Shown here piece by piece: positions 1 to 64,000 of a stretch of DNA of 64,000 nt. The stretch comes from Rhodothermales bacterium (GTDB taxonomy: Bacteria > Bacteroidota > Rhodothermia > Rhodothermales > VXPQ01), in the NCBI GenBank assembly GCA_951812335.1, contig OX638293.1, positions 1,032,731 through 1,096,730 on the forward strand, in the 5' to 3' direction. The translations under genes were made by a program, and so were the position numbers. The notes beneath the pieces are model-generated. The model made no database searches, had not been told where the DNA came from, and was given only the letters and a program-made list of their open reading frames with translations. Every line of letters begins with the position of its first letter. The first letter of the stretch is position 1.

Positions 1-2
1 GG

Positions 3-626
3 TACGTCCTGGGCACGGAACGCATCGGCCGCCTCGGATACGTCGGAATTGTGCTGGCGGCGCTTGGTACGTTCACGCTGGCCTTCGACGGCTTTCGCGC
101 CGACCAGGGATATTGGTTCGGCGATCTGTTACTCGTTCTGGCGCTGCTTATGGCGGTCGCCGAACTGCATTTTATCAAACCCCTTGCCGCCCGATATGGC
201 GCCACGGCCATGGTGGCGGCCCGCACGGCCATTGGAGGTATGGTTTATCTTGCGATCGCCCTGCCTGCACTCACAGGCGAATCCTGGCTGGAGCTCGGCG
301 CCTGGACCTGGATAGCTATTATTTTCGGGGGCGCTGTCGGCGTCGGTATCGGTCAGTGGGCCAAGGTGCGCGCCCTGAAAAAACTGGGACCGACCCGGGT
401 AGTGCTCTACGGCAACCTCGTTCCTCTTGCCGCACTCTGGCTTGCATGGGCAACCATCCGTACGCAACCGTCCGCGCTCGAGATCCTGTCCGGGCTGTTT
501 ATCGTACTGGGCGCGATCTGCATTCAGGTGCTGGATGTGCGTCGCCGGGGCGGGAATGACAAGAAGGACGGAGACAGCGCCTCCGGTCTCCTCGAAAGCG
601 TGGCCGTGCGATCCGGGGATACCTGA
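3..626 (+). CDS. EamA/DMT-family transporter, C-terminal part (5' end outside window)
   Basis: Frame is open from the window edge. Multiple hydrophobic helices and Gly-rich segments typical of DMT/EamA permeases (…LVPLAALWLAW…LSGLFIVLGAICIQ). Confidence 0.55.
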   Translation, partial: YVLGTERIGRLGYVGIVLAALGTFTLAFDGFRADQGYWFGDLLLVLALLMAVAELHFIKPLAARYGATAMVAARTAIGGMVYLAIALPALTGESWLELGAWTWIAIIFGGAVGVGIGQWAKVRALKKLGPTRVVLYGNLVPLAALWLAWATIRTQPSALEILSGLFIVLGAICIQVLDVRRRGGNDKKDGDSASGLLESVAVRSGDT

Positions 627-646
627 GCGATCCGTTGCCCGCGCTG

Positions 647-1039
647 TCAGGAGTCGCCCGGCATTCTCACGACCAGTTCGTCCGGCAGGTCGTTGCGTTG
701 CGCTTCCGGATTGACGAGGGCCCCGGTAAGCGGCATATGAAACCCGGTCAGGAACGGCGCCATCGTCGAAAAGAAGAACTCCTGCTGGAACTCGTAAAAG
801 TCGGGGTCGAATCCGGCGTACTCCCCGGTGTGTCCTTCCAGATCAAGGTAGAGCACCCTCGGCCAGTCGGGGAAATCCCCCTGCGCTTTTTTCAGGTAGT
901 TAAAAACGGCCGCCGCGGCCTGCTCGAACGTATCTTCCGCGCGTACGATGTGGCGGATCGCGACCGTATTGTCGAACTGCATCCAGACGCCTTCGGCGTC
1001 CGGTTTACGATAGGCGGGTATAAAAGGCGGTTCCGGCAT
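647..1039 (-). CDS. hypothetical protein (131 aa from internal ATG)
   Basis: The ORF 647..1198 would overlap the uvrA 3' end. ATG at 1039 (MPEPPFIPAY…) lies just downstream of the uvrA stop. No family recognised. Confidence 0.4.
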   Translation of the reverse strand: MPEPPFIPAYRKPDAEGVWMQFDNTVAIRHIVRAEDTFEQAAAAVFNYLKKAQGDFPDWPRVLYLDLEGHTGEYAGFDPDFYEFQQEFFFSTMAPFLTGFHMPLTGALVNPEAQRNDLPDELVVRMPGDS

Positions 1040-1061
1040 CGAGACGGATAAAGGTCTGTTG

Positions 1062-4025
1062 TTATCCGGCAGGAGAAGGGACGGAAACGGCAAAGGCCTC
1101 TTCATCTGCTTCGTCGGATGCCAGGGCGTCCAGGTCCAGGTTCCGGGCATTTTCTTCGTCCAACGTTCCCTCGAATCGTTCCAGTTCTTCCCGTACATAT
1201 CCTGCGGTAGCGGTATTCGTTCGGGCGAGGTCTTCCGGGGCGCCCGAAAACAGAATATGCCCGCCTTGCGTACCGCCGACCGGTCCCATATCCACGATCC
1301 AGTCCGCTACCTTAACCACGTCCATATTGTGTTCGATGATCAGCACGGTGTTGCCCTTTTGCACCAGCGCATCGAGGACCGTCAGCAAGTGCCGGATGTC
1401 TTCGAAATGAAGCCCCGTAGTCGGTTCGTCGAGGATGTACAGGGTACGACCGGTACCCGGTCTCGAAAGCTCCCGCGCCAGTTTGACCCGTTGAGCCTCG
1501 CCGCCGGATAATGTCGTGGAGGGTTGTCCGAGTCGGATATATCCCAGCCCCACCGAGTCGAGCGTGCGAAGTTTCCGTTCGATGCGCGGGATGTGCTCGA
1601 AGAACGCCAGCGCCTCGGATACCGTCATATCCAGCGCGTCCGCAATGTTCTTCCCCTTGTAGCGTACTTCCAGCGTGTCTGTGTTGTAGCGACGGCCCTT
1701 GCAGGTGTCGCATTCCACATACACGTCGGGCAGAAAGTTCATCTCCAGTTTGACGATGCCGGCCCCCTTGCACGTTTCGCAACGCCCTCCTTTCGTGTTG
1801 AAGGAAAATCTGCCTTTTCCGTATCCGCGGATTTTCGATTCCGGAAGCTGGGCGAACAAATCCCGGATCGAGGTAAACAGGTTGGTATAGGTGGCGGGGT
1901 TCGACCGGGGCGTTCTTCCGATCGGGCTCTGGTCGATGTCGATTACCTTGTCGATACGCTCCGCCCCCTCCAGCGATTCGCAAGGCAACGGCGGTGTTCT
2001 GGCGCCGTGAAGCCGTTGAGCCAGCAGGGGATACAGCGTCTGGTTGACGAGGCTGGATTTACCGGATCCTGAGACTCCCGTAACGCATACGAAGGCGCCC
2101 AGCGGAAATGCGAAGGGATCGCCTTTCAGGTTGTGACCGGTGGCCCCCCTGAGTATAAGACGATTTGCAGAGCCGCTCCGGCGGTGTTTCGGTACATGGA
2201 TGCGCCGTACGCCCCGGAGGTATGCCGCCGTAAGGCTTGTATAACCGTTCGTTGCAACCGGCAACGCATTCGGGGTAGTAGCCCCCATGACATGGCCGCC
2301 ATGTTCTCCGGCGCCCGGCCCGAGGTCCACCACGAAATCGGCGGATTCGATCATTTCCCGGTCGTGCTCGACGACGAGCACCGAATTACCGAGATCGCGT
2401 AATTGCCGCAGAGAATCGATCAGTCTGGAGTGGTCGTTCGGATGAAGCCCGATGGACGGCTCGTCCAGTACATACAGCACGCCGGTAAGGCGCGTACCAA
2501 TCTGGGTCGCCAGACGAATGCGCTGGCTTTCCCCGCCGGACAGCGTACGCGCCGCACGATCCAGACTGAGATACCCCACCCCGACGGCGATCAGAAAATC
2601 GAGTCGTTCCCTGATCTCCTTGACGATCGGGCGCGCAATGATTCGCTGGCGGTCGGAGAACGATACCTCGTCGAAAAACGTGCGGAGTCCGACCAGGTCC
2701 ATATGCACCAGTTCGGCGATGTTACAGGCGCCGATCCTGTACGACAGGCTCTCTTTGTTCAACCGGCCGCCCCCGCATCCGGTGCACGACATCTGTCGCA
2801 TGAACGACTCGGCCCATTTGCGTTGCGCGTTCGACGAGGTGTTGTCGTACGTGTGCCGGATGTACCCGTAGATGCCGTCGAAGCGGTGCCGGTAGCATAC
2901 TTCTCTGTCCTTGTAGGTATACACAATGTCGAACTTCTCCTCACCGGCGCCGAAGAGCAGGGTCTGCTGTTGCGTTTCGGTCAGGTCCCCGATGGGCGTA
3001 TCGAACCTGAAACCGCGAGCTGCGGCCACCGCTTGCAACTGGCTGAATATCCAGATGCCGCGCGGTTTACCCAGCGGGGCGAGTCCGCCTTCGGAAATGG
3101 TTCGGGACGGATCCGGAATAACCAGTTCCGGATCTATTTCCCGGCGGTTACCAAGGCCGTTGCATTCGGGACACGCTCCATAGGGCGTATTAAAGGAAAA
3201 CATGTTCGGCGAGGCGTCTTCGTAGTAGAGTCCGTCTTCCGGATTGAACAAGTGACGGCTCATCAGGTGATCGCCTTTTTTCGGTCCGTCCGTCGCCTGC
3301 ACGACCAGCGTTCCGCCGCCCATGCCGAGTGCGGTCTCCACCGACCGGGCGACCCGGGAGCGAATGCCTTCCTTGATCACGATGCGGTCCACCACAACCT
3401 CGATGTCGTGCGTCTTGTACCGGTCCACCTTCATGCCCGGTTCAATCTCCCGGGCTTCCCCGTCGATGCGTACGCGCTGAAAGCCCTGCTTCCTCATCTG
3501 TTCGAAGAGTTCCCGGTAGTGCCCCTTGCGCGCCCGTACGACGGGCGCCAGCAGCATTATGCGAGTGCTTTCGGGGAAGGCCGCGATCTCGTCGATGATC
3601 TCGTCGTCGGACTGCTTTCGCATCGGCGTGCCGGAGATGTACGAATACGGCGTGCCTGCCCGTGCAAAAAGCAGGCGGATGAAATCATAAATTTCCGTGA
3701 CCGTACCCACCGTGGAGCGGGGATTGCGGCTGACTGTTTTCTGGTCGATGGCGATCACAGGGGAGAGGCCGTCGATAAAATCGACATCGGGCCGTTCCAT
3801 CATACCCAGAAACTGCCGGGCGTAGGCGCTCAGGCTTTCCATGTAGCGCCGCCGCCCTTCGGCATAGATCGTGTCGAAAGCAAGGCTCGATTTGCCTGAA
3901 CCGGACAATCCGGTTATGACCACAAGTTGCTCCCTCGGAATATCCACATCGATATTCCGCAGATTGTGAGCGCGTGCGCCGCGAATCGTGATCCGGTCGT
4001 CCATGGGGGTTTGCCGAGATATCAT
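1062..4025 (-). CDS. uvrA: excinuclease ABC subunit A
   Basis: Two ABC ATPase modules ([14 protein letters not shown]…, [11 protein letters not shown]…) and Zn-finger Cys clusters ([16 protein letters not shown]). About 985 aa. Start taken at MISRQ. Confidence 0.95.
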
Positions 4026-4258
4026 CGTTCCTGTCCTGCCCGGACGCCGCATGCTGTGCGCAAAACGGCTTCCGCAGAGTATCCTTTTAAGAAAATGAAT
4101 CCTCGGGACATGCGCAGGAAAAACATGCCCCGAAAATCCACGCCGCGAAAAGGCGGCAGGCGCCGAAGTTCATGAACCGTTCCGGCATCCGCTATCTTTG
4201 TCTATATTCCATCTCCGTCGCATATTTGCAGATGCTTTCCATACATCGGAACGTTGCC

Positions 4259-5911
4259 ATGAGAATACCGTTCGCCGTTGCGCTTCTTTGTTTGCCCTTG
4301 CTTTCCGTGCCGCCTGCCGCTGCGCAGGACCGCCTCAATATCGTCTGGATTTCCGCCGAAGACGTCGGCTTACGGTTCGGCGCCTACGGCGATGTCGTGG
4401 CGAACACACCCAACCTCGATCGCCTTGCTTCCGAGGGAACCCGTTACACGCAAGCCTTCACCACCGCCGGAGTGTGCGCGCCGAGCCGGGCGGCCATTAT
4501 CACAGGTATGCACCAGAACGGTTGGGGAGGGCACCATATGCGCACCACGCACGATGCGCCGGGTATCCCCACGCCCTATCATGCTACGCCCCCTCCGTAT
4601 GTGAAAGCCTTCACGGAGTATCTCCGGGCGGCCGGCTACTTCACGACGAACGATTTCAAAACCGACTACCAGATCGGCGCCCCCGTCACGATCTGGGACG
4701 AGCACAAGCGGGGGGCGCACTGGCGCAGCCCGCTTCGCGAAGAAGGTCAGCCGTTCTTTTCCGTCTTCAATTTCGGAATCACCCACGAGAGTCGAAGCTG
4801 GGTTACTCCTGAGGAGGAAACGACCACCGACCCCGATACGCTCGAATTGCCTCCGTACTACCCGGATACCCCCGAAGTGCGGCGCCAGCTGGCCAAACAT
4901 TACGATAACATTGCGCGCCTCGACGAGCGGGCCGGCGAAATTCTGCGCCAACTGGAAGAAGATGGTCTTGTCGACAATACCGTCGTCTTTTTCTGGAGCG
5001 ACCACGGCGATGGACTGCCCCGCGCCAAACGCTGGCTCTACGACTCGGGCATACGTGTCCCGCTTATCGTGCGGATGCCCGGGCAACAAGGAGCCGGTTC
5101 GGCCAGCGAACGGCTTGTCAGTCTGGTCGATCTTGGGCCCACCGTGTTATCGCTTGCCGGCGTTACCATTCCTGCGCACATGGACGGTATGGCTTTTCTC
5201 GGCGATGCGGAGGTCCCGCCGCGAGAATATATCTACGCCGCCCGGGACCGCATCGACATGGTATACGACATGGTCCGGGCCGCTCGCGACGATCGCTACA
5301 AATACATTCGAAATTATCACCCGGAAAAGCCGTACGTGCAATTCGTTCGCTACCGCAATCGCTCGTCCATCCTTCAGGAGATATTCCGCCTGAATATCGC
5401 CGGCGAACTTGACGAAGTGCAGCAACGCTGGTTACGCGACAGCCGCTCCCCGGAGGAACTCTACGATGTGCAGGCCGACCCGCATGAGATCGACAACCTG
5501 GCGGACGATCCCGCTCTTGGCGACGTGTTGGACCGGATGCGCAGCGAGTTGGACGCCTGGATGCTCGACATCGACGAGAAAGGACATCTGTCCGAAGATC
5601 AAATGGTCCGGCAGATGTGGATGGGCGAGGAGCAGCCCGTTACGGCCACGCCGCTTATTCTGAGACGAAACGATATCGACAGGGAGGTAGAGGCGGAGCA
5701 GGACGGTCCTGTCGAGATTGTTATCGAGGCCGGCACGGACGGTGCTTCCATTGCCTGGACCACCCAGGAAGGCGAGGCGCCGTACTGGAAACTCTATGCC
5801 CGCCCGATTCGCCTCGAACCGGGAACGACCACCACGATCCGGGCCAAAGCGATCCGCTACGGCTATGCCGAAAGCGCCGAAACCATGGCTACGATCACCG
5901 TGCGGCCATAG
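4259..5911 (+). CDS. sulfatase (formylglycine-dependent), secreted
   Basis: CAPSRAAIITGM sulfatase signature. Signal peptide MRIPFAVALLCLPLLSVPPAAAQ starts at the internal ATG 4259. Confidence 0.85.
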   Translation: MRIPFAVALLCLPLLSVPPAAAQDRLNIVWISAEDVGLRFGAYGDVVANTPNLDRLASEGTRYTQAFTTAGVCAPSRAAIITGMHQNGWGGHHMRTTHDAPGIPTPYHATPPPYVKAFTEYLRAAGYFTTNDFKTDYQIGAPVTIWDEHKRGAHWRSPLREEGQPFFSVFNFGITHESRSWVTPEEETTTDPDTLELPPYYPDTPEVRRQLAKHYDNIARLDERAGEILRQLEEDGLVDNTVVFFWSDHGDGLPRAKRWLYDSGIRVPLIVRMPGQQGAGSASERLVSLVDLGPTVLSLAGVTIPAHMDGMAFLGDAEVPPREYIYAARDRIDMVYDMVRAARDDRYKYIRNYHPEKPYVQFVRYRNRSSILQEIFRLNIAGELDEVQQRWLRDSRSPEELYDVQADPHEIDNLADDPALGDVLDRMRSELDAWMLDIDEKGHLSEDQMVRQMWMGEEQPVTATPLILRRNDIDREVEAEQDGPVEIVIEAGTDGASIAWTTQEGEAPYWKLYARPIRLEPGTTTTIRAKAIRYGYAESAETMATITVRP

Positions 5912-5944
5912 CGCGTTGCCCGGGGCAAGGGACCCTGCTCGGGC

Positions 5945-7273
5945 TCAGACCGTGGGTTCCCAACCGGGTTCGTAGTCCCGCGCCCAGAGTTCCATGGCTC
6001 CGGGATTGTCGATAATATGCCCATTGCTCGGATCGCAGTGCAGCGTTTCGCCGACTTTCTGCGCGATGTTCGCAAGGTGACATAACAGAACGCTCTTGTG
6101 TCCTTCGTCGATGGGAGCATGCAGCGGACGCCCATTGCGAATCGCTTCGAGGAAGTTGGCTATGTGCCGGTTCGTCTGACCGCCGCCGCCGGTCGTGTCC
6201 ATGGTGGATTCCAAATCCTTTTCCTTGACTTCCTTCACGACGGCATTGTTCTCGTCGTATAGCACGTACCCGCTCCGGTCCAGCAATATCGTTCCTTCGG
6301 TGCCGTGCACCAACGTGCCTCGTCCCCGGTCGAGCACAGGAAACCCGTTGCAACTTCTGCCTTCCCAGGTGATCGTTTTCCCCTCCTCGAAGTCGAAAGC
6401 CACCTCCTGCGTATCGTAAAACTCCCAGTCGTCGTCGAAGTGGTACCGCCCGCCATTCGAATTGACGCGAACGGGAAAATCCACGCCAAGCGCCCACCGG
6501 GCCACATCGATTTCATGGGTGCCGTTGTTGCACACCTCGCCGGTGCCCCAGCGCCAGAACCAGTGCCAGTTGTAATGCACCACATTGTCGCGATACGGCG
6601 TACGCGGCGCCGGGCCTTGCCACAATTCGTAATCCAGCCAGTCGGGAACCTGGGCGGGTTTGCCGCGCCCGATGGATCCGCGCGTATTGGCGTACCAGGC
6701 GCGTGCCAGGTATGGTCGCCCTACCACGCCATCATGGATCATACGAATCGCCTCGATACTTGCGGGTCCGGAGCGTTGCTGCGTGCCCATCTGCACGACG
6801 CCCCCGTATCGCTCTTGCGCTGCGACGAGTAGTTCCCCTTCCCGCGGGTTGTGCCCGCAGGGTTTCTCTACATACACATGCTTGCCGGCCTGCAAACCGA
6901 GGATCGTGGCGGGAGCATGCCAGTGATCGGGCGCTGCAATGACGAGTACGTCCACATCCGGATCTTCCAGGGCGCGTCGAAAATCAGGTATTCCCTCTAC
7001 CATCTCATCCTGCATACTTTCCATACTCCTCGACACTTGTCTGGCCGCACGGGCGTCGACATCGCATATGTATCGTACGTTTGTATTGCCCTGTTGGGCG
7101 AATGCGTTGGCAAGGCCGCCGCCCCGGCTGTTCACACCCATTAGGGCGACCCGGATCGTATCGCTGGGCGCGCCGGACGCAAACGTGCGAATCGTCGCCG
7201 GCGCAAGACCAAGGCTGGCGCCTCCCAGCGCCGATGTCCTGATGAATTTCCGTCTGTCCATTGAACCGTTCAT
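5945..7273 (-). CDS. Gfo/Idh/MocA-family oxidoreductase with Tat signal
   Basis: N-terminal twin-arginine motif (DRRKFIRTSALGGASLGLA) followed by a Rossmann segment (RVALMGVNSRGGG). Confidence 0.85.
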   Translation of the reverse strand: MNGSMDRRKFIRTSALGGASLGLAPATIRTFASGAPSDTIRVALMGVNSRGGGLANAFAQQGNTNVRYICDVDARAARQVSRSMESMQDEMVEGIPDFRRALEDPDVDVLVIAAPDHWHAPATILGLQAGKHVYVEKPCGHNPREGELLVAAQERYGGVVQMGTQQRSGPASIEAIRMIHDGVVGRPYLARAWYANTRGSIGRGKPAQVPDWLDYELWQGPAPRTPYRDNVVHYNWHWFWRWGTGEVCNNGTHEIDVARWALGVDFPVRVNSNGGRYHFDDDWEFYDTQEVAFDFEEGKTITWEGRSCNGFPVLDRGRGTLVHGTEGTILLDRSGYVLYDENNAVVKEVKEKDLESTMDTTGGGGQTNRHIANFLEAIRNGRPLHAPIDEGHKSVLLCHLANIAQKVGETLHCDPSNGHIIDNPGAMELWARDYEPGWEPTV

Positions 7274-7490
7274 GAGAGAAACCCGATTATTTTACAAAAA
7301 AGGGAAGCGGAGACCGCAATTTAAAACATTACAAACATTCATGCCGTACAGGATCGCACGCCCGATGCTTGCAATGAAGCAGACGATGTATCTTTTCGTT
7401 TCCTGTCACGTATACGATCCGGGTGCTTGTATGCGCATCGTCCGTCTTGCCAGTCCGTCGCCTTCCCACGTCTGACCCTGCATTTTCCCC

Positions 7491-8747
7491 GTGGTCAAAA
7501 AACTGAATTTTCTGCTGTACGAGTTTCTCGAAGCGCTCCGGACTGCTTTACGCGCCATCGCTTCGCACAAAATGCGGTCGGCCCTGACGATGGTCGGCAT
7601 TGTGATCGGGATTACTTCGGTCACTTCGATGGTCACCGTCATCAACGGCATCGAGCAGTTTTTCGAGAACACGCTTTCCGAGTTGGGAACGGATGTGGTG
7701 TATATCGAAAAGTGGCCATGGACAGGCGGTCCGAACACCAAATGGTGGGAATACATGAATCGTCCGCAGATCGAGCCGGAGCTTGCGGAGGTCGTTTCGG
7801 ATCGCGCCCGGCTTATTACCGCCGCCGCTCCGGTCGTCTCCACGTCCAGGCCGGTCACATACGGCGGGAATTCCATTGCTCCCGTGTCGATTCAGGGATC
7901 CACCGGCGAGTATGAGCGCGTACATGTCGTGGAACTCGCTTCGGGGCGGTTCTATTCGGAAATAGACAACCGAACGGCGCGCCGTGTCGCCGTGATTGGC
8001 GCCTCGGTAGCGGAAACATTGTTTCCCGTCGAGAATCCGCTCGGCAAATCCATCCGTATTGCAGGACACCGGTTTCAGGTGATCGGCGTGATGGAGAAAA
8101 AAGGCCAGGGCGCCGAAGGTCCGGGATCTGTAGACCAGCAAGCGCGCATTCCCTTGCAGGCGTTTGCCAATGCCTTCGGCCTGCGCTACAGGGATATCTC
8201 GGTACAGGCAAGGCTTGCCCCGGGAGCCAATCTGGATCAGGCCAAGGATGAATTGACCGGCATCGTTCGCGTGGCGCGCTCCGTCGAGGCTGGCGAAGAC
8301 AACAATTTCGAGATCAACGAACAGGAAGAACTGCGGGCCCAGTTGGCCCCGGTCAAGCGCATGATCTACGGTGTCGGCATCTTCCTGACGGCGCTGGCGC
8401 TCCTTGTGGGCGGCATCGGCGTGATGAATATCATGTTTGTCTCGGTCAAGGAGCGTACGCGGGAAATCGGGATCCGCAAGGCAGTCGGCGCACGCCGCCG
8501 CACGATCCTCATCCAGTTCCTGATGGAAGCGATCGCGATCTGCCTTTTTGGGGGCCTCATCGGCGTCGGATTGGCCACTCTGTGCGCCCAGCTCATCAGT
8601 TTGGCCCTGTCGCTTCCGACCTTGCTGCCGCTTGGAACGATCTTTCTCGCTTTCGCGATTTGCACGCTGGTAGGGCTCGTTTTTGGACTGGCTCCGGCCT
8701 GGGCGGGTGCCAAATCGGATCCCATCGAATCGCTCCGCTACGAATAA
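7491..8747 (+). CDS. ABC transporter permease, MacB/FtsX-like
   Basis: N-terminal TM helix, large periplasmic domain and C-terminal FtsX-type 3-TM bundle (…ERTREIGIRKAVGARRRTIL…). Confidence 0.85.
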   Translation: MVKKLNFLLYEFLEALRTALRAIASHKMRSALTMVGIVIGITSVTSMVTVINGIEQFFENTLSELGTDVVYIEKWPWTGGPNTKWWEYMNRPQIEPELAEVVSDRARLITAAAPVVSTSRPVTYGGNSIAPVSIQGSTGEYERVHVVELASGRFYSEIDNRTARRVAVIGASVAETLFPVENPLGKSIRIAGHRFQVIGVMEKKGQGAEGPGSVDQQARIPLQAFANAFGLRYRDISVQARLAPGANLDQAKDELTGIVRVARSVEAGEDNNFEINEQEELRAQLAPVKRMIYGVGIFLTALALLVGGIGVMNIMFVSVKERTREIGIRKAVGARRRTILIQFLMEAIAICLFGGLIGVGLATLCAQLISLALSLPTLLPLGTIFLAFAICTLVGLVFGLAPAWAGAKSDPIESLRYE

Positions 8748-8770
8748 TCCAAACGATCCACGCTCTGTTC

Positions 8771-9994
8771 ATGGAACTTCGGGACATCATAGCTTCTGCC
8801 TGGAACTCCTTGCGCACCAACAAAATGCGCACCATGCTGACCTTGCTCGGCATGGTGATCGGCGTATTCGCCATCATTGTATCGGTTACGGCGGTGAAAG
8901 TGATCGACGTGTACTTTGAGGAAAAGATGTCTTTTCTCGGGACATCCACCTTCACGATCTCCCGCTACGAAAGCTTTACGGTCACCGACCGGGATTTCCG
9001 GTACCGCCCGAGTATTACGATGGAGCAGATTGACCGGCTCAAGCGGTCGCTGGACGAGTATCTGGTGGTGAGCGTCATCGAGGATTTCGACATGACCGCC
9101 ATCCGTTACGCCGCCCGCGAAACGGAACCCAATGTAGCCATTCTGGGCACCGACGAGAATTTTGCAGGCAACTTCAGTTATACGATCGAATACGGGCGCA
9201 ACTTTACGCCCGAAGATATCCAGTACGGCAGGAAGGTGGTGATCCTTGGGGCGAGTGTCGCCGAAGAATTGTTCGCAAGCGAAAACCCTCTTGGCAAGGT
9301 GGTTGAATTCGGCGGTGCGCGCTATCAGGTGATCGGCGTGCTGGAGCCCAAGGGCAATTTCCTGGGCTTCAACATGGACAACAGAGTGTTTGTACCGATG
9401 CAGACGCTCTTTCTGAGGTACGGCGGCGCCCATCGTAACATTGCCTCGACCAGTGTGCGTACGCCGGGCCCGCAATTTGTTACCGCCGGCATGGAAGAGG
9501 TGATCGGCCGCCTGCGGACCATTCGCAAGGTGCCGCCCGGCGAAGACAACGATTTCGTCGTTGAAACGAACGACTCCATGCGGGCCATCTTCGATCAGTT
9601 TACCACGGTGCTCACCCAGGCCGGCGCCGCCATCGGGCTTATTTCTCTTCTTGCGGCCGGCATCGGCATCATGAATATCATGCTTGTTACGGTTACGGAG
9701 CGAACGCGCGAGATCGGTATTCGCAAAGCGCTCGGCGCCCGCAGGAGAGACATTATGCGGCAATTTATTCTGGAGGCCATTTTCCTGTGCCAGATCGGGG
9801 GAGGCGCCGGTTTTCTTCTCGGCGTGCTGGCCGGTAACGGCACGGCGCTGTATTTTAACATTTCCGCCACAATCCCCTGGGTCTGGGCCGGCGTAACCGT
9901 AGCCATCGTAGCCTGCGTGGCCCTTGTGTTCGGCGGCTACCCGGCTCTCAAGGCGGCCCGACTGAATCCCATCGATTCGCTTCGCTACGAATAA
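8771..9994 (+). CDS. ABC transporter permease, MacB/FtsX-like (second paralogue)
   Basis: Same architecture as the preceding gene (…ERTREIGIRKALGARRRDIM…). Start at ATG 8771 (MELRDIIASAWNSL). Confidence 0.85.
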   Translation: MELRDIIASAWNSLRTNKMRTMLTLLGMVIGVFAIIVSVTAVKVIDVYFEEKMSFLGTSTFTISRYESFTVTDRDFRYRPSITMEQIDRLKRSLDEYLVVSVIEDFDMTAIRYAARETEPNVAILGTDENFAGNFSYTIEYGRNFTPEDIQYGRKVVILGASVAEELFASENPLGKVVEFGGARYQVIGVLEPKGNFLGFNMDNRVFVPMQTLFLRYGGAHRNIASTSVRTPGPQFVTAGMEEVIGRLRTIRKVPPGEDNDFVVETNDSMRAIFDQFTTVLTQAGAAIGLISLLAAGIGIMNIMLVTVTERTREIGIRKALGARRRDIMRQFILEAIFLCQIGGGAGFLLGVLAGNGTALYFNISATIPWVWAGVTVAIVACVALVFGGYPALKAARLNPIDSLRYE

Positions 9995-10521
9995 TGAAGT
10001 CGCCATGCGCTGCAAGGCGCATTCGTGTTTCCAGTCTTTTGCTGCTCCTGATTCCGGGTTTTCTGCTCGGTGCTTGCAGTTCTGAATCGGTTTCGGTGGA
10101 AGAGCCGATTCCGGAGCCGTTGCATTTTGCGGCCATCGGCTATGGCCAGCACGGTCCCCTCAAAGACTCCCTGGAAATCGTTATTCGGGACCGGGAAACC
10201 TGGGCAGCCTGGCAGGATTCGCTTCGCCCCGTGGCGCCCTTCCTGTCCGTGGATTTTTCCCAAGCGATGGTGCTTCTCGTAGCCCTGCCGCAAATCACCA
10301 GCGGCCATGCCGTCACGTTCCTGTCCCTTGACCGGATGGATTCGACAATTGTAGCCGAGTACCTCGTGGAAATTCCCGCAGAAGATTGTCTGACGGCCGC
10401 TGCCGAATCGGTGCCGTTCCAGGCCGTGCTGACGCACCCGACGGATTTGCCGATACGCTTCAAGCGTGTGGAGGAAGAATACCGCTGTACGTTCGGGCCT
10501 CGACGACGCGGCGCTTCGTAA
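9994..10521 (+). CDS. hypothetical lipoprotein
   Basis: Lipobox LLGAC after a basic/hydrophobic leader. Its ATG overlaps the TAA of the upstream permease (TAATG). Confidence 0.55.
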   Translation: MKSPCAARRIRVSSLLLLLIPGFLLGACSSESVSVEEPIPEPLHFAAIGYGQHGPLKDSLEIVIRDRETWAAWQDSLRPVAPFLSVDFSQAMVLLVALPQITSGHAVTFLSLDRMDSTIVAEYLVEIPAEDCLTAAAESVPFQAVLTHPTDLPIRFKRVEEEYRCTFGPRRRGAS

Positions 10522-10592
10522 GTCGATTACGCCGGGACTGCCCGAAGCCTGGCGAGATGCGGTTCGCTCCGACAGTACGCAGGAAAAGTAAA

Positions 10593-10847
10593 GGATACTC
10601 TGATCAAAACCACTTCGTTCAGCGCTTCACGTTCGCAAGTACAGGGTATCATGATTTCATCATCGGAATCAGCGAGAAACACTGCGAATTCGGGGCGTCG
10701 CGGGCGTGAAACGCCCTTCGGGAGGCAGAGAGAGGCACGCTGACCGTGTCATTCCTCATTATGTGGGGCCTGCCACATTGCTTCGTCATTCCTTGCCAGC
10801 GCACCCCTTTCAGCCTCTGAATCTTTGCGGATTTAATCAGAGTATCC
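10593..10847 (+). mobile_element. MITE-like 255-bp TIR element, copy 1 (reference orientation)
   Basis: GGATACTCTGATCAAAACCAC… …GCGGATTTAATCAGAGTATCC. Flanked by TAAA (10589-10592) and TAAA (10848-10851). Nearly identical to the copy at 42863-43117. Confidence 0.8.
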
Positions 10848-10940
10848 TAAAGAAAAAAGACGATCTGGAACGCCGCGTGCAGGGGCTGCCTGTCCGGCAG
10901 CGGAAACACATTCTTTCCCGGATTGTGGCGAAAGAAATAG

Positions 10941-10964
10941 CCGATCAGGCGGCTGCCTGATCGG
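10941..10964 (-). terminator. hairpin overlapping the stop codon of the ABC ATPase gene (candidate intrinsic terminator)
   Basis: CCGATCAGG-CGGCTG-CCTGATCGG, a perfect 9-bp stem. On the minus strand it is followed by a T-rich run (CTATTTCTTTC). Confidence 0.45.
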
Positions 10965-11685
10965 TAGTGGAAACGGAAGCGAGTACGGGATTGTCTACCT
11001 GCACGTCGCTATCCACTTTACCATCAACCAGGCGCACAATGCGGCGGGCATGTTGCGCGACTTCGTTTTCGTGCGTAACGACAAGCAGGGTATGCCCCTG
11101 CCGATAGAGCTGCTCGAACAGGTGCATGATTTCCCTGCCCGTTTTCGTGTCGAGGTTGCCTGTCGGCTCGTCGGCCAGAATAATAGAGGGGTTGTTGACC
11201 AGTGCTCTCGCCACGGCGACACGCTGCCGCTGCCCCCCCGACAGTTCGTTCGGTTTGTGATCCACGCGGTCGGCCAGCCCAACGCTCTCCAGCGCATGCT
11301 CCGCCATCTGGCGCCGCTCTCTGCGTCGTATGCCACTGTATACCAGCGGCAATTCCACGTTGTGCATGCAATCGGCCCGCGCAAGCAGGTTGAATGTCTG
11401 GAACACGAACCCTATTTCGCGATTGCGCACATTGGCCAGTTCGTTATCGCTCATCTCGCTGACGCGCTGCCCATTGAGGTAGTAGGCGCCGCCCGTTGGC
11501 GAATCCAGACACCCTACGATATTCATCAACGTGGATTTTCCTGAGCCGGAAGCGCCCATGATCGCTACGTATTCGTTCTCGAATACATCCAGCGATACGC
11601 CGGCAAGGGCATGTACTTCATGTTCGCCCATGTAATAAATCCGGGTGGTGTCGCGCAGCGCTATGAGCGGTCGTTGTTCTTCCAT
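10945..11685 (-). CDS. ABC transporter ATP-binding protein (MacB/LolD-type)
   Basis: Walker [10 protein letters not shown], signature [15 protein letters not shown], Walker [12 protein letters not shown]. Confidence 0.9.
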
Positions 11686-11740
11686 GAGTATCCTGTATGT
11701 GAGCCAGGGGAGTGTGTCCTGGGCTTGACCGGAAGCAAGG

Positions 11741-13144
11741 CTACGAACCGGCCCTGGAGAAATCGGGCGTACCGTTCTCGCGGATGCGTATCTGATCCTT
11801 ATGGTTCAGCGTGCGGCTGACGGCGCTGTACGGGCCTGTAACGACCTGGTCGCCGACGGCAAGCCCTGTTTCCACCTCGATGTGCGTGTCGTCGGATATA
11901 CCCGTTTCCACTTTGACAATCCGTGCCGTGCCGTCCACTACGACAAATACCACCTTGCTCAATTCTTCTTTCCCTTGATCGGCCCGGGAAGAATCGGAAG
12001 CGATCTCTTCCGCATTCTCTTCCTCCGTTTCTGCATTACCGTTGGCGTCCTGTGCGGATATGCCGGATAAATCGCGCACGGTCACGGCCTGAATCGGGAT
12101 GGCCACCACATCGACAACCGTTTCCGTATAGACATCCACGGTAGCGCTCATGCCGGGTCGGAAGAGCGGCGTATCGCTGAGGGGAGCAGGTACCTCGTCT
12201 TGTGCAATCACGCGCTGTTCGTCGGCATACCCTTCCTGGACGTTGTGGGCGTCCAGAATACGTACCTTGACGGGGAATTCGGTGACCTGCTGCTGCGTTC
12301 CGGCTGCGGTTGTGCGCGCAGAATTGGCGATCTCGGTTACGACGCCCCGGAAATTGCGTTCGGGATATGCATCGACTTCTATGGACGCCGTGTCGCCCAC
12401 CGCTACATTGACGATTTCGTTCTCGTTCACCTCGACTTCAACCTCCATATGATCCAGGCGGGCTACCCGCATCATTACGGTACCGGCCATCTGACTGGTT
12501 CCGACGACGCGTTCGCCAAGTTCCACCAGGAGCACGCTGATCGTGCCCGACATGGGACTGTAGATGGCCGTTTTGCGAACCTGCTCTTCGGCTTCGCGCA
12601 GGCGCGCTTCCGCGCTTTCGACCGCATAATTGGCTCCATCGAGTCCGGCTTTCGACACGTCGTACCGTGTTTCCGCCTGTTCGAGTACGCTTCTGGCGAT
12701 TGCGGCGCGTTCAAACAAATCCCGTTGGCGCGTGCGTTCCGATTCGGCCTCCAGCAGATCGGCCTGGCGCTGCGCCATGGAGGCTTTTGCCTGTAACACG
12801 TTCGCCAGCGCCTGCTCAACCTGTGTAGCATAGAAGTCAGGCTTTATCCGGGCAAGGAGCATACCGCGTTGCACGGTATCGCCCTCCTTGATGGGTAGTT
12901 CGATGATTTCGCCCGACACGTCCGGACTGATGATCACTTCCACCTCGGGCTGTACTCTGCCGGCAGCCGTGACGATCTGCGTAATGCTGCGGGCTTCGGC
13001 TTCGTCCGTCTCGACGAACGTCCCGGAATTTCCCGAACCGAACATACCTGTTATGCGCCCCACGATGGCGAACGCTACAAGCAAGATGAGCAATCCGCCC
13101 AATATCCACAGCAGGCGTTTCGTAGCGCTGGATTTTTTCGACAT
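11741..13144 (-). CDS. HlyD/MacA-family periplasmic adaptor
   Basis: N-terminal TM anchor, long coiled-coil segment and beta-barrel/lipoyl-like segments. Sits between the TolC-like and ATPase genes. Confidence 0.85.
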
Positions 13145-13203
13145 GTCTCTGAACAGTGGAAGGTGTTTGAAAAAGTGCGTTTGGCGGGCGCCTTGTTACG
13201 AAG

Positions 13204-14595
13204 TTAGTCGAACAACGGCGTCGAAAGGTCCAGACGGCCCACAAAGAAGTCGACCAGTTTGCTTTGGAACAGGAAATTGTACTGGGCCTGCACCCGGTTG
13301 CTTACGGCGGCGACATACTGGGCCTGCGCTTGCGTGAGTTCCACAAGCGTACCGGCTCCTACGTTGTACCGGTTCTGCGAGGCGTCGAGCGCCCGTTCGG
13401 CGGCAAGCACCTGCGTTTCGGACACTTCGAGGCTCTTTCGAGCGGCTTCGTATTCAAGATACCCCTGCCTTACCTGCAAGGCCGCGTTTTGCCTCAGGCT
13501 TTCCATGTCCAGCATTGCGTTCCGGTATTGCACCTCGGCTTGCTGAACTTGTGTACTCCGGGAGAAACCGTCGAAAACGGAATAACTGATACTGAAACCG
13601 AGCGAGTTGCCCCGGTTGCCTTCGAGCTGATCGAAGAGGGACCTCTTCATAAAATCATCCGGCGAGTAATTCGAGCGGTAACTTCCGCCGAAGTCCACTC
13701 GTGGCCAGTACACCGACTTTGCCAAGCGTATGCCCTGCTGCGCCGCACGGATGCGCGCTTCCTGCGCCGCCAGATCGTCGCGCCATGCGAACGCGATATC
13801 GAAGAGTTCCTGCAGGTCGTAATCCTGGGGAACGACGGGTATGTCTTCGTACCGTGGCGCAACGAATTCGTACTCGTCCCGCGGATCGAGTTGCAGGACT
13901 TGAATGAGCCGGGCCTTGCCGAGCTCCGCGTTCCGCTCGGCGTTAAGCACATCCAGTTCGGCTTGCGCCGTAGCCGCCTGCTGCTGGTAAAGATCGGAGA
14001 TAGGCCGCGATCCGACGTTTACGAATTCCTCGATCTGGTCCAGAAGCTGGCGTTGAGCTTCCAGATTCTCCTGCTGGATGACCACGAGTTGGCCCGCATT
14101 TACATAGAGGAGAAAATTGTTGGCCACGTCGAACGCCACGGTTTCCCGGGTCTGATCGTAGGCCAACTCACTGGCCTGCAGGGTGTGCAGCGATTGCCGG
14201 AGCGCCGCTATATTCGCAAACCCGTCGAACAGGTTGATTTGTCCCGAAAGCGATCCGTTCAGGTTCTGGCTCGTGAACTGGATATTGCGCCCCGCCTGGT
14301 CCTGTGCGAAACCGGATCCCCGCGATCCGCTGGTGGACATCGAGAAAGAGGGCAGAAAATCCATCCGCCGCTGAAACACCTGCCGCGCGCTTAGTTCGAT
14401 GTTGTTTCCGGACTGTTTTACCTGGACATTCCGGTCGAGTGCAATCCGGAGGGCCTCGTCGAACGTGATGACGCGAGCCTGTTGCGCCTGTGCATGGCGC
14501 GCCTCGCCCGGCGCAAATAGAAACATACCTGCCGCAAGCAGAAGAGCGAAAAGCGGCGTCCGGCGGAAGCGACCGGCATGGTTCACCATATACAT
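13204..14595 (-). CDS. TolC-family outer-membrane efflux protein
   Basis: Signal peptide (…FLFAPGEARHAQAQ) and two repeated helical/beta halves typical of TolC/OEP. Start taken at the internal ATG. Confidence 0.85.
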   Translation of the reverse strand: MYMVNHAGRFRRTPLFALLLAAGMFLFAPGEARHAQAQQARVITFDEALRIALDRNVQVKQSGNNIELSARQVFQRRMDFLPSFSMSTSGSRGSGFAQDQAGRNIQFTSQNLNGSLSGQINLFDGFANIAALRQSLHTLQASELAYDQTRETVAFDVANNFLLYVNAGQLVVIQQENLEAQRQLLDQIEEFVNVGSRPISDLYQQQAATAQAELDVLNAERNAELGKARLIQVLQLDPRDEYEFVAPRYEDIPVVPQDYDLQELFDIAFAWRDDLAAQEARIRAAQQGIRLAKSVYWPRVDFGGSYRSNYSPDDFMKRSLFDQLEGNRGNSLGFSISYSVFDGFSRSTQVQQAEVQYRNAMLDMESLRQNAALQVRQGYLEYEAARKSLEVSETQVLAAERALDASQNRYNVGAGTLVELTQAQAQYVAAVSNRVQAQYNFLFQSKLVDFFVGRLDLSTPLFD

Positions 14596-14780
14596 GATTC
14601 CTGTCCTGGACTGAATTTCGGGATGTTCCGTATGGGCATATTCTTGTGCTCCCGAGACGGAAGCGCAGAGCAAAACGCCGGGCATAACATGTCGTTACGG
14701 AAATAAAGCTACGGTGTTGCAATCGCCGCCGCAGAAAAAGCCGGGATCTCCGGAAACCGGTGCGTCGGCGGCAAGGAACG

Positions 14781-14867
14781 CGGAGGGGGAGGGATTCGAA
14801 CCCCCGGTACCCGCGAGGGTACGCCGGTTTTCAAGACCGGTGCATTCGTCCGCTCTGCCACCCCTCC
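14781..14867 (-). tRNA. tRNA-Ser (anticodon UGA)
   Basis: Read on the minus strand: GGAGGGGTGGCAGAGCGG…CTTGAAA…long variable arm…GGTTCGAATCC…CCCCTCCG. Acceptor stems pair. No encoded CCA. Confidence 0.85.
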
Positions 14868-14972
14868 TGGGAGCCGTTCGATCATTTTCCGGCAAACCAA
14901 TTACGTACAAATTTTCGTTCTCGCCTGTTCCGTAGCAGGTAGGCAGGTAAGGGAGAATAGATTCGGTAGCGC

Positions 14973-15686
14973 TTATGCGCCCAGTACCCCATAGGCCAGT
15001 GCGGCGAGCGCGCCGCCCGCAAACGGGCCGAGTACCGGGATCCATGCATATCCCCAGTCGCTGTCCCGCTTGCCCTTTCCGAGGGGGAGGAGGGCATGCA
15101 TTACGCGCGGGCTCAAGTCGCGGGCCGGATTGATCGCATATCCCGTGGTTCCGCCGAGGCACAGCCCGATAGCCAGCACAAGCAACCCCACCGGCAAGGC
15201 GTCCAGGGCGCCCAGGCCGGTTTCCGGCGCCGCCATATACAGTACGCCGAAAACGAGCACGAACGTGCCAATGACCTCGGAAATGAAATTCGCGCCCCCG
15301 CTCCGGATCTCCGGGGCGGTGCAGAAAACGCCCAGCTTCAGGTTCCCGTCTTCGGTATGCAGAAAATGCGGGCGGTAATGCAGCCAGGTCAGGAAGGCGC
15401 CCAACGCACCGCCGATAAATTGCGCGATCAGGTACAAGGGCACGTCCGCCCAGGGAAATTTTCCGGCCGTGGCCAGTCCGAGGGTCACTGCAGGATTGAT
15501 ATGAGCGCCGGAAAAGGCGGCGACGCAGAATACGGCCGCAAACACGGCCATACCCCACCCGAAGGTGATGACGATCCAGCCGGCGTTCTCGCCCTTGGTT
15601 CCTTTGAGCAGGACATTCGCTACGACGCCGTCGCCCAGCAAAATCAGCAAAGCGGTTCCGACGAGTTCTCCAAAAAAGGGAGTCAT
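14973..15686 (-). CDS. glpF: glycerol uptake facilitator (MIP/aquaporin family)
   Basis: Two NPA boxes (HINPAVT, AINPARD). Start at ATG 15686 (MTPFFGELVG). Confidence 0.9.
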   Translation of the reverse strand: MTPFFGELVGTALLILLGDGVVANVLLKGTKGENAGWIVITFGWGMAVFAAVFCVAAFSGAHINPAVTLGLATAGKFPWADVPLYLIAQFIGGALGAFLTWLHYRPHFLHTEDGNLKLGVFCTAPEIRSGGANFISEVIGTFVLVFGVLYMAAPETGLGALDALPVGLLVLAIGLCLGGTTGYAINPARDLSPRVMHALLPLGKGKRDSDWGYAWIPVLGPFAGGALAALAYGVLGA

Positions 15687-15750
15687 GGGTGCAAGAAAGA
15701 ATGGTGTGCAGAGTACCCTAAAGTACCGACGAGAGGAGAGAAAGGCATCC

Positions 15751-17253
15751 TCAGGAAGAGGTTTCCCATCCCGCGGCGCGTTCGAGGGCCCGCCGCCATT
15801 GCCGGAGCAGGTCTTCGGCAAGATCGCGTTCCATGGCGGGTTCGAAACGTCGATCCACCTGCCATTGCGTGGAAATCTCCTCCTGGTCCGCCCAGAAGCC
15901 CACCGCAAGACCGGCGAGATAGGCGGCGCCCAGCGCGGTCGTTTCAGCGATGCGGGGACGCACCGCAGGGACGCCCAGCAGGTCGGTCTGGAACTGCATA
16001 AGAAGATTGTTGGCCGTGGCCCCGCCGTCGACCCGCAGTTCGGTGAGGCGCAGCGCGGCGTCCGCTTCCATGGCCCGGATCAGGTCCGCTGTCTGAAAGG
16101 CGATGCTTTCCAGCGCGGCGCGGGCAAGGTGTCCGGCGGTAGCGCCGCGCGTCAGCCCCGTGACGGTTCCGCGGGCGTACGGGTCCCAGTGCGGGGCGCC
16201 CAGTCCGGTGAACGCCGGCACGAAATACACGCCCCCGTTGTCGGGTACGGAACGCGCCAGCGCTTCCACATCCGAGGAAGTCCGGATGACGCCAAGGCCG
16301 TCCCGCAGCCACTGTACGACGGCGCCTGCGATGAACACGCTGCCCTCCAGGGCATATTCGGTCCGATCGCCGATCCGCCAGGCAATGGTCGTAAGGAGAT
16401 TGTTGTCCGATTGCACGGCCTCTTCGCCCGTCTGCATCAACAGGAAGCACCCGGTGCCGTACGTATTCTTGACCATGCCCGGCGTGGTGCATACCTGCCC
16501 GAAAAGGGCTGCCTGCTGGTCCCCCGCGATGCCCGCGATGGGGACGTTCGGCATGAAGGTATCCTCCGAGGTTTTTGCATACTCCTCGCTCGACGAGCGA
16601 ACCTCCGGCAACAGGCTGCGGGGCACGCCGAAGATGTCCAGCAGTTCGTCGTCCCACTCGTTCGTATGGATGTTATAGAGCAGGGTCCGCGAGGCGTTCG
16701 TGGCGTCCGTGACATGTACGCGGCCCGAGGTCATGTTCCAGATCAGCCAGGAATCCACGGTGCCGAAGGCCAGCTCGCCCCGTTCGGCCCGTTCCCGGGC
16801 GCCTTCCACGTGATCGAGCATCCAGCGGACTTTGGTGCCGGAGAAGTAGGCGTCGAGGACCAGGCCTGTCCGGGAGCGGATAAAGTCGGCGTGTCCGGCT
16901 TCCCGCAGCCGGTCGCACATACCTGCGGTGCGGCGGTCCTGCCATACGATGGCGTGATGTATCGGCTTGCCGGTGCGGCGGTCCCAGACGACGGTCGTTT
17001 CCCGCTGATTCGTGATGCCGATGGCGGCTACGTCGGAGGCCGACAGGTTCGCTTCCGCCAGCACGTCGGCGGCCACGCCTGCCTGGGAAGACCAGATTTC
17101 CTCCGGGTCGTGTTCGACCCAGCCGGGTTGCGGGAAGATCTGCCGGAATTCGCGCTGCGCGACGCCCCGGATGGTGCCGCTATGGTCGAAAAGAATGGCG
17201 CGCGAACTGGTTGTGCCCTGATCGAGGGCGAGGATGTATCCTGGATCGGGCAT
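15751..17253 (-). CDS. glpK: glycerol kinase
   Basis: [19 protein letters not shown]-terminus and FGGY kinase motifs throughout. 500 aa. Confidence 0.95.
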
Positions 17254-17294
17254 GGGAGGGGACTATACATATGTGTTTGTATTGAAACCCTATG

Positions 17295-17382
17295 CGGAGA
17301 GGGTGGGATTCGAACCCACGATACGGGATCGCCGTATACTCCCTTAGCAGGGGAGCGCCTTCAGCCGCTCGGCCACCTCTCC
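17295..17382 (-). tRNA. tRNA-Ser (anticodon GCU)
   Basis: Minus strand: GGAGAGGTGGCCGAGCGG…CTGCTAA…long variable arm…GGTTCGAATCCCACCCTCTCCG. Confidence 0.85.
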
Positions 17383-17484
17383 GTTGCGCTTGCGGGACGC
17401 ATCCCGGCGCACGCTTCATTTGCATTTCACGATCCCTGCTAACGCCGGAAGGTGTGCGAGGTTCGATGCCCCGCGATGCGGATT

Positions 17485-18414
17485 TTATCCGGCTTCCAGT
17501 GCGTTGGCCCCCGAAACGATCTCGATGATCTCCGTGGTGATCGCGGATTGGCGCGCCCGGTTGTACTTCAGTTTCAGGTTGCGCAAAAAGTCTTCCGCAT
17601 TGGAGGTCGCATTGTCCATGGCCACCATGCGCGCACCCTGTTCCGCCGCGTTCGATTCGAGCAGCACGCGCCATACCTGGTAGTGCAGATACCTCGGCAA
17701 TAACTCGTGCAGGACGGATTCCGCTTCCGGCTCGAAAATGGAATCGGCGGCTGTCTGGCTGCCGCTGCTGTCCGCCTGAGCATCTCCTTCGCCTAGCGTC
17801 TCCATGATCGGCGTCAGGAACTGCTTCTTCGGGATCGGCAGAAACGGCTCGACGACCCGATTCTGGGCGATGGTGTTCCGGAATTCGTTGTAGACGATTT
17901 TTACCTCGTCCCAGGAACCGTTCAGAAATCCATCCACGGCCCGCTCGACGATCTTCCGGGCCGTTTCGACTTCGATCCGGTCGAAGACCCCGCGAAAATC
18001 GCCGACCATTTGATATCCCCTTCGGGTAAAATGGTCATGCCCTTTCCGGCCCGCGGCAAGCACATGCAGGTTGCCGGCCTTGCGGACCGCTTCGTATGCC
18101 GCCATCGCCTGTTCCGCTTCCTTGACGATATTGGCGTTGAACGCTCCCGCCAGCCCCCGATCGGCCGTCACGACGATAAACACGATGCTCCGGCCCTGTT
18201 CGCGTTTTTGCAGCAACGGGTGCTCCGTGGCGTCGACCTGCTCCTTGAGCCGGCTGATGACCGCCCCCAGTCGGTATGCATACGGCCGCGTGCTGAATAT
18301 GCGTTCCTGTGCGCGCCGCAGTTTGGCCGCCGCCACCATTTTCATGGCGCGCGTCACCTGCTGCGTATTGCGGATCGAGTCGATCCTGTTCCGTATTTCC
18401 CGGAGATTGGCCAT
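17485..18414 (-). CDS. atpG: F0F1 ATP synthase subunit gamma
   Basis: MANLREIRNRIDSIRNTQQVTRAMKMVAAAKLRRAQ N-terminus. Operon context. Confidence 0.95.
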   Translation of the reverse strand: MANLREIRNRIDSIRNTQQVTRAMKMVAAAKLRRAQERIFSTRPYAYRLGAVISRLKEQVDATEHPLLQKREQGRSIVFIVVTADRGLAGAFNANIVKEAEQAMAAYEAVRKAGNLHVLAAGRKGHDHFTRRGYQMVGDFRGVFDRIEVETARKIVERAVDGFLNGSWDEVKIVYNEFRNTIAQNRVVEPFLPIPKKQFLTPIMETLGEGDAQADSSGSQTAADSIFEPEAESVLHELLPRYLHYQVWRVLLESNAAEQGARMVAMDNATSNAEDFLRNLKLKYNRARQSAITTEIIEIVSGANALEAG

Positions 18415-18429
18415 GAATCGGTTTGTGCG

Positions 18430-20019
18430 CTACGCCCGGAAAAGGTCCGCCAGGTCGCTCGCGACGCCGGTGAGCACTTCCCGGTGTTCGTCCGAAAGCA
18501 CGCCCGTTTCGCGAATGGCGTCGAGCAGGTCCTTGTGCTCTATCTGCAGCTTGCCGATGAATTCGGTTTCCAGTTCGCGCAGGCGGGTTACCGGCACAGC
18601 GTCCAGCAGCCCCTGTGTCGCCACAAACACCACGGCCACCTGTTCTTCCACCGGAACGGGGGCATACTGGCCCTGCTTCAGAATCTCTACAAGGCGTTCC
18701 CCGCGAAGCAACTGGCGCTGGGTGGCCGGATCCAGGTCGGACCCGAATTTGGAGAAGGCCTGCAACTCGCGGTACTGCGCGAGGTCGATGCGCAGCGTAC
18801 CCGCGACCTTTTTCATCGCCTTGATTTGCGCATTGCCGCCGACACGGGATACGGAAATCCCGACATCGATGGCGGGGCGCACCCCCGCATTAAAGAGGTT
18901 CGTCTCCAGATAGATCTGGCCGTCCGTGATGGAAATCACATTCGTCGGAATATAGGCGGAAACGTCCCCGGCCTGCGTTTCGATGACGGGCAGGGCGGTC
19001 AGAGAGCCGCCTCCTTCCACCTTACCTTGCAGCGATTCGGGGACATCGTTCATCTGTACCGCGACCGCCTTCGTTTCGTTGACCTTGGCGGCCCGTTCCA
19101 GCAGGCGGCTGTGCAGGTAAAACACGTCGCCCGGATACGCCTCGCGCCCCGGTGGGCGGCGCAGCAGCAACGACAACTCACGGTAGGCGACCGCCTGCTT
19201 GGAAAGGTCGTCGTACACCACGAGGGAATGCCGGCCCGTATCCCGGAAGTATTCGCCAATGCAGGCGCCGGCATACGGGGCAATGAACTGTACCGGAGCC
19301 GGCGACGAAGCCGGTGCGCTCACAATGACCGTATAGTCCATGGCGCCGTACTCCTCGAGCGCCCGCATCACATGGGCCACGGTGGACGCTTTTTGCCCGA
19401 TGGCCACGTAGACGCAAAAAACCGGCTTGTCGGTTTCCTGGGTCGATTTCTGATTGATGATCGTGTCGATCAATACGGCGGTTTTGCCGGTCTGCCGGTC
19501 TCCGATGACGAGTTCCCGCTGTCCCCGACCGATCGGGATCATCGAATCGATGGCCTTGACGCCCGTCTGGAGCGGCTCGCTCACCGGCTGTCTGTAGATG
19601 ACGCCCGGGGCCTTCCGCTCCAGCGGCATTTCGAAGGATTCGCCCGCAATGGGGCCGCGCCCGTCTATCGGGTTGCCGAGCGGATCGATCACGCGCCCCA
19701 GCATGCCCTCGGAAACGTCGATCGACGCGATGCGCCGGGTCCGGCGCGCCTCGTCGCCCTCCTTGATCGAATCGACATCGCCGAAAAGCACGACCCCGAT
19801 GTTGTCCTCCTCGAGGTTCAGAACCATGCCGGTGGTTCCGCTCGCCGGAAACGTGATCAACTCCCCGGCCTGTACATTCGAAAGTCCGTAAAGCCGCGCG
19901 ATGCCGTCCCCTGTTTGCAGGACGGTCCCGACTTCGTAGACATCGGTTCCCGTTTCCAGATCGCCGAAGGCGCTCTTCAGAACCGAGGTAACTTCATCTG
20001 GTCGAATTGACGTGGTCAT
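18430..20019 (-). CDS. atpA: F0F1 ATP synthase subunit alpha
   Basis: [19 protein letters not shown]-loop. 529 aa. Confidence 0.95.
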
Positions 20020-20099
20020 AATGTTTGTATCGTCACTGGTTACGCATGCGCTTGCTCGTCAAGCGATGTCTGGCCGGTCCGTCGAGGTATGCACGACGG

Positions 20100-20645
20100 T
20101 TAATTGGTGGAAAGAGGCCGGAGCGTCACCCGATCGCGGAGCGCTTCAAGCCGGTGGCGCACGCTCCGGTCGTACACCGTATCTCCGATACGAACGACCA
20201 GCCCTCCGATCAATCCGGCGTCCTTGCGGACGTTCAGGCGAATTTTCTTGCCGGTCAACTGCTCAAGCGCCTCCGTGATTCCGGCGCGCTCCTCTTCGCT
20301 GAATTCCGAGGCGACGCGGGCTTCGGCTTCCACAATGCCGAGGCGTTCGTCATGCAGGCTCCGCCAAGCCTGTGCAATCCGGACAAACAGGCTTTCGCGT
20401 TGTCTGCCGACAAGCATATCGAGAAACCGCAGCGTCAGGTCGTCAAGCTGCGCTTCGAATAATGTACGGACGACAACCTGTTTCTTCTCGCGAGCGACGA
20501 CCGGATTCCGAAAAAGCTGCGCCAGCGCTTCCGACCCCTCCAGGGTCGCCCGAACGAACGCGATATCTGCGTCGACGCGCTCGACCTTCGAGGCGCGCTC
20601 GGCTTCCTCGTACAACGCACGTGCGTATCTGCGGGCTACAACCAT
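20100..20645 (-). CDS. atpH: F0F1 ATP synthase subunit delta (OSCP)
   Basis: VARRYARALYEEA N-terminus typical of OSCP/delta. Position between atpF and atpA. Confidence 0.9.
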   Translation of the reverse strand: MVVARRYARALYEEAERASKVERVDADIAFVRATLEGSEALAQLFRNPVVAREKKQVVVRTLFEAQLDDLTLRFLDMLVGRQRESLFVRIAQAWRSLHDERLGIVEAEARVASEFSEEERAGITEALEQLTGKKIRLNVRKDAGLIGGLVVRIGDTVYDRSVRHRLEALRDRVTLRPLSTN

Positions 20646-20646
20646 A

Positions 20647-20695
20647 GGATACTCTGATTACGTCCGCAAAGCTCAGAGGCTGTGAGGAGGGTGCG
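20647..20695 (-). mobile_element. solo right-arm fragment (~50 bp) of the MITE-like element
   Basis: GGATACTCTGATTACGTCCGCAAAGCTCAGAGGCTGTGAGGAGGGTGCG matches the right arm of the full copies. Similarity is lost after about 20695. Confidence 0.7.
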
Positions 20696-20743
20696 GTTTC
20701 CGTAAAGGGGTATGAGAAAACTCCGAGGCATTCGGTGCGCCGG

Positions 20744-21253
20744 TCAATTCCTGGGAAGCTGCTGGATAAAGCGATCGACCAGTTTGCGCTGCCGGTCCGT
20801 ATCAAGCGTCTCTTCGAGGATGTGCTCGGCGGTCCGGATAGCAAGGCCGGCCACTTCATCACGCAATTCCTCCAGCGCACGTTGCTTCTCCCGCTCGATT
20901 TCGGCTTGCGCCTGCTCTTGCATCTGCCGGATTCTCGCCCGCGTCTTCTCCAGTTCTTCGGTGCGCACCCGCTCGGCCGCCGCGCGCGCCTCTTGCATGA
21001 CGCGTCGTGCGTTTTCTTCCGCAGCGCGCCGGGCCTCCTCGTTTTTCTCCCCGGTTTTCCGGGCCTCTTCAAGCGCTCGCTCGGCCTTCCTGATCGACGT
21101 ATCAATGGTTTCTTCGCGTTCGCCCAATGCGCTCACGATGGGTTTCCATGCAAATCTGCGAAGAAGGAAGAGTAACAGCGCGAATACGATGACCTTGTAG
21201 ACGATCAGTCCCGCATTCGGCTCGAGAAGACTCTGGGCTACGATGATATCCAT
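20744..21253 (-). CDS. atpF: F0F1 ATP synthase subunit b
   Basis: N-terminal TM helix followed by a long charged helix (EEARKTGEKNEEARRAAEENARR…). Confidence 0.9.
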   Translation of the reverse strand: MDIIVAQSLLEPNAGLIVYKVIVFALLLFLLRRFAWKPIVSALGEREETIDTSIRKAERALEEARKTGEKNEEARRAAEENARRVMQEARAAAERVRTEELEKTRARIRQMQEQAQAEIEREKQRALEELRDEVAGLAIRTAEHILEETLDTDRQRKLVDRFIQQLPRN

Positions 21254-21347
21254 GGCCGAATCGATGGTGGATTATTCCTTGACATCCCAGGTGTATCGTC
21301 AGGATGCGCCGCCGGGGCAGTGGCAATCCGGCGCCGGGCGCGACACA

Positions 21348-21578
21348 TCAGGTTTTCAGTGTGAGCAACAGGCAGATGACCATGCCAAAAAGCGCAACTC
21401 CTTCGAGGAGCGCCGCAGCAATGATCATGGAAACGCGTATGTGGTTTGCGACTTCCGGCTGCCGCGCCGAACCTTCCATCGCAGGGCCGGCAAGATGCCC
21501 CAGCCCGATGCCGGCTCCGATTGCGACAAGTCCGGCTCCGATACCGGCGCCCAGGTAAGCTAATGCAGTAGGGTCCAT
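21348..21578 (-). CDS. atpE: F0F1 ATP synthase subunit c
   Basis: 76-aa hairpin proteolipid with Gly-rich helix 1 and an ARQPE loop. Confidence 0.9.
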   Translation of the reverse strand: MDPTALAYLGAGIGAGLVAIGAGIGLGHLAGPAMEGSARQPEVANHIRVSMIIAAALLEGVALFGMVICLLLTLKT

Positions 21579-21660
21579 AGTGATTCTCCGTGAGTTGGGT
21601 CAGATGATTCGAAAAAAGAGGTTTGGATGGTGAAATTGTCCGGCAAATCCGTTGACCTGG

Positions 21661-22791
21661 TTACCCGGCCAGGGCTGGCTGCTCTTCGGCGTGCGTTTCG
21701 TCTTCGTGATGCTCCTCTACGGCCATGCCGAAGAAGATCGCCGACAGCAGCGTGAACACGAAGGCGTGTATGAACGCCACGGCGATCTTGATGAACGAAA
21801 TAAACAACGTGAATGCGATGCCGAGAGGGGCGACGAAGGTAGCCGTAAGGCTGCCGAACAGCATGTTGATCGTGAAGATGATGCCGATCAGGCTCAGGAT
21901 GAGCAGGGAACCGGACATCATGTTGGCGAAGAGGCGCACCGCCAACGCAAAATGTTTGGCGATCAGACTGACGAGTTCAATAGGCGCCAGCAGGCACTTG
22001 ACCGGGAGAGGTATGCCTGGGGCCCAGAACATGTGCCGCCAGTAGGCCCGGGTTCCACGCCGCTGTCCCACCACGAACGAGAAAGCGGCCAGCGTGAAGG
22101 TAATTGAAATATTGGATGTCGCCGCTCCTGCATAGGGCACGAGGCCCATCAGGTTACAGCACAGGATGAAGGTGAACGCCGTAAGCAAAAACGGTGTGAA
22201 TTGCTCGTATTTGGGGCCAATGCATGGCCGCGCAATTTCGTCGCGTACGAAGACGATGAGTCCTTCGAACATATTTTGGAAGAGTCCGCGAGGCGCCGAG
22301 ACGCGGTCTTCATGGCGACGATAGCGCTGCGCAAGCGTGACGAAGACGGCGACGGTGATCAAGGCGGCGAGGAGGCCGAACACAAGATGGCGTGTGACGG
22401 ACAGGTCCAGCACCATGCTTCCCAGGACCGGCTGCGGTTTGGCGTAGAGGTGCTCGTGGTGCTCGATGGCGGCATGGAGGGCCTCGCCGTGCAACACTTC
22501 CGCATGTCCGTCTTCTTCATGCTCGATCACGTACCGTTCCGACAGCAGCGCGGAGCGGGTGGAGGAAAATACATCTACCCCCCAGGGGTCTTTTCGCAGG
22601 AAAATGCGCGGGAGTTCGACGGCGCCGAACGGGGCAAAATCCAGGTATACGCCGTCTGCAGTGTGGGCGACGGCGTCCAGTTCTCCTTCCTCGTCGGCAG
22701 CATACGCCAGGCAAGGCGCAAGGCACGCGCAGCCTGCCAGAAGAAGCAGGACAACGAGGCGACAGCGTATGTTTGTGTTCAACGCCCTCAT
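21661..22791 (-). CDS. atpB: F0F1 ATP synthase subunit a (with long N-terminal extension)
   Basis: LAVRLFANMMSG motif carrying the essential Arg. Start taken at ATG 22791 (MRALNTNI), just after the upstream gene's stop. Confidence 0.9.
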   Translation of the reverse strand: MRALNTNIRCRLVVLLLLAGCACLAPCLAYAADEEGELDAVAHTADGVYLDFAPFGAVELPRIFLRKDPWGVDVFSSTRSALLSERYVIEHEEDGHAEVLHGEALHAAIEHHEHLYAKPQPVLGSMVLDLSVTRHLVFGLLAALITVAVFVTLAQRYRRHEDRVSAPRGLFQNMFEGLIVFVRDEIARPCIGPKYEQFTPFLLTAFTFILCCNLMGLVPYAGAATSNISITFTLAAFSFVVGQRRGTRAYWRHMFWAPGIPLPVKCLLAPIELVSLIAKHFALAVRLFANMMSGSLLILSLIGIIFTINMLFGSLTATFVAPLGIAFTLFISFIKIAVAFIHAFVFTLLSAIFFGMAVEEHHEDETHAEEQPALAG

Positions 22792-22828
22792 GTTGTGCGA
22801 TAAGAAAGCATTTTCCGGCAAGTCAGAG

Positions 22829-23125
22829 CTACAATGTCGGGGGTTGCTTCCTGTGGAAAAACCGGATTTCGAGCGCAAGTCCTATAAGGAACGTTGCAAA
22901 AAACCCCCCTAGCAAGCCTGTCGGAGCTACGGGCAGCCACCGCAAGGCAATGAGCAGTAAGCCCAGGGTAACCACAACACGGACCAACATGGCGCCTATG
23001 ACGACAGCCATTGGGTTGCGTGTGCTTTGCAGCGCGATTCGATTCGATAAAAAGCTTATCAGTACGTACGACACGCCCAGCAAGCATCCAAGTCCGATAC
23101 CGAGTCCTAATCCTTCCGTTTCCAT
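22829..23125 (-). CDS. small membrane protein, AtpI-like (ATP synthase protein I)
   Basis: 98 aa with three or four hydrophobic helices, immediately upstream of atpB. Confidence 0.5.
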   Translation of the reverse strand: METEGLGLGIGLGCLLGVSYVLISFLSNRIALQSTRNPMAVVIGAMLVRVVVTLGLLLIALRWLPVAPTGLLGGFFATFLIGLALEIRFFHRKQPPTL

Positions 23126-23261
23126 TAGCGCCGGAACGTTTTCCCCCGAGAGCGCGGGAAAATCCCGATCAGGAAATATACCCTTTTGCTAAAACGCCTA
23201 AATGTACAGGAAAAAGGGCTTGGAAAAAAAGCCAATATGCAATGAATTCAGAACCGCCTCT

Positions 23262-23525
23262 TCAGGCATGCGGCGTGCGCTTCTTTCCCCGGGATTCGCT
23301 TTTCTTCACCCCGCGCACCAGTTGTACGCACATCGAGGCCATGCCGACACATAGCCCTGCAAGCACGAGCCATGGCGTCGTGTCGAGCCATCGATCGAGC
23401 AGGACGCCGATGACAATCCAGATCGCCATGGTCAGCGCCGGCTCCAGCGCCAGGGAGAGATGCGACCCGGCCTCTCTGAAATCGCTGCGGGGATCGCCGG
23501 AATCGGCGCCGTTCGAAGCAGGCAT
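23262..23525 (-). CDS. AtpZ/AtpI-family small membrane protein
   Basis: 87 aa with two TM helices (…MAIWIVIGVLLDRWLDTTPWLVLAGLCVGMA…) at the head of the atp operon. Confidence 0.5.
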   Translation of the reverse strand: MPASNGADSGDPRSDFREAGSHLSLALEPALTMAIWIVIGVLLDRWLDTTPWLVLAGLCVGMASMCVQLVRGVKKSESRGKKRTPHA

Positions 23526-23543
23526 GGACGCTTCTCGGATAGA

Positions 23544-23954
23544 TTAATCGGGGACAGGCGCAGGGCGGTCGATTCCTTCCGCCGCCGGAATTTCGCTGGT
23601 GTCAATAGTCTGGTCTCCCATACGACATTCCCCATTGAATTTGGCGCCCTCCTCCACCATAAGACGGCCAAGCTGGATATTGGCGTCCACGATAGCCGTT
23701 TTTTTCAGCATGAGATTGCCGGACACGTTGATTACGCCCTTGATGCGTCCGGCAATGTCGAGCGAAGCGCTTTTGATGTTTCCTTCGATGTAGCCGCTTT
23801 CCGGGACAACCAGTTTGCTTGCGGTTTCCACGGATCCTTTGACGTATCCGCTGATACGCATGTCGCTGGACGATATGAGCGTACCTTCGAAGGTCGTTCC
23901 CTCGCTGATGATGCTCACTTTTGAAGGAGCGCCGCCGTTTGACTGCCTGCCCAT
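23544..23954 (-). CDS. bactofilin-family polymer-forming protein
   Basis: Repetitive beta-helix pattern (ISEGTTFEGTLIS…MRISGYVKGSV…IEGNIKSASLDIAGRIKGVINVSGNLML…). Start at ATG 23954. Confidence 0.75.
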   Translation of the reverse strand: MGRQSNGGAPSKVSIISEGTTFEGTLISSSDMRISGYVKGSVETASKLVVPESGYIEGNIKSASLDIAGRIKGVINVSGNLMLKKTAIVDANIQLGRLMVEEGAKFNGECRMGDQTIDTSEIPAAEGIDRPAPVPD

Positions 23955-24084
23955 AGTATTATGTCTCCAAAGTATTATGTTTCCAAGTATGTCCGTTCGG
24001 TTACGAACTGATTTTCGGGTGCGCGATGCGCTGGACATTTTTGTCGTTGCGCAACCTCGCAGGGAAGAGTACTGCCTTCATGGT

Positions 24085-25044
24085 CTATATACCCACAAGA
24101 TACGAACTGGGATCTTGTGCCAGGCCATTGTGCCAGAGTTCAAAATGTAAATGAGGCCCCGTCGTGAATTCGCCGGAATTTCCGCTTACCGCGATGTTGT
24201 CCCGGGCCTGTACGCGGTCCCCGGTACGCTTGTAAAGCTGCCGATTGTGTTTGTAAACCGAAAGATAGCCGTCCGAATGCTGGATCGCGATCGTGAAGCC
24301 TCCTTCTTGCGTCCAATCCGCCATCACCACATACCCATCCCCGATCGACCGTACGACAGTCCCCTCTTTCACGGCAATGTCTACTCCGTAATGCCCCGTT
24401 CTTGCATTGAACCTGCGCGTTACGAAGCCATCCACGGGAGTTAACGTCGGCAATACGATGCCTGGAAATCGGACAGGGGCTGCGTTAGCCATGCGTGTCG
24501 GGGTGTCGTTGCTTCCCGGAAGCAGGTCTATCGTGATGGCGGGCTGCCGATGATCGGCCCAGTTCGTCGATGATCCGCCAGGGGCCGGAACGACATAATT
24601 CTCTCCCGGCAAAGATGTTTCCGACGCCATGGGATCTGCCTCGTCCAGATCGATCTGCCCGAGAAAGACCTGTCGGAGTCGAGCCATATACTCTTCCTGC
24701 GCCGCAAGAGAGTCCTGCAATGCATCGATGCGCAGTGCGTTCAATCTGGCGCCCTGGCGTATTTCTCCCGATCCATACTCCGGTAGTAACCTGTTCAAGG
24801 GAGGTAATAGAAACAACAGAGCGATCACAAATGCAGCAAGGAAGAGCACGCCTCCGGACAGCACCAGCAATACATGGCGGGGAACGATCCGGTATTGCCC
24901 GGCCGGTTTGCCGGAGCCTTCACGTATTACTACAAAGGTCGATATCGCCTTGCCCCTTCTGAAAAACTCTTGCAAAAACGAAAACATTGCCGAAACGCCC
25001 TCCTCCGGCGTTATGAGGTCAAAAATATGGAACCCGATGGACAA
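24085..25044 (-). CDS. M23-family metallopeptidase, membrane-anchored
   Basis: HYGVDIAV…GDGYVV…GNSGEFTTGPHLHFELW (HxxxD and HxH M23 motifs). One N-terminal TM helix. The start could instead be ATG 24987. Confidence 0.85.
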   Translation of the reverse strand: MSIGFHIFDLITPEEGVSAMFSFLQEFFRRGKAISTFVVIREGSGKPAGQYRIVPRHVLLVLSGGVLFLAAFVIALLFLLPPLNRLLPEYGSGEIRQGARLNALRIDALQDSLAAQEEYMARLRQVFLGQIDLDEADPMASETSLPGENYVVPAPGGSSTNWADHRQPAITIDLLPGSNDTPTRMANAAPVRFPGIVLPTLTPVDGFVTRRFNARTGHYGVDIAVKEGTVVRSIGDGYVVMADWTQEGGFTIAIQHSDGYLSVYKHNRQLYKRTGDRVQARDNIAVSGNSGEFTTGPHLHFELWHNGLAQDPSSYLVGI

Positions 25045-25165
25045 CCAGGACTTATAAGGTTCCTTTTACGAACGTTCTTCAGGATTTGCCGTGTCATTTC
25101 CGGTCCGTTAGATACCCGGTCGGCGGATACGTTGCCGAACGAAATTCAAACAGTGCAGAACCAAC

Positions 25166-25420
25166 ATGCCCCAACACAAGTCAGCAGTCAAGCGGGTCCG
25201 CCAGGATAGCGAACGCCGTGAACGCAATCGGGTTCACCGCGGCGCCATGCGGACCATGATACGCAAACTGCGCGGTACCACCGACAAGGAGGAAGGGCAG
25301 GCCCTGCTTTCTCAGGTGAAACATACGCTGGATCGGCTGGCCTCGCAGGGAATTATTCACAAAAACAAGGCCGCCAATTCCAAGAGCAAACTGGAGAAGT
25401 ACGTAAACGGGCTCGAATAG
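25166..25420 (+). CDS. rpsT: 30S ribosomal protein S20
   Basis: MPQHKSAVKRVRQDSERRERN… 84 aa, basic. Confidence 0.95.
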   Translation: MPQHKSAVKRVRQDSERRERNRVHRGAMRTMIRKLRGTTDKEEGQALLSQVKHTLDRLASQGIIHKNKAANSKSKLEKYVNGLE

Positions 25421-25577
25421 GCGGGTAGGCGCTGGGTGTTCCTCTGTTTTTTGCCCGGAAACCACTTGGTTTCGGGCGGCTTGCGCTTCCATGTGAAAAT
25501 TGCGCATTTTCGCAATTCGTTTCGTACATTGTCCGCAAATTATCCCGACCTTATCCGCTATGCCTTCGACGACGACT

Positions 25578-27101
25578 ATGCCTGTTTCATGGCAGAATAT
25601 TTGCTCCGCCTTACTGGTCGGAGCGTTTTCACTTCTTCTCATACCGGATGCGCACGCGCAGAACATGCGGGCGGACGGCACTTTTTTCGTCAAGCCTCGC
25701 GTTGGCCTGGCGTGGCATCTTGGCGACACCGAAAGATCGCCCTTCAATTTCAATCTGGACAGTTGGGATTCCGAATGTTGCGGCACGCCGTATGCGGGCG
25801 GGATCGAATTCGGATATCAGTTTGACCAGAATGGCAGTCTGGCTCTGGCGCTCCAGCGCACCAATCACCCGCTTTCGCTCGTTTACACTCCGGAAGCTCC
25901 TATGAATGGCGGTGCAGTCTCCGGCGGCGGGTACACCGGCTTCCAGGCGCTGTACCGCTATGGCGGATCCTCGCGCATCGCGCCGTTCCTGACGGCCGGA
26001 GCGCACGTCACGAGTGGAAGCCTGGCGGGTACCACGTACGGCCCGGTACTGGGCGTCGGTCTTGATATGGTCGTCAGCGATCGCGCGTCGATTGTCATCG
26101 AAAATATTTCCAACCTGGCTTTCCCGGATGACGGGTTTGACAATACGAACGGAGGAAATGACGGCTTTCTTTCCTTCGATCTGGTGAGTTCGCTTTCCGT
26201 AGGGGTCAGGATCAGCCTCGAGAGTGCATTCACGCCGGTAGAGATTTCTGGATCGACCTGCCCGAGTATTCTCGGCGCTAACGAAACAGGTTCCTTTACC
26301 GTCGATACGAATCCCGAAGCTACGCAGCCCGTCAATGTACATTGGGATTTCGGGGACGGCGGCATGGCTACCGGCATGGCGGCTACACATAGTTTCGCAT
26401 CCGGCGGTATGTACGATGTGACGGTTACCGTCGACAATGGCCGCGAAGAGGTGTCGGCCATGTGTTCCGTTCAGATCATAGAAGCCCCGACCGTCGTAGC
26501 CATAGACGCAAGCGATACGCATTTCGAAGTGTGCCAGCCTCAAGAGGTCGCATTTTCAGTTCGTGCGGAGAGCGAGGGTTCCACCACGTATAATTGGGAT
26601 TTCGGCGACGGAAGCACGGGCATGGGTGCGGAAGCCTCGCACACGTATACCGAGGGCGGTACCTACACGGTGACGGTGACGGTAGAAAACGAAGGCGGTA
26701 CGGACACAGAATCGATTACGGTGACGGCGATGCCGTGTCTCGCCGCCATCTGCTACGACATTACGGAGATGAATGCGGCCTATTTCGACCGGAATGCAAG
26801 CATGTTGACCGAGGAAGGGAGTACGGCGCTTGCGGAAAACGCCGATATTTTTGGACAGTGCCCGAATCTGTGTGGAGAAATTGTCGGCTACGCCGCCCCG
26901 GGTGAGCGCGATGCGCAGCAACTTTCCGACGAGCGTGCCCGTATCGTCGAGCAGTTCTACACCGAAAACGGTTTGGCTGCAAGCCGCTTCCAGACGGAAG
27001 GGCGCGGCCTGTTGCCGGGCACTACCAAGAAGGAGGGGGCGCAGCAAGCCCGCCGCGTGGACACAATCCCTGGTACGTGTGCCGGTTATTACGACGAGTA
27101 A
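25578..27101 (+). CDS. outer-membrane protein: N-terminal beta-barrel, two PKD-like domains, C-terminal OmpA domain
   Basis: Signal peptide ending AHAQ. Two WDFGDG PKD signatures. C-terminal OmpA-like segment (…AAPGERDAQQLSDERARIVEQFY…). Confidence 0.75.
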   Translation: MPVSWQNICSALLVGAFSLLLIPDAHAQNMRADGTFFVKPRVGLAWHLGDTERSPFNFNLDSWDSECCGTPYAGGIEFGYQFDQNGSLALALQRTNHPLSLVYTPEAPMNGGAVSGGGYTGFQALYRYGGSSRIAPFLTAGAHVTSGSLAGTTYGPVLGVGLDMVVSDRASIVIENISNLAFPDDGFDNTNGGNDGFLSFDLVSSLSVGVRISLESAFTPVEISGSTCPSILGANETGSFTVDTNPEATQPVNVHWDFGDGGMATGMAATHSFASGGMYDVTVTVDNGREEVSAMCSVQIIEAPTVVAIDASDTHFEVCQPQEVAFSVRAESEGSTTYNWDFGDGSTGMGAEASHTYTEGGTYTVTVTVENEGGTDTESITVTAMPCLAAICYDITEMNAAYFDRNASMLTEEGSTALAENADIFGQCPNLCGEIVGYAAPGERDAQQLSDERARIVEQFYTENGLAASRFQTEGRGLLPGTTKKEGAQQARRVDTIPGTCAGYYDE

Positions 27102-27143
27102 CCGCAACGCCGGAAGCGGATCATCGCAAGACGCTGCCGGAAA

Positions 27144-27178
27144 AGCGGGTCCGTCGATCAGGCGGGCCCGCTTTTTTT
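27144..27178 (+). terminator. candidate intrinsic terminator after the OmpA-family gene
   Basis: AGCGGG…CCCGCT hairpin followed by TTTTTTT (27172-27178). Confidence 0.55.
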
Positions 27179-27238
27179 ACGACGTTGCTTGCGCCGTCCG
27201 CGTATCTGACACCTGCTTGTTTCTATTTCCTGTATGAT

Positions 27239-28207
27239 ATGTCCATCGGATGCCATACCGACCCTGAAGCGCTGAGTCGGGCGCTCAAGGCGCGTGCCCT
27301 CAATCTGGGCTTTGATGCCTGCGGTATTGCGAAAGCCGAACGACTGGATGAGGAATCGGAGCGGCTGGAGCAATGGCTTCTCGAGGGACGCCATGCCGGT
27401 ATGGAATGGATGACGAATCATTTCGAAAAACGCGTCGATCCGTGCCGGCTGATCGATGGAGCGCGCAGCGTGGTTTCCGTACTCCATAATTACTACCATC
27501 CGGTGGATCCGCCCGTCCGCAAAACCGCTGGTAAAATCAGCCGGTATGCCTGGGGGGAAGATTATCACCGTGTCATGAAGGAAAACCTGTATGCGCTTTT
27601 CGAATGGCTTGGCAGGGAAGCGGGAGGTATTGAGGGCCGTGCTTTCGTCGATTCGGCGCCGGTGCTCGAAAAAGCCTGGGCACAGCGCAGTGGATTGGGT
27701 TGGATAGGGAAGCACACCAATCTCATCAACCGGTCTCTCGGATCCTATTTTTTCATCGGGGAACTCATCGTAGACACTTCATTAACCTACGATAGCCCGG
27801 CGGAAGATTTTTGCGGCTCGTGCACTCGGTGCATCGATGCCTGTCCCACGGACGCCATCTATCGCCCGTACGCCGTGGATTCCAACCGGTGTATCTCCTA
27901 CTGGACCATCGAACATCGTGGGGACGATGTTCCCGTATCGCTCCGATCCGGATTCGAAAACTGGATATTCGGATGCGATATATGCCAGGAAGTGTGCCCC
28001 TGGAACAAGTTCAAAAAGCCGTCGGGCGAAGAGCGCTATGCGCCTCGTCCGGGCGTTACCGATACGGAACTGGTTGCATGGGAGGAAATCGACCTCGAAG
28101 AATTTCGGAGGCGTTTCAGAAGGAGCCCCGTCCGGCGTAGCAAGTTCGACGGTTTCAAAAGAAATGTGCGCATTGCGCGCCGGAATGTGCGTGACAGCGC
28201 CGGGTGA
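27239..28207 (+). CDS. queG: epoxyqueuosine reductase
   Basis: Two 4Fe-4S motifs (CGSCTRCIDACP, CDICQEVCPWNKF) and HEAT-like C-terminus. Start at ATG 27239. Confidence 0.85.
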   Translation: MSIGCHTDPEALSRALKARALNLGFDACGIAKAERLDEESERLEQWLLEGRHAGMEWMTNHFEKRVDPCRLIDGARSVVSVLHNYYHPVDPPVRKTAGKISRYAWGEDYHRVMKENLYALFEWLGREAGGIEGRAFVDSAPVLEKAWAQRSGLGWIGKHTNLINRSLGSYFFIGELIVDTSLTYDSPAEDFCGSCTRCIDACPTDAIYRPYAVDSNRCISYWTIEHRGDDVPVSLRSGFENWIFGCDICQEVCPWNKFKKPSGEERYAPRPGVTDTELVAWEEIDLEEFRRRFRRSPVRRSKFDGFKRNVRIARRNVRDSAG

Positions 28208-28216
28208 TGCACGTTT

Positions 28217-29788
28217 TTATGCGTCAGGGTCTTCGCCCTGATTTTTCTGCACTTCGCTTTCTTCCTGTCCCGATTCCGGCCGGAGCAAGGGAAACAGAAT
28301 GACGTCCCGGATCGATTCCTGTCCCGTCATCAGCATGGCGAGGCGATCGATGCCCACGCCCAGCCCGGCTGCAGGAGGCATGCCGTACTCCATCGCGCGG
28401 AGGTAATCCTCGTCTATCCGCATGGCTTCCTCGTCGCCTCCGGCGCGTAACCGGGCCTGATCCTCGAAGCGGTTGCGCTGGTCGATCGGATCGTTGAGTT
28501 CGCTGAATGCATTGCACATTTCTTTTGCATTGCAGATGAGTTCGAACCGCTCTGCAAGTCCTTTCTCCGTGCGATGGCGCTTCGCCAGCGGGCTCAGCGC
28601 CATCGGATAATCGGTGATGAAGGTGGGCTGGATGAGGTGCGGCTCTACCTTCTCGCCGAAAATGTGGTCAATAAGTTTGCCCGTCCCCATGCTTTCGTCC
28701 ACCTGGAGGTCGAGTTCCCGGGCAATATCCGCTATTTCCTGCGTGTCTTTGTCTCGTAGTTGATACCCGGTATACTCTGCAATGGCTTCAAAGAGCGGCA
28801 GGCGTTTCCAGGGACGGCGCAAGGAGATCGTATGCTCGCCGGATTGCACATAAGGCGTGCCGTGCAATTCCATAGCAATGTGCTCGATCATTTCTTCAAC
28901 GAGCTCCATCATCCACCGGTAATCCTTGCAGGAGACGTACAGCTCCATCATGGTGAATTCCGGATTATGAAACCGGCTGAGTCCCTCGTTGCGAAAATCT
29001 TTTGAAATCTCGTAGACGCCCGTAAATCCGCCGACCAGAAGCCGCTTCAGATACAGCTCGTCCGCAATGCGGAGATAGAGCGTCATATCGAGCGCATTGT
29101 GATGTGTAGTGAACGGCCTCGCGCTCGCTCCTCCGTATATGGGTTGGAGCACAGGCGTCTCCACCTCGAGATACCCCCGGTCGTCCAGAAAGCGGCGCAT
29201 AATCGAAATAAGGCGCGCTCGCTGGCGAAAAACGTTTCGCACGTCCGGGTTGATCGCCAGATCGACATACCGCTGGCGGTAACGGAATTCCTTGTTGGTG
29301 ACCTCGTTATGTACGCCGTCGTCGGTTTCCTTGACTACCGGAAGGGGGCGAAGCGATTTCGACAGAATCCTGAATTCCTCGGCATGCACGCTGATCTCGC
29401 CCATGCGCGTCCGGAAGGCAAATCCCCTGACGCCGACAATATCCCCGATATCGAGCAGACGCCGGATGACATCGCGATAATATCCTTCAGGAAGATCGTC
29501 GCGGCGCACATAGATCTGAATGGAGCCGGACTCGTCCTGCACATCGAGGAAAGCGGCTTTGCCCATGACACGAAGCGACATGATGCGGCCGGCGATGGCT
29601 ACATCGTATCGATCCCGAGGGGGACGATCTTCACCGGGTTGATGCAGGTTATCGTCGAACGTATCGACGATGTCCGCTGTCTCGTCGGTGACATCCCACG
29701 CATACGGATAGGGATCAATACCTGCTTCACGAAGCGCATGCAGTTCTTCGCGACGGCGCTGTTGCTGCTCGTTCAGCGTTTCCGACAT
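28217..29788 (-). CDS. lysS: lysine--tRNA ligase (class II)
   Basis: OB-fold N-terminal region and class II motifs (…[20 protein letters not shown]…, [12 protein letters not shown]). Confidence 0.95.
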
Positions 29789-29851
29789 GTGCTCGTCAGG
29801 ATACCGGCCGCAATGTCGGCAGGAAAGGCATGTTTTTTCTACGAAGAAGCA

Positions 29852-29928
29852 TGGTGGGCCCTACTGGATTTGAACCAGTGACCTCTCGCGTGTGAGGCGA
29901 GCGCTCTAAACCACTGAGCTAAGGGCCC
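29852..29928 (-). tRNA. tRNA-Val (anticodon CAC)
   Basis: Minus strand: GGGCCCTTAGCTCAGTGG…CTCACAC…GGTTCAAATCC…AGGGCCCACCA (CCA encoded). Confidence 0.85.
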
Positions 29929-29982
29929 CATACAGAGTATTGCGTTGCACGCAAGCAAGGGCATCCCGTTCCGGAACCACTA

Positions 29983-30630
29983 TCAGGGATGTACTACCTC
30001 TGCAACCATGGAGCCGACGGGCGTCGACCGACCCCGAAGTTCGCGCTTGATCCCGGCGGTTACGATCGATCGTGCGTGGCGCCACGGATGGGCATGATGG
30101 AGGCGCGGAGAATGAGGCAGTGGGTGAATCACAGACGAGTATGAAGATCGGCGCATCACTTCGCCTGTGTAGGAGACGGACGGGGTATCCTGCACGTGGT
30201 GAGATACCGTCATGGCGGAATAAGGCATTCGGCCGTTCCCGGATTGCACCCCTGATGCTCCCAGAACAAGCCCTATCATTAATACCACCGTCACGGCGTA
30301 GGACGATGCTACGGTCCCCTTTCCCGCGTCCTCGGAAACGACAGGTGAAGAAACACCGGGGCGGGACGTGTGGCCGGGGATGCAATTGCGCAACCGATCG
30401 TGCAAATCGCTCGGCGCCCGGCAACGACAAGCGTAACGGCACAGAAGCCGGCGTGTACGCCGGAGGCACTCGATATGCTCCTCCATCCCCGGATTGACGC
30501 GCACATACTCCTCGAACACATTGCGAACAAGAGGATCCATGGTTCCATCCACGTATTCGCAGAGAAACTCGTCCTCCAGGTTCGAGGCGTCGTAAGGTTT
30601 CGAATCGCTGTACCCGTTAGGCATAGGCAA
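29983..30630 (-). CDS. putative anti-sigma factor (single-pass membrane protein)
   Basis: Downstream of the ECF sigma gene. Cys/His-containing N-terminal region and one TM helix (VASSYAVTVVLMIGLVLGA). Assignment rests on context only. Confidence 0.4.
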   Translation of the reverse strand: MPMPNGYSDSKPYDASNLEDEFLCEYVDGTMDPLVRNVFEEYVRVNPGMEEHIECLRRTRRLLCRYACRCRAPSDLHDRLRNCIPGHTSRPGVSSPVVSEDAGKGTVASSYAVTVVLMIGLVLGASGVQSGNGRMPYSAMTVSHHVQDTPSVSYTGEVMRRSSYSSVIHPLPHSPRLHHAHPWRHARSIVTAGIKRELRGRSTPVGSMVAEVVHP

Positions 30631-30812
30631 ACTAATTCGATTCCGACTGCGGGTGGAAAACTTGCGGACGAAGGATACCTGGTACCGGATAGACTATACC
30701 GGTTGCCGTGTTATGTGACGCATAAGGCTGCTCCCGGATCCGGAAAAAGGGGTTTTCCATCACACCCTGCACCGTACCCCGACCTTATTCGTGCAAGCAC
30801 TGCAAGGCGAAG

Positions 30813-31475
30813 CTACTCCTCTTGTACAAAGTAGATATCCTTAAGGAGTATCTGAAGTTTCGTTCTGCCGCGATTAATTCGGCTTTTCACGGTTCCCATG
30901 GGCAACCCCGTGATCTCCGCGATTTCCTCGTACGACAGTTGCTGCACGTCCCGCAGCACGACTACCTCACGAAACTCCTCCGGAATTTGCGCCAGCGCTT
31001 CCTGGATGTAGAAATCCTGGATCGAGCTTTCCGTGTCTTTGTCCGGGGAGAAGGTTTCGTCCGGCACTTCCATCTCGTACTCTTCATCGTTCTTGTTGAC
31101 CGACTGGAGAGAAGATATCCGGCGCCGTTTGCGCTTCCGGTATTCCGACCGCGCCAGATTCCCGGCAATCGTGTAGAGCCATGTCGAGAACCGGGCGATC
31201 CGGCGGTACGAATGCCTGTTGCGGTAAACTCTCAGAAATGTTTCCTGAAGAAGGTCCTCGCATTCCTTCATGTCCCCGAGAAACCGATAGATATAATTGG
31301 TAAGCGGATCCTTGTAACGGCCTACCAGGATATCGAATGCCTCTACGGTTCCTGCCTGAAACTGCGACATCAGATCCTCGTCGCTCATCGGATTGAGCGC
31401 ATCCAGATACCGCGTATTCGGGTTCGTGTTTTTCCGGGCCGTGTTGAGGTGCTTTATGACATAAGTGCTTTGCAT
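30813..31475 (-). CDS. RNA polymerase sigma-70 family, ECF-type
   Basis: Region 2 (…DLLQETFLRVYRN…FSTWLYTIAGN) and region 4 (…LRDVQQLSYEEIAEITGLPMGTVKSRINRGR). The start may be ATG 31388. Confidence 0.85.
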   Translation of the reverse strand: MQSTYVIKHLNTARKNTNPNTRYLDALNPMSDEDLMSQFQAGTVEAFDILVGRYKDPLTNYIYRFLGDMKECEDLLQETFLRVYRNRHSYRRIARFSTWLYTIAGNLARSEYRKRKRRRISSLQSVNKNDEEYEMEVPDETFSPDKDTESSIQDFYIQEALAQIPEEFREVVVLRDVQQLSYEEIAEITGLPMGTVKSRINRGRTKLQILLKDIYFVQEE

Positions 31476-31571
31476 GGGCGTACATCCCTTGGTGTATGCT
31501 GAGGTCTATCGCACAAAATCGGAAACGTACGGTACCCCATTCTTATTGTGCGACGGAACTCGGCAATGTAG

Positions 31572-32594
31572 TCATGAGGGGGGCGATAGTATTTTGCGAA
31601 GCATTAAGGTCATCACCAGACGTTCGCTCCGCGCAGCCCCTCCCTTCAGTTCGTAATCCGCCGCCAGCAATACGGAGAACGTATTCCGGATCGCCGGCGC
31701 CTTGTATCGGCGGAGGCTTGTCAGGTATTCCTTGACAAAAAATGGCGATACGCCAATATGGCGCGCCATTTCCTTGTTCGGCATGGACGATTCGCAGGCG
31801 CTGAGTTTCCAAAGCTTCGTGAAATAAGCGTTCAGGACGGCTATGATCATGAGTGCTTCCCCGCGCACATTGGATGCACGCTGCAACATTCGTTCCACAA
31901 TGCGGAACGCATCTCTGCCGCGCTGCTCGCCTATCGCCTTTTGTAGTTCGAAGACATTGAAACCCCGGCTATGTCCACTCGCGCGAACAATATCGTCCGC
32001 TGTAATGGTCTTTCGTCCGGCCACATAGATTTCAAGTTTTTCCATCTCGCGGACAACCGTCCCGAGATCGACGCCTGCATAGTCGGCCAGCCTATGTATG
32101 GCCTCCGGCGTCATATCGTATCCTTGCTTTGCTGCGCGCTGCTTGATCCAGCCGGGCATCCGATTGCTATAGAGCGGTTTGCTTTCCATCGCAACGGCGT
32201 GTTCCCGAAGGGCCCGGTAGGGATGCCTTGAGCGGTCCGGCTTCGAGCCGCATACGAGTACGACCACCGCCGCCGGATTCGGATGCTGCGCATACTCTTT
32301 GAACAGGCGATTGTCCTTCAATCTTTCGAAGTCGCGCACGATCACGACGCGACGCTCGCTCATTACAGGGTAAGACGCACACAGCGCCAGCACATGCTGT
32401 GCATCCGTATCGGGACCGTAGACGATGTCGAGATTGAAATCCCGTTCGTGCGGGGCGAGCGCATGCGCTAGCAGGACATCCTGCAATTCGTCGGTAAGAA
32501 ACCGCTCCTCGCCGTAGAAAAAATAGAGCGGCTTGAAGTTTCCCTGCCGGAATGCCGAGGCGATGTCTTCGTATGTCTTTTCACGTGCGGCCAT
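31572..32594 (-). CDS. holA: DNA polymerase III subunit delta
   Basis: 340 aa. N-terminal …PLYFFYGEERFL… pattern and helical C-terminus typical of HolA. Confidence 0.7.
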   Translation of the reverse strand: MAAREKTYEDIASAFRQGNFKPLYFFYGEERFLTDELQDVLLAHALAPHERDFNLDIVYGPDTDAQHVLALCASYPVMSERRVVIVRDFERLKDNRLFKEYAQHPNPAAVVVLVCGSKPDRSRHPYRALREHAVAMESKPLYSNRMPGWIKQRAAKQGYDMTPEAIHRLADYAGVDLGTVVREMEKLEIYVAGRKTITADDIVRASGHSRGFNVFELQKAIGEQRGRDAFRIVERMLQRASNVRGEALMIIAVLNAYFTKLWKLSACESSMPNKEMARHIGVSPFFVKEYLTSLRRYKAPAIRNTFSVLLAADYELKGGAARSERLVMTLMLRKILSPPS

Positions 32595-32716
32595 GCTACC
32601 GGGAGCGATGCAAGGATTTTTCGACGCAAAGGGCTGGCAAGGTACAGATTTTCGTCTTTACTCCAGCCCTCGTATCTATTAAACGCAGTTTTTTTGCAAT
32701 CGTTACACCGAACGTA

Positions 32717-33253
32717 TTATTTGGGAATGTCTTCCGTGCGCGACGTGAGCCGGCTTTCGTGAAGCCGGGTCGCTGCCCTGCGCAGAAGATCGACATCGTG
32801 TTGGATGACATGATGAGCCAGGCCGAACCCGTCCGTAGCGGCGCCATCGATCGTAACGGGGCCTTGCCACCCGTGTACGTCGAGTCCGGAAAATAATGCC
32901 GCCAATTCCGTACGGGCCGTGCCGATAAGATCGAGCACGGTCTCTATTTCCGTGCGTTCCGGCGCTGCATCGTCAAGCATCTCTCTTTCCCCGGGTACGT
33001 CGAGGGAAACATCCCTGCCTTCCCCCAGACGGGCAACGGCCGGGGAATATACCTTTTCGTCAAAAAGGTACAGCGACACATACATTTCAAGGAAGGAGAG
33101 CTCGCTTTCTATCGGTCGCCCTTGCAGAACACTTTCCGGAATCCGTCCGACATGCTTGCGCAGCAGAGCCGTTTCGTCGATCAGATACGCCAGTTGATCC
33201 AGCAATGCCTGGCGTACCCCGGCGGTTCGAGGAACGTCGGAGGCGTCGTTCAT
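32717..33253 (-). CDS. hypothetical protein, possibly DinB-like four-helix bundle
   Basis: 178 aa, helical, with conserved His near the C-terminus ([13 protein letters not shown]). Its start overlaps the upstream stop (ATGA). Weak assignment. Confidence 0.3.
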
Positions 33254-33900
33254 TCCGTATCGGGGAGCGGCTCGGCCGGAGCCTCTGTGTCGCTCTGGAC
33301 CTCCTCGGCCAGCGATGCAAGGAAAGCACGGTCCCTGAGACTATGCACGTTGTTTTCCCGTCGAAAATCCCATTGTTCTCCGAACTGCCGGTCCTTGTAG
33401 GCTTCGAGCCAATCGAACCGGTCCTTGAGACGTTCTGCCGGCATAAGCAGTCGTTCCAGACCGAATACGGCTTCCTCGCGACTCTGGAAGGTCAGATCGT
33501 ATTCTTTCGACATGACGATGGCTTCTTCCGGGCAGACTTCCTCGCAATACCCGCAATAGATACACCGAAGCATGTTGATTTCGAACCACTCCGGTTCTCG
33601 CTCCTTGGCTCCCTCCATCTCGCGCGATTGCATGGCAATAGCCATCGGGGGACAAGCCCGTGCGCACAGGTTGCAGGAAACGCAACGGGGTCGACCCTCT
33701 TCCTCGACCAGCACCGGGCGACCGCGATAACTGTCGGGGGGGTACCATTGCTCTTCCGGGTACTGGAGAGTATAGCTTGGCTGCTGCATCTTGCGAAAGC
33801 TGTACCCAAGCCCCTTGAACACTTCCGGGAGATACAGACGCTCCCAGAAATTGAGCGTGCGCTCGTTCTTTTTTTTCGTAGGTACCGTTTTGCCAGGCAT
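33250..33900 (-). CDS. NuoI-like 2x[4Fe-4S] ferredoxin subunit
   Basis: [12 protein letters not shown] and [12 protein letters not shown] motifs spaced as in NADH-quinone oxidoreductase subunit I. No other nuo genes are nearby. Confidence 0.7.
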
Positions 33901-34059
33901 GGCGGACTCGGATTAAGCGAGCAAAAATAGCAAAGCAAAGATACTGCTCAAGATACGCCCCGACGACGGATATCGCGAGGATTCGCCAGAGAAGATCGCG
34001 AAAATACGACGCCCTCATGCGGAAAAAGCCGCAGCGTGCAACCTGTTCCGGAAGCAAGG

Positions 34060-35379
34060 CTATGCGCGCTCCCGTGACTTGGCGCGAAACACCAGGGTAA
34101 GCGGGACACCGCTGAAATCGAACGCCTTGCGGAGTTCGTTTTCGAGATATCGCCGGTATGATTCGTGCACGCCTTTCGGATAATTGCAAAAAAAGGCGAA
34201 TACGGGAGGATTCGACGCCACCTGCGATGCATACTTTATCTGCACGAACTGGTTGCGCCATGTGGGGGGATGATGCCTGCCGATGGCTTTTTGCATCACT
34301 TCGTTTACTTCATGGGTCGGAATGCGCAGGCGCAGTCGTTCATGGACGGTAATGGCTGAGTTGAGCACGGTATGCACCCGTTGCCGGGTGAGTGCGGAGA
34401 TGAACAATATGGGCACGTAGTCCAGCATCGGGAGCCGCTTGCGAATTCCGCGACGCCAGTCCCGGGCCGTGTTGGTTTCTTTCTCGATCAGGTCCCATTT
34501 GTTTACGGCGATAACGAGTCCTTTTCCGAGTTCTTCCGCCTGCTTCAGAATGCGAATGTCCTGCATCTGAAGCCCATCGGCGGCATCTACCAGAAGCACA
34601 GCGATGTCGCATGCCGCCAGGGCTCGACGGGTCCGCAGCGTGGCGTAAAATTCTATGTTCCCGGCCACCCTTGCCCGCTTGCGCAGACCGGCCGTATCGA
34701 CCAGCATGATTTCCCGGTCTTCGAACTCGATCACCGAATGGATGGCGTCCCGGGTCGTGCCGGGAATTTCCGTGACGATGGATCGGGGGAATCCGAGAAT
34801 AGCGTTCGCCAGCGAGGATTTACCGGCATTCGGTTTCCCGACGAGCGCCACGCGAATGCGGGTATCCTCAACAAGGGCGTCCGGGGCATCCGGCAGCACA
34901 GCGGTCAGGTCGTCAAGCATCTCTCCGGTGCCTGTCCCGTTGATAGCGCTCACGGGATACACCTCCCCGAGCCCGAGTCCATAGAACACGCCGGCTTGCC
35001 AGCGCCGCTGGTCATTGTCCGACTTATTGGCAACCACCAGGACAGGCTTGTCGGTCCGGCGGAGCACCGCGCTCAATTCCTCGTCGAGGTCTGTGATACC
35101 GGTCATGACATCCACCACGAAAAGAATGGCGTCGGCCTCGTCAATGGCGATATGCACCTGCTCGCGGATGGCCTCTGCAAACACTTCGGCAGTAGCCGGC
35201 ACGAATCCCCCCGTATCCACGGCGTCGAACGTATGTCCCGCCCATTCGACCGTACCGTACACCCGGTCGCGCGTGACCCCGGGCTCGTCATGCACAATGG
35301 TTTGCCGCGCCTCCACCAGACGATTGAAGAGCGTTGACTTGCCCACATTCGGGCGGCCAACGACAGCTGCCAGCCTCAT
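34060..35379 (-). CDS. der: ribosome biogenesis GTPase Der (EngA)
   Basis: Two tandem G domains (GRPNVGKSTLFN, GKPNAGKSSLAN) plus a KH-like C-terminus. Confidence 0.95.
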   Translation of the reverse strand: MRLAAVVGRPNVGKSTLFNRLVEARQTIVHDEPGVTRDRVYGTVEWAGHTFDAVDTGGFVPATAEVFAEAIREQVHIAIDEADAILFVVDVMTGITDLDEELSAVLRRTDKPVLVVANKSDNDQRRWQAGVFYGLGLGEVYPVSAINGTGTGEMLDDLTAVLPDAPDALVEDTRIRVALVGKPNAGKSSLANAILGFPRSIVTEIPGTTRDAIHSVIEFEDREIMLVDTAGLRKRARVAGNIEFYATLRTRRALAACDIAVLLVDAADGLQMQDIRILKQAEELGKGLVIAVNKWDLIEKETNTARDWRRGIRKRLPMLDYVPILFISALTRQRVHTVLNSAITVHERLRLRIPTHEVNEVMQKAIGRHHPPTWRNQFVQIKYASQVASNPPVFAFFCNYPKGVHESYRRYLENELRKAFDFSGVPLTLVFRAKSRERA

Positions 35380-35420
35380 GGGGTACTTCCCTCACAATGA
35401 TGTTTCCCTATATCTCTCAT

Positions 35421-36227
35421 TTACCACCACCACAGCCCCAAACCGCCCACAAGGAAGCAATAATAAGCGAACCAGGCCAGGTTTCCCCGCTGCACGAAAC
35501 GAATTACCGTCCTGATTGCCCATATGCCGGATGCATACGCAACGAGTGTACCTGAAAGGATCGGGAACAGATTCGTTATGTCTCCGGCCTGCGCGATTCG
35601 TATTGCCTCGATACCCGTTGCGCCGATAATGACCGGCGCCGACATCAGAAACGAAAAGGCGACCGCCTGTGCGGGTCGTACGTTCTGGTACAGCGCAGCG
35701 CAGATCGTCGCTCCCGAACGCGAAATACCGGGCATCATCGCCAGTCCCTGCGCCACTCCTGTCACGATCGCTTTCCATGCAGACATATCCCCTTCGGGGC
35801 GGGGGCGAATGCGGGTGAGCAGCAAAAGACCGCCTGTAACGAGGAGCATACCGGCGGTGATATGCGGTGCGGAAAAAGCGGCTTTTAGGGGCTCCCTGAA
35901 AAGTATATACATTACCCCGCCGGGGATCATGGACAGGAGGATGAAAATCGCAAATCGAAAATCCCCGTTGCTGCGGTACTGTGCGCCGATCCGATCGGGT
36001 CGATGTACCCCCTCCCATACCCCGCGCACTATTTCAAGGATACGAATGCGGTATACCGTGGCGATACTCAGGACCGTGCCGAAATGCACGAATACTTCGA
36101 ACGTAATGTTATCGATCTCCAGGCCAAGCAAGTGCTGAACGAGGACAAGATGCCCCGAGGAAGAAACGGGGAGAAATTCCGTTATTCCCTGAATGAGACC
36201 GAGAAGCGCTGCTTCCCACCAGCTCAT
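35421..36227 (-). CDS. uppP: undecaprenyl-diphosphate phosphatase
   Basis: GITEFLPVSSSGHL motif. Polytopic membrane protein. Start at ATG 36227. Confidence 0.9.
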   Translation of the reverse strand: MSWWEAALLGLIQGITEFLPVSSSGHLVLVQHLLGLEIDNITFEVFVHFGTVLSIATVYRIRILEIVRGVWEGVHRPDRIGAQYRSNGDFRFAIFILLSMIPGGVMYILFREPLKAAFSAPHITAGMLLVTGGLLLLTRIRPRPEGDMSAWKAIVTGVAQGLAMMPGISRSGATICAALYQNVRPAQAVAFSFLMSAPVIIGATGIEAIRIAQAGDITNLFPILSGTLVAYASGIWAIRTVIRFVQRGNLAWFAYYCFLVGGLGLWWW

Positions 36228-36386
36228 GATATAGAGGGTGTACAGGGTCGGGACGAATGCTTGTGCCAGAGCGTACAAGGTACGCATTGCAGCCCGGCAT
36301 AGGAAACGCTCGGATACCTTTCCGATCGAGGATTGAACCGCAGGGATCTGCGGGAATCATGCGGCCGGTGTCCGCACAGGCCTGCT

Positions 36387-38039
36387 TTACGACGCGTTTT
36401 TCGGAAGGCCGGGTTCTACAAGGACCACCGTTTCTCGTTCCACCGTTACGGCGCCGGGCGGCATTCCCTTCGCTTTGCGCACGTATTTGCGTTCGGTGAC
36501 CATCACTGGCACAAGGTTGCTGCCCCGGGCTTTGCTGAACCAGGCGGCGATGGAAGCTGCTTGCCTCAAAATGGCGGTTCCGGGCGCCGCATTGCGATGG
36601 GGCAGCCGGAGCACGGCGTGTACGCCCGATACGCCGCGGGCATGCATCCAGAGGTCGTATTTTTGCGCGTGACGAAACGTCAGTTCGTCATTCTGACGGG
36701 CATTGCGGCCTACCCAGACCTCATATCCTTCCGCCAGGCGAAATCTTCGAAAGGGTATTCGTTTGTTTTCCTGTTCCGGATCGGGCAGGAAGCGGGCCAA
36801 CCGGTCGGCCTGTTCCTTGCGGAAGGTGCGCAAGGCCCGCAGGTTTTCCGTGGCATGCAGTGCATCCAGCAGGTCCTGGACTTCCTGTGCGGCTTTTTCT
36901 GTCTCCGCCATGCGCTTTTCGGCGGTTTCGCGCGCAACGCGCGTGCGCCGCGCCCGGTCGTAAAACACCTGTGCGTTTTCTATAGCCGAGAGGGCGGGGT
37001 CGAGAGGTACGGTTATTCTTTTTCCTTCCGCAAACAGGTTTTCGAGGGATATTTCCTCGGCGCCTAGAGGGACATTGTGCGTCTGTGCCGTCAGCAGATG
37101 TCCCCAGGTCTCGTACCGACCGGCGCGGCTTTCCCGGGACAATTCTTCCTTCATGCGTCGTACCCGCCGGCCGTACTGCTTCGCTGCACGTTCGAGCGCC
37201 TTTTCTATAGGGTCGAACAGTTCCCGGAAGCGATGGTGCGCCAGGGATCGGCGTACTCCTTCCCGGACGGCTTTGCTGACCGTATCGAACGTTTCCTCCT
37301 GGATATTGCGGGCGGGTTCGAGGGCGATGAGCGAGAACATCGGGAGGCCTTTTTCGCCCCGGTATATGCGGGGGGCCGGCACGAGGAGGGCTCGGCGCAC
37401 TGTTTCCACGGCGCGGAAAAGCGCCTGCAGATCACTGGGGGGCACATCGTCCGTTCCATGCGGATCCAGCCCGGCACGCACGATTGCCTCGATGCCGAGT
37501 GTACGATCGAACAACGGATACGCCCGGCAAACCGTTCGGATGATGGAGCTGCCTTTCGGGCGCCAGCCTGCTTCGAATGCCGCGCAGGTGTCGGGGTCGG
37601 GTGCCGGACGCGGTGCGGGAGGGGCAGATCCTGCAAGCGCGGCGTCGTTCCGAAAAGCATTCAGGATGCGGTCATTCGCCACGAGAAACGCATTGGCATG
37701 CGGACCGAACAACGAGATATGAAAGGTCATGCCGCCGGAGAGACCCAGAAAGATCATGCGATCCCGGTCAGCGATCCGCAGGGTTTCCAGCCTTTTGCCG
37801 ATGGCTTGCTCGAAAAGGGTCGTGACGTTGCGCCGAGCGCGGGCGTACCCGTCGCCGCAAACGATAAAAAGAAGAGGGAGGCGGACCCCAATGCGTACCG
37901 TTCGGGTGCTGTCCCGGGAAGTAAATGCCAGCGAGAGTTCGTCTCGCTCCTGCGACCAGGCATCTTCGAGCGTACACCCGATCAGCGAAGTTTGCCATTC
38001 CGCGATCAGTGCGTGTAGCGTATGGTAATTCGCAATCAT
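36387..38039 (-). CDS. NFACT-family (FbpA/RqcH-like) RNA-binding protein
   Basis: C-terminal DUF814-type segment (GYEVWVGRNARQNDELTF…DLWMHARGVSGVHAVL) and coiled-coil middle. ATG at 38039 overlaps the upstream TGA. Confidence 0.8.
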   Translation of the reverse strand: MIANYHTLHALIAEWQTSLIGCTLEDAWSQERDELSLAFTSRDSTRTVRIGVRLPLLFIVCGDGYARARRNVTTLFEQAIGKRLETLRIADRDRMIFLGLSGGMTFHISLFGPHANAFLVANDRILNAFRNDAALAGSAPPAPRPAPDPDTCAAFEAGWRPKGSSIIRTVCRAYPLFDRTLGIEAIVRAGLDPHGTDDVPPSDLQALFRAVETVRRALLVPAPRIYRGEKGLPMFSLIALEPARNIQEETFDTVSKAVREGVRRSLAHHRFRELFDPIEKALERAAKQYGRRVRRMKEELSRESRAGRYETWGHLLTAQTHNVPLGAEEISLENLFAEGKRITVPLDPALSAIENAQVFYDRARRTRVARETAEKRMAETEKAAQEVQDLLDALHATENLRALRTFRKEQADRLARFLPDPEQENKRIPFRRFRLAEGYEVWVGRNARQNDELTFRHAQKYDLWMHARGVSGVHAVLRLPHRNAAPGTAILRQAASIAAWFSKARGSNLVPVMVTERKYVRKAKGMPPGAVTVERETVVLVEPGLPKNAS

Positions 38040-39238
38040 GTCTGCGCATCCTGTCCCGCTGCGTCGAGCGCCCGGATGATTGTGTTGCAAGCCCCGTCGA
38101 GCACGTCAAAAGGAATCGTAAGGGGAGGGGCGATACGCACCAGACAGTCCGAATAAAGCGTCCACCCGAGCAGCACGCCTTCGTCGAGGCACCGGTGCAT
38201 CGTACGGGCGGTCAGGTCTGCATCGCGAAGTTGCATTCCCAGCATGGCGCCTCGTCCCCGCACTTCGACGATCGACGGATGTTGTAAACGCTGGCGGATC
38301 CGTTCTTCTATGGCACGGGCTCGAACGGGAAGTTGCTCGTCGACGATCACATGCAGGGCGGCCAGTGCGGCGGCGCAGGATACCGGATGTCCCCCGAATG
38401 TGGTTACATGGCTCAGTGGGGGATCCCGTCGCAGCGCCTGAAAGCGTTCCGCACTGGAAACGAATGCCCCAAGCGGCATACCGCCGCCGAAGGCTTTGGC
38501 AATGGTCAGGATGTCGGGAATGACGCCGAACTGCTCGAACGCGAAAAGCGTCCCGGTTCGCCCGAATCCTGTTTGTACTTCGTCGAAGATAAGCAGGGCG
38601 CCGGTTTCGTCGCAGCGCGCTCGCAGGGCCCGCATCCAGCGGCCCCCCGGTATATTGATGCCGCCTTCCCCCTGAATCGGCTCGGTGATCACGCAGGCCG
38701 TTTGTTCGTCGATGGCCTGCAAGGCGCGCTCCTCGTTGAAGGGGAGTATATCCACGTTGGGCAACAGCGGACGAAAGGGCCGCTGGTATACATCCCGGCC
38801 GGTCACGGAAAGGGATCCGTGCGTGTCGCCGTGGAAGGATCCCTCGAAAGCGATCATTCCTGATCGTCCCGTTCCTTTTTTGGCCAGCTTGAGGGCGCCT
38901 TCATTGGCTTCTGTCCCGGAATTTGTGAAATAGGTTACCTGAAGGGAGGCGGGCAGATGCCGGGCCAGAAATTCAGCCAGATCTACCTGCGGGCGCTGCA
39001 CAAATTCGCCGTAGACCATGACATGCATATGACGGGCGGCTTGCTCCCGGACGGCCTCAACGATCGCCGGATGCCCGTGCCCCAAGGAAGAAACGGCAAT
39101 GCCGCTGATCATATCGACGATACGACGCTTGTCGGAGAGGTATAACCAGGGTCCCTCTGCCCGGTCTATGACGAGTCCAAGCGGCGTATCGCTTGTCCAC
39201 GCCATGAATCGTTCGAATCGTTCCTGCAGCAGTGACAT
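38036..39238 (-). CDS. class III (acetylornithine/GABA-type) PLP-dependent aminotransferase
   Basis: …SGTEANEGALKLA…, DEVQTGFGRTG, and a Lys-containing TIAKAFGGGMPLGAF segment. Confidence 0.85.
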   Translation of the reverse strand: MSLLQERFERFMAWTSDTPLGLVIDRAEGPWLYLSDKRRIVDMISGIAVSSLGHGHPAIVEAVREQAARHMHVMVYGEFVQRPQVDLAEFLARHLPASLQVTYFTNSGTEANEGALKLAKKGTGRSGMIAFEGSFHGDTHGSLSVTGRDVYQRPFRPLLPNVDILPFNEERALQAIDEQTACVITEPIQGEGGINIPGGRWMRALRARCDETGALLIFDEVQTGFGRTGTLFAFEQFGVIPDILTIAKAFGGGMPLGAFVSSAERFQALRRDPPLSHVTTFGGHPVSCAAALAALHVIVDEQLPVRARAIEERIRQRLQHPSIVEVRGRGAMLGMQLRDADLTARTMHRCLDEGVLLGWTLYSDCLVRIAPPLTIPFDVLDGACNTIIRALDAAGQDAQT

Positions 39239-39293
39239 AACCGAGGTGTTTTGTCTGTCCGTCCGCCGTATCCCGGCGACGGTAAAAAATATA

Positions 39294-39548
39294 GGATACC
39301 CTGATTAAGTCCGCGAAGTTCAGAGGCTGCGAGGGGTGTGCCGGCAAGGAATGACGAAGCAATGTGGCACAGGCCCCCACATAATAAGGAATGACGCGGC
39401 CAGCGTGCTTCTCCCGGCCTCCCGAAGGGCGTTTCACGCCCGCACTGCCCAAAATCCGCAGCGTTCCGCTAATTACGACGATGCCATTACGATATCCTTT
39501 ACGCACGAACGCGGAGCGCCGGTCGAAGCGGTTTCGATCAGAGTATCC
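39294..39548 (-). mobile_element. MITE-like 255-bp TIR element, copy 2 (most diverged)
   Basis: GGATACCCTGATTAAGTCCGCG… …GTTTCGATCAGAGTATCC. Left flank TATA, inner right flank TTAA. Confidence 0.8.
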
Positions 39549-39552
39549 TTAA

Positions 39553-39628
39553 TTCCGACGATGAAATCACGATGTCGTTTACGCGCGAAAGTAAAGTGCC
39601 GGGCGAAGCGGTTTACATCAGAGTATCC
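39553..39628 (-). mobile_element. truncated second element copy (left-arm ~76 bp) abutting copy 2
   Basis: TTCCGACGATGAAATCACGATG…GGTTTACATCAGAGTATCC aligns to the left arm of other copies. Followed by TGTA. Confidence 0.7.
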
Positions 39629-39889
39629 TGTAGATAAATACGCGGTGGCCCGGTCGAATGCAATGTTCCGAAAGATGGGAACCTGCATGCAGGATTTCCC
39701 GTGCAAAACGGCAGCGGGTTTTTGTGTCCGGCTTTATGGTCATACCGACCCGGCTATATCCGCTGCCGAGGCATCCACAGGTTCCCGAACCAGGCTGCCT
39801 CGAATATAGCGCGCGGTCGCCCTTCTGCCCTTCCATCCATCGAACCGCCGCTTGCCGCGTCGTTATTTCATTCGTTGCAACGGCATACC

Positions 39890-41299
39890 ATGATTACTAC
39901 GATCGCTCAAGCCCTGTTCGATCGCCTGATCGATGCATTCCCCCCGGATCGCACATACGGACATACGGACATCCGACGCGATCCGATGCCGGGGGCGCTC
40001 GCCGATTATCTCGAACAGGTACTCCATATGAAACTCCGGGATGCCCTTCCGGAGAGCAATTTGCAAAATTCCTGGGTGGATCTGCAAGCGGCAGAGGCGA
40101 AAGAGGCGCACACCCATTTCATGGAGGTTCTGAAGCGTCATCAGGCCTTCCCCGCTTTCGTATGGGCCGATTTCCTGAAGAATGCATGCCAACAGACGCT
40201 ATACCTTGTGATCCAGCCTACGGCTTCGCTGATTGATTCGGTGTTCGATCCGTTGGGCAATCCGGTGCGTGTAGACACGATACGCGATCGCATGGGGTTA
40301 TACCCTGCGAAGATTCCGTACCGGGAGGTCCTCGAAGCCTGGCTGGAGGAACAGGGTGACGAGCCTGTTGGACGAGATCGGTTCGAAGCGTTTCTGTATC
40401 GGGCCGATCGGCAACTTGCCTCGGACAGTTCTCCGCAGGATTGGCTCCGGTTATTCGATCCGCTCGTCAAAGTGCTTGCTACAGCCGGGTATCGTGAGGC
40501 GCCCACGGAGTTTGTCGAAGCGTTTTTACACGAAAAGGGGGCGGAAACGACGTGGCGCCGTCTCGAGCAGCAATACGGTTCGGAGACAAGCATTTCTTTC
40601 GACGAGCTGGAGGTGTTCTTTGTGTCCGGCGTATCGAAAAGCGGAGAGTCCGCCAGGAAGGCCGCAAGCGCGCCAACGAGGCCGGCGGAGCGCCGCCAGG
40701 AACCGCAACCCTTGTGGAAACAGTTCGCGCAGGGTCGTGACGATATCTCGCCAACTGCCGAGTCTTCCGCACCATCTTCGCCCGCGGAGCGCACGAACCA
40801 TCCGGCAGAGCCGCTCTGGAAACAATTTCGCACGATTTCCCCGCCAGTGACTGGTGAAAAAGCTCCTGAAGAGGCCGTTGCCACTGAACAAGTACCCGAG
40901 GGAACCGGTGCGCCTGTCGAGGTCGAAACAGTTACCCAGCCGGAACCTTCCGTCCGGATTTTTACGCTCGAACGGAGCCATTTCGTGCCTTCGGAGGATG
41001 AATCGGTTGCTCCCGATGTTCCAATGGACACCAGCGAAGCGCCGACGGGACTGATCGGTCTTGAACATACCGTGCTCGGGAAACGTGGCGCGCGGAACCG
41101 CGATCTCTTCGTCCAGTGTCTCTTTCATGGAAAGGAGCAAGCGTATGAAGCCGTCCTGCAGCGCCTGGAAGGCGCAAGAGACTGGTCGGAGGCTTCGCAG
41201 ACCATCGCCAACGAGGTGTTCCTGAAGCACCAGGTGAATATCTACAGCCCTCCCGCCGTGACCTTCACTGAGGCCGTAGAGGCCCGGTACCGCACCTGA
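39890..41299 (+). CDS. hypothetical protein (470 aa) with a Pro/Glu/Ser/Ala-rich central linker
   Basis: Long ORF ending 4 nt before pccB. Start taken at ATG 39890, outside the repeat. No family recognised. Confidence 0.55.
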
Positions 41300-41303
41300 T
41301 CCG

Positions 41304-42863
41304 TTGTTCATGGACGATCGCGAAAAGAGGAGTGCCGATCTCGAGAGGCGCCGCGAAGAGGCTCGCCTCGGAGGGGGAGCGGAGCGCATTGCGCAGCAAC
41401 ACGAACGGGGGAAATTGACAGCCCGTGAGCGGATCGATATTCTCCTGGACGACGGGTCTTTTCAGGAAGTGGGTATGTTCGTGCGGCACCAGGTGCGGGA
41501 TTTCGGACTTGCGGATCGCCGGCCGTACGGCGACGGTGTGGTTACGGGTTTCGGCACGATCGACAGTCGCCTTGTCTATGTCTACAGCCAGGATTTCACC
41601 GTATTCGGCGGGTCGCTTGGACTTGCCCACGCTCGCAAGATCACCCGCCTTATGCAGCTGGCGCTGGAGAATGGGGCGCCCATTATCGGATTGAACGACT
41701 CCGGCGGCGCCCGCATACAGGAAGGCGTCGATTCGCTTGGCGGCTATGCGGAGATTTTTCTCCTGAACACCATGGCTTCGGGTGTAGTGCCGCAGTTATC
41801 CGCGGTGCTTGGTCCGTGTGCAGGCGGCGCTGTATACAGTCCGGCCATCACGGACTTTGTCTTTATGGCGAAAAACACGAGCTACATGTTCGTGACGGGC
41901 CCCAATGTGGTGAAGACGGTGACCCAGGAAGAAGTGACTGCCGAGGAATTGGGAGGTGCGCGCACCCACACCGAAAAAAGCGGGGTCGCACACATGGCCT
42001 GCGAGAACGAGGTGGAATGTCTGCACCGGATACGCGATCTGTTTGGTTTTATCCCGCAGAACTGCGAGGATTCCCCTCCTTTCGTCCAAACCGACGACTC
42101 GCCGGATCGCATGGACGAAGCGCTCAACGATATGGTGCCGGAGCATCCGAACAAACCCTACGACATGCTCGAAGTGATCCGGGGGCTTGTGGACGAGCGA
42201 AACTTCTTCGAGATTCATGCTGGCTTTGCACCGAATCTCCTTGTAGGTTTTGCCCGTCTCGGCGGTCGGTCTATCGGCGTGGTTGCGAACAACCCGGCTG
42301 CGCTGGCGGGCGTACTGGACATGGACGCCTCGGTCAAGGGTGCGCGTTTTGTGCGGTTTTGCGACGCCTTCAATATCCCGTTGCTCGTCCTGGAGGACGT
42401 TCCCGGATTTATGCCGGGAATCGATCAGGAATGGGGGGGCATTATCCGGCATGGCGCCAAGCTTCTCTATGCTTTCTGCGAAGCCACCGTGCCCAAAATA
42501 ACCGTCATCACGCGCAAGGCGTATGGGGGCGCCTACGATGTGATGAACTCGAAACATATCCGAGGAGATCTAAATTTCGCCTGGCCCACTGCGGAAATTG
42601 CCGTAATGGGGCCGAAGGGAGCCGTCGAAATCATCTACAAGCGCCAACTGGCCGAAGCGGACGATCCCGCAACGGCGGAAGAAGACTTTATCCGGCAGTA
42701 CCGGGATACGTTCGCGAATCCCTATATCGCTGCCGGACAAGGGTACATCGATGATATTATCCTGCCCGCCGAAACGCGGTATCGACTCGTCCGGGGGTTC
42801 GATATGCTACGGAACAAGGTAGCCCGCAATCCCCGGAAAAAGCACGGGAATATTCCCCTGTAG
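41304..42863 (+). CDS. pccB: acyl-CoA (propionyl-CoA/methylmalonyl-CoA) carboxyltransferase beta subunit
   Basis: Carboxyltransferase N and C domains (…[14 protein letters not shown]…, …[11 protein letters not shown]…). Ends KKHGNIPL. Confidence 0.9.
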
Positions 42864-43117
42864 GATGCTCTGATTAAGTCCGCAAAGATTCAGAGGCTGA
42901 AAGGGGTGCGCTGGCAAGGAATGACGAAGCAATGTGGCAGGCCCCACATAATGAGGAATGACACGGTCAGCGTGCCCCTCTCAGCCTCCCGAAGGGCGTT
43001 TCACGTTCGCGACGCCCCGAATTCGCAGTGTTTCCCGCTGATTCCGATGATGAAATCATGATATCCTGTACTTGCGAACGTGAAGCGCTGAACGAAGTGG
43101 ACTTGATCAGAGCATCC
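42863..43117 (-). mobile_element. MITE-like 255-bp TIR element, copy 3
   Basis: GGATGCTCTGATTAAGTCCGC… …GGACTTGATCAGAGCATCC. Near-identical to copy 1, with both termini carrying the same paired change. Confidence 0.8.
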
Positions 43118-43133
43118 TTTAGAAGGCGTCCGT

Positions 43134-43886
43134 CTACCCGAAAAGGGCGCGCAGGTACTCGCGTCGCATCTTTGCAATGGCGGCGATGGAAATTTGCTTC
43201 GGACATACGGCCTCGCATTCCCCGTGATTCGAGCAATCTCCGAATCCCTCGGCTTTCATCTGCTCTACCATGCGCACGACCCGTTCCTTGCGCTCCACCT
43301 GACCTTGCGGCAGGTGCGCAAGGTGGGTCACTTTCGCGCCTGTGAACAAGGAGGCGGATGCGTTCGGGCATGATGCGACGCAGGCCCCGCAACCGATGCA
43401 CGTGGCGAAATCGAATGCCTCGTCCACATGTTCCTTCGGAATGGGAAGGCTGTTCGCATCCGGCGCCCCGCCCGTATCGACGGAGACGTAGCCGCCCGCT
43501 GCGATAATGCGGTCGAACGCGCTGCGATCCACCACCAGATCCTTGATAATGGGAAAAGCGGTGGCGCGGAAGGGTTCGACGACAATCGTATCCCCGTCCT
43601 TGTAGTGCCGCATATGCAACTGGCACACGGCCGTAGCTTTCATGGGGCCATGCGCAATGCCTCCCACCATGAGTCCGCAAGAGCCGCAAATGCCCTCGCG
43701 GCAATCGTTGTCGAATTCGACCGGGTCTTCACCTTTTTTGATGAGTTCCTCGTTCAACACGTCAAGGGCCTCGAGGAAGGACATGTCCTCGTTCAGGTCC
43801 TCGAGCCTGTAATCGACCAGTTTCCCCTTTGCGTCCGGGCCGGACTGCCGCCAGACTTTCAAGTGTATGGTCATTGCTTGCGACAT
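43134..43886 (-). CDS. sdhB: succinate dehydrogenase/fumarate reductase iron-sulfur subunit
   Basis: 2Fe-2S ([10 protein letters not shown]), 4Fe-4S ([12 protein letters not shown]) and 3Fe-4S ([12 protein letters not shown]) cluster motifs. Confidence 0.9.
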
Positions 43887-43927
43887 GCGGCTGCGAAATG
43901 GTTCAGTGCTTCGACAAACATTCTGTG

Positions 43928-45844
43928 TTATTTGTAACTCCTCGTAGACAAATCGACCGCTTCAAACGATAGCGTCTCCTTGTGCAGCGTCGGAGATCCC
44001 GCATCTCCCGTAAATTCCCATGCGGCCACGTACGTATACTCTTCGTCCCGGCGCAGTGCCTCGCCTTCTTCCGTTTGATATTCCTCGCGGAAATGGGCGC
44101 CGCACGATTCGTCCCGATGCAGGGCGTCCCGGGCCATGAGTTCGCCCAGTTCGAGAAAGTCCGCTACGCGGCCCGCAAATTCGAGGTTCTTGTTCAGGGT
44201 GTCTTTCCGACCGGGCACGGATACGTTTTTCCAGTATTCGGCGCGCAGATCTGCAATGGCGTCAATGGCGTGCCGGAGCCCCTTCCGGTTGCGGGACATA
44301 CCTACATCGTTCCACATGATCTGTCCAAGTTCCCGGTGAAACTCTGTGACCGTTTTATCGCCCTCGACATGGAGCAGTTGCCGGATACGGTTCTCGGCCG
44401 CCTTGGCTGCTTCGTCGAACGCCGCCTCGGAAATGTCCACCTTTCCGCTGCCGCCGCCGGAAGCGATGTAGTCCCCCACCGTCGAGGAAATGACAAAATA
44501 ACCGTCGGCAAGGCCCTGCATGAGCGCACTGGCGCCCAATCGGTTTGCTCCATGGTCGGAAAAATTGGCCTCTCCCAGCACGAATAACCCCGGGATGGTG
44601 CTCATGAGACGGTAATCGACCCAGAGACCGCCCATCGTGTAGTGAACGGCAGGGTAGATACGCATCGGAACCCGGTACGGATTTTCACCCGTGATGCGCT
44701 CGTACATTTCGAAAAGATTCCCGTACCGTTCTCTCACTCCGGATTCTCCGAGACGCCCGATCGCATCCTCAAAATCCAGATAGACGGCTTGCTTCGTAGA
44801 ACCCACGCCAAAGCCATCGTCGCATACTACCTTGGCAGCCCGCGACGCCACATCCCGAGGGACAAGGTTGCCGAAACCGGGATACCTCCGCTCAAGGAAA
44901 TAGTCACGCTCGTCTTGCGGGATGTTTCCCGGGGAGCGGGTATCGCCGGCTTCCCGGGGCACCCAGACCCTGCCGTCATTGCGCAGGCTTTCGCTCATGA
45001 GCGTCAGTTTGGATTGGTACTGCCCCGACACCGGAATGCAGGTCGGATGAATCTGGGTGTAACAGGGATTGGCGAAAAAGGCGCCTTTCCGGTGGCATCG
45101 CCATGCTGCAGTGACGTTGGAATTTTTGGCGTTTGTGGACAAAAAATACACATTGCCGTAGCCTCCTGTACACAATAGCACGGCGTCGCCGGCATGGCGT
45201 TCCAGCTCACCGGTTACCAGATTACGTACTACAATACCCCGCGCCTGACCGTCCACGACCACGAGTTCGAGCATTTCCCTGCGAGGAAACATCTTCACCC
45301 CGCCGGTCCGAACCTGCCGTTCAAGCGCCTGATACGCGCCCATTAGCAGTTGCTGACCGGTCTGGCCTCTGGCATAGAACGTTCGCGACACCTGGGCTCC
45401 GCCAAAGGAGCGGTTATCGAGCAGACCGCCGTACTCGCGCGCAAACGGAACGCCTTGCGCAACGCACTGATCGATGATATGGTTGCTGACGGCGGCAAGA
45501 CGATGCACATTCGCCTCGCGGGCACGATAGTCCCCGCCTTTGATCGTGTCGTAAAACAGACGCCAGACGGTGTCCCCGTCGTTCGGGTAGTTCTTGGCGG
45601 CATTGATGCCGCCCTGCGCAGCGATCGAATGAGCACGGCGGGGCGAATCCTGAATACAGAACACTTTGACATTGTATCCGAGTTCGGCCAGCGTGGCGGC
45701 GGCGGAGCCTCCGGCCAGTCCCGTACCTACTACGAGGATGTCATGCTTTCGCTTGTTTGCCGGATTGACGAGCTTCGCCCTGTCGAGATAGTTCTGCCAC
45801 TTCTCTGCAATGGGGCCGGACGGAACGTGGGCTTCCAGCGTCAT
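43928..45844 (-). CDS. sdhA: succinate dehydrogenase/fumarate reductase flavoprotein subunit
   Basis: FAD-binding [13 protein letters not shown] and the [10 protein letters not shown] covalent-FAD His region. Start at ATG 45844. Confidence 0.9.
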
Positions 45845-45854
45845 GATTGTGGAG

Positions 45855-46568
45855 TTACGGGGCGAAAAAATAAATGTACAGGGGCAGCACAATAAAACCT
45901 GCGGCAATGCCGACGGCGAGTAGAGCCGCGATTCCGTAGATCAACGGGGTCAGGCGCCGGTTCATGGCGCCCAGAGACTGGAGTGCGCTCCATACGCCAT
46001 GGCGCAAATGAAATCCCAGCAAAACCATTACCCCTGTGTATCCGAACGCATAGATCGGGTGCCGGAACTTCTCTGTAACCAGACGCTTGAGGTCCCGGAT
46101 AGGTTCACCATCCACTAGCAGGCTATACCCCTCTGCGATACCAGGACCGAACTTGAACGACTTGAGGTGGATCGCGAGAAAAACAAGCAGGACGACACCT
46201 GTCAGAATCATGGTTCGGGAACTCGGGGACTGCAAGCCGGGGCGCCCGGCGCTTCGGTAGGTGTCGTAGCTTTGCTTTCTGGCGCGACGCTTGCCGAGAT
46301 AGATATTCACTCCGAGGATTGCATGGATCACGAGGCAAATCAGGAGCACAATCTCGACCGCGTAGAGGAGTGGCCCTGTGCTCAGTAACTTGTGCGCGTA
46401 TTCGTTGTAGGCCTCGCCTGCGCCGAAATAACTCAGGTTACCCGCCATATGGAGTATAACAAACCCCGCCCACGCGAAGCCGGTAACCCCGGTCAGTACC
46501 TTTTTTCCGACGGAAGAGGAAAGGGCCGACCGAAGACCGGGTTTGTCGTGTTTAATCCGGGGCGTCAT
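45855..46568 (-). CDS. sdhC: succinate dehydrogenase cytochrome b subunit (single large b558-type anchor)
   Basis: About 237 aa with five predicted TM helices and conserved His residues, directly upstream of sdhA. Confidence 0.8.
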
Positions 46569-46795
46569 GGTGCAGGGCTTTCTGCGCCTCGTCAGGGTGT
46601 ATCGGGGATGCAAAAAAGGATGCTAAGAATAATAAATATCAGGTTCCATTGGATTATTACAAACTTTGTGAATATACTGTCTATTGTCCAAAAATGACCC
46701 ACATGCTTTGGTGAAAGGGCGTTTGCGGGGTATCTCGCGAAAAGCTCCGCCAAAGATCTGCACTTGAAAAACCACTCGCCATACGGAGGCCAACT

Positions 46796-47038
46796 ATGAC
46801 GATATTGCGTACGTTTTCCATAATGACCCTTGTGATTGCCTTAACGGCTCTTGTCGGCTGTGGGGGGCAGCAGGCCGATAGCGAAGACGCCATGATGGAA
46901 GGAGATGAGATGGAGATGGAAGGCCATGACATGGAGGATATGGATGCCGATGAGATGGAGATGGAAGGCCATGACATGGAGGATATGGATGCCGATGAGA
47001 TGGAGATGGAAGGCCATGACATGGAGGAAGAGGGATAA
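46796..47038 (+). CDS. small lipoprotein with Met/His/Asp/Glu-rich tandem repeats
   Basis: Lipobox LVGC after a hydrophobic leader. The mature part is about 58 aa, DEMEMEGHDMEDMDA x2.8. Confidence 0.6.
   Translation: MTILRTFSIMTLVIALTALVGCGGQQADSEDAMMEGDEMEMEGHDMEDMDADEMEMEGHDMEDMDADEMEMEGHDMEEEG
46904..47028 (+). repeat. perfect 45-bp tandem repeat, 2.8 units, in frame within the lipoprotein CDS
   Basis: GATGAGATGGAGATGGAAGGCCATGACATGGAGGATATGGATGCC at 46904-46948 and 46949-46993. The first 35 nt recur at 46994-47028. No mismatches. Confidence 0.95.
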
Positions 47039-47062
47039 TCGGTTCGTCTGATTGATATCGCA

Positions 47063-47099
47063 CGGTCCGCGATCGGGGGTAGACCCCGATCGCGGACCG
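47063..47099. terminator. perfect 16-bp hairpin between convergent genes (candidate bidirectional terminator)
   Basis: CGGTCCGCGATCGGGG-GTAGA-CCCCGATCGCGGACCG. No clear U-tract on either side. Confidence 0.5.
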
Positions 47100-47162
47100 C
47101 ACCCCATTTACACCCCATCCATTTTCCTTCCTTTCTCCTCGTTTATTTGCGGAGAAAGCCGT

Positions 47163-48347
47163 TTATGCACGCTGCCCGATCGGGAGCGTGTGCTTTCCAT
47201 GTGGGCCGACATACGCGGCCTTCGGGCGGATCAGCCTATTGTCGTTCCATTGTTCCTTCAAGTGAGCGCTCCAGCCTGCCGTGCGGCTTAATGCGAAGAT
47301 GGGCGTGTACAGGTCGATAGCGATGCCCAGCATGTAGTAGATGGAGGCGCTGAAGAAATCCACGTTGGGATACAGACCTTTCTCCGCCTCCATGATTTCC
47401 ATCATCTCCAGGCTCATTTCGTACCATTTCAGGGAGCCGATTTCCTTACCGAGTCCTTTACCCATGTCTTTAAGAATGCCGGCGCGCGGGTCCATTGTCT
47501 TGTAGACACGGTGCCCGAAGCCCATGATGCGTTCCTTCTTTGCAAGTTTTGCCGAAATATAGTCGGCGGGTCGTTGGCCGGACTTGTCGATTTCGAGCAA
47601 CATGCGCATTACCTCCTGATTGGCCCCGCCGTGGAGTGGACCTTTCAATGCTGCAATGCCGCCTGTTATTGCCGAGTAGATATCCGATAGCGTTGCTCCG
47701 ATCACACGGCTTGCAAAAGTAGAGGCATTTAATCCGTGTTCGGCATGAAGCACCAGGCATGCGTCGAATGTGCGTTCGGCCATCTCTCCAGGCCTTTCGC
47801 CGTTAAGCATGTAGAGAAAATTGTGCGCATGCGAACAATCCATGCGGGGAATTACCGGCTTTTTCCCTTTGCGCAACCGGTCGATCGCTGCAATAATCGA
47901 AGGAACGCGTGCGACAATCCGGATTGATTTTCTGTAGTTCGCTTCAGGCGATCCGTCGTCGGCCTCGTCGTCGAACAGGCTTAGGGAAGAAACCGCCGTC
48001 CGGAGGGCCGCCATGGGATTGGCGTGTTCAGGTATACGATCCAGAATACTCCATATACCTTCTGGCAAGACGAGAGCTGCTCGCAATTGTTCTTTTACCT
48101 GGTCGAGGCGGGCCTGATTCGGCAAGTCACCGTCCAGGAGGAGGCAAAAAACTTCCTCGTAAGAGGTGTTTTGGGCGAGATCGCGGATGTCGTAGCCGCG
48201 ATACAGCAGTTGTCCGATTTTTCCGTTGACAAAGGCAATGTGCGAATCCAATGCAACGACATCGGCCAGTCCCTGCCCTTTCGCCGACGGCGTATTTTCC
48301 GGTTTTTCGGGGTCCTTCGATGCGTTATTTTGAGAAGAGGATGGCAT
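47163..48347 (-). CDS. gltA: citrate synthase
   Basis: …GPLHGGANQEV…, GFGHRVYKTMDPRA, and the catalytic His/Asp region. Confidence 0.9.
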   Translation of the reverse strand: MPSSSQNNASKDPEKPENTPSAKGQGLADVVALDSHIAFVNGKIGQLLYRGYDIRDLAQNTSYEEVFCLLLDGDLPNQARLDQVKEQLRAALVLPEGIWSILDRIPEHANPMAALRTAVSSLSLFDDEADDGSPEANYRKSIRIVARVPSIIAAIDRLRKGKKPVIPRMDCSHAHNFLYMLNGERPGEMAERTFDACLVLHAEHGLNASTFASRVIGATLSDIYSAITGGIAALKGPLHGGANQEVMRMLLEIDKSGQRPADYISAKLAKKERIMGFGHRVYKTMDPRAGILKDMGKGLGKEIGSLKWYEMSLEMMEIMEAEKGLYPNVDFFSASIYYMLGIAIDLYTPIFALSRTAGWSAHLKEQWNDNRLIRPKAAYVGPHGKHTLPIGQRA

Positions 48348-48935
48348 GGTGGGTTTACATTGTCTTTACGCGGTCGGCCCCGCACCGGGGCTGACCCTAC
48401 ATAGTATGGCGGCGAAAAACCGGTTTCGCAGAATGTCGAATCCTATACGGTACGCGTAAACCAGGACAAAGTGCCGGGTCGCTGCCGGGATCATTTATGC
48501 CGGACCGGCATGTAACATCACAGAAAATGTTGAATTTTCTTTAGCCACCCCGGCTGGGGTGCCGATTTTCACACACGACTTTTTACAATTTGTCAAGGAG
48601 CGCAGCACGTTGTCCTTGAGTCGGTTTTCCGATACTGTTTTCCACAAGCAGCGTACCTTGTGCGTTGCCTATGTGCGAGGCGGAGCGTCCATTCCGAATA
48701 TTCCGCTTACCCGGCATATTCCAGTTGTCTGGCGATACTCCGAACCCGACGGCACAATCTTCGAAACGTGTTTCATGCATGTTCTTGCAACCATCGCATG
48801 GAATACTTGCCTGTCTCTACATGAAAATGCCGTTGGGACCGTATCGATCCATCGTTCAGGCGCACTATCCGGTCCGGCAGGCCCGAGTGCGCAGCACATC
48901 AACCGACTCATCGAAGGCGTGTGCTCACGTCTTGT

Positions 48936-50762
48936 ATGGGTAAAGAAATTGTCATCAATGCAGAGAAGGCGCAAACGCGGATAGCCATCGTAGAAAATGG
49001 AAGTCTCGCAGAACTCTACATAGAGAACCCTGATAACTCCCGAACGATCGGCGACATTTACCTTGGCAGGATCTGCAAGGTTATGCCAAGCATCCAGGCC
49101 GCGTTCGTAGACATTGGGCGAAAACAGGACGCCTTTCTTCATTTTTCCGACCTTTCGGATGACATCGGACCGTTGCTTTCGTTCGTTGACGCAAAGCAGC
49201 CGGATGTATCTCGCACAGTCAATCAGAATCGGAAGCCGCCGAGAAAACGGGGCGCACGGCGCAAGCCGCACCGTGATCGCAGCGCATCCAGGCGCACCGA
49301 CGAAAAAAATCGCGTTGCGCCGACAGCAAAGCTCCGTGCCCGGCGACGACTCGTACAACGCCTGTCGAGAAAGACCGATAAAAACAGACGATCCGGCGAT
49401 CCGCCCGAAAAGTGTCTCAAGACCAACCAGCGCATTCTGGTCAAGGTTGTCAAGGAGCCGATCTCGAACAAGGGCAGCCGTGTTTCCACGGATATTTCGA
49501 TGGCCGGACGCTTTCTGGTCCTCGTTCCGTTCGGGAACTATGTAGCGGTGTCCAAGCAGATTCATTCCTACAAGGAACGGCGACGGCTCAAAGCCCTTGC
49601 CAAAAGCCTCGTTCCTGCGGGCGTGGGCCTGATCGTGCGCACGGTAGCCGAGGGAAAAAATGCTAAAACGCTCGACACTGATTTAAGGCTTTTGCTTGAT
49701 AAATGGCGCAAGATGGAACAGAAACTCGCGGGGCGTCCCAACCCGCCTATGCTGGTTCATCGCGACGTGAATATGCTCTCGTCGGTTATGCGCGATCGGT
49801 TCTCCGAAGATTACGACCGGGTGCTAATCGACAACGAGCGGCTCTACAGAAACGTCAGAAATTACATTCAGGCGATAGCTCCACAGATGGCCGACGCCAT
49901 CCGGTATCACAACGGGAAGGAACATGTGTTTGAGGCGGTCGGCATTCACGCCGAAATACAGGAGGCGTTCGAGGGGCGCGTTAATCTTCCTGGCGGCGGG
50001 TATCTCTTTATCGAACATACGGAGGCCATGCATGTCGTGGACGTGAACTCCGGGAGGGCGGGGCGTGGGCTTTCTCAGGAGGAAAGTTCCGTAAAGGTGA
50101 ATCTGGAAGCCGCCCGCGTCATCGCCAGGCAAATTCGCCTGCGGGATCTCGGCGGTATCATCGTGGTCGACTTCATTGACCTCCGGGATGAGAAGAACCG
50201 GAGGAAAATTTATGATGAACTCAGGAAGGAGTTCAGAAAAGACCGCGCGGTGACGAAGGTGCTGCCTATGAGCGATTTCGGGCTCGTCCAGATCACCCGG
50301 CAACGTTTACGTCCAAGTGTAACGGTGGAGGGAAACTCCCCCGATTTTCTGACGCAGAACGGTTCGGCCGGGACGGTGCAATCCGATCAGGCCGAAACGC
50401 AGCCTCCGGAAAAAAAGGAGCGGAACGAACCGAAAAGGTCTTCCGGAAGGGGGCGCGGCAGTTCCCGGGCAAGGCGCCCTGACCCGGTTGTGGTGCTCCA
50501 GGAAATTGAGCAGTGGATGGTGGCGTACAAGGTCATGGACGGTCCGCGAAACCTTACGCTATGGGCGCATCCGTTTACGGCTGCCTGGCTAAGGCGTAAA
50601 ATTGCCGGCATTCGCTTTGGGTTCTTTCTGAAACATTCTCTGCCGGTGCGCCTCAAAACAGATGGAACGATGTCTCCGTACGCGTTCCGTATCACAGATA
50701 CCCGGTCCGGGGAGGACCTTACCCGGAAGGTTCCATTGTCGAAAGGCGCCAGGCCCGGATAG
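48936..50762 (+). CDS. ribonuclease E/G family protein
   Basis: S1 domain (IGDIYLGRICKVMPSIQAAFVDIG), DNase I-like/5'-sensor region and Zn-link region. Start at ATG 48936. Confidence 0.85.
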   Translation: MGKEIVINAEKAQTRIAIVENGSLAELYIENPDNSRTIGDIYLGRICKVMPSIQAAFVDIGRKQDAFLHFSDLSDDIGPLLSFVDAKQPDVSRTVNQNRKPPRKRGARRKPHRDRSASRRTDEKNRVAPTAKLRARRRLVQRLSRKTDKNRRSGDPPEKCLKTNQRILVKVVKEPISNKGSRVSTDISMAGRFLVLVPFGNYVAVSKQIHSYKERRRLKALAKSLVPAGVGLIVRTVAEGKNAKTLDTDLRLLLDKWRKMEQKLAGRPNPPMLVHRDVNMLSSVMRDRFSEDYDRVLIDNERLYRNVRNYIQAIAPQMADAIRYHNGKEHVFEAVGIHAEIQEAFEGRVNLPGGGYLFIEHTEAMHVVDVNSGRAGRGLSQEESSVKVNLEAARVIARQIRLRDLGGIIVVDFIDLRDEKNRRKIYDELRKEFRKDRAVTKVLPMSDFGLVQITRQRLRPSVTVEGNSPDFLTQNGSAGTVQSDQAETQPPEKKERNEPKRSSGRGRGSSRARRPDPVVVLQEIEQWMVAYKVMDGPRNLTLWAHPFTAAWLRRKIAGIRFGFFLKHSLPVRLKTDGTMSPYAFRITDTRSGEDLTRKVPLSKGARPG

Positions 50763-50855
50763 CCCGGAAGGCATTGGTCGCGGGCGCTTTCTCCACTTTT
50801 CTTCTCGACTATGTCTCCTCGCGGAAGTTCGTTGTCTCCGGTTGCGGGCGTTACG

Positions 50856-51593
50856 ATGACGTTGTTGCTCGCTTGTGCTTCTCTTTCGGTTGTTCCCGAG
50901 GCTCATGCACAGCTTTTTTCCTACGGAAGGGTAGCGCAGCAACGCGTCGGAGTGCTTTCGATCGTCTGGCAGACGGTCGATTTTCAACCTGACACGAACG
51001 TATCGACCGAAGGGGCGCCGGCATTCACCGGCCCGACCTATGGTATTATGTACGCACGGGGCAATGTCACCGCGACCGTAACCTATGGCCCGGAAAGCGC
51101 CACCGACGATCGCAGCGCGAGGCTACTGGACGTGGCCATTGCAACCTGGAGCAACCTGTTCACCATTGGGGCGTCGGAGGCTTCCCGGTTATACCTTCCC
51201 CTGACGCTCCAATCGAACTACCGTCGCGTAGCGCCGGCGGGACAGGCGAATTCCCCTTTTTCATCGTTTCAGGTGACGGTGATTGGTTTGGGCGTTGGCC
51301 TTGGCGGCAGTACGGAGCGAGGCAAAAATGTCCGTTTCGAGGTACGGGCCGCTCCTGCATTGGGTATTGCGTTGCGTTCCTTTGGGGGAAGCGCCGGTAT
51401 GGCATGGCTGGTGGATGCGGGTGTGCGCATGGATATTCGCGAGGTGTTCGGGCGCCTTGGTTTGTCGGTGGGATACGGATACCGCACACAGTCCTGGCGG
51501 GTGGGCGAGGCGAACCTGATCCTGGAACCCAGCCAAACCCGGCTCGATTACCTCGGGTCCCATCACATGGTCGCATTGGGTTTGAACTGGTGA
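50856..51593 (+). CDS. hypothetical secreted protein, probably an outer-membrane beta-barrel
   Basis: Signal peptide …VVPEAHAQ, alternating hydrophobic beta pattern, aromatic C-terminus (…ALGLNW). Confidence 0.45.
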   Translation: MTLLLACASLSVVPEAHAQLFSYGRVAQQRVGVLSIVWQTVDFQPDTNVSTEGAPAFTGPTYGIMYARGNVTATVTYGPESATDDRSARLLDVAIATWSNLFTIGASEASRLYLPLTLQSNYRRVAPAGQANSPFSSFQVTVIGLGVGLGGSTERGKNVRFEVRAAPALGIALRSFGGSAGMAWLVDAGVRMDIREVFGRLGLSVGYGYRTQSWRVGEANLILEPSQTRLDYLGSHHMVALGLNW

Positions 51594-51642
51594 CTATACA
51601 GTTCTGAACATCCCGGCAGGATTTTCATATACGGACGTTCCG

Positions 51643-51936
51643 ATGAAGACGAAACACATCCTTGAAGAGCTCAGGGAAGCGGCTGCCGGGTTTGGTCTGG
51701 AGGTGCGTATGGAAAAAGGTAATTTTCGAGGCGGGCGGTGCAAGATTGCCGATGAGGAAATCATTGTGTTGAACAAGCAGCATCTTCCCGAAGCGCAATT
51801 CGTCGTGCTGGCGAACAGCCTTCGGGGATTGCCCATCGACGATATTTTTCTGAAACCCATTGTGCGTGCCGCGGTCGAGGAAGTATGGCGGCAACACGAG
51901 CCGGCGGAGTTGTACGAAGCGGATGACACGGAATGA
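51643..51936 (+). CDS. hypothetical protein (97 aa)
   Basis: ORF with ATG start. Its 3' end overlaps the next gene's start by 14 nt. No family recognised. Confidence 0.4.
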   Translation: MKTKHILEELREAAAGFGLEVRMEKGNFRGGRCKIADEEIIVLNKQHLPEAQFVVLANSLRGLPIDDIFLKPIVRAAVEEVWRQHEPAELYEADDTE

Positions 51937-52726
51937 AGATCGCATTCGAGTCACCCTGCTCGGCACGGGTACATCCACCGGCGTTCCCGTAATCGGGTGC
52001 GCGTGCTCTGTATGCACTTCCGGGGACCCACGCGATGAACGTACCCGGAGCGCATGTGTCTTCGAGACGCAGGGGCTCCGCATCCTCATCGACATTGGAC
52101 CGGATTTTCGCAGACAGGCGCTTCGCGAAGGTATCCGGCATATCGATGCGGTTCTATTCACGCACCACCACTTCGACCATGTGGGCGGAATTGACGACCT
52201 CCGTCCTTTTCTGTTCAAAAACCACCGACCCGTTCCTTGCTATGCCCGCCGCAATACGGTAGACGTCTTGCAAAAGATGTTCACCTATATCTTTGAGGAC
52301 GGTTCGTATCCCGGAGTCCCGAATCTGGTCCTTCAAACCGTCGATGGCCCCTTTACCGTAACCGGACGCAGCGATTCTTCTTGCTCGGTGTCCGTTATTC
52401 CCATTGATGCGTATCATGGGTCCCTGCCCCTTTTCGGATATCGGATAGGAAAGTTCGCCTATCTGACGGACACGAATCGTATTCCGGAAGAAAGTTTCGA
52501 TTTGCTGCATGGCCTGGATGTGCTGGTTCTCGATGCCCTGCGCGAGGAGGGGCATCCGGCCCATTTTTCCTTTGACGAGGCGATCCGCGCCGCGCGGCGC
52601 ATTGGCGCAAGGCAGACGTATTTTACCCATATGACGCATAGCACGCTGCATGCCGATGCCGACACCCGTTTGCCGGAAGGCATTCGGCTCGGATACGACG
52701 GGCTGGCGTTCGAAACGGGCGTCTGA
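51923..52726 (+). CDS. MBL-fold metallo-hydrolase (PhnP-like)
   Basis: LLGTGTSTGVP…, THHHFDHVGG (HxHxDH) motif. Confidence 0.8.
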   Translation: MTRNEDRIRVTLLGTGTSTGVPVIGCACSVCTSGDPRDERTRSACVFETQGLRILIDIGPDFRRQALREGIRHIDAVLFTHHHFDHVGGIDDLRPFLFKNHRPVPCYARRNTVDVLQKMFTYIFEDGSYPGVPNLVLQTVDGPFTVTGRSDSSCSVSVIPIDAYHGSLPLFGYRIGKFAYLTDTNRIPEESFDLLHGLDVLVLDALREEGHPAHFSFDEAIRAARRIGARQTYFTHMTHSTLHADADTRLPEGIRLGYDGLAFETGV

Positions 52727-52806
52727 CGGCACGATTCGCTGCCCAACGCCGTTTGCGTATATTTCCGTACCCGCTTCCATTGCACGATCGGCCCGGAGGA
52801 TACCCT

Positions 52807-53238
52807 ATGAAACTGTTTGTTCTCAATGGTCCCAACCTGAATCTGCTGGGTACGCGCGAACCGGAAACCTACGGAACCGCCACGCTGGCCGACATGCAGG
52901 ATGCGCTCTGCGCCCTGTTCCCCGACATCGATTTCCGGTTTGTTCAGAGTAATCACGAGGGCGATCTGATCGATGCGCTTCATGAGGCGGCCAGCGAAGG
53001 TGCGTCGGGCGTGGTATGCAATCCCGGGGCCTTTACGCATACGTCTGTAGCATTGCGGGATGCGGTGGCGGCGGTAGGCGTACCGGTCATCGAAGTGCAT
53101 CTTTCGAATGTGCATGCTCGCGAGTCTTTTCGGCATCGCTCTCTGACGGCGGCCGTAACCGCAGGGCAGATTGTGGGTCTCGGCATGAAAGGGTACGAAC
53201 TGGCTGTGCGCTACTTCCTGGACGGAGCGGGAGCGTAA
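52807..53238 (+). CDS. aroQ: type II 3-dehydroquinate dehydratase
   Basis: MKLFVLNGPNLNLLGTREPETYG… and …IEVHLSNVHARE. Confidence 0.9.
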   Translation: MKLFVLNGPNLNLLGTREPETYGTATLADMQDALCALFPDIDFRFVQSNHEGDLIDALHEAASEGASGVVCNPGAFTHTSVALRDAVAAVGVPVIEVHLSNVHARESFRHRSLTAAVTAGQIVGLGMKGYELAVRYFLDGAGA

Positions 53239-53243
53239 CGCGC

Positions 53244-54986
53244 ATGAGCGATATCTCTCTCGAACCGACAGAAAATCCCGAGCCGGAGGTTCGGGAAGCC
53301 CGGGCAGGACACGGTAGCACACCTGCGCAACCGCGCAGGAATGCCGCCGGCGTCGTCGGCGCGGGGATTCTTACCAGCCGCCTTATCGGGTTCGTGCGGG
53401 AGCGGGTGGTTGCTCATTTCTTCGGGCTGGGCGCCCATGCCGATGTTTTTCAGGTAGCCTTCCGGGGGCCGAACCTGTTGCAAAATCTTTTGGGAGAGGG
53501 CACGATCTCGGCGGCGTTCATTCCCATCTATTCGAAGATGATCGCGGAGGGGCGTGAACGGGAAGCGGGCCGGTTTGCCGGTGCGGTATTCGGGTTGTTG
53601 CTTGCCCTTACAGCCGGGCTGAGCCTGGTGGGTATACTGCTTGCCGAGCCGATCGTGACGATTTTCGCGGTCGGTTTTCGGGACGACGCGATCGCAGTGG
53701 CTGCGGGGGAACTACCGATCAACCGGTTCGAACTCGCCGTACAAGCGGTACGGATCATATTTCCGATGACCGGTCTGCTGGTTCTGGCGGCATGGTGTCT
53801 GGGCATACTCAACAGTCATCGCCGGTTCTTCCTGCCTTACTTTGCTCCTGTGCTTTGGAATGCGGCCATTATCGGCGCCCTGATCGCCGGTGCACGTATG
53901 GTGCTGGAGCCGACGGCGGGCTTGCAAGCGGGTGCGCGGACCGATCTGCTGTTCGCTGCGTTCTACGGTGCTTTTCTGGGCGGTTTGCTACAGTTCGCAA
54001 TACAGGCGCCCCTCGTGTTCCGGACGCTTCGCGGCTTCCGGCTTTCATTCTCTGCGAAGGTTGCGGGGGTCAGGGAGGCGATACGCGCCTTTGGACCTGC
54101 GGTGGCTGGACGAGGCGTCTACCAATTGTCGTCTTATCTCGATCTTTTGCTGGCTTCCTGTCTGGCAGTCGGCGCCGTGTCGTCGCTGCGGCCGGCGCAG
54201 ATGTTGTACATCCTGCCGATAAGTCTTTTCGGCATGTCCGTGGCTGCCTCCGAATTGCCCGAGCTTTCGCGCTTCGGCTCGGAGAAAACCGAAGCGTTCA
54301 TGCGCCGCCTGGGCCGGTCCATAAACCAGATGTTGTTTCTGACGATACCCACGTGCATCGGGTACCTTGCGTTCGGCCTGCTTATCGTTGGGGCGCTTTT
54401 CCGCACCGGGGAATTCGGCTCCGAGGATGCCTGGCTCGTCTACCTGGTCCTGGCCGGTTATTCGCCTGGATTGCTTGCCACTGTCATGTCCCGCTTGTTG
54501 CAAAATGCATTCTACGCACGCAAGAATACGAAAACGCCGGCTCGTATCGCTGTAGTGCGCGTCGTCGTATCGACCGTCGTGGCCATCCCCGTCATGCTTT
54601 TGCTGGACGGGATTGCCGTCGGGGATATTGCGGGTTCCGAGGCAGGCGGTCGTGCGCTGTATCTGGGCAGTTTCGGATTGGCCGTTGGGGCGACTGCAGG
54701 CGCATGGATCGAACTATGGCGTCTCCAACGATCTATGGGGGCTATGATACCCGCTTTCCGCCTGCCCTGGTCGGGTGTGCAGCGTATGACGGCAACGGCG
54801 CTGGCCGCTGCGGCGCCCGCAGGGTTCCTATGGTGGCTTCTTCCCGACATGCACATCGCTTTCGAAGCGCCGATCGTGGTATCGGTGTATGCCGCAGGGT
54901 ATCTCGGCGCATCGTTCTTGCAACGTGTACCCGAAATGGATCGCCTTTTAGGGCGGTTCGCCAAACGCAGGAAGCCGGATGGATAA
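53244..54986 (+). CDS. murJ: lipid II flippase MurJ
   Basis: …GILTSRLIGFVRERVVAHFFG… N-terminus. About 14 TM helices. Start at ATG 53244. Confidence 0.9.
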   Translation: MSDISLEPTENPEPEVREARAGHGSTPAQPRRNAAGVVGAGILTSRLIGFVRERVVAHFFGLGAHADVFQVAFRGPNLLQNLLGEGTISAAFIPIYSKMIAEGREREAGRFAGAVFGLLLALTAGLSLVGILLAEPIVTIFAVGFRDDAIAVAAGELPINRFELAVQAVRIIFPMTGLLVLAAWCLGILNSHRRFFLPYFAPVLWNAAIIGALIAGARMVLEPTAGLQAGARTDLLFAAFYGAFLGGLLQFAIQAPLVFRTLRGFRLSFSAKVAGVREAIRAFGPAVAGRGVYQLSSYLDLLLASCLAVGAVSSLRPAQMLYILPISLFGMSVAASELPELSRFGSEKTEAFMRRLGRSINQMLFLTIPTCIGYLAFGLLIVGALFRTGEFGSEDAWLVYLVLAGYSPGLLATVMSRLLQNAFYARKNTKTPARIAVVRVVVSTVVAIPVMLLLDGIAVGDIAGSEAGGRALYLGSFGLAVGATAGAWIELWRLQRSMGAMIPAFRLPWSGVQRMTATALAAAAPAGFLWWLLPDMHIAFEAPIVVSVYAAGYLGASFLQRVPEMDRLLGRFAKRRKPDG

Positions 54987-55075
54987 CAGGGGTGCGCGGC
55001 GTTTCGCTAGCGTTCCTGCAGCGTACGAAAGCAGCGCCTGGATCGGGATGCACACTCTTTCCGGTCGAACGGGGG

Positions 55076-55552
55076 CTACTTTAGGGGTTCTTCGTACGCA
55101 TGGACTTCGATATGCGCACAGGATTGCCCCTCCCACTCCGCGAGATAAAGCCGGCCCGTTACGCGCAGGCGAGCCGGCGTTTCCGGGGTCGGAATTTCTT
55201 CGGTGTTCGAAAAGGCAAGGACATACGTATTGCGATCCGGCGTTTCAAGGATATAGGCGTCAAAAGGCTCGTTGCCGCGCACAGTAACCATGCCTTCCAC
55301 CGTGATGGTGTCTGCGCTGGTTACGCGGTCTGTGGCGCAAGAAGAAAAGAAAATGAGTATAAAAAATGCCGCGTACGCAAAAAACGCGTATTTTCGGAGC
55401 AGGCGGGTACTGCACACCCGGCATGCGTTGTCTGTGCCAGGCGGCCTCGTTCGCAGTCGTTTCCGAAAGGTGTGGCTGAAATACATTTCGCTAAAAGGGG
55501 CCAGATTACATTTACGGATTTCCACCTGCTTATGTTGCGACATACGCATCAT
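55076..55552 (-). CDS. hypothetical lipoprotein (start uncertain)
   Basis: Hydrophobic leader ending FFSSC (lipobox-like). No family recognised. The N-terminus may be shorter than the ORF. Confidence 0.4.
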   Translation of the reverse strand: MMRMSQHKQVEIRKCNLAPFSEMYFSHTFRKRLRTRPPGTDNACRVCSTRLLRKYAFFAYAAFFILIFFSSCATDRVTSADTITVEGMVTVRGNEPFDAYILETPDRNTYVLAFSNTEEIPTPETPARLRVTGRLYLAEWEGQSCAHIEVHAYEEPLK

Positions 55553-55647
55553 AATACCTGATGTCGAGACCCCGGCTATATGGCCATCGCCATCCGGTTA
55601 TCCCTCATCTTCGTCCACAGGCACTCACCTCGCATTCCGATGATTAA

Positions 55648-55901
55648 GGATATTCCGATCGAAACCACTTCGCCCGGCACTTTACTTTCGTGCGTAAAGG
55701 ACGTCATGATTCCATCGTCGGAATCAGCGGGAAACACTGCGGATTCCGGGCGTCGCGAACGTGAAGCGCCCTTCGGGAGGCTGCGAGGGGCACGCTGGCT
55801 GCGTCATTTCTCATTATGCGGGGCCTGCCACACTGCTTCGTCATTCCTTGCCGGCGCACCCCTTGCAGCCTCCGGGCTTTGCGGACTTAATCAGAGTATC
55901 C
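55648..55901 (+). mobile_element. MITE-like 254-bp TIR element, copy 4
   Basis: GGATATTCCGATCGAAACCAC… …GCGGACTTAATCAGAGTATCC. Flanked by TTAA (55644-55647) and TTAA (55902-55905). Confidence 0.8.
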
Positions 55902-58498
55902 TTAAACACCTTCCCTGTCGTCTCGTCCCGTTTCTGTGCCTGGCCTTGCTTCCTGCCGTATCGTCTGCGTTTGCCCAGTCTTCGGGCAGGCTTGAAATCA
56001 TGCAACCGCCTGCCATCGAGGAAGACCTTGCTCTGTCGACGGACGACGGGATGCGCGTTATCCACGTGACGGACCGGCTGACCCGCATGCCGGAGGCTGT
56101 AGCCGCATTGCAGGCATATCATGAGGCGAAGGCGCTTGGCTTGCTGCCTGTCGCCAAGACCGCAGCATTCTACGAGGTCGGCTCCGAGAAGGATTTCAAT
56201 GTGTTTACCAATGTAAACGCGGACGACAGCCATTGGGAAACCCGCACGTTTACCCTGGTGGAAGAGAATGACATCGCCAACATATGGGTTGCCAACGACC
56301 AGGAGGGAACGATCGGCGAAAACCAGCTTGCGCAGATCGGAAACTATGTTCTTTCCGAAACCCCCGAAGACTCCTGGCGACCAGACAGGGGCATTATCGA
56401 AAACAACAACCATATTTTCGGCGACCCTCCGGCAGAGCCCAACCCGGACGGCAAGGTCGACATCCTCCTCTTCGACATCGTGGAAGGCGACGATGATTGC
56501 TGCATTCTGGGCTATGCCCATCCGCAAGACCTCAATCCCAATCCGAATCCGGGCGAGGGCAATGCAAGCAACATTCTTTATATCGACCTGCCCCAGGGTT
56601 TTGGCCGCGGTGTCCTTTCGCTCGCCGGCACCATCACCCACGAGTACCAGCATGTGATCCATTTTGCGTATCGTTCGGGCAGCAGCGGTGAACTGACCTT
56701 CGTCAACGAAGGGATGTCGGAATGGGCGGAACTCCTGAACGGGTTTCCGCCCCGATCCATTCGATATCTGGACGATCCGGGTGAAATTCGTTCCCGGTTG
56801 TTTAACTGGCGCGGCGGCGGAACGGTCGCGCAGGTGCAAAACGATTACCAGCGGGCAGGCCTTTTCACCACCTACATTGCGGATCGGATCGGGCCGGAAG
56901 CCACCGGGTCCATCGTGCGCGCGAAGTGCCCCTCGGGCGCCAACTATTGCCCGATAGGGTCCTGGCTCACCGGCGTGTCCGGATACGACCTGATTCTGAA
57001 AGATCACAACCTTACCACGGCGGATATCGTGGCGGACTTTCACACTGCGAATTTCGTCAACGACGCCGGGGTCGATGCGAAATATGCGTACAAATCTTCT
57101 TACCGGCAGGGCGTGAAGGCGGTATCTACCGCTGCGGTGGATACCCAGGTCGAGGCGGCGCCGTGGGAAGCCACGGTAAACGTGTCGAGCGGTGCTGCCG
57201 AATACCTGACCTGGGAGGGCGTGACGAACCTCACGCTGGAAATCAAGGACTTCGAGGATACAGGAGGCGGAGGCGGGTCCGGAGGAACGGGCGCCCGGAT
57301 TGCTGGAGGGGGCGGCTATGCGAAAACTGCGGGCGCAAGCAACCGCTCCAACCTGTCGCTGCGGCTGCTCACCGAAACGGCAACGGGGGCGAAGCAACTC
57401 GTGGATCTCGATCCCGATACGCAAACGCACCCGGTTTCCGGGGGGTATGCGCGGGTGACGCTTATTATCGCGAATACCCGGGCGTCGGAGAGCTCCAGTC
57501 TCCCGTCCATCAAGCTCGATATTACCGGAAACTGGGGCGGCGCTGCGTTCGAGGTGGCCACCGTGGCCTACGAGACCGGTAAAAACGAGGACAGGGTATT
57601 CCTTGCAGGGAACGCCGAGGATATCATGGCCCAGCGGTATGACGTACCCGCCGATAGCCGCCTGGCCGCCGTCTTCGCAGCGCCGGTATACGACAACCAG
57701 TACGGCAACGCGACGGCTCCTGTGGGCGCTCCCCGCGATTTCACTCTCAAGGTATGGGATGTGGGCGATGACGGTTTTCCGGGGGATGAACTCTATAGCC
57801 TGGATGTGGACGAAAACCCCGATGCATCGCACATTGCTTTCGGTACACCCCCTGCGCCCTCCACGTATTCGTTTTTGAGGGTCGATCTTCCGGCGGACGA
57901 GGAGGCGCTTTCGACGCTTCCGGATAGGGTTTTTATCGGCCTTGCCAACAAGGGAATCGACATCAATTACCTTTCTCCCACGCTGGCTCGAAGCACTGTG
58001 CAGGATACCTTGGCATATTGGTACAGCACGCTCCCGGATAGTACCGGGACTCTTGTCACGAGTTGGCGCGCCTTGGCGACACTTCGGTTGTGCCGCAAGG
58101 CGAATAACGATTGCGATCGGGACGACGAAGAAGACGGGTGGTTCTTGTTCGCCGGGCAGGTGTTTCCCATCCGCGCCCGGTTCCTTACTCCTTTGGGCGG
58201 CCCTACCTCCACAGACGATCCGGCGGAACTTCCATCGAGCGTGAGGCTGGCGCAGAACTATCCGAACCCGTTCAATCCGGCCACGTCGATTTCCTGGACG
58301 CAACCGGTTTCCGACCGGGTCCGGCTGTCCGTGTACAACCTGCTGGGGCAAAACATGGCCACGTTGGCGGATGGTCTGCACCCGGCAGGCGAGCATGAAG
58401 TGCAACTGGATGCATCGGGGTGGGCCAGCGGCGTATATGTCTATGTGCTTGAAACGGGTGCGCACATGCTGTCCCGGCACATGGTGCTGTTGAAATAA
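55901..58498 (+). CDS. T9SS-secreted zinc metalloprotease (HExxH-X18-E gluzincin) with C-terminal sorting domain; start codon unresolved
   Basis: Signal-peptide-like LPCRLVPFLCLALLPAVSSAFAQ, HEYQHVIHF…VNEGMSEW, and a C-terminal …LAQNYPNPFNPATSISW…GVYVYVLE… Por/T9SS CTD. The first ATG after the repeat is at 56000. Confidence 0.75.
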   Translation, partial: LKHLPCRLVPFLCLALLPAVSSAFAQSSGRLEIMQPPAIEEDLALSTDDGMRVIHVTDRLTRMPEAVAALQAYHEAKALGLLPVAKTAAFYEVGSEKDFNVFTNVNADDSHWETRTFTLVEENDIANIWVANDQEGTIGENQLAQIGNYVLSETPEDSWRPDRGIIENNNHIFGDPPAEPNPDGKVDILLFDIVEGDDDCCILGYAHPQDLNPNPNPGEGNASNILYIDLPQGFGRGVLSLAGTITHEYQHVIHFAYRSGSSGELTFVNEGMSEWAELLNGFPPRSIRYLDDPGEIRSRLFNWRGGGTVAQVQNDYQRAGLFTTYIADRIGPEATGSIVRAKCPSGANYCPIGSWLTGVSGYDLILKDHNLTTADIVADFHTANFVNDAGVDAKYAYKSSYRQGVKAVSTAAVDTQVEAAPWEATVNVSSGAAEYLTWEGVTNLTLEIKDFEDTGGGGGSGGTGARIAGGGGYAKTAGASNRSNLSLRLLTETATGAKQLVDLDPDTQTHPVSGGYARVTLIIANTRASESSSLPSIKLDITGNWGGAAFEVATVAYETGKNEDRVFLAGNAEDIMAQRYDVPADSRLAAVFAAPVYDNQYGNATAPVGAPRDFTLKVWDVGDDGFPGDELYSLDVDENPDASHIAFGTPPAPSTYSFLRVDLPADEEALSTLPDRVFIGLANKGIDINYLSPTLARSTVQDTLAYWYSTLPDSTGTLVTSWRALATLRLCRKANNDCDRDDEEDGWFLFAGQVFPIRARFLTPLGGPTSTDDPAELPSSVRLAQNYPNPFNPATSISWTQPVSDRVRLSVYNLLGQNMATLADGLHPAGEHEVQLDASGWASGVYVYVLETGAHMLSRHMVLLK

Positions 58499-58772
58499 TT
58501 GCGACAAGCGGCAAGGCGAATCCCCTGCTTCCGCCGGTTACCGGGGGTATTGTTTCGTGTGGTTATCGCGGCTTTTGCATTGCCGTATGGGGGGGCGCGG
58601 TGCGCATCTCAGTCAACCCGAACGCGTTGTATTTCGCCTGTTCGCAGGTGGGTTTCGGGTCCTGCGTTCCCTGCACATGTACGCACCCCTCGCCGCCTTG
58701 TATTATTCATTGAAAGGGCATATGGCGGTGTACCTGCCCAGCGTTATTTGTCGGGTTTTTTACTCGTTCCAT

Positions 58773-59156
58773 TCATTCTTCCCGGTCTTCGTACCTGTGC
58801 CGTTCGAGCGAGCGGGTTTCGTCGATCACGCGCTCGAAAAGTCTGCGTACGGCGGCGTCGGACAGCGGGCCCTTGTTTCCGGCCACGACATTTCGGATGA
58901 CTTCCGCTTCCCGCTCCGGAACATACACCGGCGCCCCCATTTTTTTCTTTATGGCGCCGATGGCGTTCGCGCATTGCATCCGCTCGTTCGTCACGAGCAG
59001 CATGATCCGGTCCAGGACATCTATGCGTTGCCGCCAGGGCGTCATGTCGTTTTCGGACGGACGCGCCGGCACGTCGGGAACGTCCTCGCCGAAACGATCC
59101 ATCAGATCCTGCATGGACTGTAGCAGGTTTTCCGGCGGCTTCGATCCGGAGGGCAT
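58773..59156 (-). CDS. chorismate mutase (AroQ class)
   Basis: …WRQRIDVLDRIMLLVTNERMQCANAIGAIKKKMGAPVYVPEREAEVI… The ORF is trimmed to ATG 59156 because the longer form overlaps tsaD. Confidence 0.75.
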   Translation of the reverse strand: MPSGSKPPENLLQSMQDLMDRFGEDVPDVPARPSENDMTPWRQRIDVLDRIMLLVTNERMQCANAIGAIKKKMGAPVYVPEREAEVIRNVVAGNKGPLSDAAVRRLFERVIDETRSLERHRYEDREE

Positions 59157-59215
59157 GGGAAGGTACTGCGGTTGAATGAAATCTCGGAAGGGGATGCGTT
59201 TCGAGCGATCCCTCG

Positions 59216-60253
59216 CTACGCAAACGTTGCAAGGGGAAGGTTCGGTTCCGCTACAGGGTTGCCTGGCGGGTCCGTTCGTCCGATCGAAAGCCGGATGTGC
59301 GCAGCAAAGGCAATCATGGCGGCATTGTCTATGCAGTATGCAGGTGGTGGCATGTGCATGCGTACGCCGCATGTTTCGCCCAGTGCTTCCGTCCGCTGTC
59401 TCAGTCTTGCATTGGCGGAGACGCCCCCGACGATATGTACGTCGCGTACGCCGGTTTCTCCGATGGCGCGATGCAGGACGTCGATCAGCATGTCCACCAC
59501 AGCTTCCTGGAAAGCGGCGCAAATATCCGGCAAACGGCGTCGCATGAGCGCCGTACGCTTTTTTTCGCCGAGCCCGTTCAGGTAATAGAGCACAGATGTT
59601 TTCAGCCCGCTGAACGAAAAATCGTATCCGTCGAGGCGAGCGCGGGGAAAGCGATGGAAGGCGGGATCTCCCTGTGCGGCGAGGCGGTCGATGGCGGGGC
59701 CGCCCGGATACCCGATATCGAGGAGTCGGGCAACTTTGTCGAAGGCTTCTCCGGCGGCGTCGTCGCGCGTCGTGCCGAGGATGCGAAACGAAAGGCCCTG
59801 TTCTACGAACACCAACTGCGTATGCCCGCCGGAAACGATGAGGCAAAGCCAGGGATGCGTCGGCAGGCTCCGGCCGATCGACGCAGAACAGATATGCCCT
59901 TCGAGATGATTGATTCCCACCACCTGCACGCCCAGTCCGAATGCGTACGCCCGGGCAAAGCCGAGTCCAACAAGCAGCGATCCGGCAAGGCCTGGCCCGC
60001 GGGTTACCGCCACGGCGGTGAGGTCTGAGGGTGCGACATCGGCTTTTCGGAGAGCTGTACGGACCACCGGAACGATGCGCCGCTGGTGCGCACGCGAGGC
60101 GAGTTCGGGCACCACTCCTCCAAACCGGCTGTGCATCTGCTGCGAGGAAATCTCGCTGGAAAGCACTTTGCCGTTCGCTACGACAGCGGCTGCCGTATCG
60201 TCGCAGGAACTCTCGATGCCCAGTATGAGCGAGTCGTTTGACATAGGGTGCAA
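59216..60253 (-). CDS. tsaD: tRNA N6-adenosine threonylcarbamoyltransferase
   Basis: ILGIESSCDDTAAAV… and …INHLEGHI… motifs. 345 aa. Confidence 0.95.
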   Translation of the reverse strand: MHPMSNDSLILGIESSCDDTAAAVVANGKVLSSEISSQQMHSRFGGVVPELASRAHQRRIVPVVRTALRKADVAPSDLTAVAVTRGPGLAGSLLVGLGFARAYAFGLGVQVVGINHLEGHICSASIGRSLPTHPWLCLIVSGGHTQLVFVEQGLSFRILGTTRDDAAGEAFDKVARLLDIGYPGGPAIDRLAAQGDPAFHRFPRARLDGYDFSFSGLKTSVLYYLNGLGEKKRTALMRRRLPDICAAFQEAVVDMLIDVLHRAIGETGVRDVHIVGGVSANARLRQRTEALGETCGVRMHMPPPAYCIDNAAMIAFAAHIRLSIGRTDPPGNPVAEPNLPLATFA

Positions 60254-60276
60254 TAGTCGGGGACGTACTGCGTTAA

Positions 60277-60493
60277 GGATACTCTGATCAAGTCCACTTC
60301 GACCGGAGCTCCGCGTTCGTGCGTAAATGACATCATGATTACATCGTCGGAATCAGCGGGAAACGCTGCGAATTCGGGGCATCACATGCGTGAAGCGCCC
60401 TTCGGGAGGCTGCGAGGGGCACGTTGGCCGCGTCATTCCTTGCCAGCGCACCTCTCTCAGCCTCTGAACTTCGCGGACTTAATCAGAGTACCC
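60277..60493 (+). mobile_element. MITE-like element, copy 5 (217-bp internal-deletion variant)
   Basis: GGATACTCTGATCAAGTCCAC… …GCGGACTTAATCAGAGTACCC. Flanked by TTAA on both sides. Lacks 37 nt relative to other copies. Confidence 0.8.
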
Positions 60494-60640
60494 TTAAATA
60501 TATTCAAGGGGATATCGATTCGTATTGACAAACAGTTCAGGAAGGTCTATTATTCGGATATGATGGGCGTTTCTGTACTATGCTTTTCCGTCGCACTTGT
60601 TCAGCAGCGCACGACCTTGGCACCACAAACCGTTTTCGTT

Positions 60641-61246
60641 ATGATGCGAAACAGGCTGTTTCTTCTTTGGCTGATCGTGTTTTTCGGCGTAGCCGTACCT
60701 GCACAGGCCCAACTCCGGCAAGACGCGCATAATCAGGAGGTCCAGTCGCAGCTCTATGACGCCCGGTCCGGACCGGCCTTTTCACTGAACCGGCTTTTCA
60801 GTCCGCAGCATTTCCGGATGGGTCACTCGTACGAGATGTCGATGGGTTCGTTCGGCGGCGTTAGTTCGTCGCTCGGCATGTACACCAACACCATGCGTTT
60901 CCAGTTCAGCAGCAAACTGGCGGGGCGGGTTGATCTGGCGTATGCCTTCTCGCCGTTCGGGGGGTCGAATATCCCGGGCGCCTCGCAGGGCATGCAAGGT
61001 CGGTTCCTGTTGCGTAACGCGGAGATTGCGTATCGCCCGTCCGACAAGGTGCAATTGCATTTTTCCGTGCGGCAAAGCCCGTATGGGGGGTACATGAACT
61101 CGTACGGATATGGAGGATACGGCAGATACGGCTATGGGTATGGCCCGGGCTTCGGGTACGGATACCAGCCTTATTATGGCAGAGGCATGATGTATATGCG
61201 CGTTGGGTCTGCCGACGATCTTTTCTGGAACGATAATCTTCGCTGA
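60641..61246 (+). CDS. hypothetical secreted protein with Gly/Tyr-rich C-terminal region
   Basis: Signal peptide MMRNRLFLLWLIVFFGVAVPAQAQ. C-terminal …YGGYMNSYGYGGYGRYGYGYGPGFGYGYQPYYGRG…. Confidence 0.5.
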   Translation: MMRNRLFLLWLIVFFGVAVPAQAQLRQDAHNQEVQSQLYDARSGPAFSLNRLFSPQHFRMGHSYEMSMGSFGGVSSSLGMYTNTMRFQFSSKLAGRVDLAYAFSPFGGSNIPGASQGMQGRFLLRNAEIAYRPSDKVQLHFSVRQSPYGGYMNSYGYGGYGRYGYGYGPGFGYGYQPYYGRGMMYMRVGSADDLFWNDNLR

Positions 61247-61281
61247 GCAAGGCCGCTGCGTCCTCGATTAATTGCCCGGTT

Positions 61282-61704
61282 ATGGGTCGTTGGAAGAATC
61301 GTTTCATGGGGGCGGCCATTGCTGTACTCGGTCTCTTTGCGCTCGTGCTCGCCTACAGTTTCGTGACCCGGGTAGCCACCCTTCCCGATCGGGAAGACGG
61401 AGTTGTTACGGAAATCATACAGGTCGAGGTCCGCAACGGGTGCGGTATCGAGGGTCTGGCGGGTGCGATGACACTGTTCCTGCGCGAGCACGGCTACGAT
61501 GTGGTGGGGGTGGGAGATTACGAATCGTTCGAAGCGCCCCGCTCCATGGTGATCGACCGGGTCGGAAATCTGGAAATGGCGCGTAAAGTGGCCCAGGAAC
61601 TGGGTATTGAACAGGTCGAACAGGATATTCGCCCGGAGTATTTTCTGGACGCTTCGGTGGTAATCGGCCTGGACTACGAAACATTGCGTCCTTTCAAGGA
61701 ATGA
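61282..61704 (+). CDS. LytR_C-domain membrane-anchored protein
   Basis: N-terminal TM helix, then VEVRNGCGIEGLAGAMTLFLREHGYDVVGVGDY…, typical of the LytR C-terminal domain. Confidence 0.6.
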   Translation: MGRWKNRFMGAAIAVLGLFALVLAYSFVTRVATLPDREDGVVTEIIQVEVRNGCGIEGLAGAMTLFLREHGYDVVGVGDYESFEAPRSMVIDRVGNLEMARKVAQELGIEQVEQDIRPEYFLDASVVIGLDYETLRPFKE

Positions 61705-62111
61705 GTATGCATTTGGAAGCTTCGTACACGCTGGTTGTGCACGCCGTGGAAGCCATGCTCGACAAGAAGGCCCGGGATATCACAGTGATGGACATGCGGG
61801 ATGTCGCCGGCTTCGTCGATTATTTTGTGATCGGTACCGGTGATTCGGAACTGCAGATCAAAGCGGTTGCTGAAGAAATAAAGGCGCGGCTGCACACGCA
61901 ATGCGGCGAGAAACCATGGCACCTCGAAGGCGCTGATGTCTGGCAATGGGTTTTGCTTGACTATGTGGATGTGGTGGTACACGTTTTCAGCCCTGAAAAG
62001 CGCGCATTTTACGACCTGGAAAGATTGTGGGGTGATGCACCAGGAAAGCATGTGGGCCCGACCGGGCTGCTGCATGAGAGCGGCCTGCGCACATCGGGGG
62101 GTGCGGGATAA
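61701..62111 (+). CDS. rsfS: ribosome silencing factor RsfS (Iojap)
   Basis: …DYFVIGTGDSELQIKAVAEEI…WVLLDYVDVVVHVFSPEKRAFYDLERLWGDA. Confidence 0.85.
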   Translation: MSMHLEASYTLVVHAVEAMLDKKARDITVMDMRDVAGFVDYFVIGTGDSELQIKAVAEEIKARLHTQCGEKPWHLEGADVWQWVLLDYVDVVVHVFSPEKRAFYDLERLWGDAPGKHVGPTGLLHESGLRTSGGAG

Positions 62112-62161
62112 GGCGTATGGAGTAATGCCGCCGGAAGCGGGGCCTGTGCTCCCTGACAGGT

Positions 62162-62527
62162 TCAGGTTATTTCGTCCTCTTCGAAGAGGATGGTGATACC
62201 GGGTAGGAGATTGTGCCGCTTTGCCAGCTTGAGAAGGGCGCTTGCGGCTTCCTCGGGCGAGTTGAAGGAAGCATTCTCCTTGCTGTCCACGGCCAGTTCG
62301 TAGCCGATGGCTTCTTCTCCTTCTCCGTCCTTTTCCCAGGCAGTTGCTTCCTCGATCACAAACGCCCCGTCTTCGGGCATAAACGAAGCGATAAAGCGTT
62401 CCCGCTTCTTTTGGGTATCGATCAGGCTCATGCTGCCGATCGCGCCGTACTCATCGTCGTAGAAGAGCGTTTCCGCGATCAGTATGCGGACGAATTGTTC
62501 AAGATTGAAGGGTTTATTTGCAGCCAT
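62162..62527 (-). CDS. hypothetical acidic protein (121 aa)
   Basis: Clean ORF with ATG start. No family recognised. Confidence 0.45.
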   Translation of the reverse strand: MAANKPFNLEQFVRILIAETLFYDDEYGAIGSMSLIDTQKKRERFIASFMPEDGAFVIEEATAWEKDGEGEEAIGYELAVDSKENASFNSPEEAASALLKLAKRHNLLPGITILFEEDEIT

Positions 62528-62625
62528 CTTTCTGGAATTGTGGATGTGTTCGCTTTCTCTGATTTATTAGCCCCCCCGATACCCTCGATTACTCCAGGAT
62601 GATCCCGTGAGCAGGGCCGTGATGT

Positions 62626-63384
62626 CTACTCCTCAAGAAAATCGGCGAGAAATTCGTTGGCGACGATTCCACTGAAGCGGTAAACCTGTGCTTCGAACAG
62701 GTTCGCGAAGTGACGGACGATTTTTTTCTTCACGTCCTGCGGGTCGACAGGATGCCCTATCTCCTTTTCGAGGGACGTTACGTTGGAATCCGAAATTCCG
62801 CAGGGCACGATGTGCGAGAACCAGTTCAGGTCGGTGCTTACGTTGAGTGCAAACCCGTGCATGGTTACCCAGCGACTGCACCGTATGCCCATCGCACATA
62901 TTTTCCGGGCGGTTTCACTCCCTGGATTTGTTGCGGTCTCTGCATCGATCCAGACTCCGGTGCGTCCCGCGATGCGTTCGCCCTGCACGCCGTACGATGC
63001 GCAGGCGTCGATGATGGTTTGTTCGATCCGTCGCAGGTACTTGTGTATGTCGGCAACGAATCGGTCGAGGTCCAGTATGGGGTAGCCCACGATCTGTCCC
63101 GGGCCGTGGTAGGTAATGTCTCCCCCACGATCGATCTCGACGAACTCGGCGCCCCGTTTTCGAAGCAGATCCTCGGAAACGAGCAGGTTCCGGCGATTAC
63201 CGCTTTTCCCGATCGTGTAGACTGGCGGGTGTTCGACGAAAACGAACACATGGGGGATGATTTCCGGAGGGGTGCGCCGCTTCGCGGTAATGAGACGATG
63301 CTGGATGCGCTGCTGCAATGCCCAGGCGGGCCGGTAGTCCATCCGCCCGATATCGCAGATCATTACGGATCTGGATGTGCTCAT
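62626..63384 (-). CDS. lipB: lipoyl(octanoyl) transferase
   Basis: …RGGDITYHGPGQIVGYPILDL… and …KICAMGIRCSRWVTMHGFALNV… Start at ATG 63384, because the longer ORF runs into the repeat. Confidence 0.9.
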   Translation of the reverse strand: MSTSRSVMICDIGRMDYRPAWALQQRIQHRLITAKRRTPPEIIPHVFVFVEHPPVYTIGKSGNRRNLLVSEDLLRKRGAEFVEIDRGGDITYHGPGQIVGYPILDLDRFVADIHKYLRRIEQTIIDACASYGVQGERIAGRTGVWIDAETATNPGSETARKICAMGIRCSRWVTMHGFALNVSTDLNWFSHIVPCGISDSNVTSLEKEIGHPVDPQDVKKKIVRHFANLFEAQVYRFSGIVANEFLADFLEE

Positions 63385-63390
63385 ACTATA

Positions 63391-63644
63391 GAATACTCTG
63401 ATTAAGCCCGCAAAGTTCAGAGGCTGCGAGGGGTGCGCCGGCAAGGAATGACGAAGCAGTGTGGCAGGCCCCACACAATGAGGAATGACGCAGCCAGCGT
63501 GCCCCTCGCAGCCTCCCGAAGGGCGCTCCGCGTCCGCGACGCCCCGAATCCGCAGTGTTTCCCGCTGATTCCGACGATGGAATCATGATGTCCTGTCCTC
63601 GCGAAAGTGAAGTGCCGGTCGAAGTGGACTTATTCAGAGTATCC
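63391..63644 (-). mobile_element. MITE-like 254-bp TIR element, copy 6
   Basis: GAATACTCTGATTAAGCCCGC… …GGACTTATTCAGAGTATCC. Flanks TATA (63387-63390) and TATG (63645-63648). Confidence 0.8.
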
Positions 63645-63683
63645 TATGTTGCCTCCGTACCTGTAGAGCGGATCGTATTCGGT

Positions 63684-64000
63684 TCAATTGGCGATGCTTA
63701 ACCGGAAATTGAGCCCACCATTGATGTTGGTGGAGGAAGGGGTGCGACTGTCCTCGCTGATGAAGTTTTCGTAACGAAGCGTGAAATCCGTGCTGACGCG
63801 ATTGCTGACCTGGTAAGATATCCGTGGCGCGACCGTATAGCGTTTCGAGGAGGAAATAACCGATACATTGTCGCCTTCGAGCGCGTCGCCGACAACGAAT
63901 TCCTCGGGACGGTCAATATAATCCGTCAGTGCCCGCCGTAGCAAAAGGCGCCGGTCGCTCAGGTTAGCCACCGACATGGATAGACTGAAGCTGATCCGGT
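63684..64000 (-). CDS. C-terminal end of an outer-membrane beta-barrel-like protein (5' part outside window)
   Basis: The frame stays open to the window edge. Alternating beta-strand pattern (…RISYQVSNRVSTDFTLRYENF…GGLNFRLSIAN). Confidence 0.4.
   Translation of the reverse strand, partial: RISFSLSMSVANLSDRRLLLRRALTDYIDRPEEFVVGDALEGDNVSVISSSKRYTVAPRISYQVSNRVSTDFTLRYENFISEDSRTPSSTNINGGLNFRLSIAN

Follow-up and report, generated by a model that had tools for sequence, protein, structure and literature searches.

The 64,000-nucleotide stretch of Rhodothermales DNA analyzed here (called the window below) carries, in a gap between two genes, a sequence of about 255 bp that recurs in several other gaps of the same stretch. 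The question raised by this locus is what kind of element the sequence is, what moves it, and whether its interior serves a purpose. An earlier note, made from the sequence alone, had described a non-autonomous, MITE-like family and had named the IS5 group as a possible parent.

Copies of the Repeat in the Window

The copies and coordinates given in the earlier note were recovered in two ways. A 21-nt terminal pattern, with up to three mismatches allowed, matched the window 12 times, whereas 0 matches were expected from 100 shuffles, and a six-copy nhmmer profile recovered exactly the reported set of six full copies and two fragments (Table 1). The 21-nt terminal inverted repeat was present at every full copy. 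The copies measured 217–255 bp, with a mean column identity of 83% among the six, and together they made up ~1.6 kb of the 64 kb, the six full copies and two fragments accounting for ~2.5% of the window, whose G+C content was 55–63%. Copy 2 and the older fragment that it adjoins are nested or form a composite, the outer flanks of which are TACA and TATA, and insertions of one MITE into another occur in the family. The 37-bp deletion in copy 5 removed one GTCATTCCT motif and hairpin P4 and corresponds in length to the distance between the two direct repeats.

Table 1. Positions in the window of the repeat copies, their fragments, and the parts of copy 1. E-values are from nhmmer with the six-copy profile.
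Feature	Position	Strand	Evidence or remark
Left target-site duplication of copy 1, TAAA	10589–10592	+	Sequence; TAAA again at 10848–10851
Copy 1, full-length MITE, 255 bp	10593–10847	+	E = 1.3e-89, model positions 1–254
5′ terminal inverted repeat of copy 1, GGATACTCTGATCAAAACCAC	10593–10613	+	Homologous to IS5-group ends
Domain A of copy 1	10622–10714	+	Helix P2 around a variable interior; RNAalifold and pair counts
Helix P2 arms of copy 1	10622–10631 and 10705–10714	+	GCGCTTCACG pairs with CGTGAAACGC
Domain B of copy 1	10721–10820	+	Long helix P3 around two unpaired GTCATTCCT motifs and hairpin P4
Unpaired GTCATTCCT motifs of copy 1	10748–10756 and 10785–10793	+	One on each side of hairpin P4
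Hairpin P4 of copy 1	10761–10766 and 10773–10778	+	ATGTGG pairs with CCACAT
3′ terminal inverted repeat of copy 1, GCGGATTTAATCAGAGTATCC	10827–10847	+	
Right target-site duplication of copy 1, TAAA	10848–10851	+	
3′ fragment	20647–20694	-	E = 3.3e-9, model positions 207–254
Copy 2, full-length, adjoining an older 5′ fragment	39294–39548	-	E = 1.1e-81
5′ fragment of an older copy, beside copy 2	39549–39628	-	E = 1.7e-18, model positions 1–79
Copy 3, full-length	42863–43117	-	E = 3e-90; GGATGC/GCATCC terminus subfamily
Copy 4, full-length	55648–55901	+	E = 1.1e-87; flanks TTAA/TTAA
Copy 5, 37-bp internal deletion	60277–60493	+	E = 1.8e-68; flanks TTAA/TTAA
Copy 6, full-length	63391–63644	-	E = 1.3e-88; flanks CATA/TATA in element orientation

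Every copy lay between ORFs with housekeeping Pfam domains, in agreement with the intergenic placement reported before. The proteins encoded in the window include UvrA, two MacB-type permeases, HlyD and OEP efflux parts, glycerol kinase, ATP synthase subunits, a class II tRNA synthetase, HolA, Der, SdhA, SdhB, citrate synthase, RNase E/G, TsaD, and LipB; one window protein bears a T9SS sorting tail. The stop codon TAG of a carboxyltransferase gene (41304–42863, Pfam PF01039) is completed by the terminal G of copy 3, and the terminus of the 3′ fragment lies 1 nt from the ATG of an ATP-synthase delta-like ORF.

No transposase, integrase, or reverse transcriptase was found among the 40 window ORFs scanned against Pfam, which had housekeeping domains or no match, and a tblastn search of the window with an IS5 transposase was empty, so the non-autonomous character proposed for the repeat held. 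An Rfam scan of the window detected three tRNAs only. When copy 1 was searched against Rfam at gathering and permissive thresholds, as the earlier note had advised, nothing was found for the element, the best match (E = 0.36) being located outside it. Six-frame ORFs over the copies were not conserved. A reading of the interior as a small peptide, for which the sole candidate ORF runs from an ATG in P4 to a TGA, was rejected because covarying stem changes destroy the start codon, which an inspection of the alignment by eye showed to be lost in many copies.

Distribution of the Family

An exact-pattern scan over one genome per species matched at least 95 eight-kb stretches, almost all of them from MAGs named "Rhodothermales bacterium", including several complete chromosomes of 2.8–3.2 Mb; the MITE family was present in at least 10 Rhodothermales MAGs. 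The nhmmer profile gave 123 matches in the 95 stretches and further ones in LXNI/LXNJ metagenome contigs. In total, full copies in the fetched DNA numbered 58; there were also 11 forms in two pieces with an internal deletion and ~100 one-ended pieces. Extrapolated from the window, a 3-Mb genome would carry ~280 full copies. The family is an abundant non-autonomous transposon in the intergenic gaps of uncultured Rhodothermales.

Orthologous genes of the window were ~90% identical to those of OX638295 and ~82% identical to those of JAJECT, which places its host among the uncultured Rhodothermales, in the phylum Rhodothermota. The matches in an all-against-all BLAST of the genome tiles were all between orthologous regions of different genomes, and none revealed a multi-copy IS. 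Single terminus matches in Acidobacteriota, Endomicrobia, Thorarchaeota, and Owariibacterium were mostly in coding sequence and apparently due to chance. A terminus match in Granulicella (L062), located between genes, could represent a solo end. The four matches in viral contigs were all coincidental and fell within coding sequence; these contigs yielded no MITE.

Target-Site Duplication and Empty Sites

Flank statistics were obtained from the 69 elements in the fetched DNA that have both ends present. The outer 4-base flanks were identical at all four positions in 18 of these elements and matched at three of four in another count of 27/69, compared with 6.8% and 24%, respectively, for shuffled partners, in line with the 4-bp target-site duplication that had been put forward. 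The perfect pairs included ATAA, TTAT, and TAAA, as well as CTTG, TCGG, TTGA, TACA, and CTAA; many perfect pairs were non-palindromic, and the fifth flank base was unmatched in two of them checked by eye (L004 and L091). Since perfect non-palindromic pairs include CTTG and TCGG, these flanks represent a true 4-bp direct duplication rather than a longer inverted repeat, and they are not confined to A and T. The tetranucleotides listed in the earlier note were correct for the window, but the restriction to AT-only flanks fails in the relatives, where CTTG, TCGG, TTGA, TACA, and CTAA are among the perfect pairs. The commonest flank was TTAA (20/69 on the left and 10/69 on the right).

Comparison of orthologous loci, suggested in the earlier note as a check, yielded at least four empty sites, each with one tetranucleotide. 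The element flanked by CTAA…CTAA in L057 faces a single CTAA in L113; TTAA…TTTA in L123 faces a single TTTA in L101, with 97% flank identity; TACA…TGTA in L017 faces a single TATA in L015; and TTTA…TTTA in L014 faces a single TTTA in L072. Moreover, OX638295 has a copy beside the orthologue of window positions 7273–7491, and the window is without that copy. Copies at different sites of the same genome were up to 98.8% identical, and the nearest neighbor of a copy was often in its own genome. Such near-identical copies at different sites of one genome point to lineage-specific bursts.

An IS5-Family Element with a Matching Left End

Metagenome contigs were scanned with the terminus plus a next base chosen to exclude MITE interiors, and a recurrent element was found at many contig ends. 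Two complete copies, each 1149 bp long (L115:172–1320 and L166:1789–2937), have the left end GGATGCTCTGATTAAGTCCAC, which matches either end of window copy 3 at 20 of 21 bases, and an imperfect right end, GGAACCTCTGAATAAC. Both encode a 318-aa transposase that scored 339 bits on the NCBIfam model NF033581 (IS5 family, cutoff 140), also matched PF01609 and PF05598, and shared 55–59% identity with IS5 InsH-type proteins of enterobacteria and 71% with the copy on a Marinobacter plasmid. L166 is flanked by a CTAG/CTAG duplication, and 17 of 20 left flanks of the metagenomic IS were YTAR (CTAG, CTAA, TTAG, or TTAA).

Further IS5 relatives gave the same picture of the ends. A TTAG/TTAG duplication surrounds the Marinobacter element (pMAQU02, L182; ends GGAGACTCTGAATAAGTCTC), and CTAG/CTAG surrounds an element in DNA of 46% G+C (L185; ends GGAATATCTGAATAAGT). 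The elements on a Klebsiella plasmid (L183; ends GGAATCTGTGATTAAGTTC) and on a contig of 61% G+C (L184; ends GGATACTCTGAACAAGTCTG) have the flanks TTAG/CTAA, with no direct pair. Marinobacter, Klebsiella-plasmid, and other IS5 relatives share the end form GGA..C..TGA.TAAGT, and the MITE ends were matched at 18/21 positions by L184 and at 16/19 by Marinobacter.

Full-length elements with a near-identical left end were found in other hosts only, on two contigs of 48–49% G+C and one of 61% G+C. In ~1.3 Mb of mostly MITE-bearing Rhodothermales DNA (86 metagenome loci and 95 genome tiles in addition to the window), no IS5-type transposase was detected, tblastn matching only non-Rhodothermales IS contigs. 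A full-length IS of the kind for which the earlier note had proposed a search was found, with a matching left end, but outside the MITE-bearing Rhodothermales stretches. Terminus pairs 0.4–6 kb apart within the Rhodothermales tiles were also listed as candidates for a parent IS; the four that were read held no transposase. At L045:5141–6658, a glycosyltransferase gene (PF13528) lies between two half-copies.

The metagenomic IS and the MITE also differ. Only about a third of the MITE flanks fit YTAR, with TTAA, TAAA, TATA, TTAT, CTTG, and TCGG all occurring; this looser target suggests that the mobilizing enzyme may differ in target choice from the IS found. The interior of the MITE has no similarity to the IS, and the MITE is thus not a simple deletion derivative of it. 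The suggestion of an IS5-group parent nevertheless gained support at the sequence level from an IS5-family transposase gene carried in an element with a matching left end, a CTAG duplication, and YTAR flanks, and from the homologous ends of IS5 relatives in cultured organisms; its YTAR-type target appears too narrow for the MITE. We conclude that the repeat is very probably a MITE whose 21-nt termini are IS5-group ends and which would be moved in trans by an IS5-family transposase, a reading to which we assign a probability of about 0.88.

Internal Fold and the Conserved Motif

A nested fold was derived from an alignment of 38 full copies, the columns of which are used here to number the helices. 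P1 pairs the termini and P1b adds five pairs to it; P2 (30–44 with 112–126) closes the variable domain A; and P3 (134–162 with 221–249) closes domain B, inside which hairpin P4 stands between two unpaired stretches. Over the 74 pairs, 90.6% of cells were paired. Double changes were seen in 23 pairs, compared with 15.5 ± 2 after shuffling (none of 500 shuffles reached 23), and double-change cells numbered 100, compared with 12–28 when partners were slid by 1–3 columns. Covariation was clear at 34:122 (UA in 25 copies, GC in 10), 142:241 (CG in 20, AU in 10), 147:236 (GC in 17, AU in 9, CG in 4), and 176:203 (UA in 28, CG in 5).

The most conserved part of the element is unpaired. The stretches TCATTCCTCATT and TGCTTCGTCATT, each of which contains GTCATTCCT, with a spacing of 37 bp, had majority frequencies of 0.987 and 0.976, respectively, compared with 0.90 and 0.94 for the termini. 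Variants private to one copy were nevertheless spread evenly: per column, they numbered 0.17 and 0.33 in the two loops, 0.33 and 0.24 in the two termini, 0.41 in the domain A interior, and 0.35 overall. Shared, that is, propagated, variant types per column amounted to 0.08 and 0.25 in the loops, 0.62 and 0.52 in the termini, 1.62 in the domain A interior, and 0.86 overall. Because private variants are evenly spread and shared ones are rare in the GTCATTCCT loops, the loops would be needed for propagation and not for a host function at each locus. These counts suggest that the two GTCATTCCT motifs may be a cis requirement for spread.

Copies are shortened by deletions between short repeats in their interior, down to hairpin remnants of 36–37 bp that are still flanked by duplications (GTAA/GTAA at L079 and TATA/TATA at L001:3149); solo ends are also present, and 5′ halves recurrently end near model position 145, in the 5′ arm of P3. 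In a 187-bp subfamily, the interior of domain A alone is missing, and the identical junction recurs at different sites in at least four assemblies, whereas forms without domain B have unique breakpoints, a difference that fits a role of the loops in propagation.

Alternative Explanations

The fold raises the possibility that the element is primarily a structured ncRNA or a module that regulates at the RNA level (a transcript stabilizer or an RNase target, for example), with a host-selected fold and incidental mobility. The extensive pairing and excess of double changes reported above, an RNA fold z-score of −3.75 (−1.7 when folded as DNA), and stems that covary around nearly invariant loops would all be expected of such an RNA. 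However, orientation relative to flanking genes in tandem contexts was unbiased (10 co-oriented and 6 anti-oriented), and cells compatible with G-U only and with A-C only were about equal (149 vs. 130), so that no strand is favored; folding energies slightly favored the reverse strand, and wobble counts were balanced. The loops acquire private mutations at a near-normal rate and are depleted only in propagated variants, copies decay freely to fragments and remnants, and Rfam has no match. A scan of copy 1 for a sigma-70-type promoter and an intrinsic terminator found neither. A primary RNA role thus appears improbable to us; a strand-specific RNA function received no support, and effects on read-through transcripts are possible. 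It is less probable still that the element belongs to another superfamily, as a TA-duplicating IS630/Tc1-like MITE, a TTAA-specific piggyBac-like element, or a Correia/REP-type sequence without a DDE partner. The predominance of TTAA among the flanks and the lack of a nearby transposase in the ~1.3 Mb searched by tblastn could be taken in this sense, but the perfect duplications CTTG, TCGG, and TTGA contain neither TA nor TTAA, the termini match IS5-group ends at 16–20 of ~20 positions, and the IS5-type elements found make 4-bp CTAG and TTAG duplications. To our knowledge, REP-type elements have neither terminal inverted repeats nor duplications.

With the repeat read as an IS5-type MITE, the compensatory changes themselves have to be explained. 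At terminus positions 1–12 of the 69 two-ended elements, 22 changes were matched at both ends (2T, 3G twice, 4A, 4C, and 5G seventeen times) and 39 were unmatched. When the large GGATGC/GCATCC subfamily was left out, 5 matched cells remained, compared with 0.28 expected, and none of 5000 shuffles reached 5. In full-length IS5 relatives, the left and right ends are unlike at terminus positions 2–5, which indicates that transposase binding does not demand matching. The co-varying termini can be read in two ways: as the result of selection for a folded intermediate in which the ends pair, or as template-switch conversion in a quasi-palindrome. Template switching in quasi-palindromes is an established mutational mechanism, and it is quite possible, if somewhat doubtful, that the pattern in both stems and termini is a by-product of replication copying changes from one arm to the other. 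The tolerance of unlike ends in IS5 relatives agrees with this, as does the excess of matched cells outside the large subfamily, which includes changes at positions 2–5 of lone copies that look private (GTATAC/GTATAC in L076, GGAAGC/GCTTCC in L054, and GGACAC/GTGTCC in L007). On the other hand, the changes at positions 6–12 were all unmatched and make up 30 of the 39 unmatched cells, all 22 matched ones lying elsewhere, and template switching leaves the highest conservation, that of the unpaired loops, unexplained. It concerns the upkeep of the fold and is compatible with the MITE explanation. More tentatively, and with a lower likelihood in our estimation, spread may need more than the terminal repeats, namely a cis module of two GTCATTCCT motifs 37 bp apart around a covarying hairpin, set in a long covarying helix, together with complementary termini; a folded single-stranded or cruciform form might then be recognized or processed, or an accessory DNA-bending or DNA-binding factor might take part. 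If true, such a module and the pairing of the termini would be an unusual trait in a DDE transposon of the IS5 type, and an internal cis requirement for mobility would be unexpected for IS5-family elements.

Proposed Transposition Route and Significance

According to the IS5-type MITE explanation, an IS5-family DDE transposase supplied in trans would bind both MITE termini, and the MITE would be cut out or copied and then inserted at a staggered 4-bp cut, the repair of which would produce the 4-bp direct duplication. The preferred targets would be TTAA, TAAA, and YTAA-like tetranucleotides, which in this 58% G+C genome would mostly be gene ends, stop codons, and intergenic DNA. We infer that an IS5-family transposase acts, or acted, in these Rhodothermales genomes, and that the folded interior, consisting of helices P1–P4 and the two invariant GTCATTCCT loops, may contribute in cis to propagation.

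With the family annotated, short stretches of intergenic conservation and breaks between MAG contigs can be explained, as can odd gene ends such as the stop codon completed by a copy and the remnant at the start codon of an ATP-synthase gene, and the family can serve as a marker for Rhodothermales lineages. With dozens of copies, deletion subfamilies, and empty sites, it also offers a natural data set for asking why a MITE keeps its fold, an invariant motif, and complementary termini.

Comparison with Known Elements

The repeat is an ordinary, well-known kind of element, and only the invariant internal motif and the co-varying termini exceed routine annotation. A census of MITEs across 183,232 genomes has been published (PMC11602168), the main text of which makes no mention of Rhodothermales. 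Our literature search found no paper that links a MITE to Rhodothermales or names the family, and the terminal sequences appeared only as unrelated primers.

The closest resemblance is to the IS5 group (E. coli IS5/InsH, L115:172–1320, L182, and L183), which has the same form of ends, a 4-bp duplication, and a YTAR-like, TA-centered preference. However, the MITE has no transposase, an unrelated interior, and looser targets (TTAA, TAAA, TATA, CTTG, and others). Both of its ends resemble the left end of the IS, the right end of which is imperfect, and the closest full-length ISs are in other hosts.

The Correia elements (CREE) of Neisseria are likewise short, high-copy, intergenic sequences with terminal inverted repeats, many size variants, and a capacity for hairpin formation in transcripts. 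They duplicate TA and have 26-bp ends, and we know of no cognate transposase for them. Hundreds of copies account for ~2% of the genome, and, in contrast to the Rhodothermales MITE, promoters, an IHF site, and RNase III cleavage have been documented for Correia (PMC10969869).

ERIC, Chunjie, QMITE, and MITEAba12 are also non-coding, with terminal repeats and a duplication, deletion variants, and remnants. Transcripts of ERIC-like structured MITEs are predicted to form stable stem-loops, and high copy numbers are typical (PMC10969869). The parent of a MITE has been assigned from the identity of the ends and the length of the duplication (PMC6382973). These elements differ from ours in having other parents and other duplication lengths, for example 9 bp for MITEAba12/ISAba12, and the literature searched yielded no description, for any of the four, of a motif more conserved than the ends or of co-varying termini.

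Finally, a 285-bp element in a Lysobacterales MAG (L046:3710–3994; also in L060 and in Dyella, L010) has the same ends, GGATGCTCTGATCGAACCCAC and GGATGCTCTGATCAAACCCGC, with flanks CTAG and TTAG. A plasmid collection scanned with this type of end gave no relevant match. The Lysobacterales element belongs to another phylum, and its interior is unrelated to that of the Rhodothermales MITE (no nhmmer match). The same ends around unrelated interiors indicate that the ends are a shared, transferable module defined by the transposase, and one IS5-type terminus would mobilize unrelated passengers in two phyla.

MITE Copies at Gene Boundaries

The TAG stop codon of a carboxyltransferase gene (PF01039) overlaps copy 3, a full-length MITE, by one base, and consists of the final two bases of the duplicated target followed by the initial G of the element. 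The stop codon was thus kept after insertion at TGTA/G because the MITE starts with G. The ATP-synthase gene cluster contains a 48-nt 3′ MITE remnant, and a single base separates its end from the ATG of a delta-subunit-like ORF (…GTATCCTATGGTTGTAGCC, MVVARRYA…); the region from which translation of this gene begins thus derives from the MITE.

Truncated copies were also observed in other genomes. In OZ246975.1 (L045), a gene encoding a 384-aa glycosyltransferase (PF13528) lies between two MITE half-copies in the same orientation, and may be either a gene trapped between two truncated copies or the cargo of a composite-like structure. The breakpoints of the 5′ half-copies at six loci from four genomes (L024, L056, L026, L080, L016, and L045) cluster near position 143-156 of the nhmmer profile, within the 5′ arm of P3, the long helix closing domain B, with unrelated sequence beyond. 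This long palindrome looks like a truncation hotspot for 5′ half-copies.

Positions of the features described in the window and in fetched loci (genome stretches or metagenome contigs).
Location	Feature	Detail
Window 41304-42863	Carboxyltransferase gene	TAG stop at 42861-42863
Window 42863-43117(-)	MITE copy 3	Full-length
Window 20640-20700	Site inside the ATP-synthase gene cluster	3′ MITE remnant
L045:5141-6658	Glycosyltransferase gene between MITE half-copies	5′ half, model 1-145; 3′ half, model 108-254
L046:3710-3994	Short element, same ends	Lysobacterales MAG JAXMHA
L060:3825-4109	Short element, same ends	Lysobacterales MAG JAXMHA
L010:2470-2630	Short element, same ends	Dyella MAG
L106:~20-65	~46-bp hairpin	Metagenome contig
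L151:10070-~10115	~46-bp hairpin	Metagenome contig
L155:2847-~2892	~46-bp hairpin	Metagenome contig
Window 46895-47029	45-nt tandem repeat	Three copies
Window 46681-47118; 46794-47102	ORF calls over the tandem repeat	Minus strand
Window 7491-8747; 8582-9994	MacB-type permease genes	MacB_PCD plus FtsX
L115:1328-2425	ORF adjoining full-length IS5 element	

Other Repeats in the Window

The three units of the tandem repeat share 91-93% identity with the reference copy and, when read on the plus strand, contain many ATG, GAG, and GAT codons. Elsewhere, two neighbouring MacB-type permease genes are paralogous, with 80-93% DNA identity in stretches at an offset of 1247 bp.

Elements Sharing the IS5-Type Termini

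The IS5-type ends of the Rhodothermales MITE were also found on short elements with an unrelated interior in Lysobacterales and Dyella MAGs, one of which (L046) is flanked by CTAG and TTAG. These elements represent a second MITE family using the same termini in a different phylum. Hairpin elements (GGATACTCTGATCAAGTCCACGC…GCGGACTTGATCAGAGTAACC), hardly more than two termini, were seen repeatedly across different metagenome samples.

Mobile-element genes are plentiful on the contigs hosting the full-length IS5 element, such as the resolvases and integrase on L184, and the ORF adjoining the element of L115 has an N-terminus that, by eye only, looks like that of an IS110-type transposase. The full-length IS5 relatives of L183 and L184 have TTAG as their left flank and CTAA as their right flank, which are mutual reverse complements and not a direct duplication; such a pattern could have arisen, for example, if inverted copies of the IS recombined with each other. 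In contrast, the full-length elements of L166, L182, and L185 have direct duplications.

Follow-up and report, generated by a model that had tools for sequence, protein, structure and literature searches.

The stretch at positions 42863-43117 of the window (the whole 64-kb stretch of DNA that was analysed) is a single copy, 255 bases long, of a small non-coding mobile element (MITE). It belongs to a new family of structured MITEs with IS5-type ends, abundant and undescribed so far. That the internal and terminal stems of these elements are kept base-paired by selection is well supported. On balance, we are inclined to read the element as a non-autonomous IS5-ended MITE whose stems are selected on a folded single strand, most probably RNA.

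Members of the family are about 255 bp in size, multi-copy and dispersed, and they carry no transposase gene. They end in 21-nt terminal inverted repeats and are bordered by a 4-bp target duplication, usually TTAA. The left terminal repeat reads GGATRCTCTGATTAAGTCCGC and the right one is its near-complement, both in the six full copies identified by blastn and nhmmer in the window and in the 84 distinct full copies gathered overall. These 84 copies (alignment A2) were taken from the window and from fetched loci, and they come from metagenome-assembled genomes, about seven of Rhodothermales and one labelled Pseudomonadales. A total of 178 nhmmer matches was obtained in ~790 kb of sequence belonging to about 8 genomes, and three complete chromosomes of uncultured Rhodothermales gave at least 18-27 hits each. 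No match was found in the plasmid and viral collections that were searched, and pattern matches outside the family (in loci L018 and L048) were set aside as chance matches in unrelated sequence.

The 4-bp flanks were identical in 40 of the 84 copies (shuffle mean 11.5, maximum 20) and differed by one base in 29, and flanks of lengths other than 4 bp gave 0-7 matches only. The duplications comprised TTAA (19), TTTA (5) and ATAA (3), plus CTAA and CTAG; that of copy 10593 is TTTA when written in the orientation of the element. One copy was nested within another, and deletion variants also occur, among them variants of ~187 nt without the variable insert. In copy 60277, the deletion falls exactly between two AGGAATGAC repeats. 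Locus L040 has a copy and the homologous region of the window (7320-7370) has none, the intergenic sequence being too diverged for an empty site to be read. At the focal locus, the last two bases of the left duplication and the first G of the element form the TAG stop of the ORF 41304-42863. The features of the focal copy and the other copies of the window are collected in Table 1.

Table 1. Features of the focal copy and further copies of the MITE, in window positions.
Feature	Position	Strand	Basis or remark
Left target-site duplication, TGTA	42859-42862	.	4-bp flank
MITE, focal copy	42863-43117	+	blastn and nhmmer matches
Left terminal inverted repeat, P1 5' arm, GGATGCTCTGATTAAGTCCGC	42863-42883	+	19/19 vs left end of L127 IS
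P2 long internal stem, 5' arm, GAGGCTGAAAGGGGTGCGCTGGC	42893-42915	+	A2 columns 31-55 pair with 120-142
Near-invariant unpaired segment AAGGAATGACGAAGCA, first AGGAATGAC repeat	42916-42931	+	one side of P2 internal loop
P3 central hairpin, ATGTGG-CAGGCC-CCACAT	42932-42949	+	covariation
Near-invariant unpaired segment AATGAGGAATGACACG, second AGGAATGAC repeat	42950-42965	+	opposite side of P2 internal loop
P2 3' arm, GTCAGCGTGCCCCTCTCAGCCTC	42966-42988	+	pairing counts and covariation
Near-invariant junction CCGAAG between P2 and P4	42989-42994	+	alignment A2
P4 long-range stem, 5' arm, GGCGTTTCAC	42995-43004	+	A2 columns 149-158 pair with 241-250
Variable insert, fast-evolving, enclosed by P4	43005-43079	+	identity and substitution rates
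P4 3' arm, GTGAAGCGCT	43080-43089	+	pairing counts
Right terminal inverted repeat, P1 3' arm, GTGGACTTGATCAGAGCATCC	43097-43117	+	20/21 vs left end of L127 IS, reverse complement
Right target-site duplication, TTTA	43118-43121	.	one mismatch vs left copy
Full copy, 95.7% identical to focal	10593-10847	-	duplication TAAA/TAAA on window + strand
49-nt left-end fragment	20647-20695	+	
Full copy, 80%	39294-39548	+	between divergent genes
Extra 77-nt right-end fragment	39552-39628	+	directly after copy 39294
Full copy, 85%	55648-55901	-	target duplication TTAA/TTAA
Copy without P2 apex	60277-60493	-	target duplication TTAA/TTAA
Full copy, 88%	63391-63644	+	flanks TATA/TATG

Two other identities were considered. 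A small protein gene was rejected since the core carries indels of 1, 2 and 4 nt in alignment A2 and no reading frame is conserved. A known RNA family was likewise rejected, because Rfam 15 at the gathering threshold yielded only three tRNAs in the window, leaving the element unmatched, and a permissive Rfam search returned noise only (E above 1). Neither a sigma-70-type promoter nor an intrinsic terminator was found inside the element, the tool used covering promoters other than those of the Bacteroidota type; a transcript containing both P1 arms would thus have to start outside the element.

The 84 copies share a consensus fold of 58 pairs, in which 97.4% of the pair cells are standard pairs. 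Changes on both sides were observed for 24 of these pairs (269 cells), against 14.7 pairs and 71.5 cells in the column-shuffle control, none of whose 500 shuffles reached the observed values, and 5-11 pairs and 11-34 cells when the partners were slid. As proposed in the preliminary description, covariation was also tested statistically, with our own phylogeny-aware procedure, a tree-based null built to mimic R-scape and applied to 38,503 column pairs. The six strongest pairs all fell inside the three stems that the preliminary description had delineated: 5-274, 4-275 and 19-260 in the terminal stem, 81-102 in the central hairpin, and 39-135 and 44-130 in the internal stem. Under this null, seven of the 58 proposed pairs reached E<0.05, and covariation exceeded it in all three stems. 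The earlier suggestion that the pair-preserving changes reflect selection on a folded single strand is thus supported.

The stems differ in how they vary. Both-side changes affect 10 of 20 pairs in P2, where 96.2% of the cells are paired and pairs 39-135, 40-134 and 44-130 are significant under the tree-based null; in P3 they affect three of four pairs, with 81-102 (UA in 50 copies, CG in 25) significant. P4 shows little variation (98% of cells paired), its pair 157-242 being AU in 62 copies, GC in 8 and A.C in 11. Counting independent paired changes by parsimony on the tree, we recovered 37 double changes, each on one branch, and the paired changes are therefore not one or two historical events. 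The 84-copy set removes the caveat, attached to the first analysis, that the copies formed about two lineages with a single event behind each change. Taken by themselves, the six window copies would indeed allow one event per paired change. With 84 copies, no shuffle reaching the observed values, far lower counts for slid partners, the top six pairs all within the structure and 37 single-branch double changes, it is very hard to believe that the pattern is an artefact of chance or of ancestry shared by few lineages.

The coordinates and strings given in the preliminary description are all present in the window. Its paired change at the termini was confirmed (GGATGC...GCATCC in copy 42863 vs GGATAC...GTATCC in copy 10593), and so was the central hairpin, which reads ATGTGG-GGCCTG-CCACAT at 10761-10778 and GTGTGG...CCACAC at 63459-63476, copy 55648 being half-changed. 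For the internal stem, GAGGCTGCGAGGGG and CCCCTTGCAGCCTC were recovered at 55777-55790 and 55859-55872, but the arm of copy 10593 is really GAGGCAGAGAGAGG, which adds mismatches; similarly, stem position 8 shows A/T (copies 42863, 10593) or C/G (63391, 55648), as described, but is broken in 39294 (C.C) and 60277 (A.G). The further small hairpins, described as conserved, turned out to be subfamily-specific (GGGCG...CGCCC in 15/84 copies, CAGYG...CGCTG in 21/84). Family-wide, the GGGCG segment takes part in a long-range pairing of GGCGCTTCAC with GTGAAGCGCT, following a strict pattern in 78/84 copies with 98% of cells paired. The "CUUCGG-type loop" exists on the complementary strand only, the better-folding strand having the unpaired junction CCGAAG at this place.

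The favoured strand is the one that reads 5'-GGATRCTCTGATTAAG (window + strand at 42863). RNAalifold gave -168 kcal/mol for the forward vs -139 kcal/mol for the reverse strand, and in 62 of the 84 copies the forward strand is the more stable one. Counted on the forward-strand structure, the G.U:A.C ratio was 477:59, a result biased by the origin of the pair set in the forward-strand fold; the strand-neutral re-test was weaker, with 216:88 cells and 29:13 column pairs, that is about 2.5:1, for a background transition asymmetry of 1.37. Standard pairs changed to G.U in 119 cases vs 32 to A.C, and on internal branches, which correspond to the source lineages, in 31 vs 4. Six pairs, 13-266, 16-263, 20-259, 46-128, 76-103 and 149-250, are G.U in roughly 50% of the copies or more (31% in one case), across subfamilies, and no pair is mostly A.C. 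We regard the excess of G.U over A.C on one strand as suggestive only. The conflict between strands pointed out in the preliminary description is thus eased, since one strand is now favoured, but not closed, the asymmetry being modest in the strand-neutral set. Moreover, G.T is the most tolerated mismatch in folded DNA, so that none of these results separates RNA from single-stranded DNA (ssDNA).

The ends connect the family to IS5. Two metagenomic elements of 1147 bp, the IS5-group element L127:1789-2935, with a CTAG duplication, and L109:172-1318, have the same left end, GGATGCTCTGATTAAGTCCAC, which both ends of the focal copy resemble (Table 1); they were found in metagenomic contigs other than the MITE-bearing genomes. 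The L127 transposase contains the Pfam domains DDE_Tnp_1 (E 9e-31) and DUF772, shares 56% identity with E. coli IS5 InsH over 316 aa, and has relatives labelled "IS5 family transposase" by their sources. About 20 copies of the L127-type IS have ctag, ctaa, ttag or ttaa as flanks, and YTAR is the target site of IS5. The ends of E. coli IS5A also agree with those of the GGAAGG subfamily of the MITE at 13/16 positions (GGAAGGTGCGAAYAAG vs GGAAGGTCTGATYAAG), with the same T/C asymmetry at position 13 in both.

A derivation of the MITE core from the IS was rejected, the similarity being limited to the ~21-nt ends. Pairs of end-like sequences 0.8-4 kb apart were also rejected as a parent IS, as they enclose ordinary genes and not transposases. 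A tblastn search with InsH recovered no cognate transposase in the window and 101 loci (~790 kb from MITE-bearing genomes). Thousands of IS5 transposases came up in the protein search; the named sequences among them were from marine gammaproteobacteria (~72-73% identity), and none was tied to a MITE-bearing genome. The contigs with a matching IS have a GC content of 43-50% vs 58% for the window.

Stem 1 corresponds to the terminal inverted repeat of a transposon of the DDE (Asp-Asp-Glu catalytic) type, a point absent from the preliminary description, and symmetric recognition by a protein is therefore the obvious alternative explanation for its pairing. The repeats would then be sites for dimeric proteins on double-stranded DNA (the transposase at the ends, others inside) or would form a two-strand cruciform, and the paired changes would reflect the need for two identical half-sites. 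There is no doubt that stem 1 represents a transposase-binding terminal repeat. Short palindromes such as ATGTGG-N6-CCACAT are typical of dimeric DNA-binding proteins, and the central hairpin is one of them; the end variants of the MITE are largely genome-specific, as expected from adaptation to a resident transposase. However, the two ends of the autonomous IS are themselves unequal (GGATGC...AAGTCC vs GGAACC...AACTGG, different at positions 4, 5, 12 and 16) and the IS functions nonetheless, whereas positions 4 and 5 are among those that covary most in the MITE. As the IS has the same left end but a different right end, and the ends of the MITE covary, recognition by the transposase alone is insufficient to account for matched ends. 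The 23-bp arms of P2, about 65 nt apart and with 68 arm haplotypes among the 84 copies, are also hard to square with a co-evolving protein, and such sites predict equal numbers of G.T and A.C, in contrast to the moderate excess of G.U. We thus consider an explanation by double-stranded sites improbable.

Core and insert evolve at contrasting rates. Substitutions per column on terminal/internal branches were 1.56/1.00 for the unpaired core, 1.15-2.67/0.40-1.82 for the stems and 4.15/3.12 for the insert. The unpaired core is thus among the slowest-evolving classes, P4 alone being slower, and the internal loop of P2 has the invariant sequence AGGAAUGAC. Between genomes, identity was 83-90% for the core and 37-73% for the insert of 68-77 nt; the genome labelled Pseudomonadales, with a core 83-84% identical and an insert 37-47% identical, shows the same contrast. 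The stems evolve faster than the loops and more slowly than the variable insert, as is usual in structured nucleic acids.

These rates bear on the possibility that the fold has no function, the arms being kept complementary by template switching or by mismatch correction of snapped-back strands, with the core sequence separately conserved as a set of protein-binding sites. Arms of 21-23 bp spaced 60-210 nt apart are plausible substrates for intrastrand template switching, which would give paired changes without selection, and the MITE has arms of suitable length and spacing. Both strands of the focal copy fold far better than shuffled sequence (RNA minimum free energy -125.6 kcal/mol, z -10.1, for the + strand and -114.8, z -8.2, for the - strand), the G.U asymmetry is no more than about 2.5:1 in the neutral set (29:13 column pairs) against a background of 1.37, and loops more conserved than stems would fit recognition of the sequence. 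Conversion should, however, erase G.T and A.C alike, yet G.U persists at six pairs with no counterpart dominated by A.C, and changes to G.U are several times more numerous than those to A.C (119 vs 32). In addition, the stems evolve more slowly than the adjoining insert, which indicates that they are constrained and not merely homogenised. DNA-level conversion between the arms as the source of the pairing, and with it a fold devoid of function, therefore appears doubtful to us.

If the strand is selected, it could be DNA or RNA. In the first case, one strand of the MITE would snap back, P1 joining the ends and P2-P4 providing a shape recognised by the transposase or a host factor, and new copies would come only from lineages that keep the fold. 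The constraint is indeed seen on internal branches, where changes to A.C are especially rare (the 4 vs 31 reported above). The orientation of the copies is equally relevant. With our own codon-usage gene calls, copies between genes of the same direction were sense in 15 cases and antisense in 29, 15 copies lay between convergent and 14 between divergent genes, and a gene reads into the forward 5' end in 30 copies and into the reverse strand in 44. There was thus no sense-strand bias relative to neighbouring genes, which speaks against a host benefit conferred locus by locus by the forward-strand RNA. Relative to the local GC skew of the complete chromosomes, orientation (42 vs 31) was not significantly biased, hence no bias towards replication direction. 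An orientation random with respect to both genes and GC skew is more easily reconciled with a strand set by the element itself than with one set by transcription or replication of the host.

Two further observations agree with ssDNA: complementary ends seem to be needed by the MITE, whose ends covary, and not by the IS, whose ends are unequal, and the focal copy also folds well as DNA (-60.6 kcal/mol, z -6.8, for the + strand; -52.8, z -4.9, for the - strand). Nevertheless, IS5-family DDE transposases act on double-stranded ends, and the known ssDNA transposons (IS200/IS605, IS91, REPIN moved by RAYT) have neither terminal inverted repeats nor 4-bp duplications, unlike the MITE, which has both. 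The strand bias that such a mechanism requires is, moreover, only moderate. Selection on ssDNA is a possibility that we take seriously but consider unlikely.

We infer instead, as the somewhat favoured reading, that the folded molecule is RNA. An IS5-group DDE transposase, acting in trans, would bind the ~21-bp terminal repeats, and the element would be inserted at TTAA/YTAR-like sites with duplication of 4 bp. The ends would enclose a core of ~190 nt, unrelated to the IS, predicted to fold into the terminal stem P1, a 23-bp P2/P3 hairpin whose internal loop is invariant and whose apex carries a further hairpin, and the long-range stem P4, which would close a freely evolving insert. The pairing of the stems would be upheld by selection on the folded single strand, most probably an RNA produced by transcription running across a copy. 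This fold could represent a compact transcript module, nuclease-processed or stabilising, as in other structured bacterial MITEs.

A bolder proposal is that the ~190-nt core is a functional single-stranded module needed by the element itself, either a folded strand, DNA or RNA, necessary for mobilisation by an IS5-type DDE transposase and with the ends paired in P1, or a self-standing structured ncRNA spreading between phyla on IS5 ends. We put it forward tentatively, as an unlikely reading. If it holds, a MITE of the DDE type would need a folded strand for its propagation or for its payload; to our knowledge, nothing of the kind has been described for the IS5 family. The family offers an unusually clean signature in this respect, with only the 21-nt ends coming from the IS5 group, a 190-nt core both conserved and paired, and an adjoining insert that is free. 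The matched ends of the MITE, as opposed to the unequal ends of the IS, raise the question of whether ends mobilised by a DDE transposase and the interior must pair in one strand. On the practical side, the MITE breaks assemblies. It also touches or overlaps stop codons and gives rise to false N-terminal extensions of ORFs, so that gene calls in these metagenome-assembled genomes improve once it is annotated.

Among known systems, bcr1 of the Bacillus cereus group is a MITE-like, transcribed element whose RNA structure is kept by compensatory changes (Delihas, 2011, PMC3184786). The present family resembles bcr1/2/3 in being MITE-like, in its size class (~150-250 bp), in its dispersion between genes and in its short AT-rich target duplication, and resembles bcr1 in its multi-stem ("cruciform-like") fold kept by compensatory base changes. 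It differs in several respects: bcr1 duplicates 5 bp and is without a known partner transposase, whereas the MITE duplicates 4 bp (TTAA/YTAR) and has IS5-group ends, and the two occur in different phyla. We know of no sequence relation between them.

E. coli IS5 and the L127 element share with the MITE their terminal repeats and the 4-bp duplication at YTAR-like sites; in contrast to them, the MITE has no transposase gene, and its ends are matched and covary whereas those of the IS are unequal. Transcripts of Correia/NEMIS and ERIC elements reportedly form long hairpins with effects on how mRNA is processed and how stable it is (De Gregorio et al. and related work). These elements of Neisseria (Correia/NEMIS) and enterobacteria (ERIC) are, like the MITE, small and bounded by terminal inverted repeats, and their mode of action could be similar if the folded form is RNA here. 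However, Correia elements duplicate TA and fold as essentially one end-to-end hairpin, whereas the MITE duplicates 4 bp; ERIC has no known transposase; and the fold of the MITE has three branches, invariant loops and a dispensable insert. NEMIS has also been pictured as a folded MITE (PMC3184786).

Finally, REP/REPIN-RAYT, the ends of IS200/IS605 and integron attC sites provide the model for selection on ssDNA. As in the MITE, conservation concerns the structure rather than the sequence, with compensatory changes and specificity for one strand. These systems are nevertheless without DDE-bound terminal inverted repeats and without a 4-bp target duplication, both of which the MITE possesses.

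The 64-kb window holds six full copies of a repeat of ~255 bp, the focal copy among them, three on each strand (Table). All strings and coordinates quoted in the preliminary description were found in the window, and the three paired differences that it reported were recovered in the six-copy alignment, with two small corrections, both in the internal stem: the internal arm of copy 10593 actually reads GAGGCAGAGAGAGG, and the pair at position 8 is broken in copies 39294 and 60277. The latter copy has lost the apex of the long internal stem P2, the deletion falling exactly between two AGGAATGAC direct repeats, as slippage or recombination involving these repeats would produce. Deletion variants were also found, with lengths of ~187, ~155-165 and ~128 nt. 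Elsewhere in the window, a 96-nt direct repeat (8400-8495 and 9647-9742, 80% identity) within adjacent + strand ORFs (7491-8747 and 8582-9994) looks like two tandem paralogous genes rather than a mobile repeat.

We scanned one genome per species for exact matches to the invariant 22-mer GCCTCCCGAAGGGCGYTYCRCG, which yielded at least 101 stretches; among the matches listed, nearly all were in seven MAGs labelled Rhodothermales and five in one MAG labelled Pseudomonadales. Two matches were chance occurrences in unrelated sequence. A profile search of the window and the 22-mer loci listed gave 178 hits, corresponding to 84 distinct full-length copies, from which we built the alignment A2. The window itself shares ~90% identity with part of OX638295 and 82-89% with part of OZ246975, and therefore comes from a related Rhodothermales genome. 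The copies on contig OZ241339, from a MAG labelled Pseudomonadales (L055, L076, L085, L089, L100), have GGAAGG or GGAGGG ends; if this label is correct, the family has apparently crossed phyla. Plasmid and viral collections contained no match to the element.

The element is a transposon. The 4-bp flanks were identical in 40 of the 84 copies and differed by one base in 29. Re-pairing the flanks gave 11.5 identical cases on average and at most 20, and other flank lengths gave almost no matches. The commonest target was TTAA (19 copies), followed by TTTA, ATAA, TATA, CTAA and CTAG, and one copy was nested within another (L070). In the TAG stop of the upstream ORF 41304-42863, TA is the end of the left duplication (42859-42862) and G is the first base of the element, and the right duplication with its flank (43118-43122) reads TTTAG, which shows that copy 42863 landed in the stop codon that was originally there and restored it.

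The ends of Escherichia coli IS5A are GGAAGGTGCGAATAAG and GGAAGGTGCGAACAAGTCC; those of the GGAAGG subfamily of the MITE equal them at 13 of 16 positions and share the T/C difference at position 13. Scanning metagenomes for occurrences of the 21-nt end that lead into non-MITE sequence gave 25 stretches, ~20 of which hold a single kind of repeated element with ctag, ctaa, ttag or ttaa on its flanks. Its complete copies at loci L127 and L109 encode a 318-aa protein (Pfam DDE_Tnp_1 and DUF772) 56% identical to the IS5 transposase InsH. Positions 1-19 of the focal MITE are all identical to positions 1-19 of this IS and positions 235-255 match its positions 21-1 (20/21), so that both MITE ends are copies of the IS left end, from which the IS right end, GGAACCTCTGAATAACTGGG, differs. 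The similarity is confined to the ends; the core is unrelated, and the IS was thus rejected as its origin. Because its contigs have 43-50% GC (58% in the window) and its named relatives come from marine gammaproteobacteria, we regard this IS as closely related to the mobilising element, and as a candidate rather than a proven resident. No IS5-type transposase was found in the ~790 kb searched from MITE-bearing genomes. At L109, an ORF (approximately 1328-2425) begins ~10 nt past the right end of the IS; it presumably belongs to the IS110 transposase family, as recognised from its N-terminus (MRFYTNSHQYVCGIDLH...), and an IS110-type element may have inserted there. Solitary end-like sequences occur at many loci, such as L116:7184-7223 (contig LXNI01000117.1), where a full MITE copy is preceded, at a distance of 18 nt, by a 21-nt left end (GGATGCTCTGATTAAGTCCGC).

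RNAalifold predicted 58 pairs on A2, with two copies of the invariant AGGAATGAC segment opposite one another at the P2 apex and an insert of 68-77 nt enclosed by P4 (Table). Two additional small hairpins previously described as conserved were seen in only 15 and 21 of the 84 copies, the GGGCG segment being part of P4 across the family. No Rfam family matches the element.

Coordinates of the copies, related elements and structural features, with substitutions per column on terminal and internal branches
Feature	Position	Strand	Remarks	Terminal	Internal
Full copy	42863-43117	+	focal
Full copy	10593-10847	-
Full copy	63391-63644	+
Full copy	55648-55901	-
Full copy	39294-39548	+
Copy with internal deletion	60277-60493	-	counted among the six full copies
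Right-end fragment	39552-39628		77 nt
Left-end fragment	20647-20695		49 nt
Complete IS5-group element	L127:1789-2935		1147 bp, CTAG duplication
Complete IS5-group element	L109:172-1318		1147 bp
P1	A2 columns 1-29 with 251-278		terminal repeats and short extension	2.44	1.33
P2	A2 columns 31-55 with 120-142		23-bp stem	2.67	1.82
P3	A2 columns 81-88 with 98-102		central hairpin
Junction			CCGAAG, invariant
P4	A2 columns 149-158 with 241-250		long-range, GGCGCTTCAC with GTGAAGCGCT	1.15	0.40
Variable insert			poorly aligned, rate inflated by some amount; contrast with core still large	4.15	3.12
Unpaired core				1.56	1.00

Standard pairs made up 97.4% of the pair cells (58 pairs, 84 copies). Changes on both sides affected 24 of the 58 pairs (269 cells), compared with 14.7 pairs and 71.5 cells after column shuffling (0/500 reaching the observed values) and 5-11 pairs and 11-34 cells with slid partners. 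We then used our own analogue of R-scape, in which the substitutions of each column, reconstructed by Fitch parsimony on a neighbour-joining tree, are re-dealt over branches in proportion to branch length (60 null alignments) and column pairs receive an average-product-corrected G-test score. Of the 58 proposed pairs, seven had E<0.05, and the top six of 38,503 column pairs (5-274, 4-275, 19-260, 81-102, 39-135 and 44-130) include each of the three stems of the preliminary description, whose covariation thus exceeds a phylogeny-aware null. The earlier concern that some changes were single historical events is answered by the 37 double substitutions placed by parsimony on single branches.

The obvious alternative is that the paired changes reflect symmetric recognition by a protein instead of pairing, the first stem being indeed the transposase-binding terminal repeat. 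However, the related autonomous IS has ends that are unequal at positions 4, 5, 12 and 16 and still works, whereas the MITE ends vary widely at positions 4/5 across subfamilies and are almost always the same at both ends (GGATAC/GTATCC, GGATGC/GCATCC, GGAAGC/GCTTCC, GGAACC/GGTTCC, GGAAGG/CCTTCC; only one clear hybrid noted, L013:3922-4174). Transposase tolerance thus fails to explain the matched ends, which pairing, or copying between ends, does explain. For P2 and P3, the diversity of arm variants (68 haplotypes of the P2 arms in the 84 copies) is not accommodated by any explanation based on protein symmetry. Selection on pairing thus has good support.

The forward strand, 5'-GGATRCTCTGATTAAG, was moderately favoured. 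With symmetric internal mismatches filled in, the forward-derived structure gave 477 G.U against 59 A.C cells, a pair set biased towards that strand; the ratio was 216:88 cells (29:13 column pairs) when only pairs common to the forward and reverse alifold sets were counted, and 586:246 (43:22) for the union of the two sets. On the tree, 119 changes from a standard pair led to G.U and 32 to A.C, a count that tree error at high-frequency polymorphisms can inflate; the background transition asymmetry measured in the insert was 180:131. RNAalifold energies were -168 (forward) vs -139 kcal/mol (reverse), and the forward strand folded better in 62 of 84 copies. The focal copy gave -125.6 (z -10.1) vs -114.8 kcal/mol (z -8.2) for the + and - strands as RNA, and -60.6 vs -52.8 kcal/mol as DNA.

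Purifying selection acts on the core, whose loops show tighter constraint than most of its stems (Table). Between the window copy and those of the Pseudomonadales-labelled MAG, identity is 83-84% in the core and 37-47% in the insert. According to gene calls from our own codon-usage method, copies sit near gene ends: 15 sense and 29 antisense between same-direction genes, 15 between convergent and 14 between divergent genes. Orientation relative to local GC skew was 42:31 in the pooled complete chromosomes. This lack of orientation bias argues against a host benefit from a forward-strand RNA locus by locus; it fits a constraint acting on the lineages that go on producing copies. In OX638295 (414-1546 kb), nine consecutive - copies under positive GC skew precede mostly + copies where the skew is about zero or negative, hinting at a replichore effect in this chromosome alone, absent from the pooled data. 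No sigma-70 promoter or intrinsic terminator was found inside the element. At many loci (for example L086, L053, L090 and L034, with ~160-nt overlap), open frames extend from the element into neighbouring genes, as do window ORFs 55580-58498 and 62626-63474; under a first-start-codon rule, they gain N-terminal extensions of 150-200 nt starting within the element, which is likely to cause wrongly annotated gene starts in these genomes.

To our knowledge, IS5-family transposition includes no ssDNA step. For this reason, and because there is established precedent for structured, transcribed MITEs with compensatory changes in bcr1 (PMC3184786), we would rank RNA ahead of ssDNA as the folded form. 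The literature searched described no Rhodothermales MITE and no IS5-type MITE with such a fold. The element is thus a newly recognised one that belongs to the structured bacterial MITEs, among which its less usual features are loops that are strictly conserved, a distribution that apparently spans phyla, and ends that contrast between MITE and IS.
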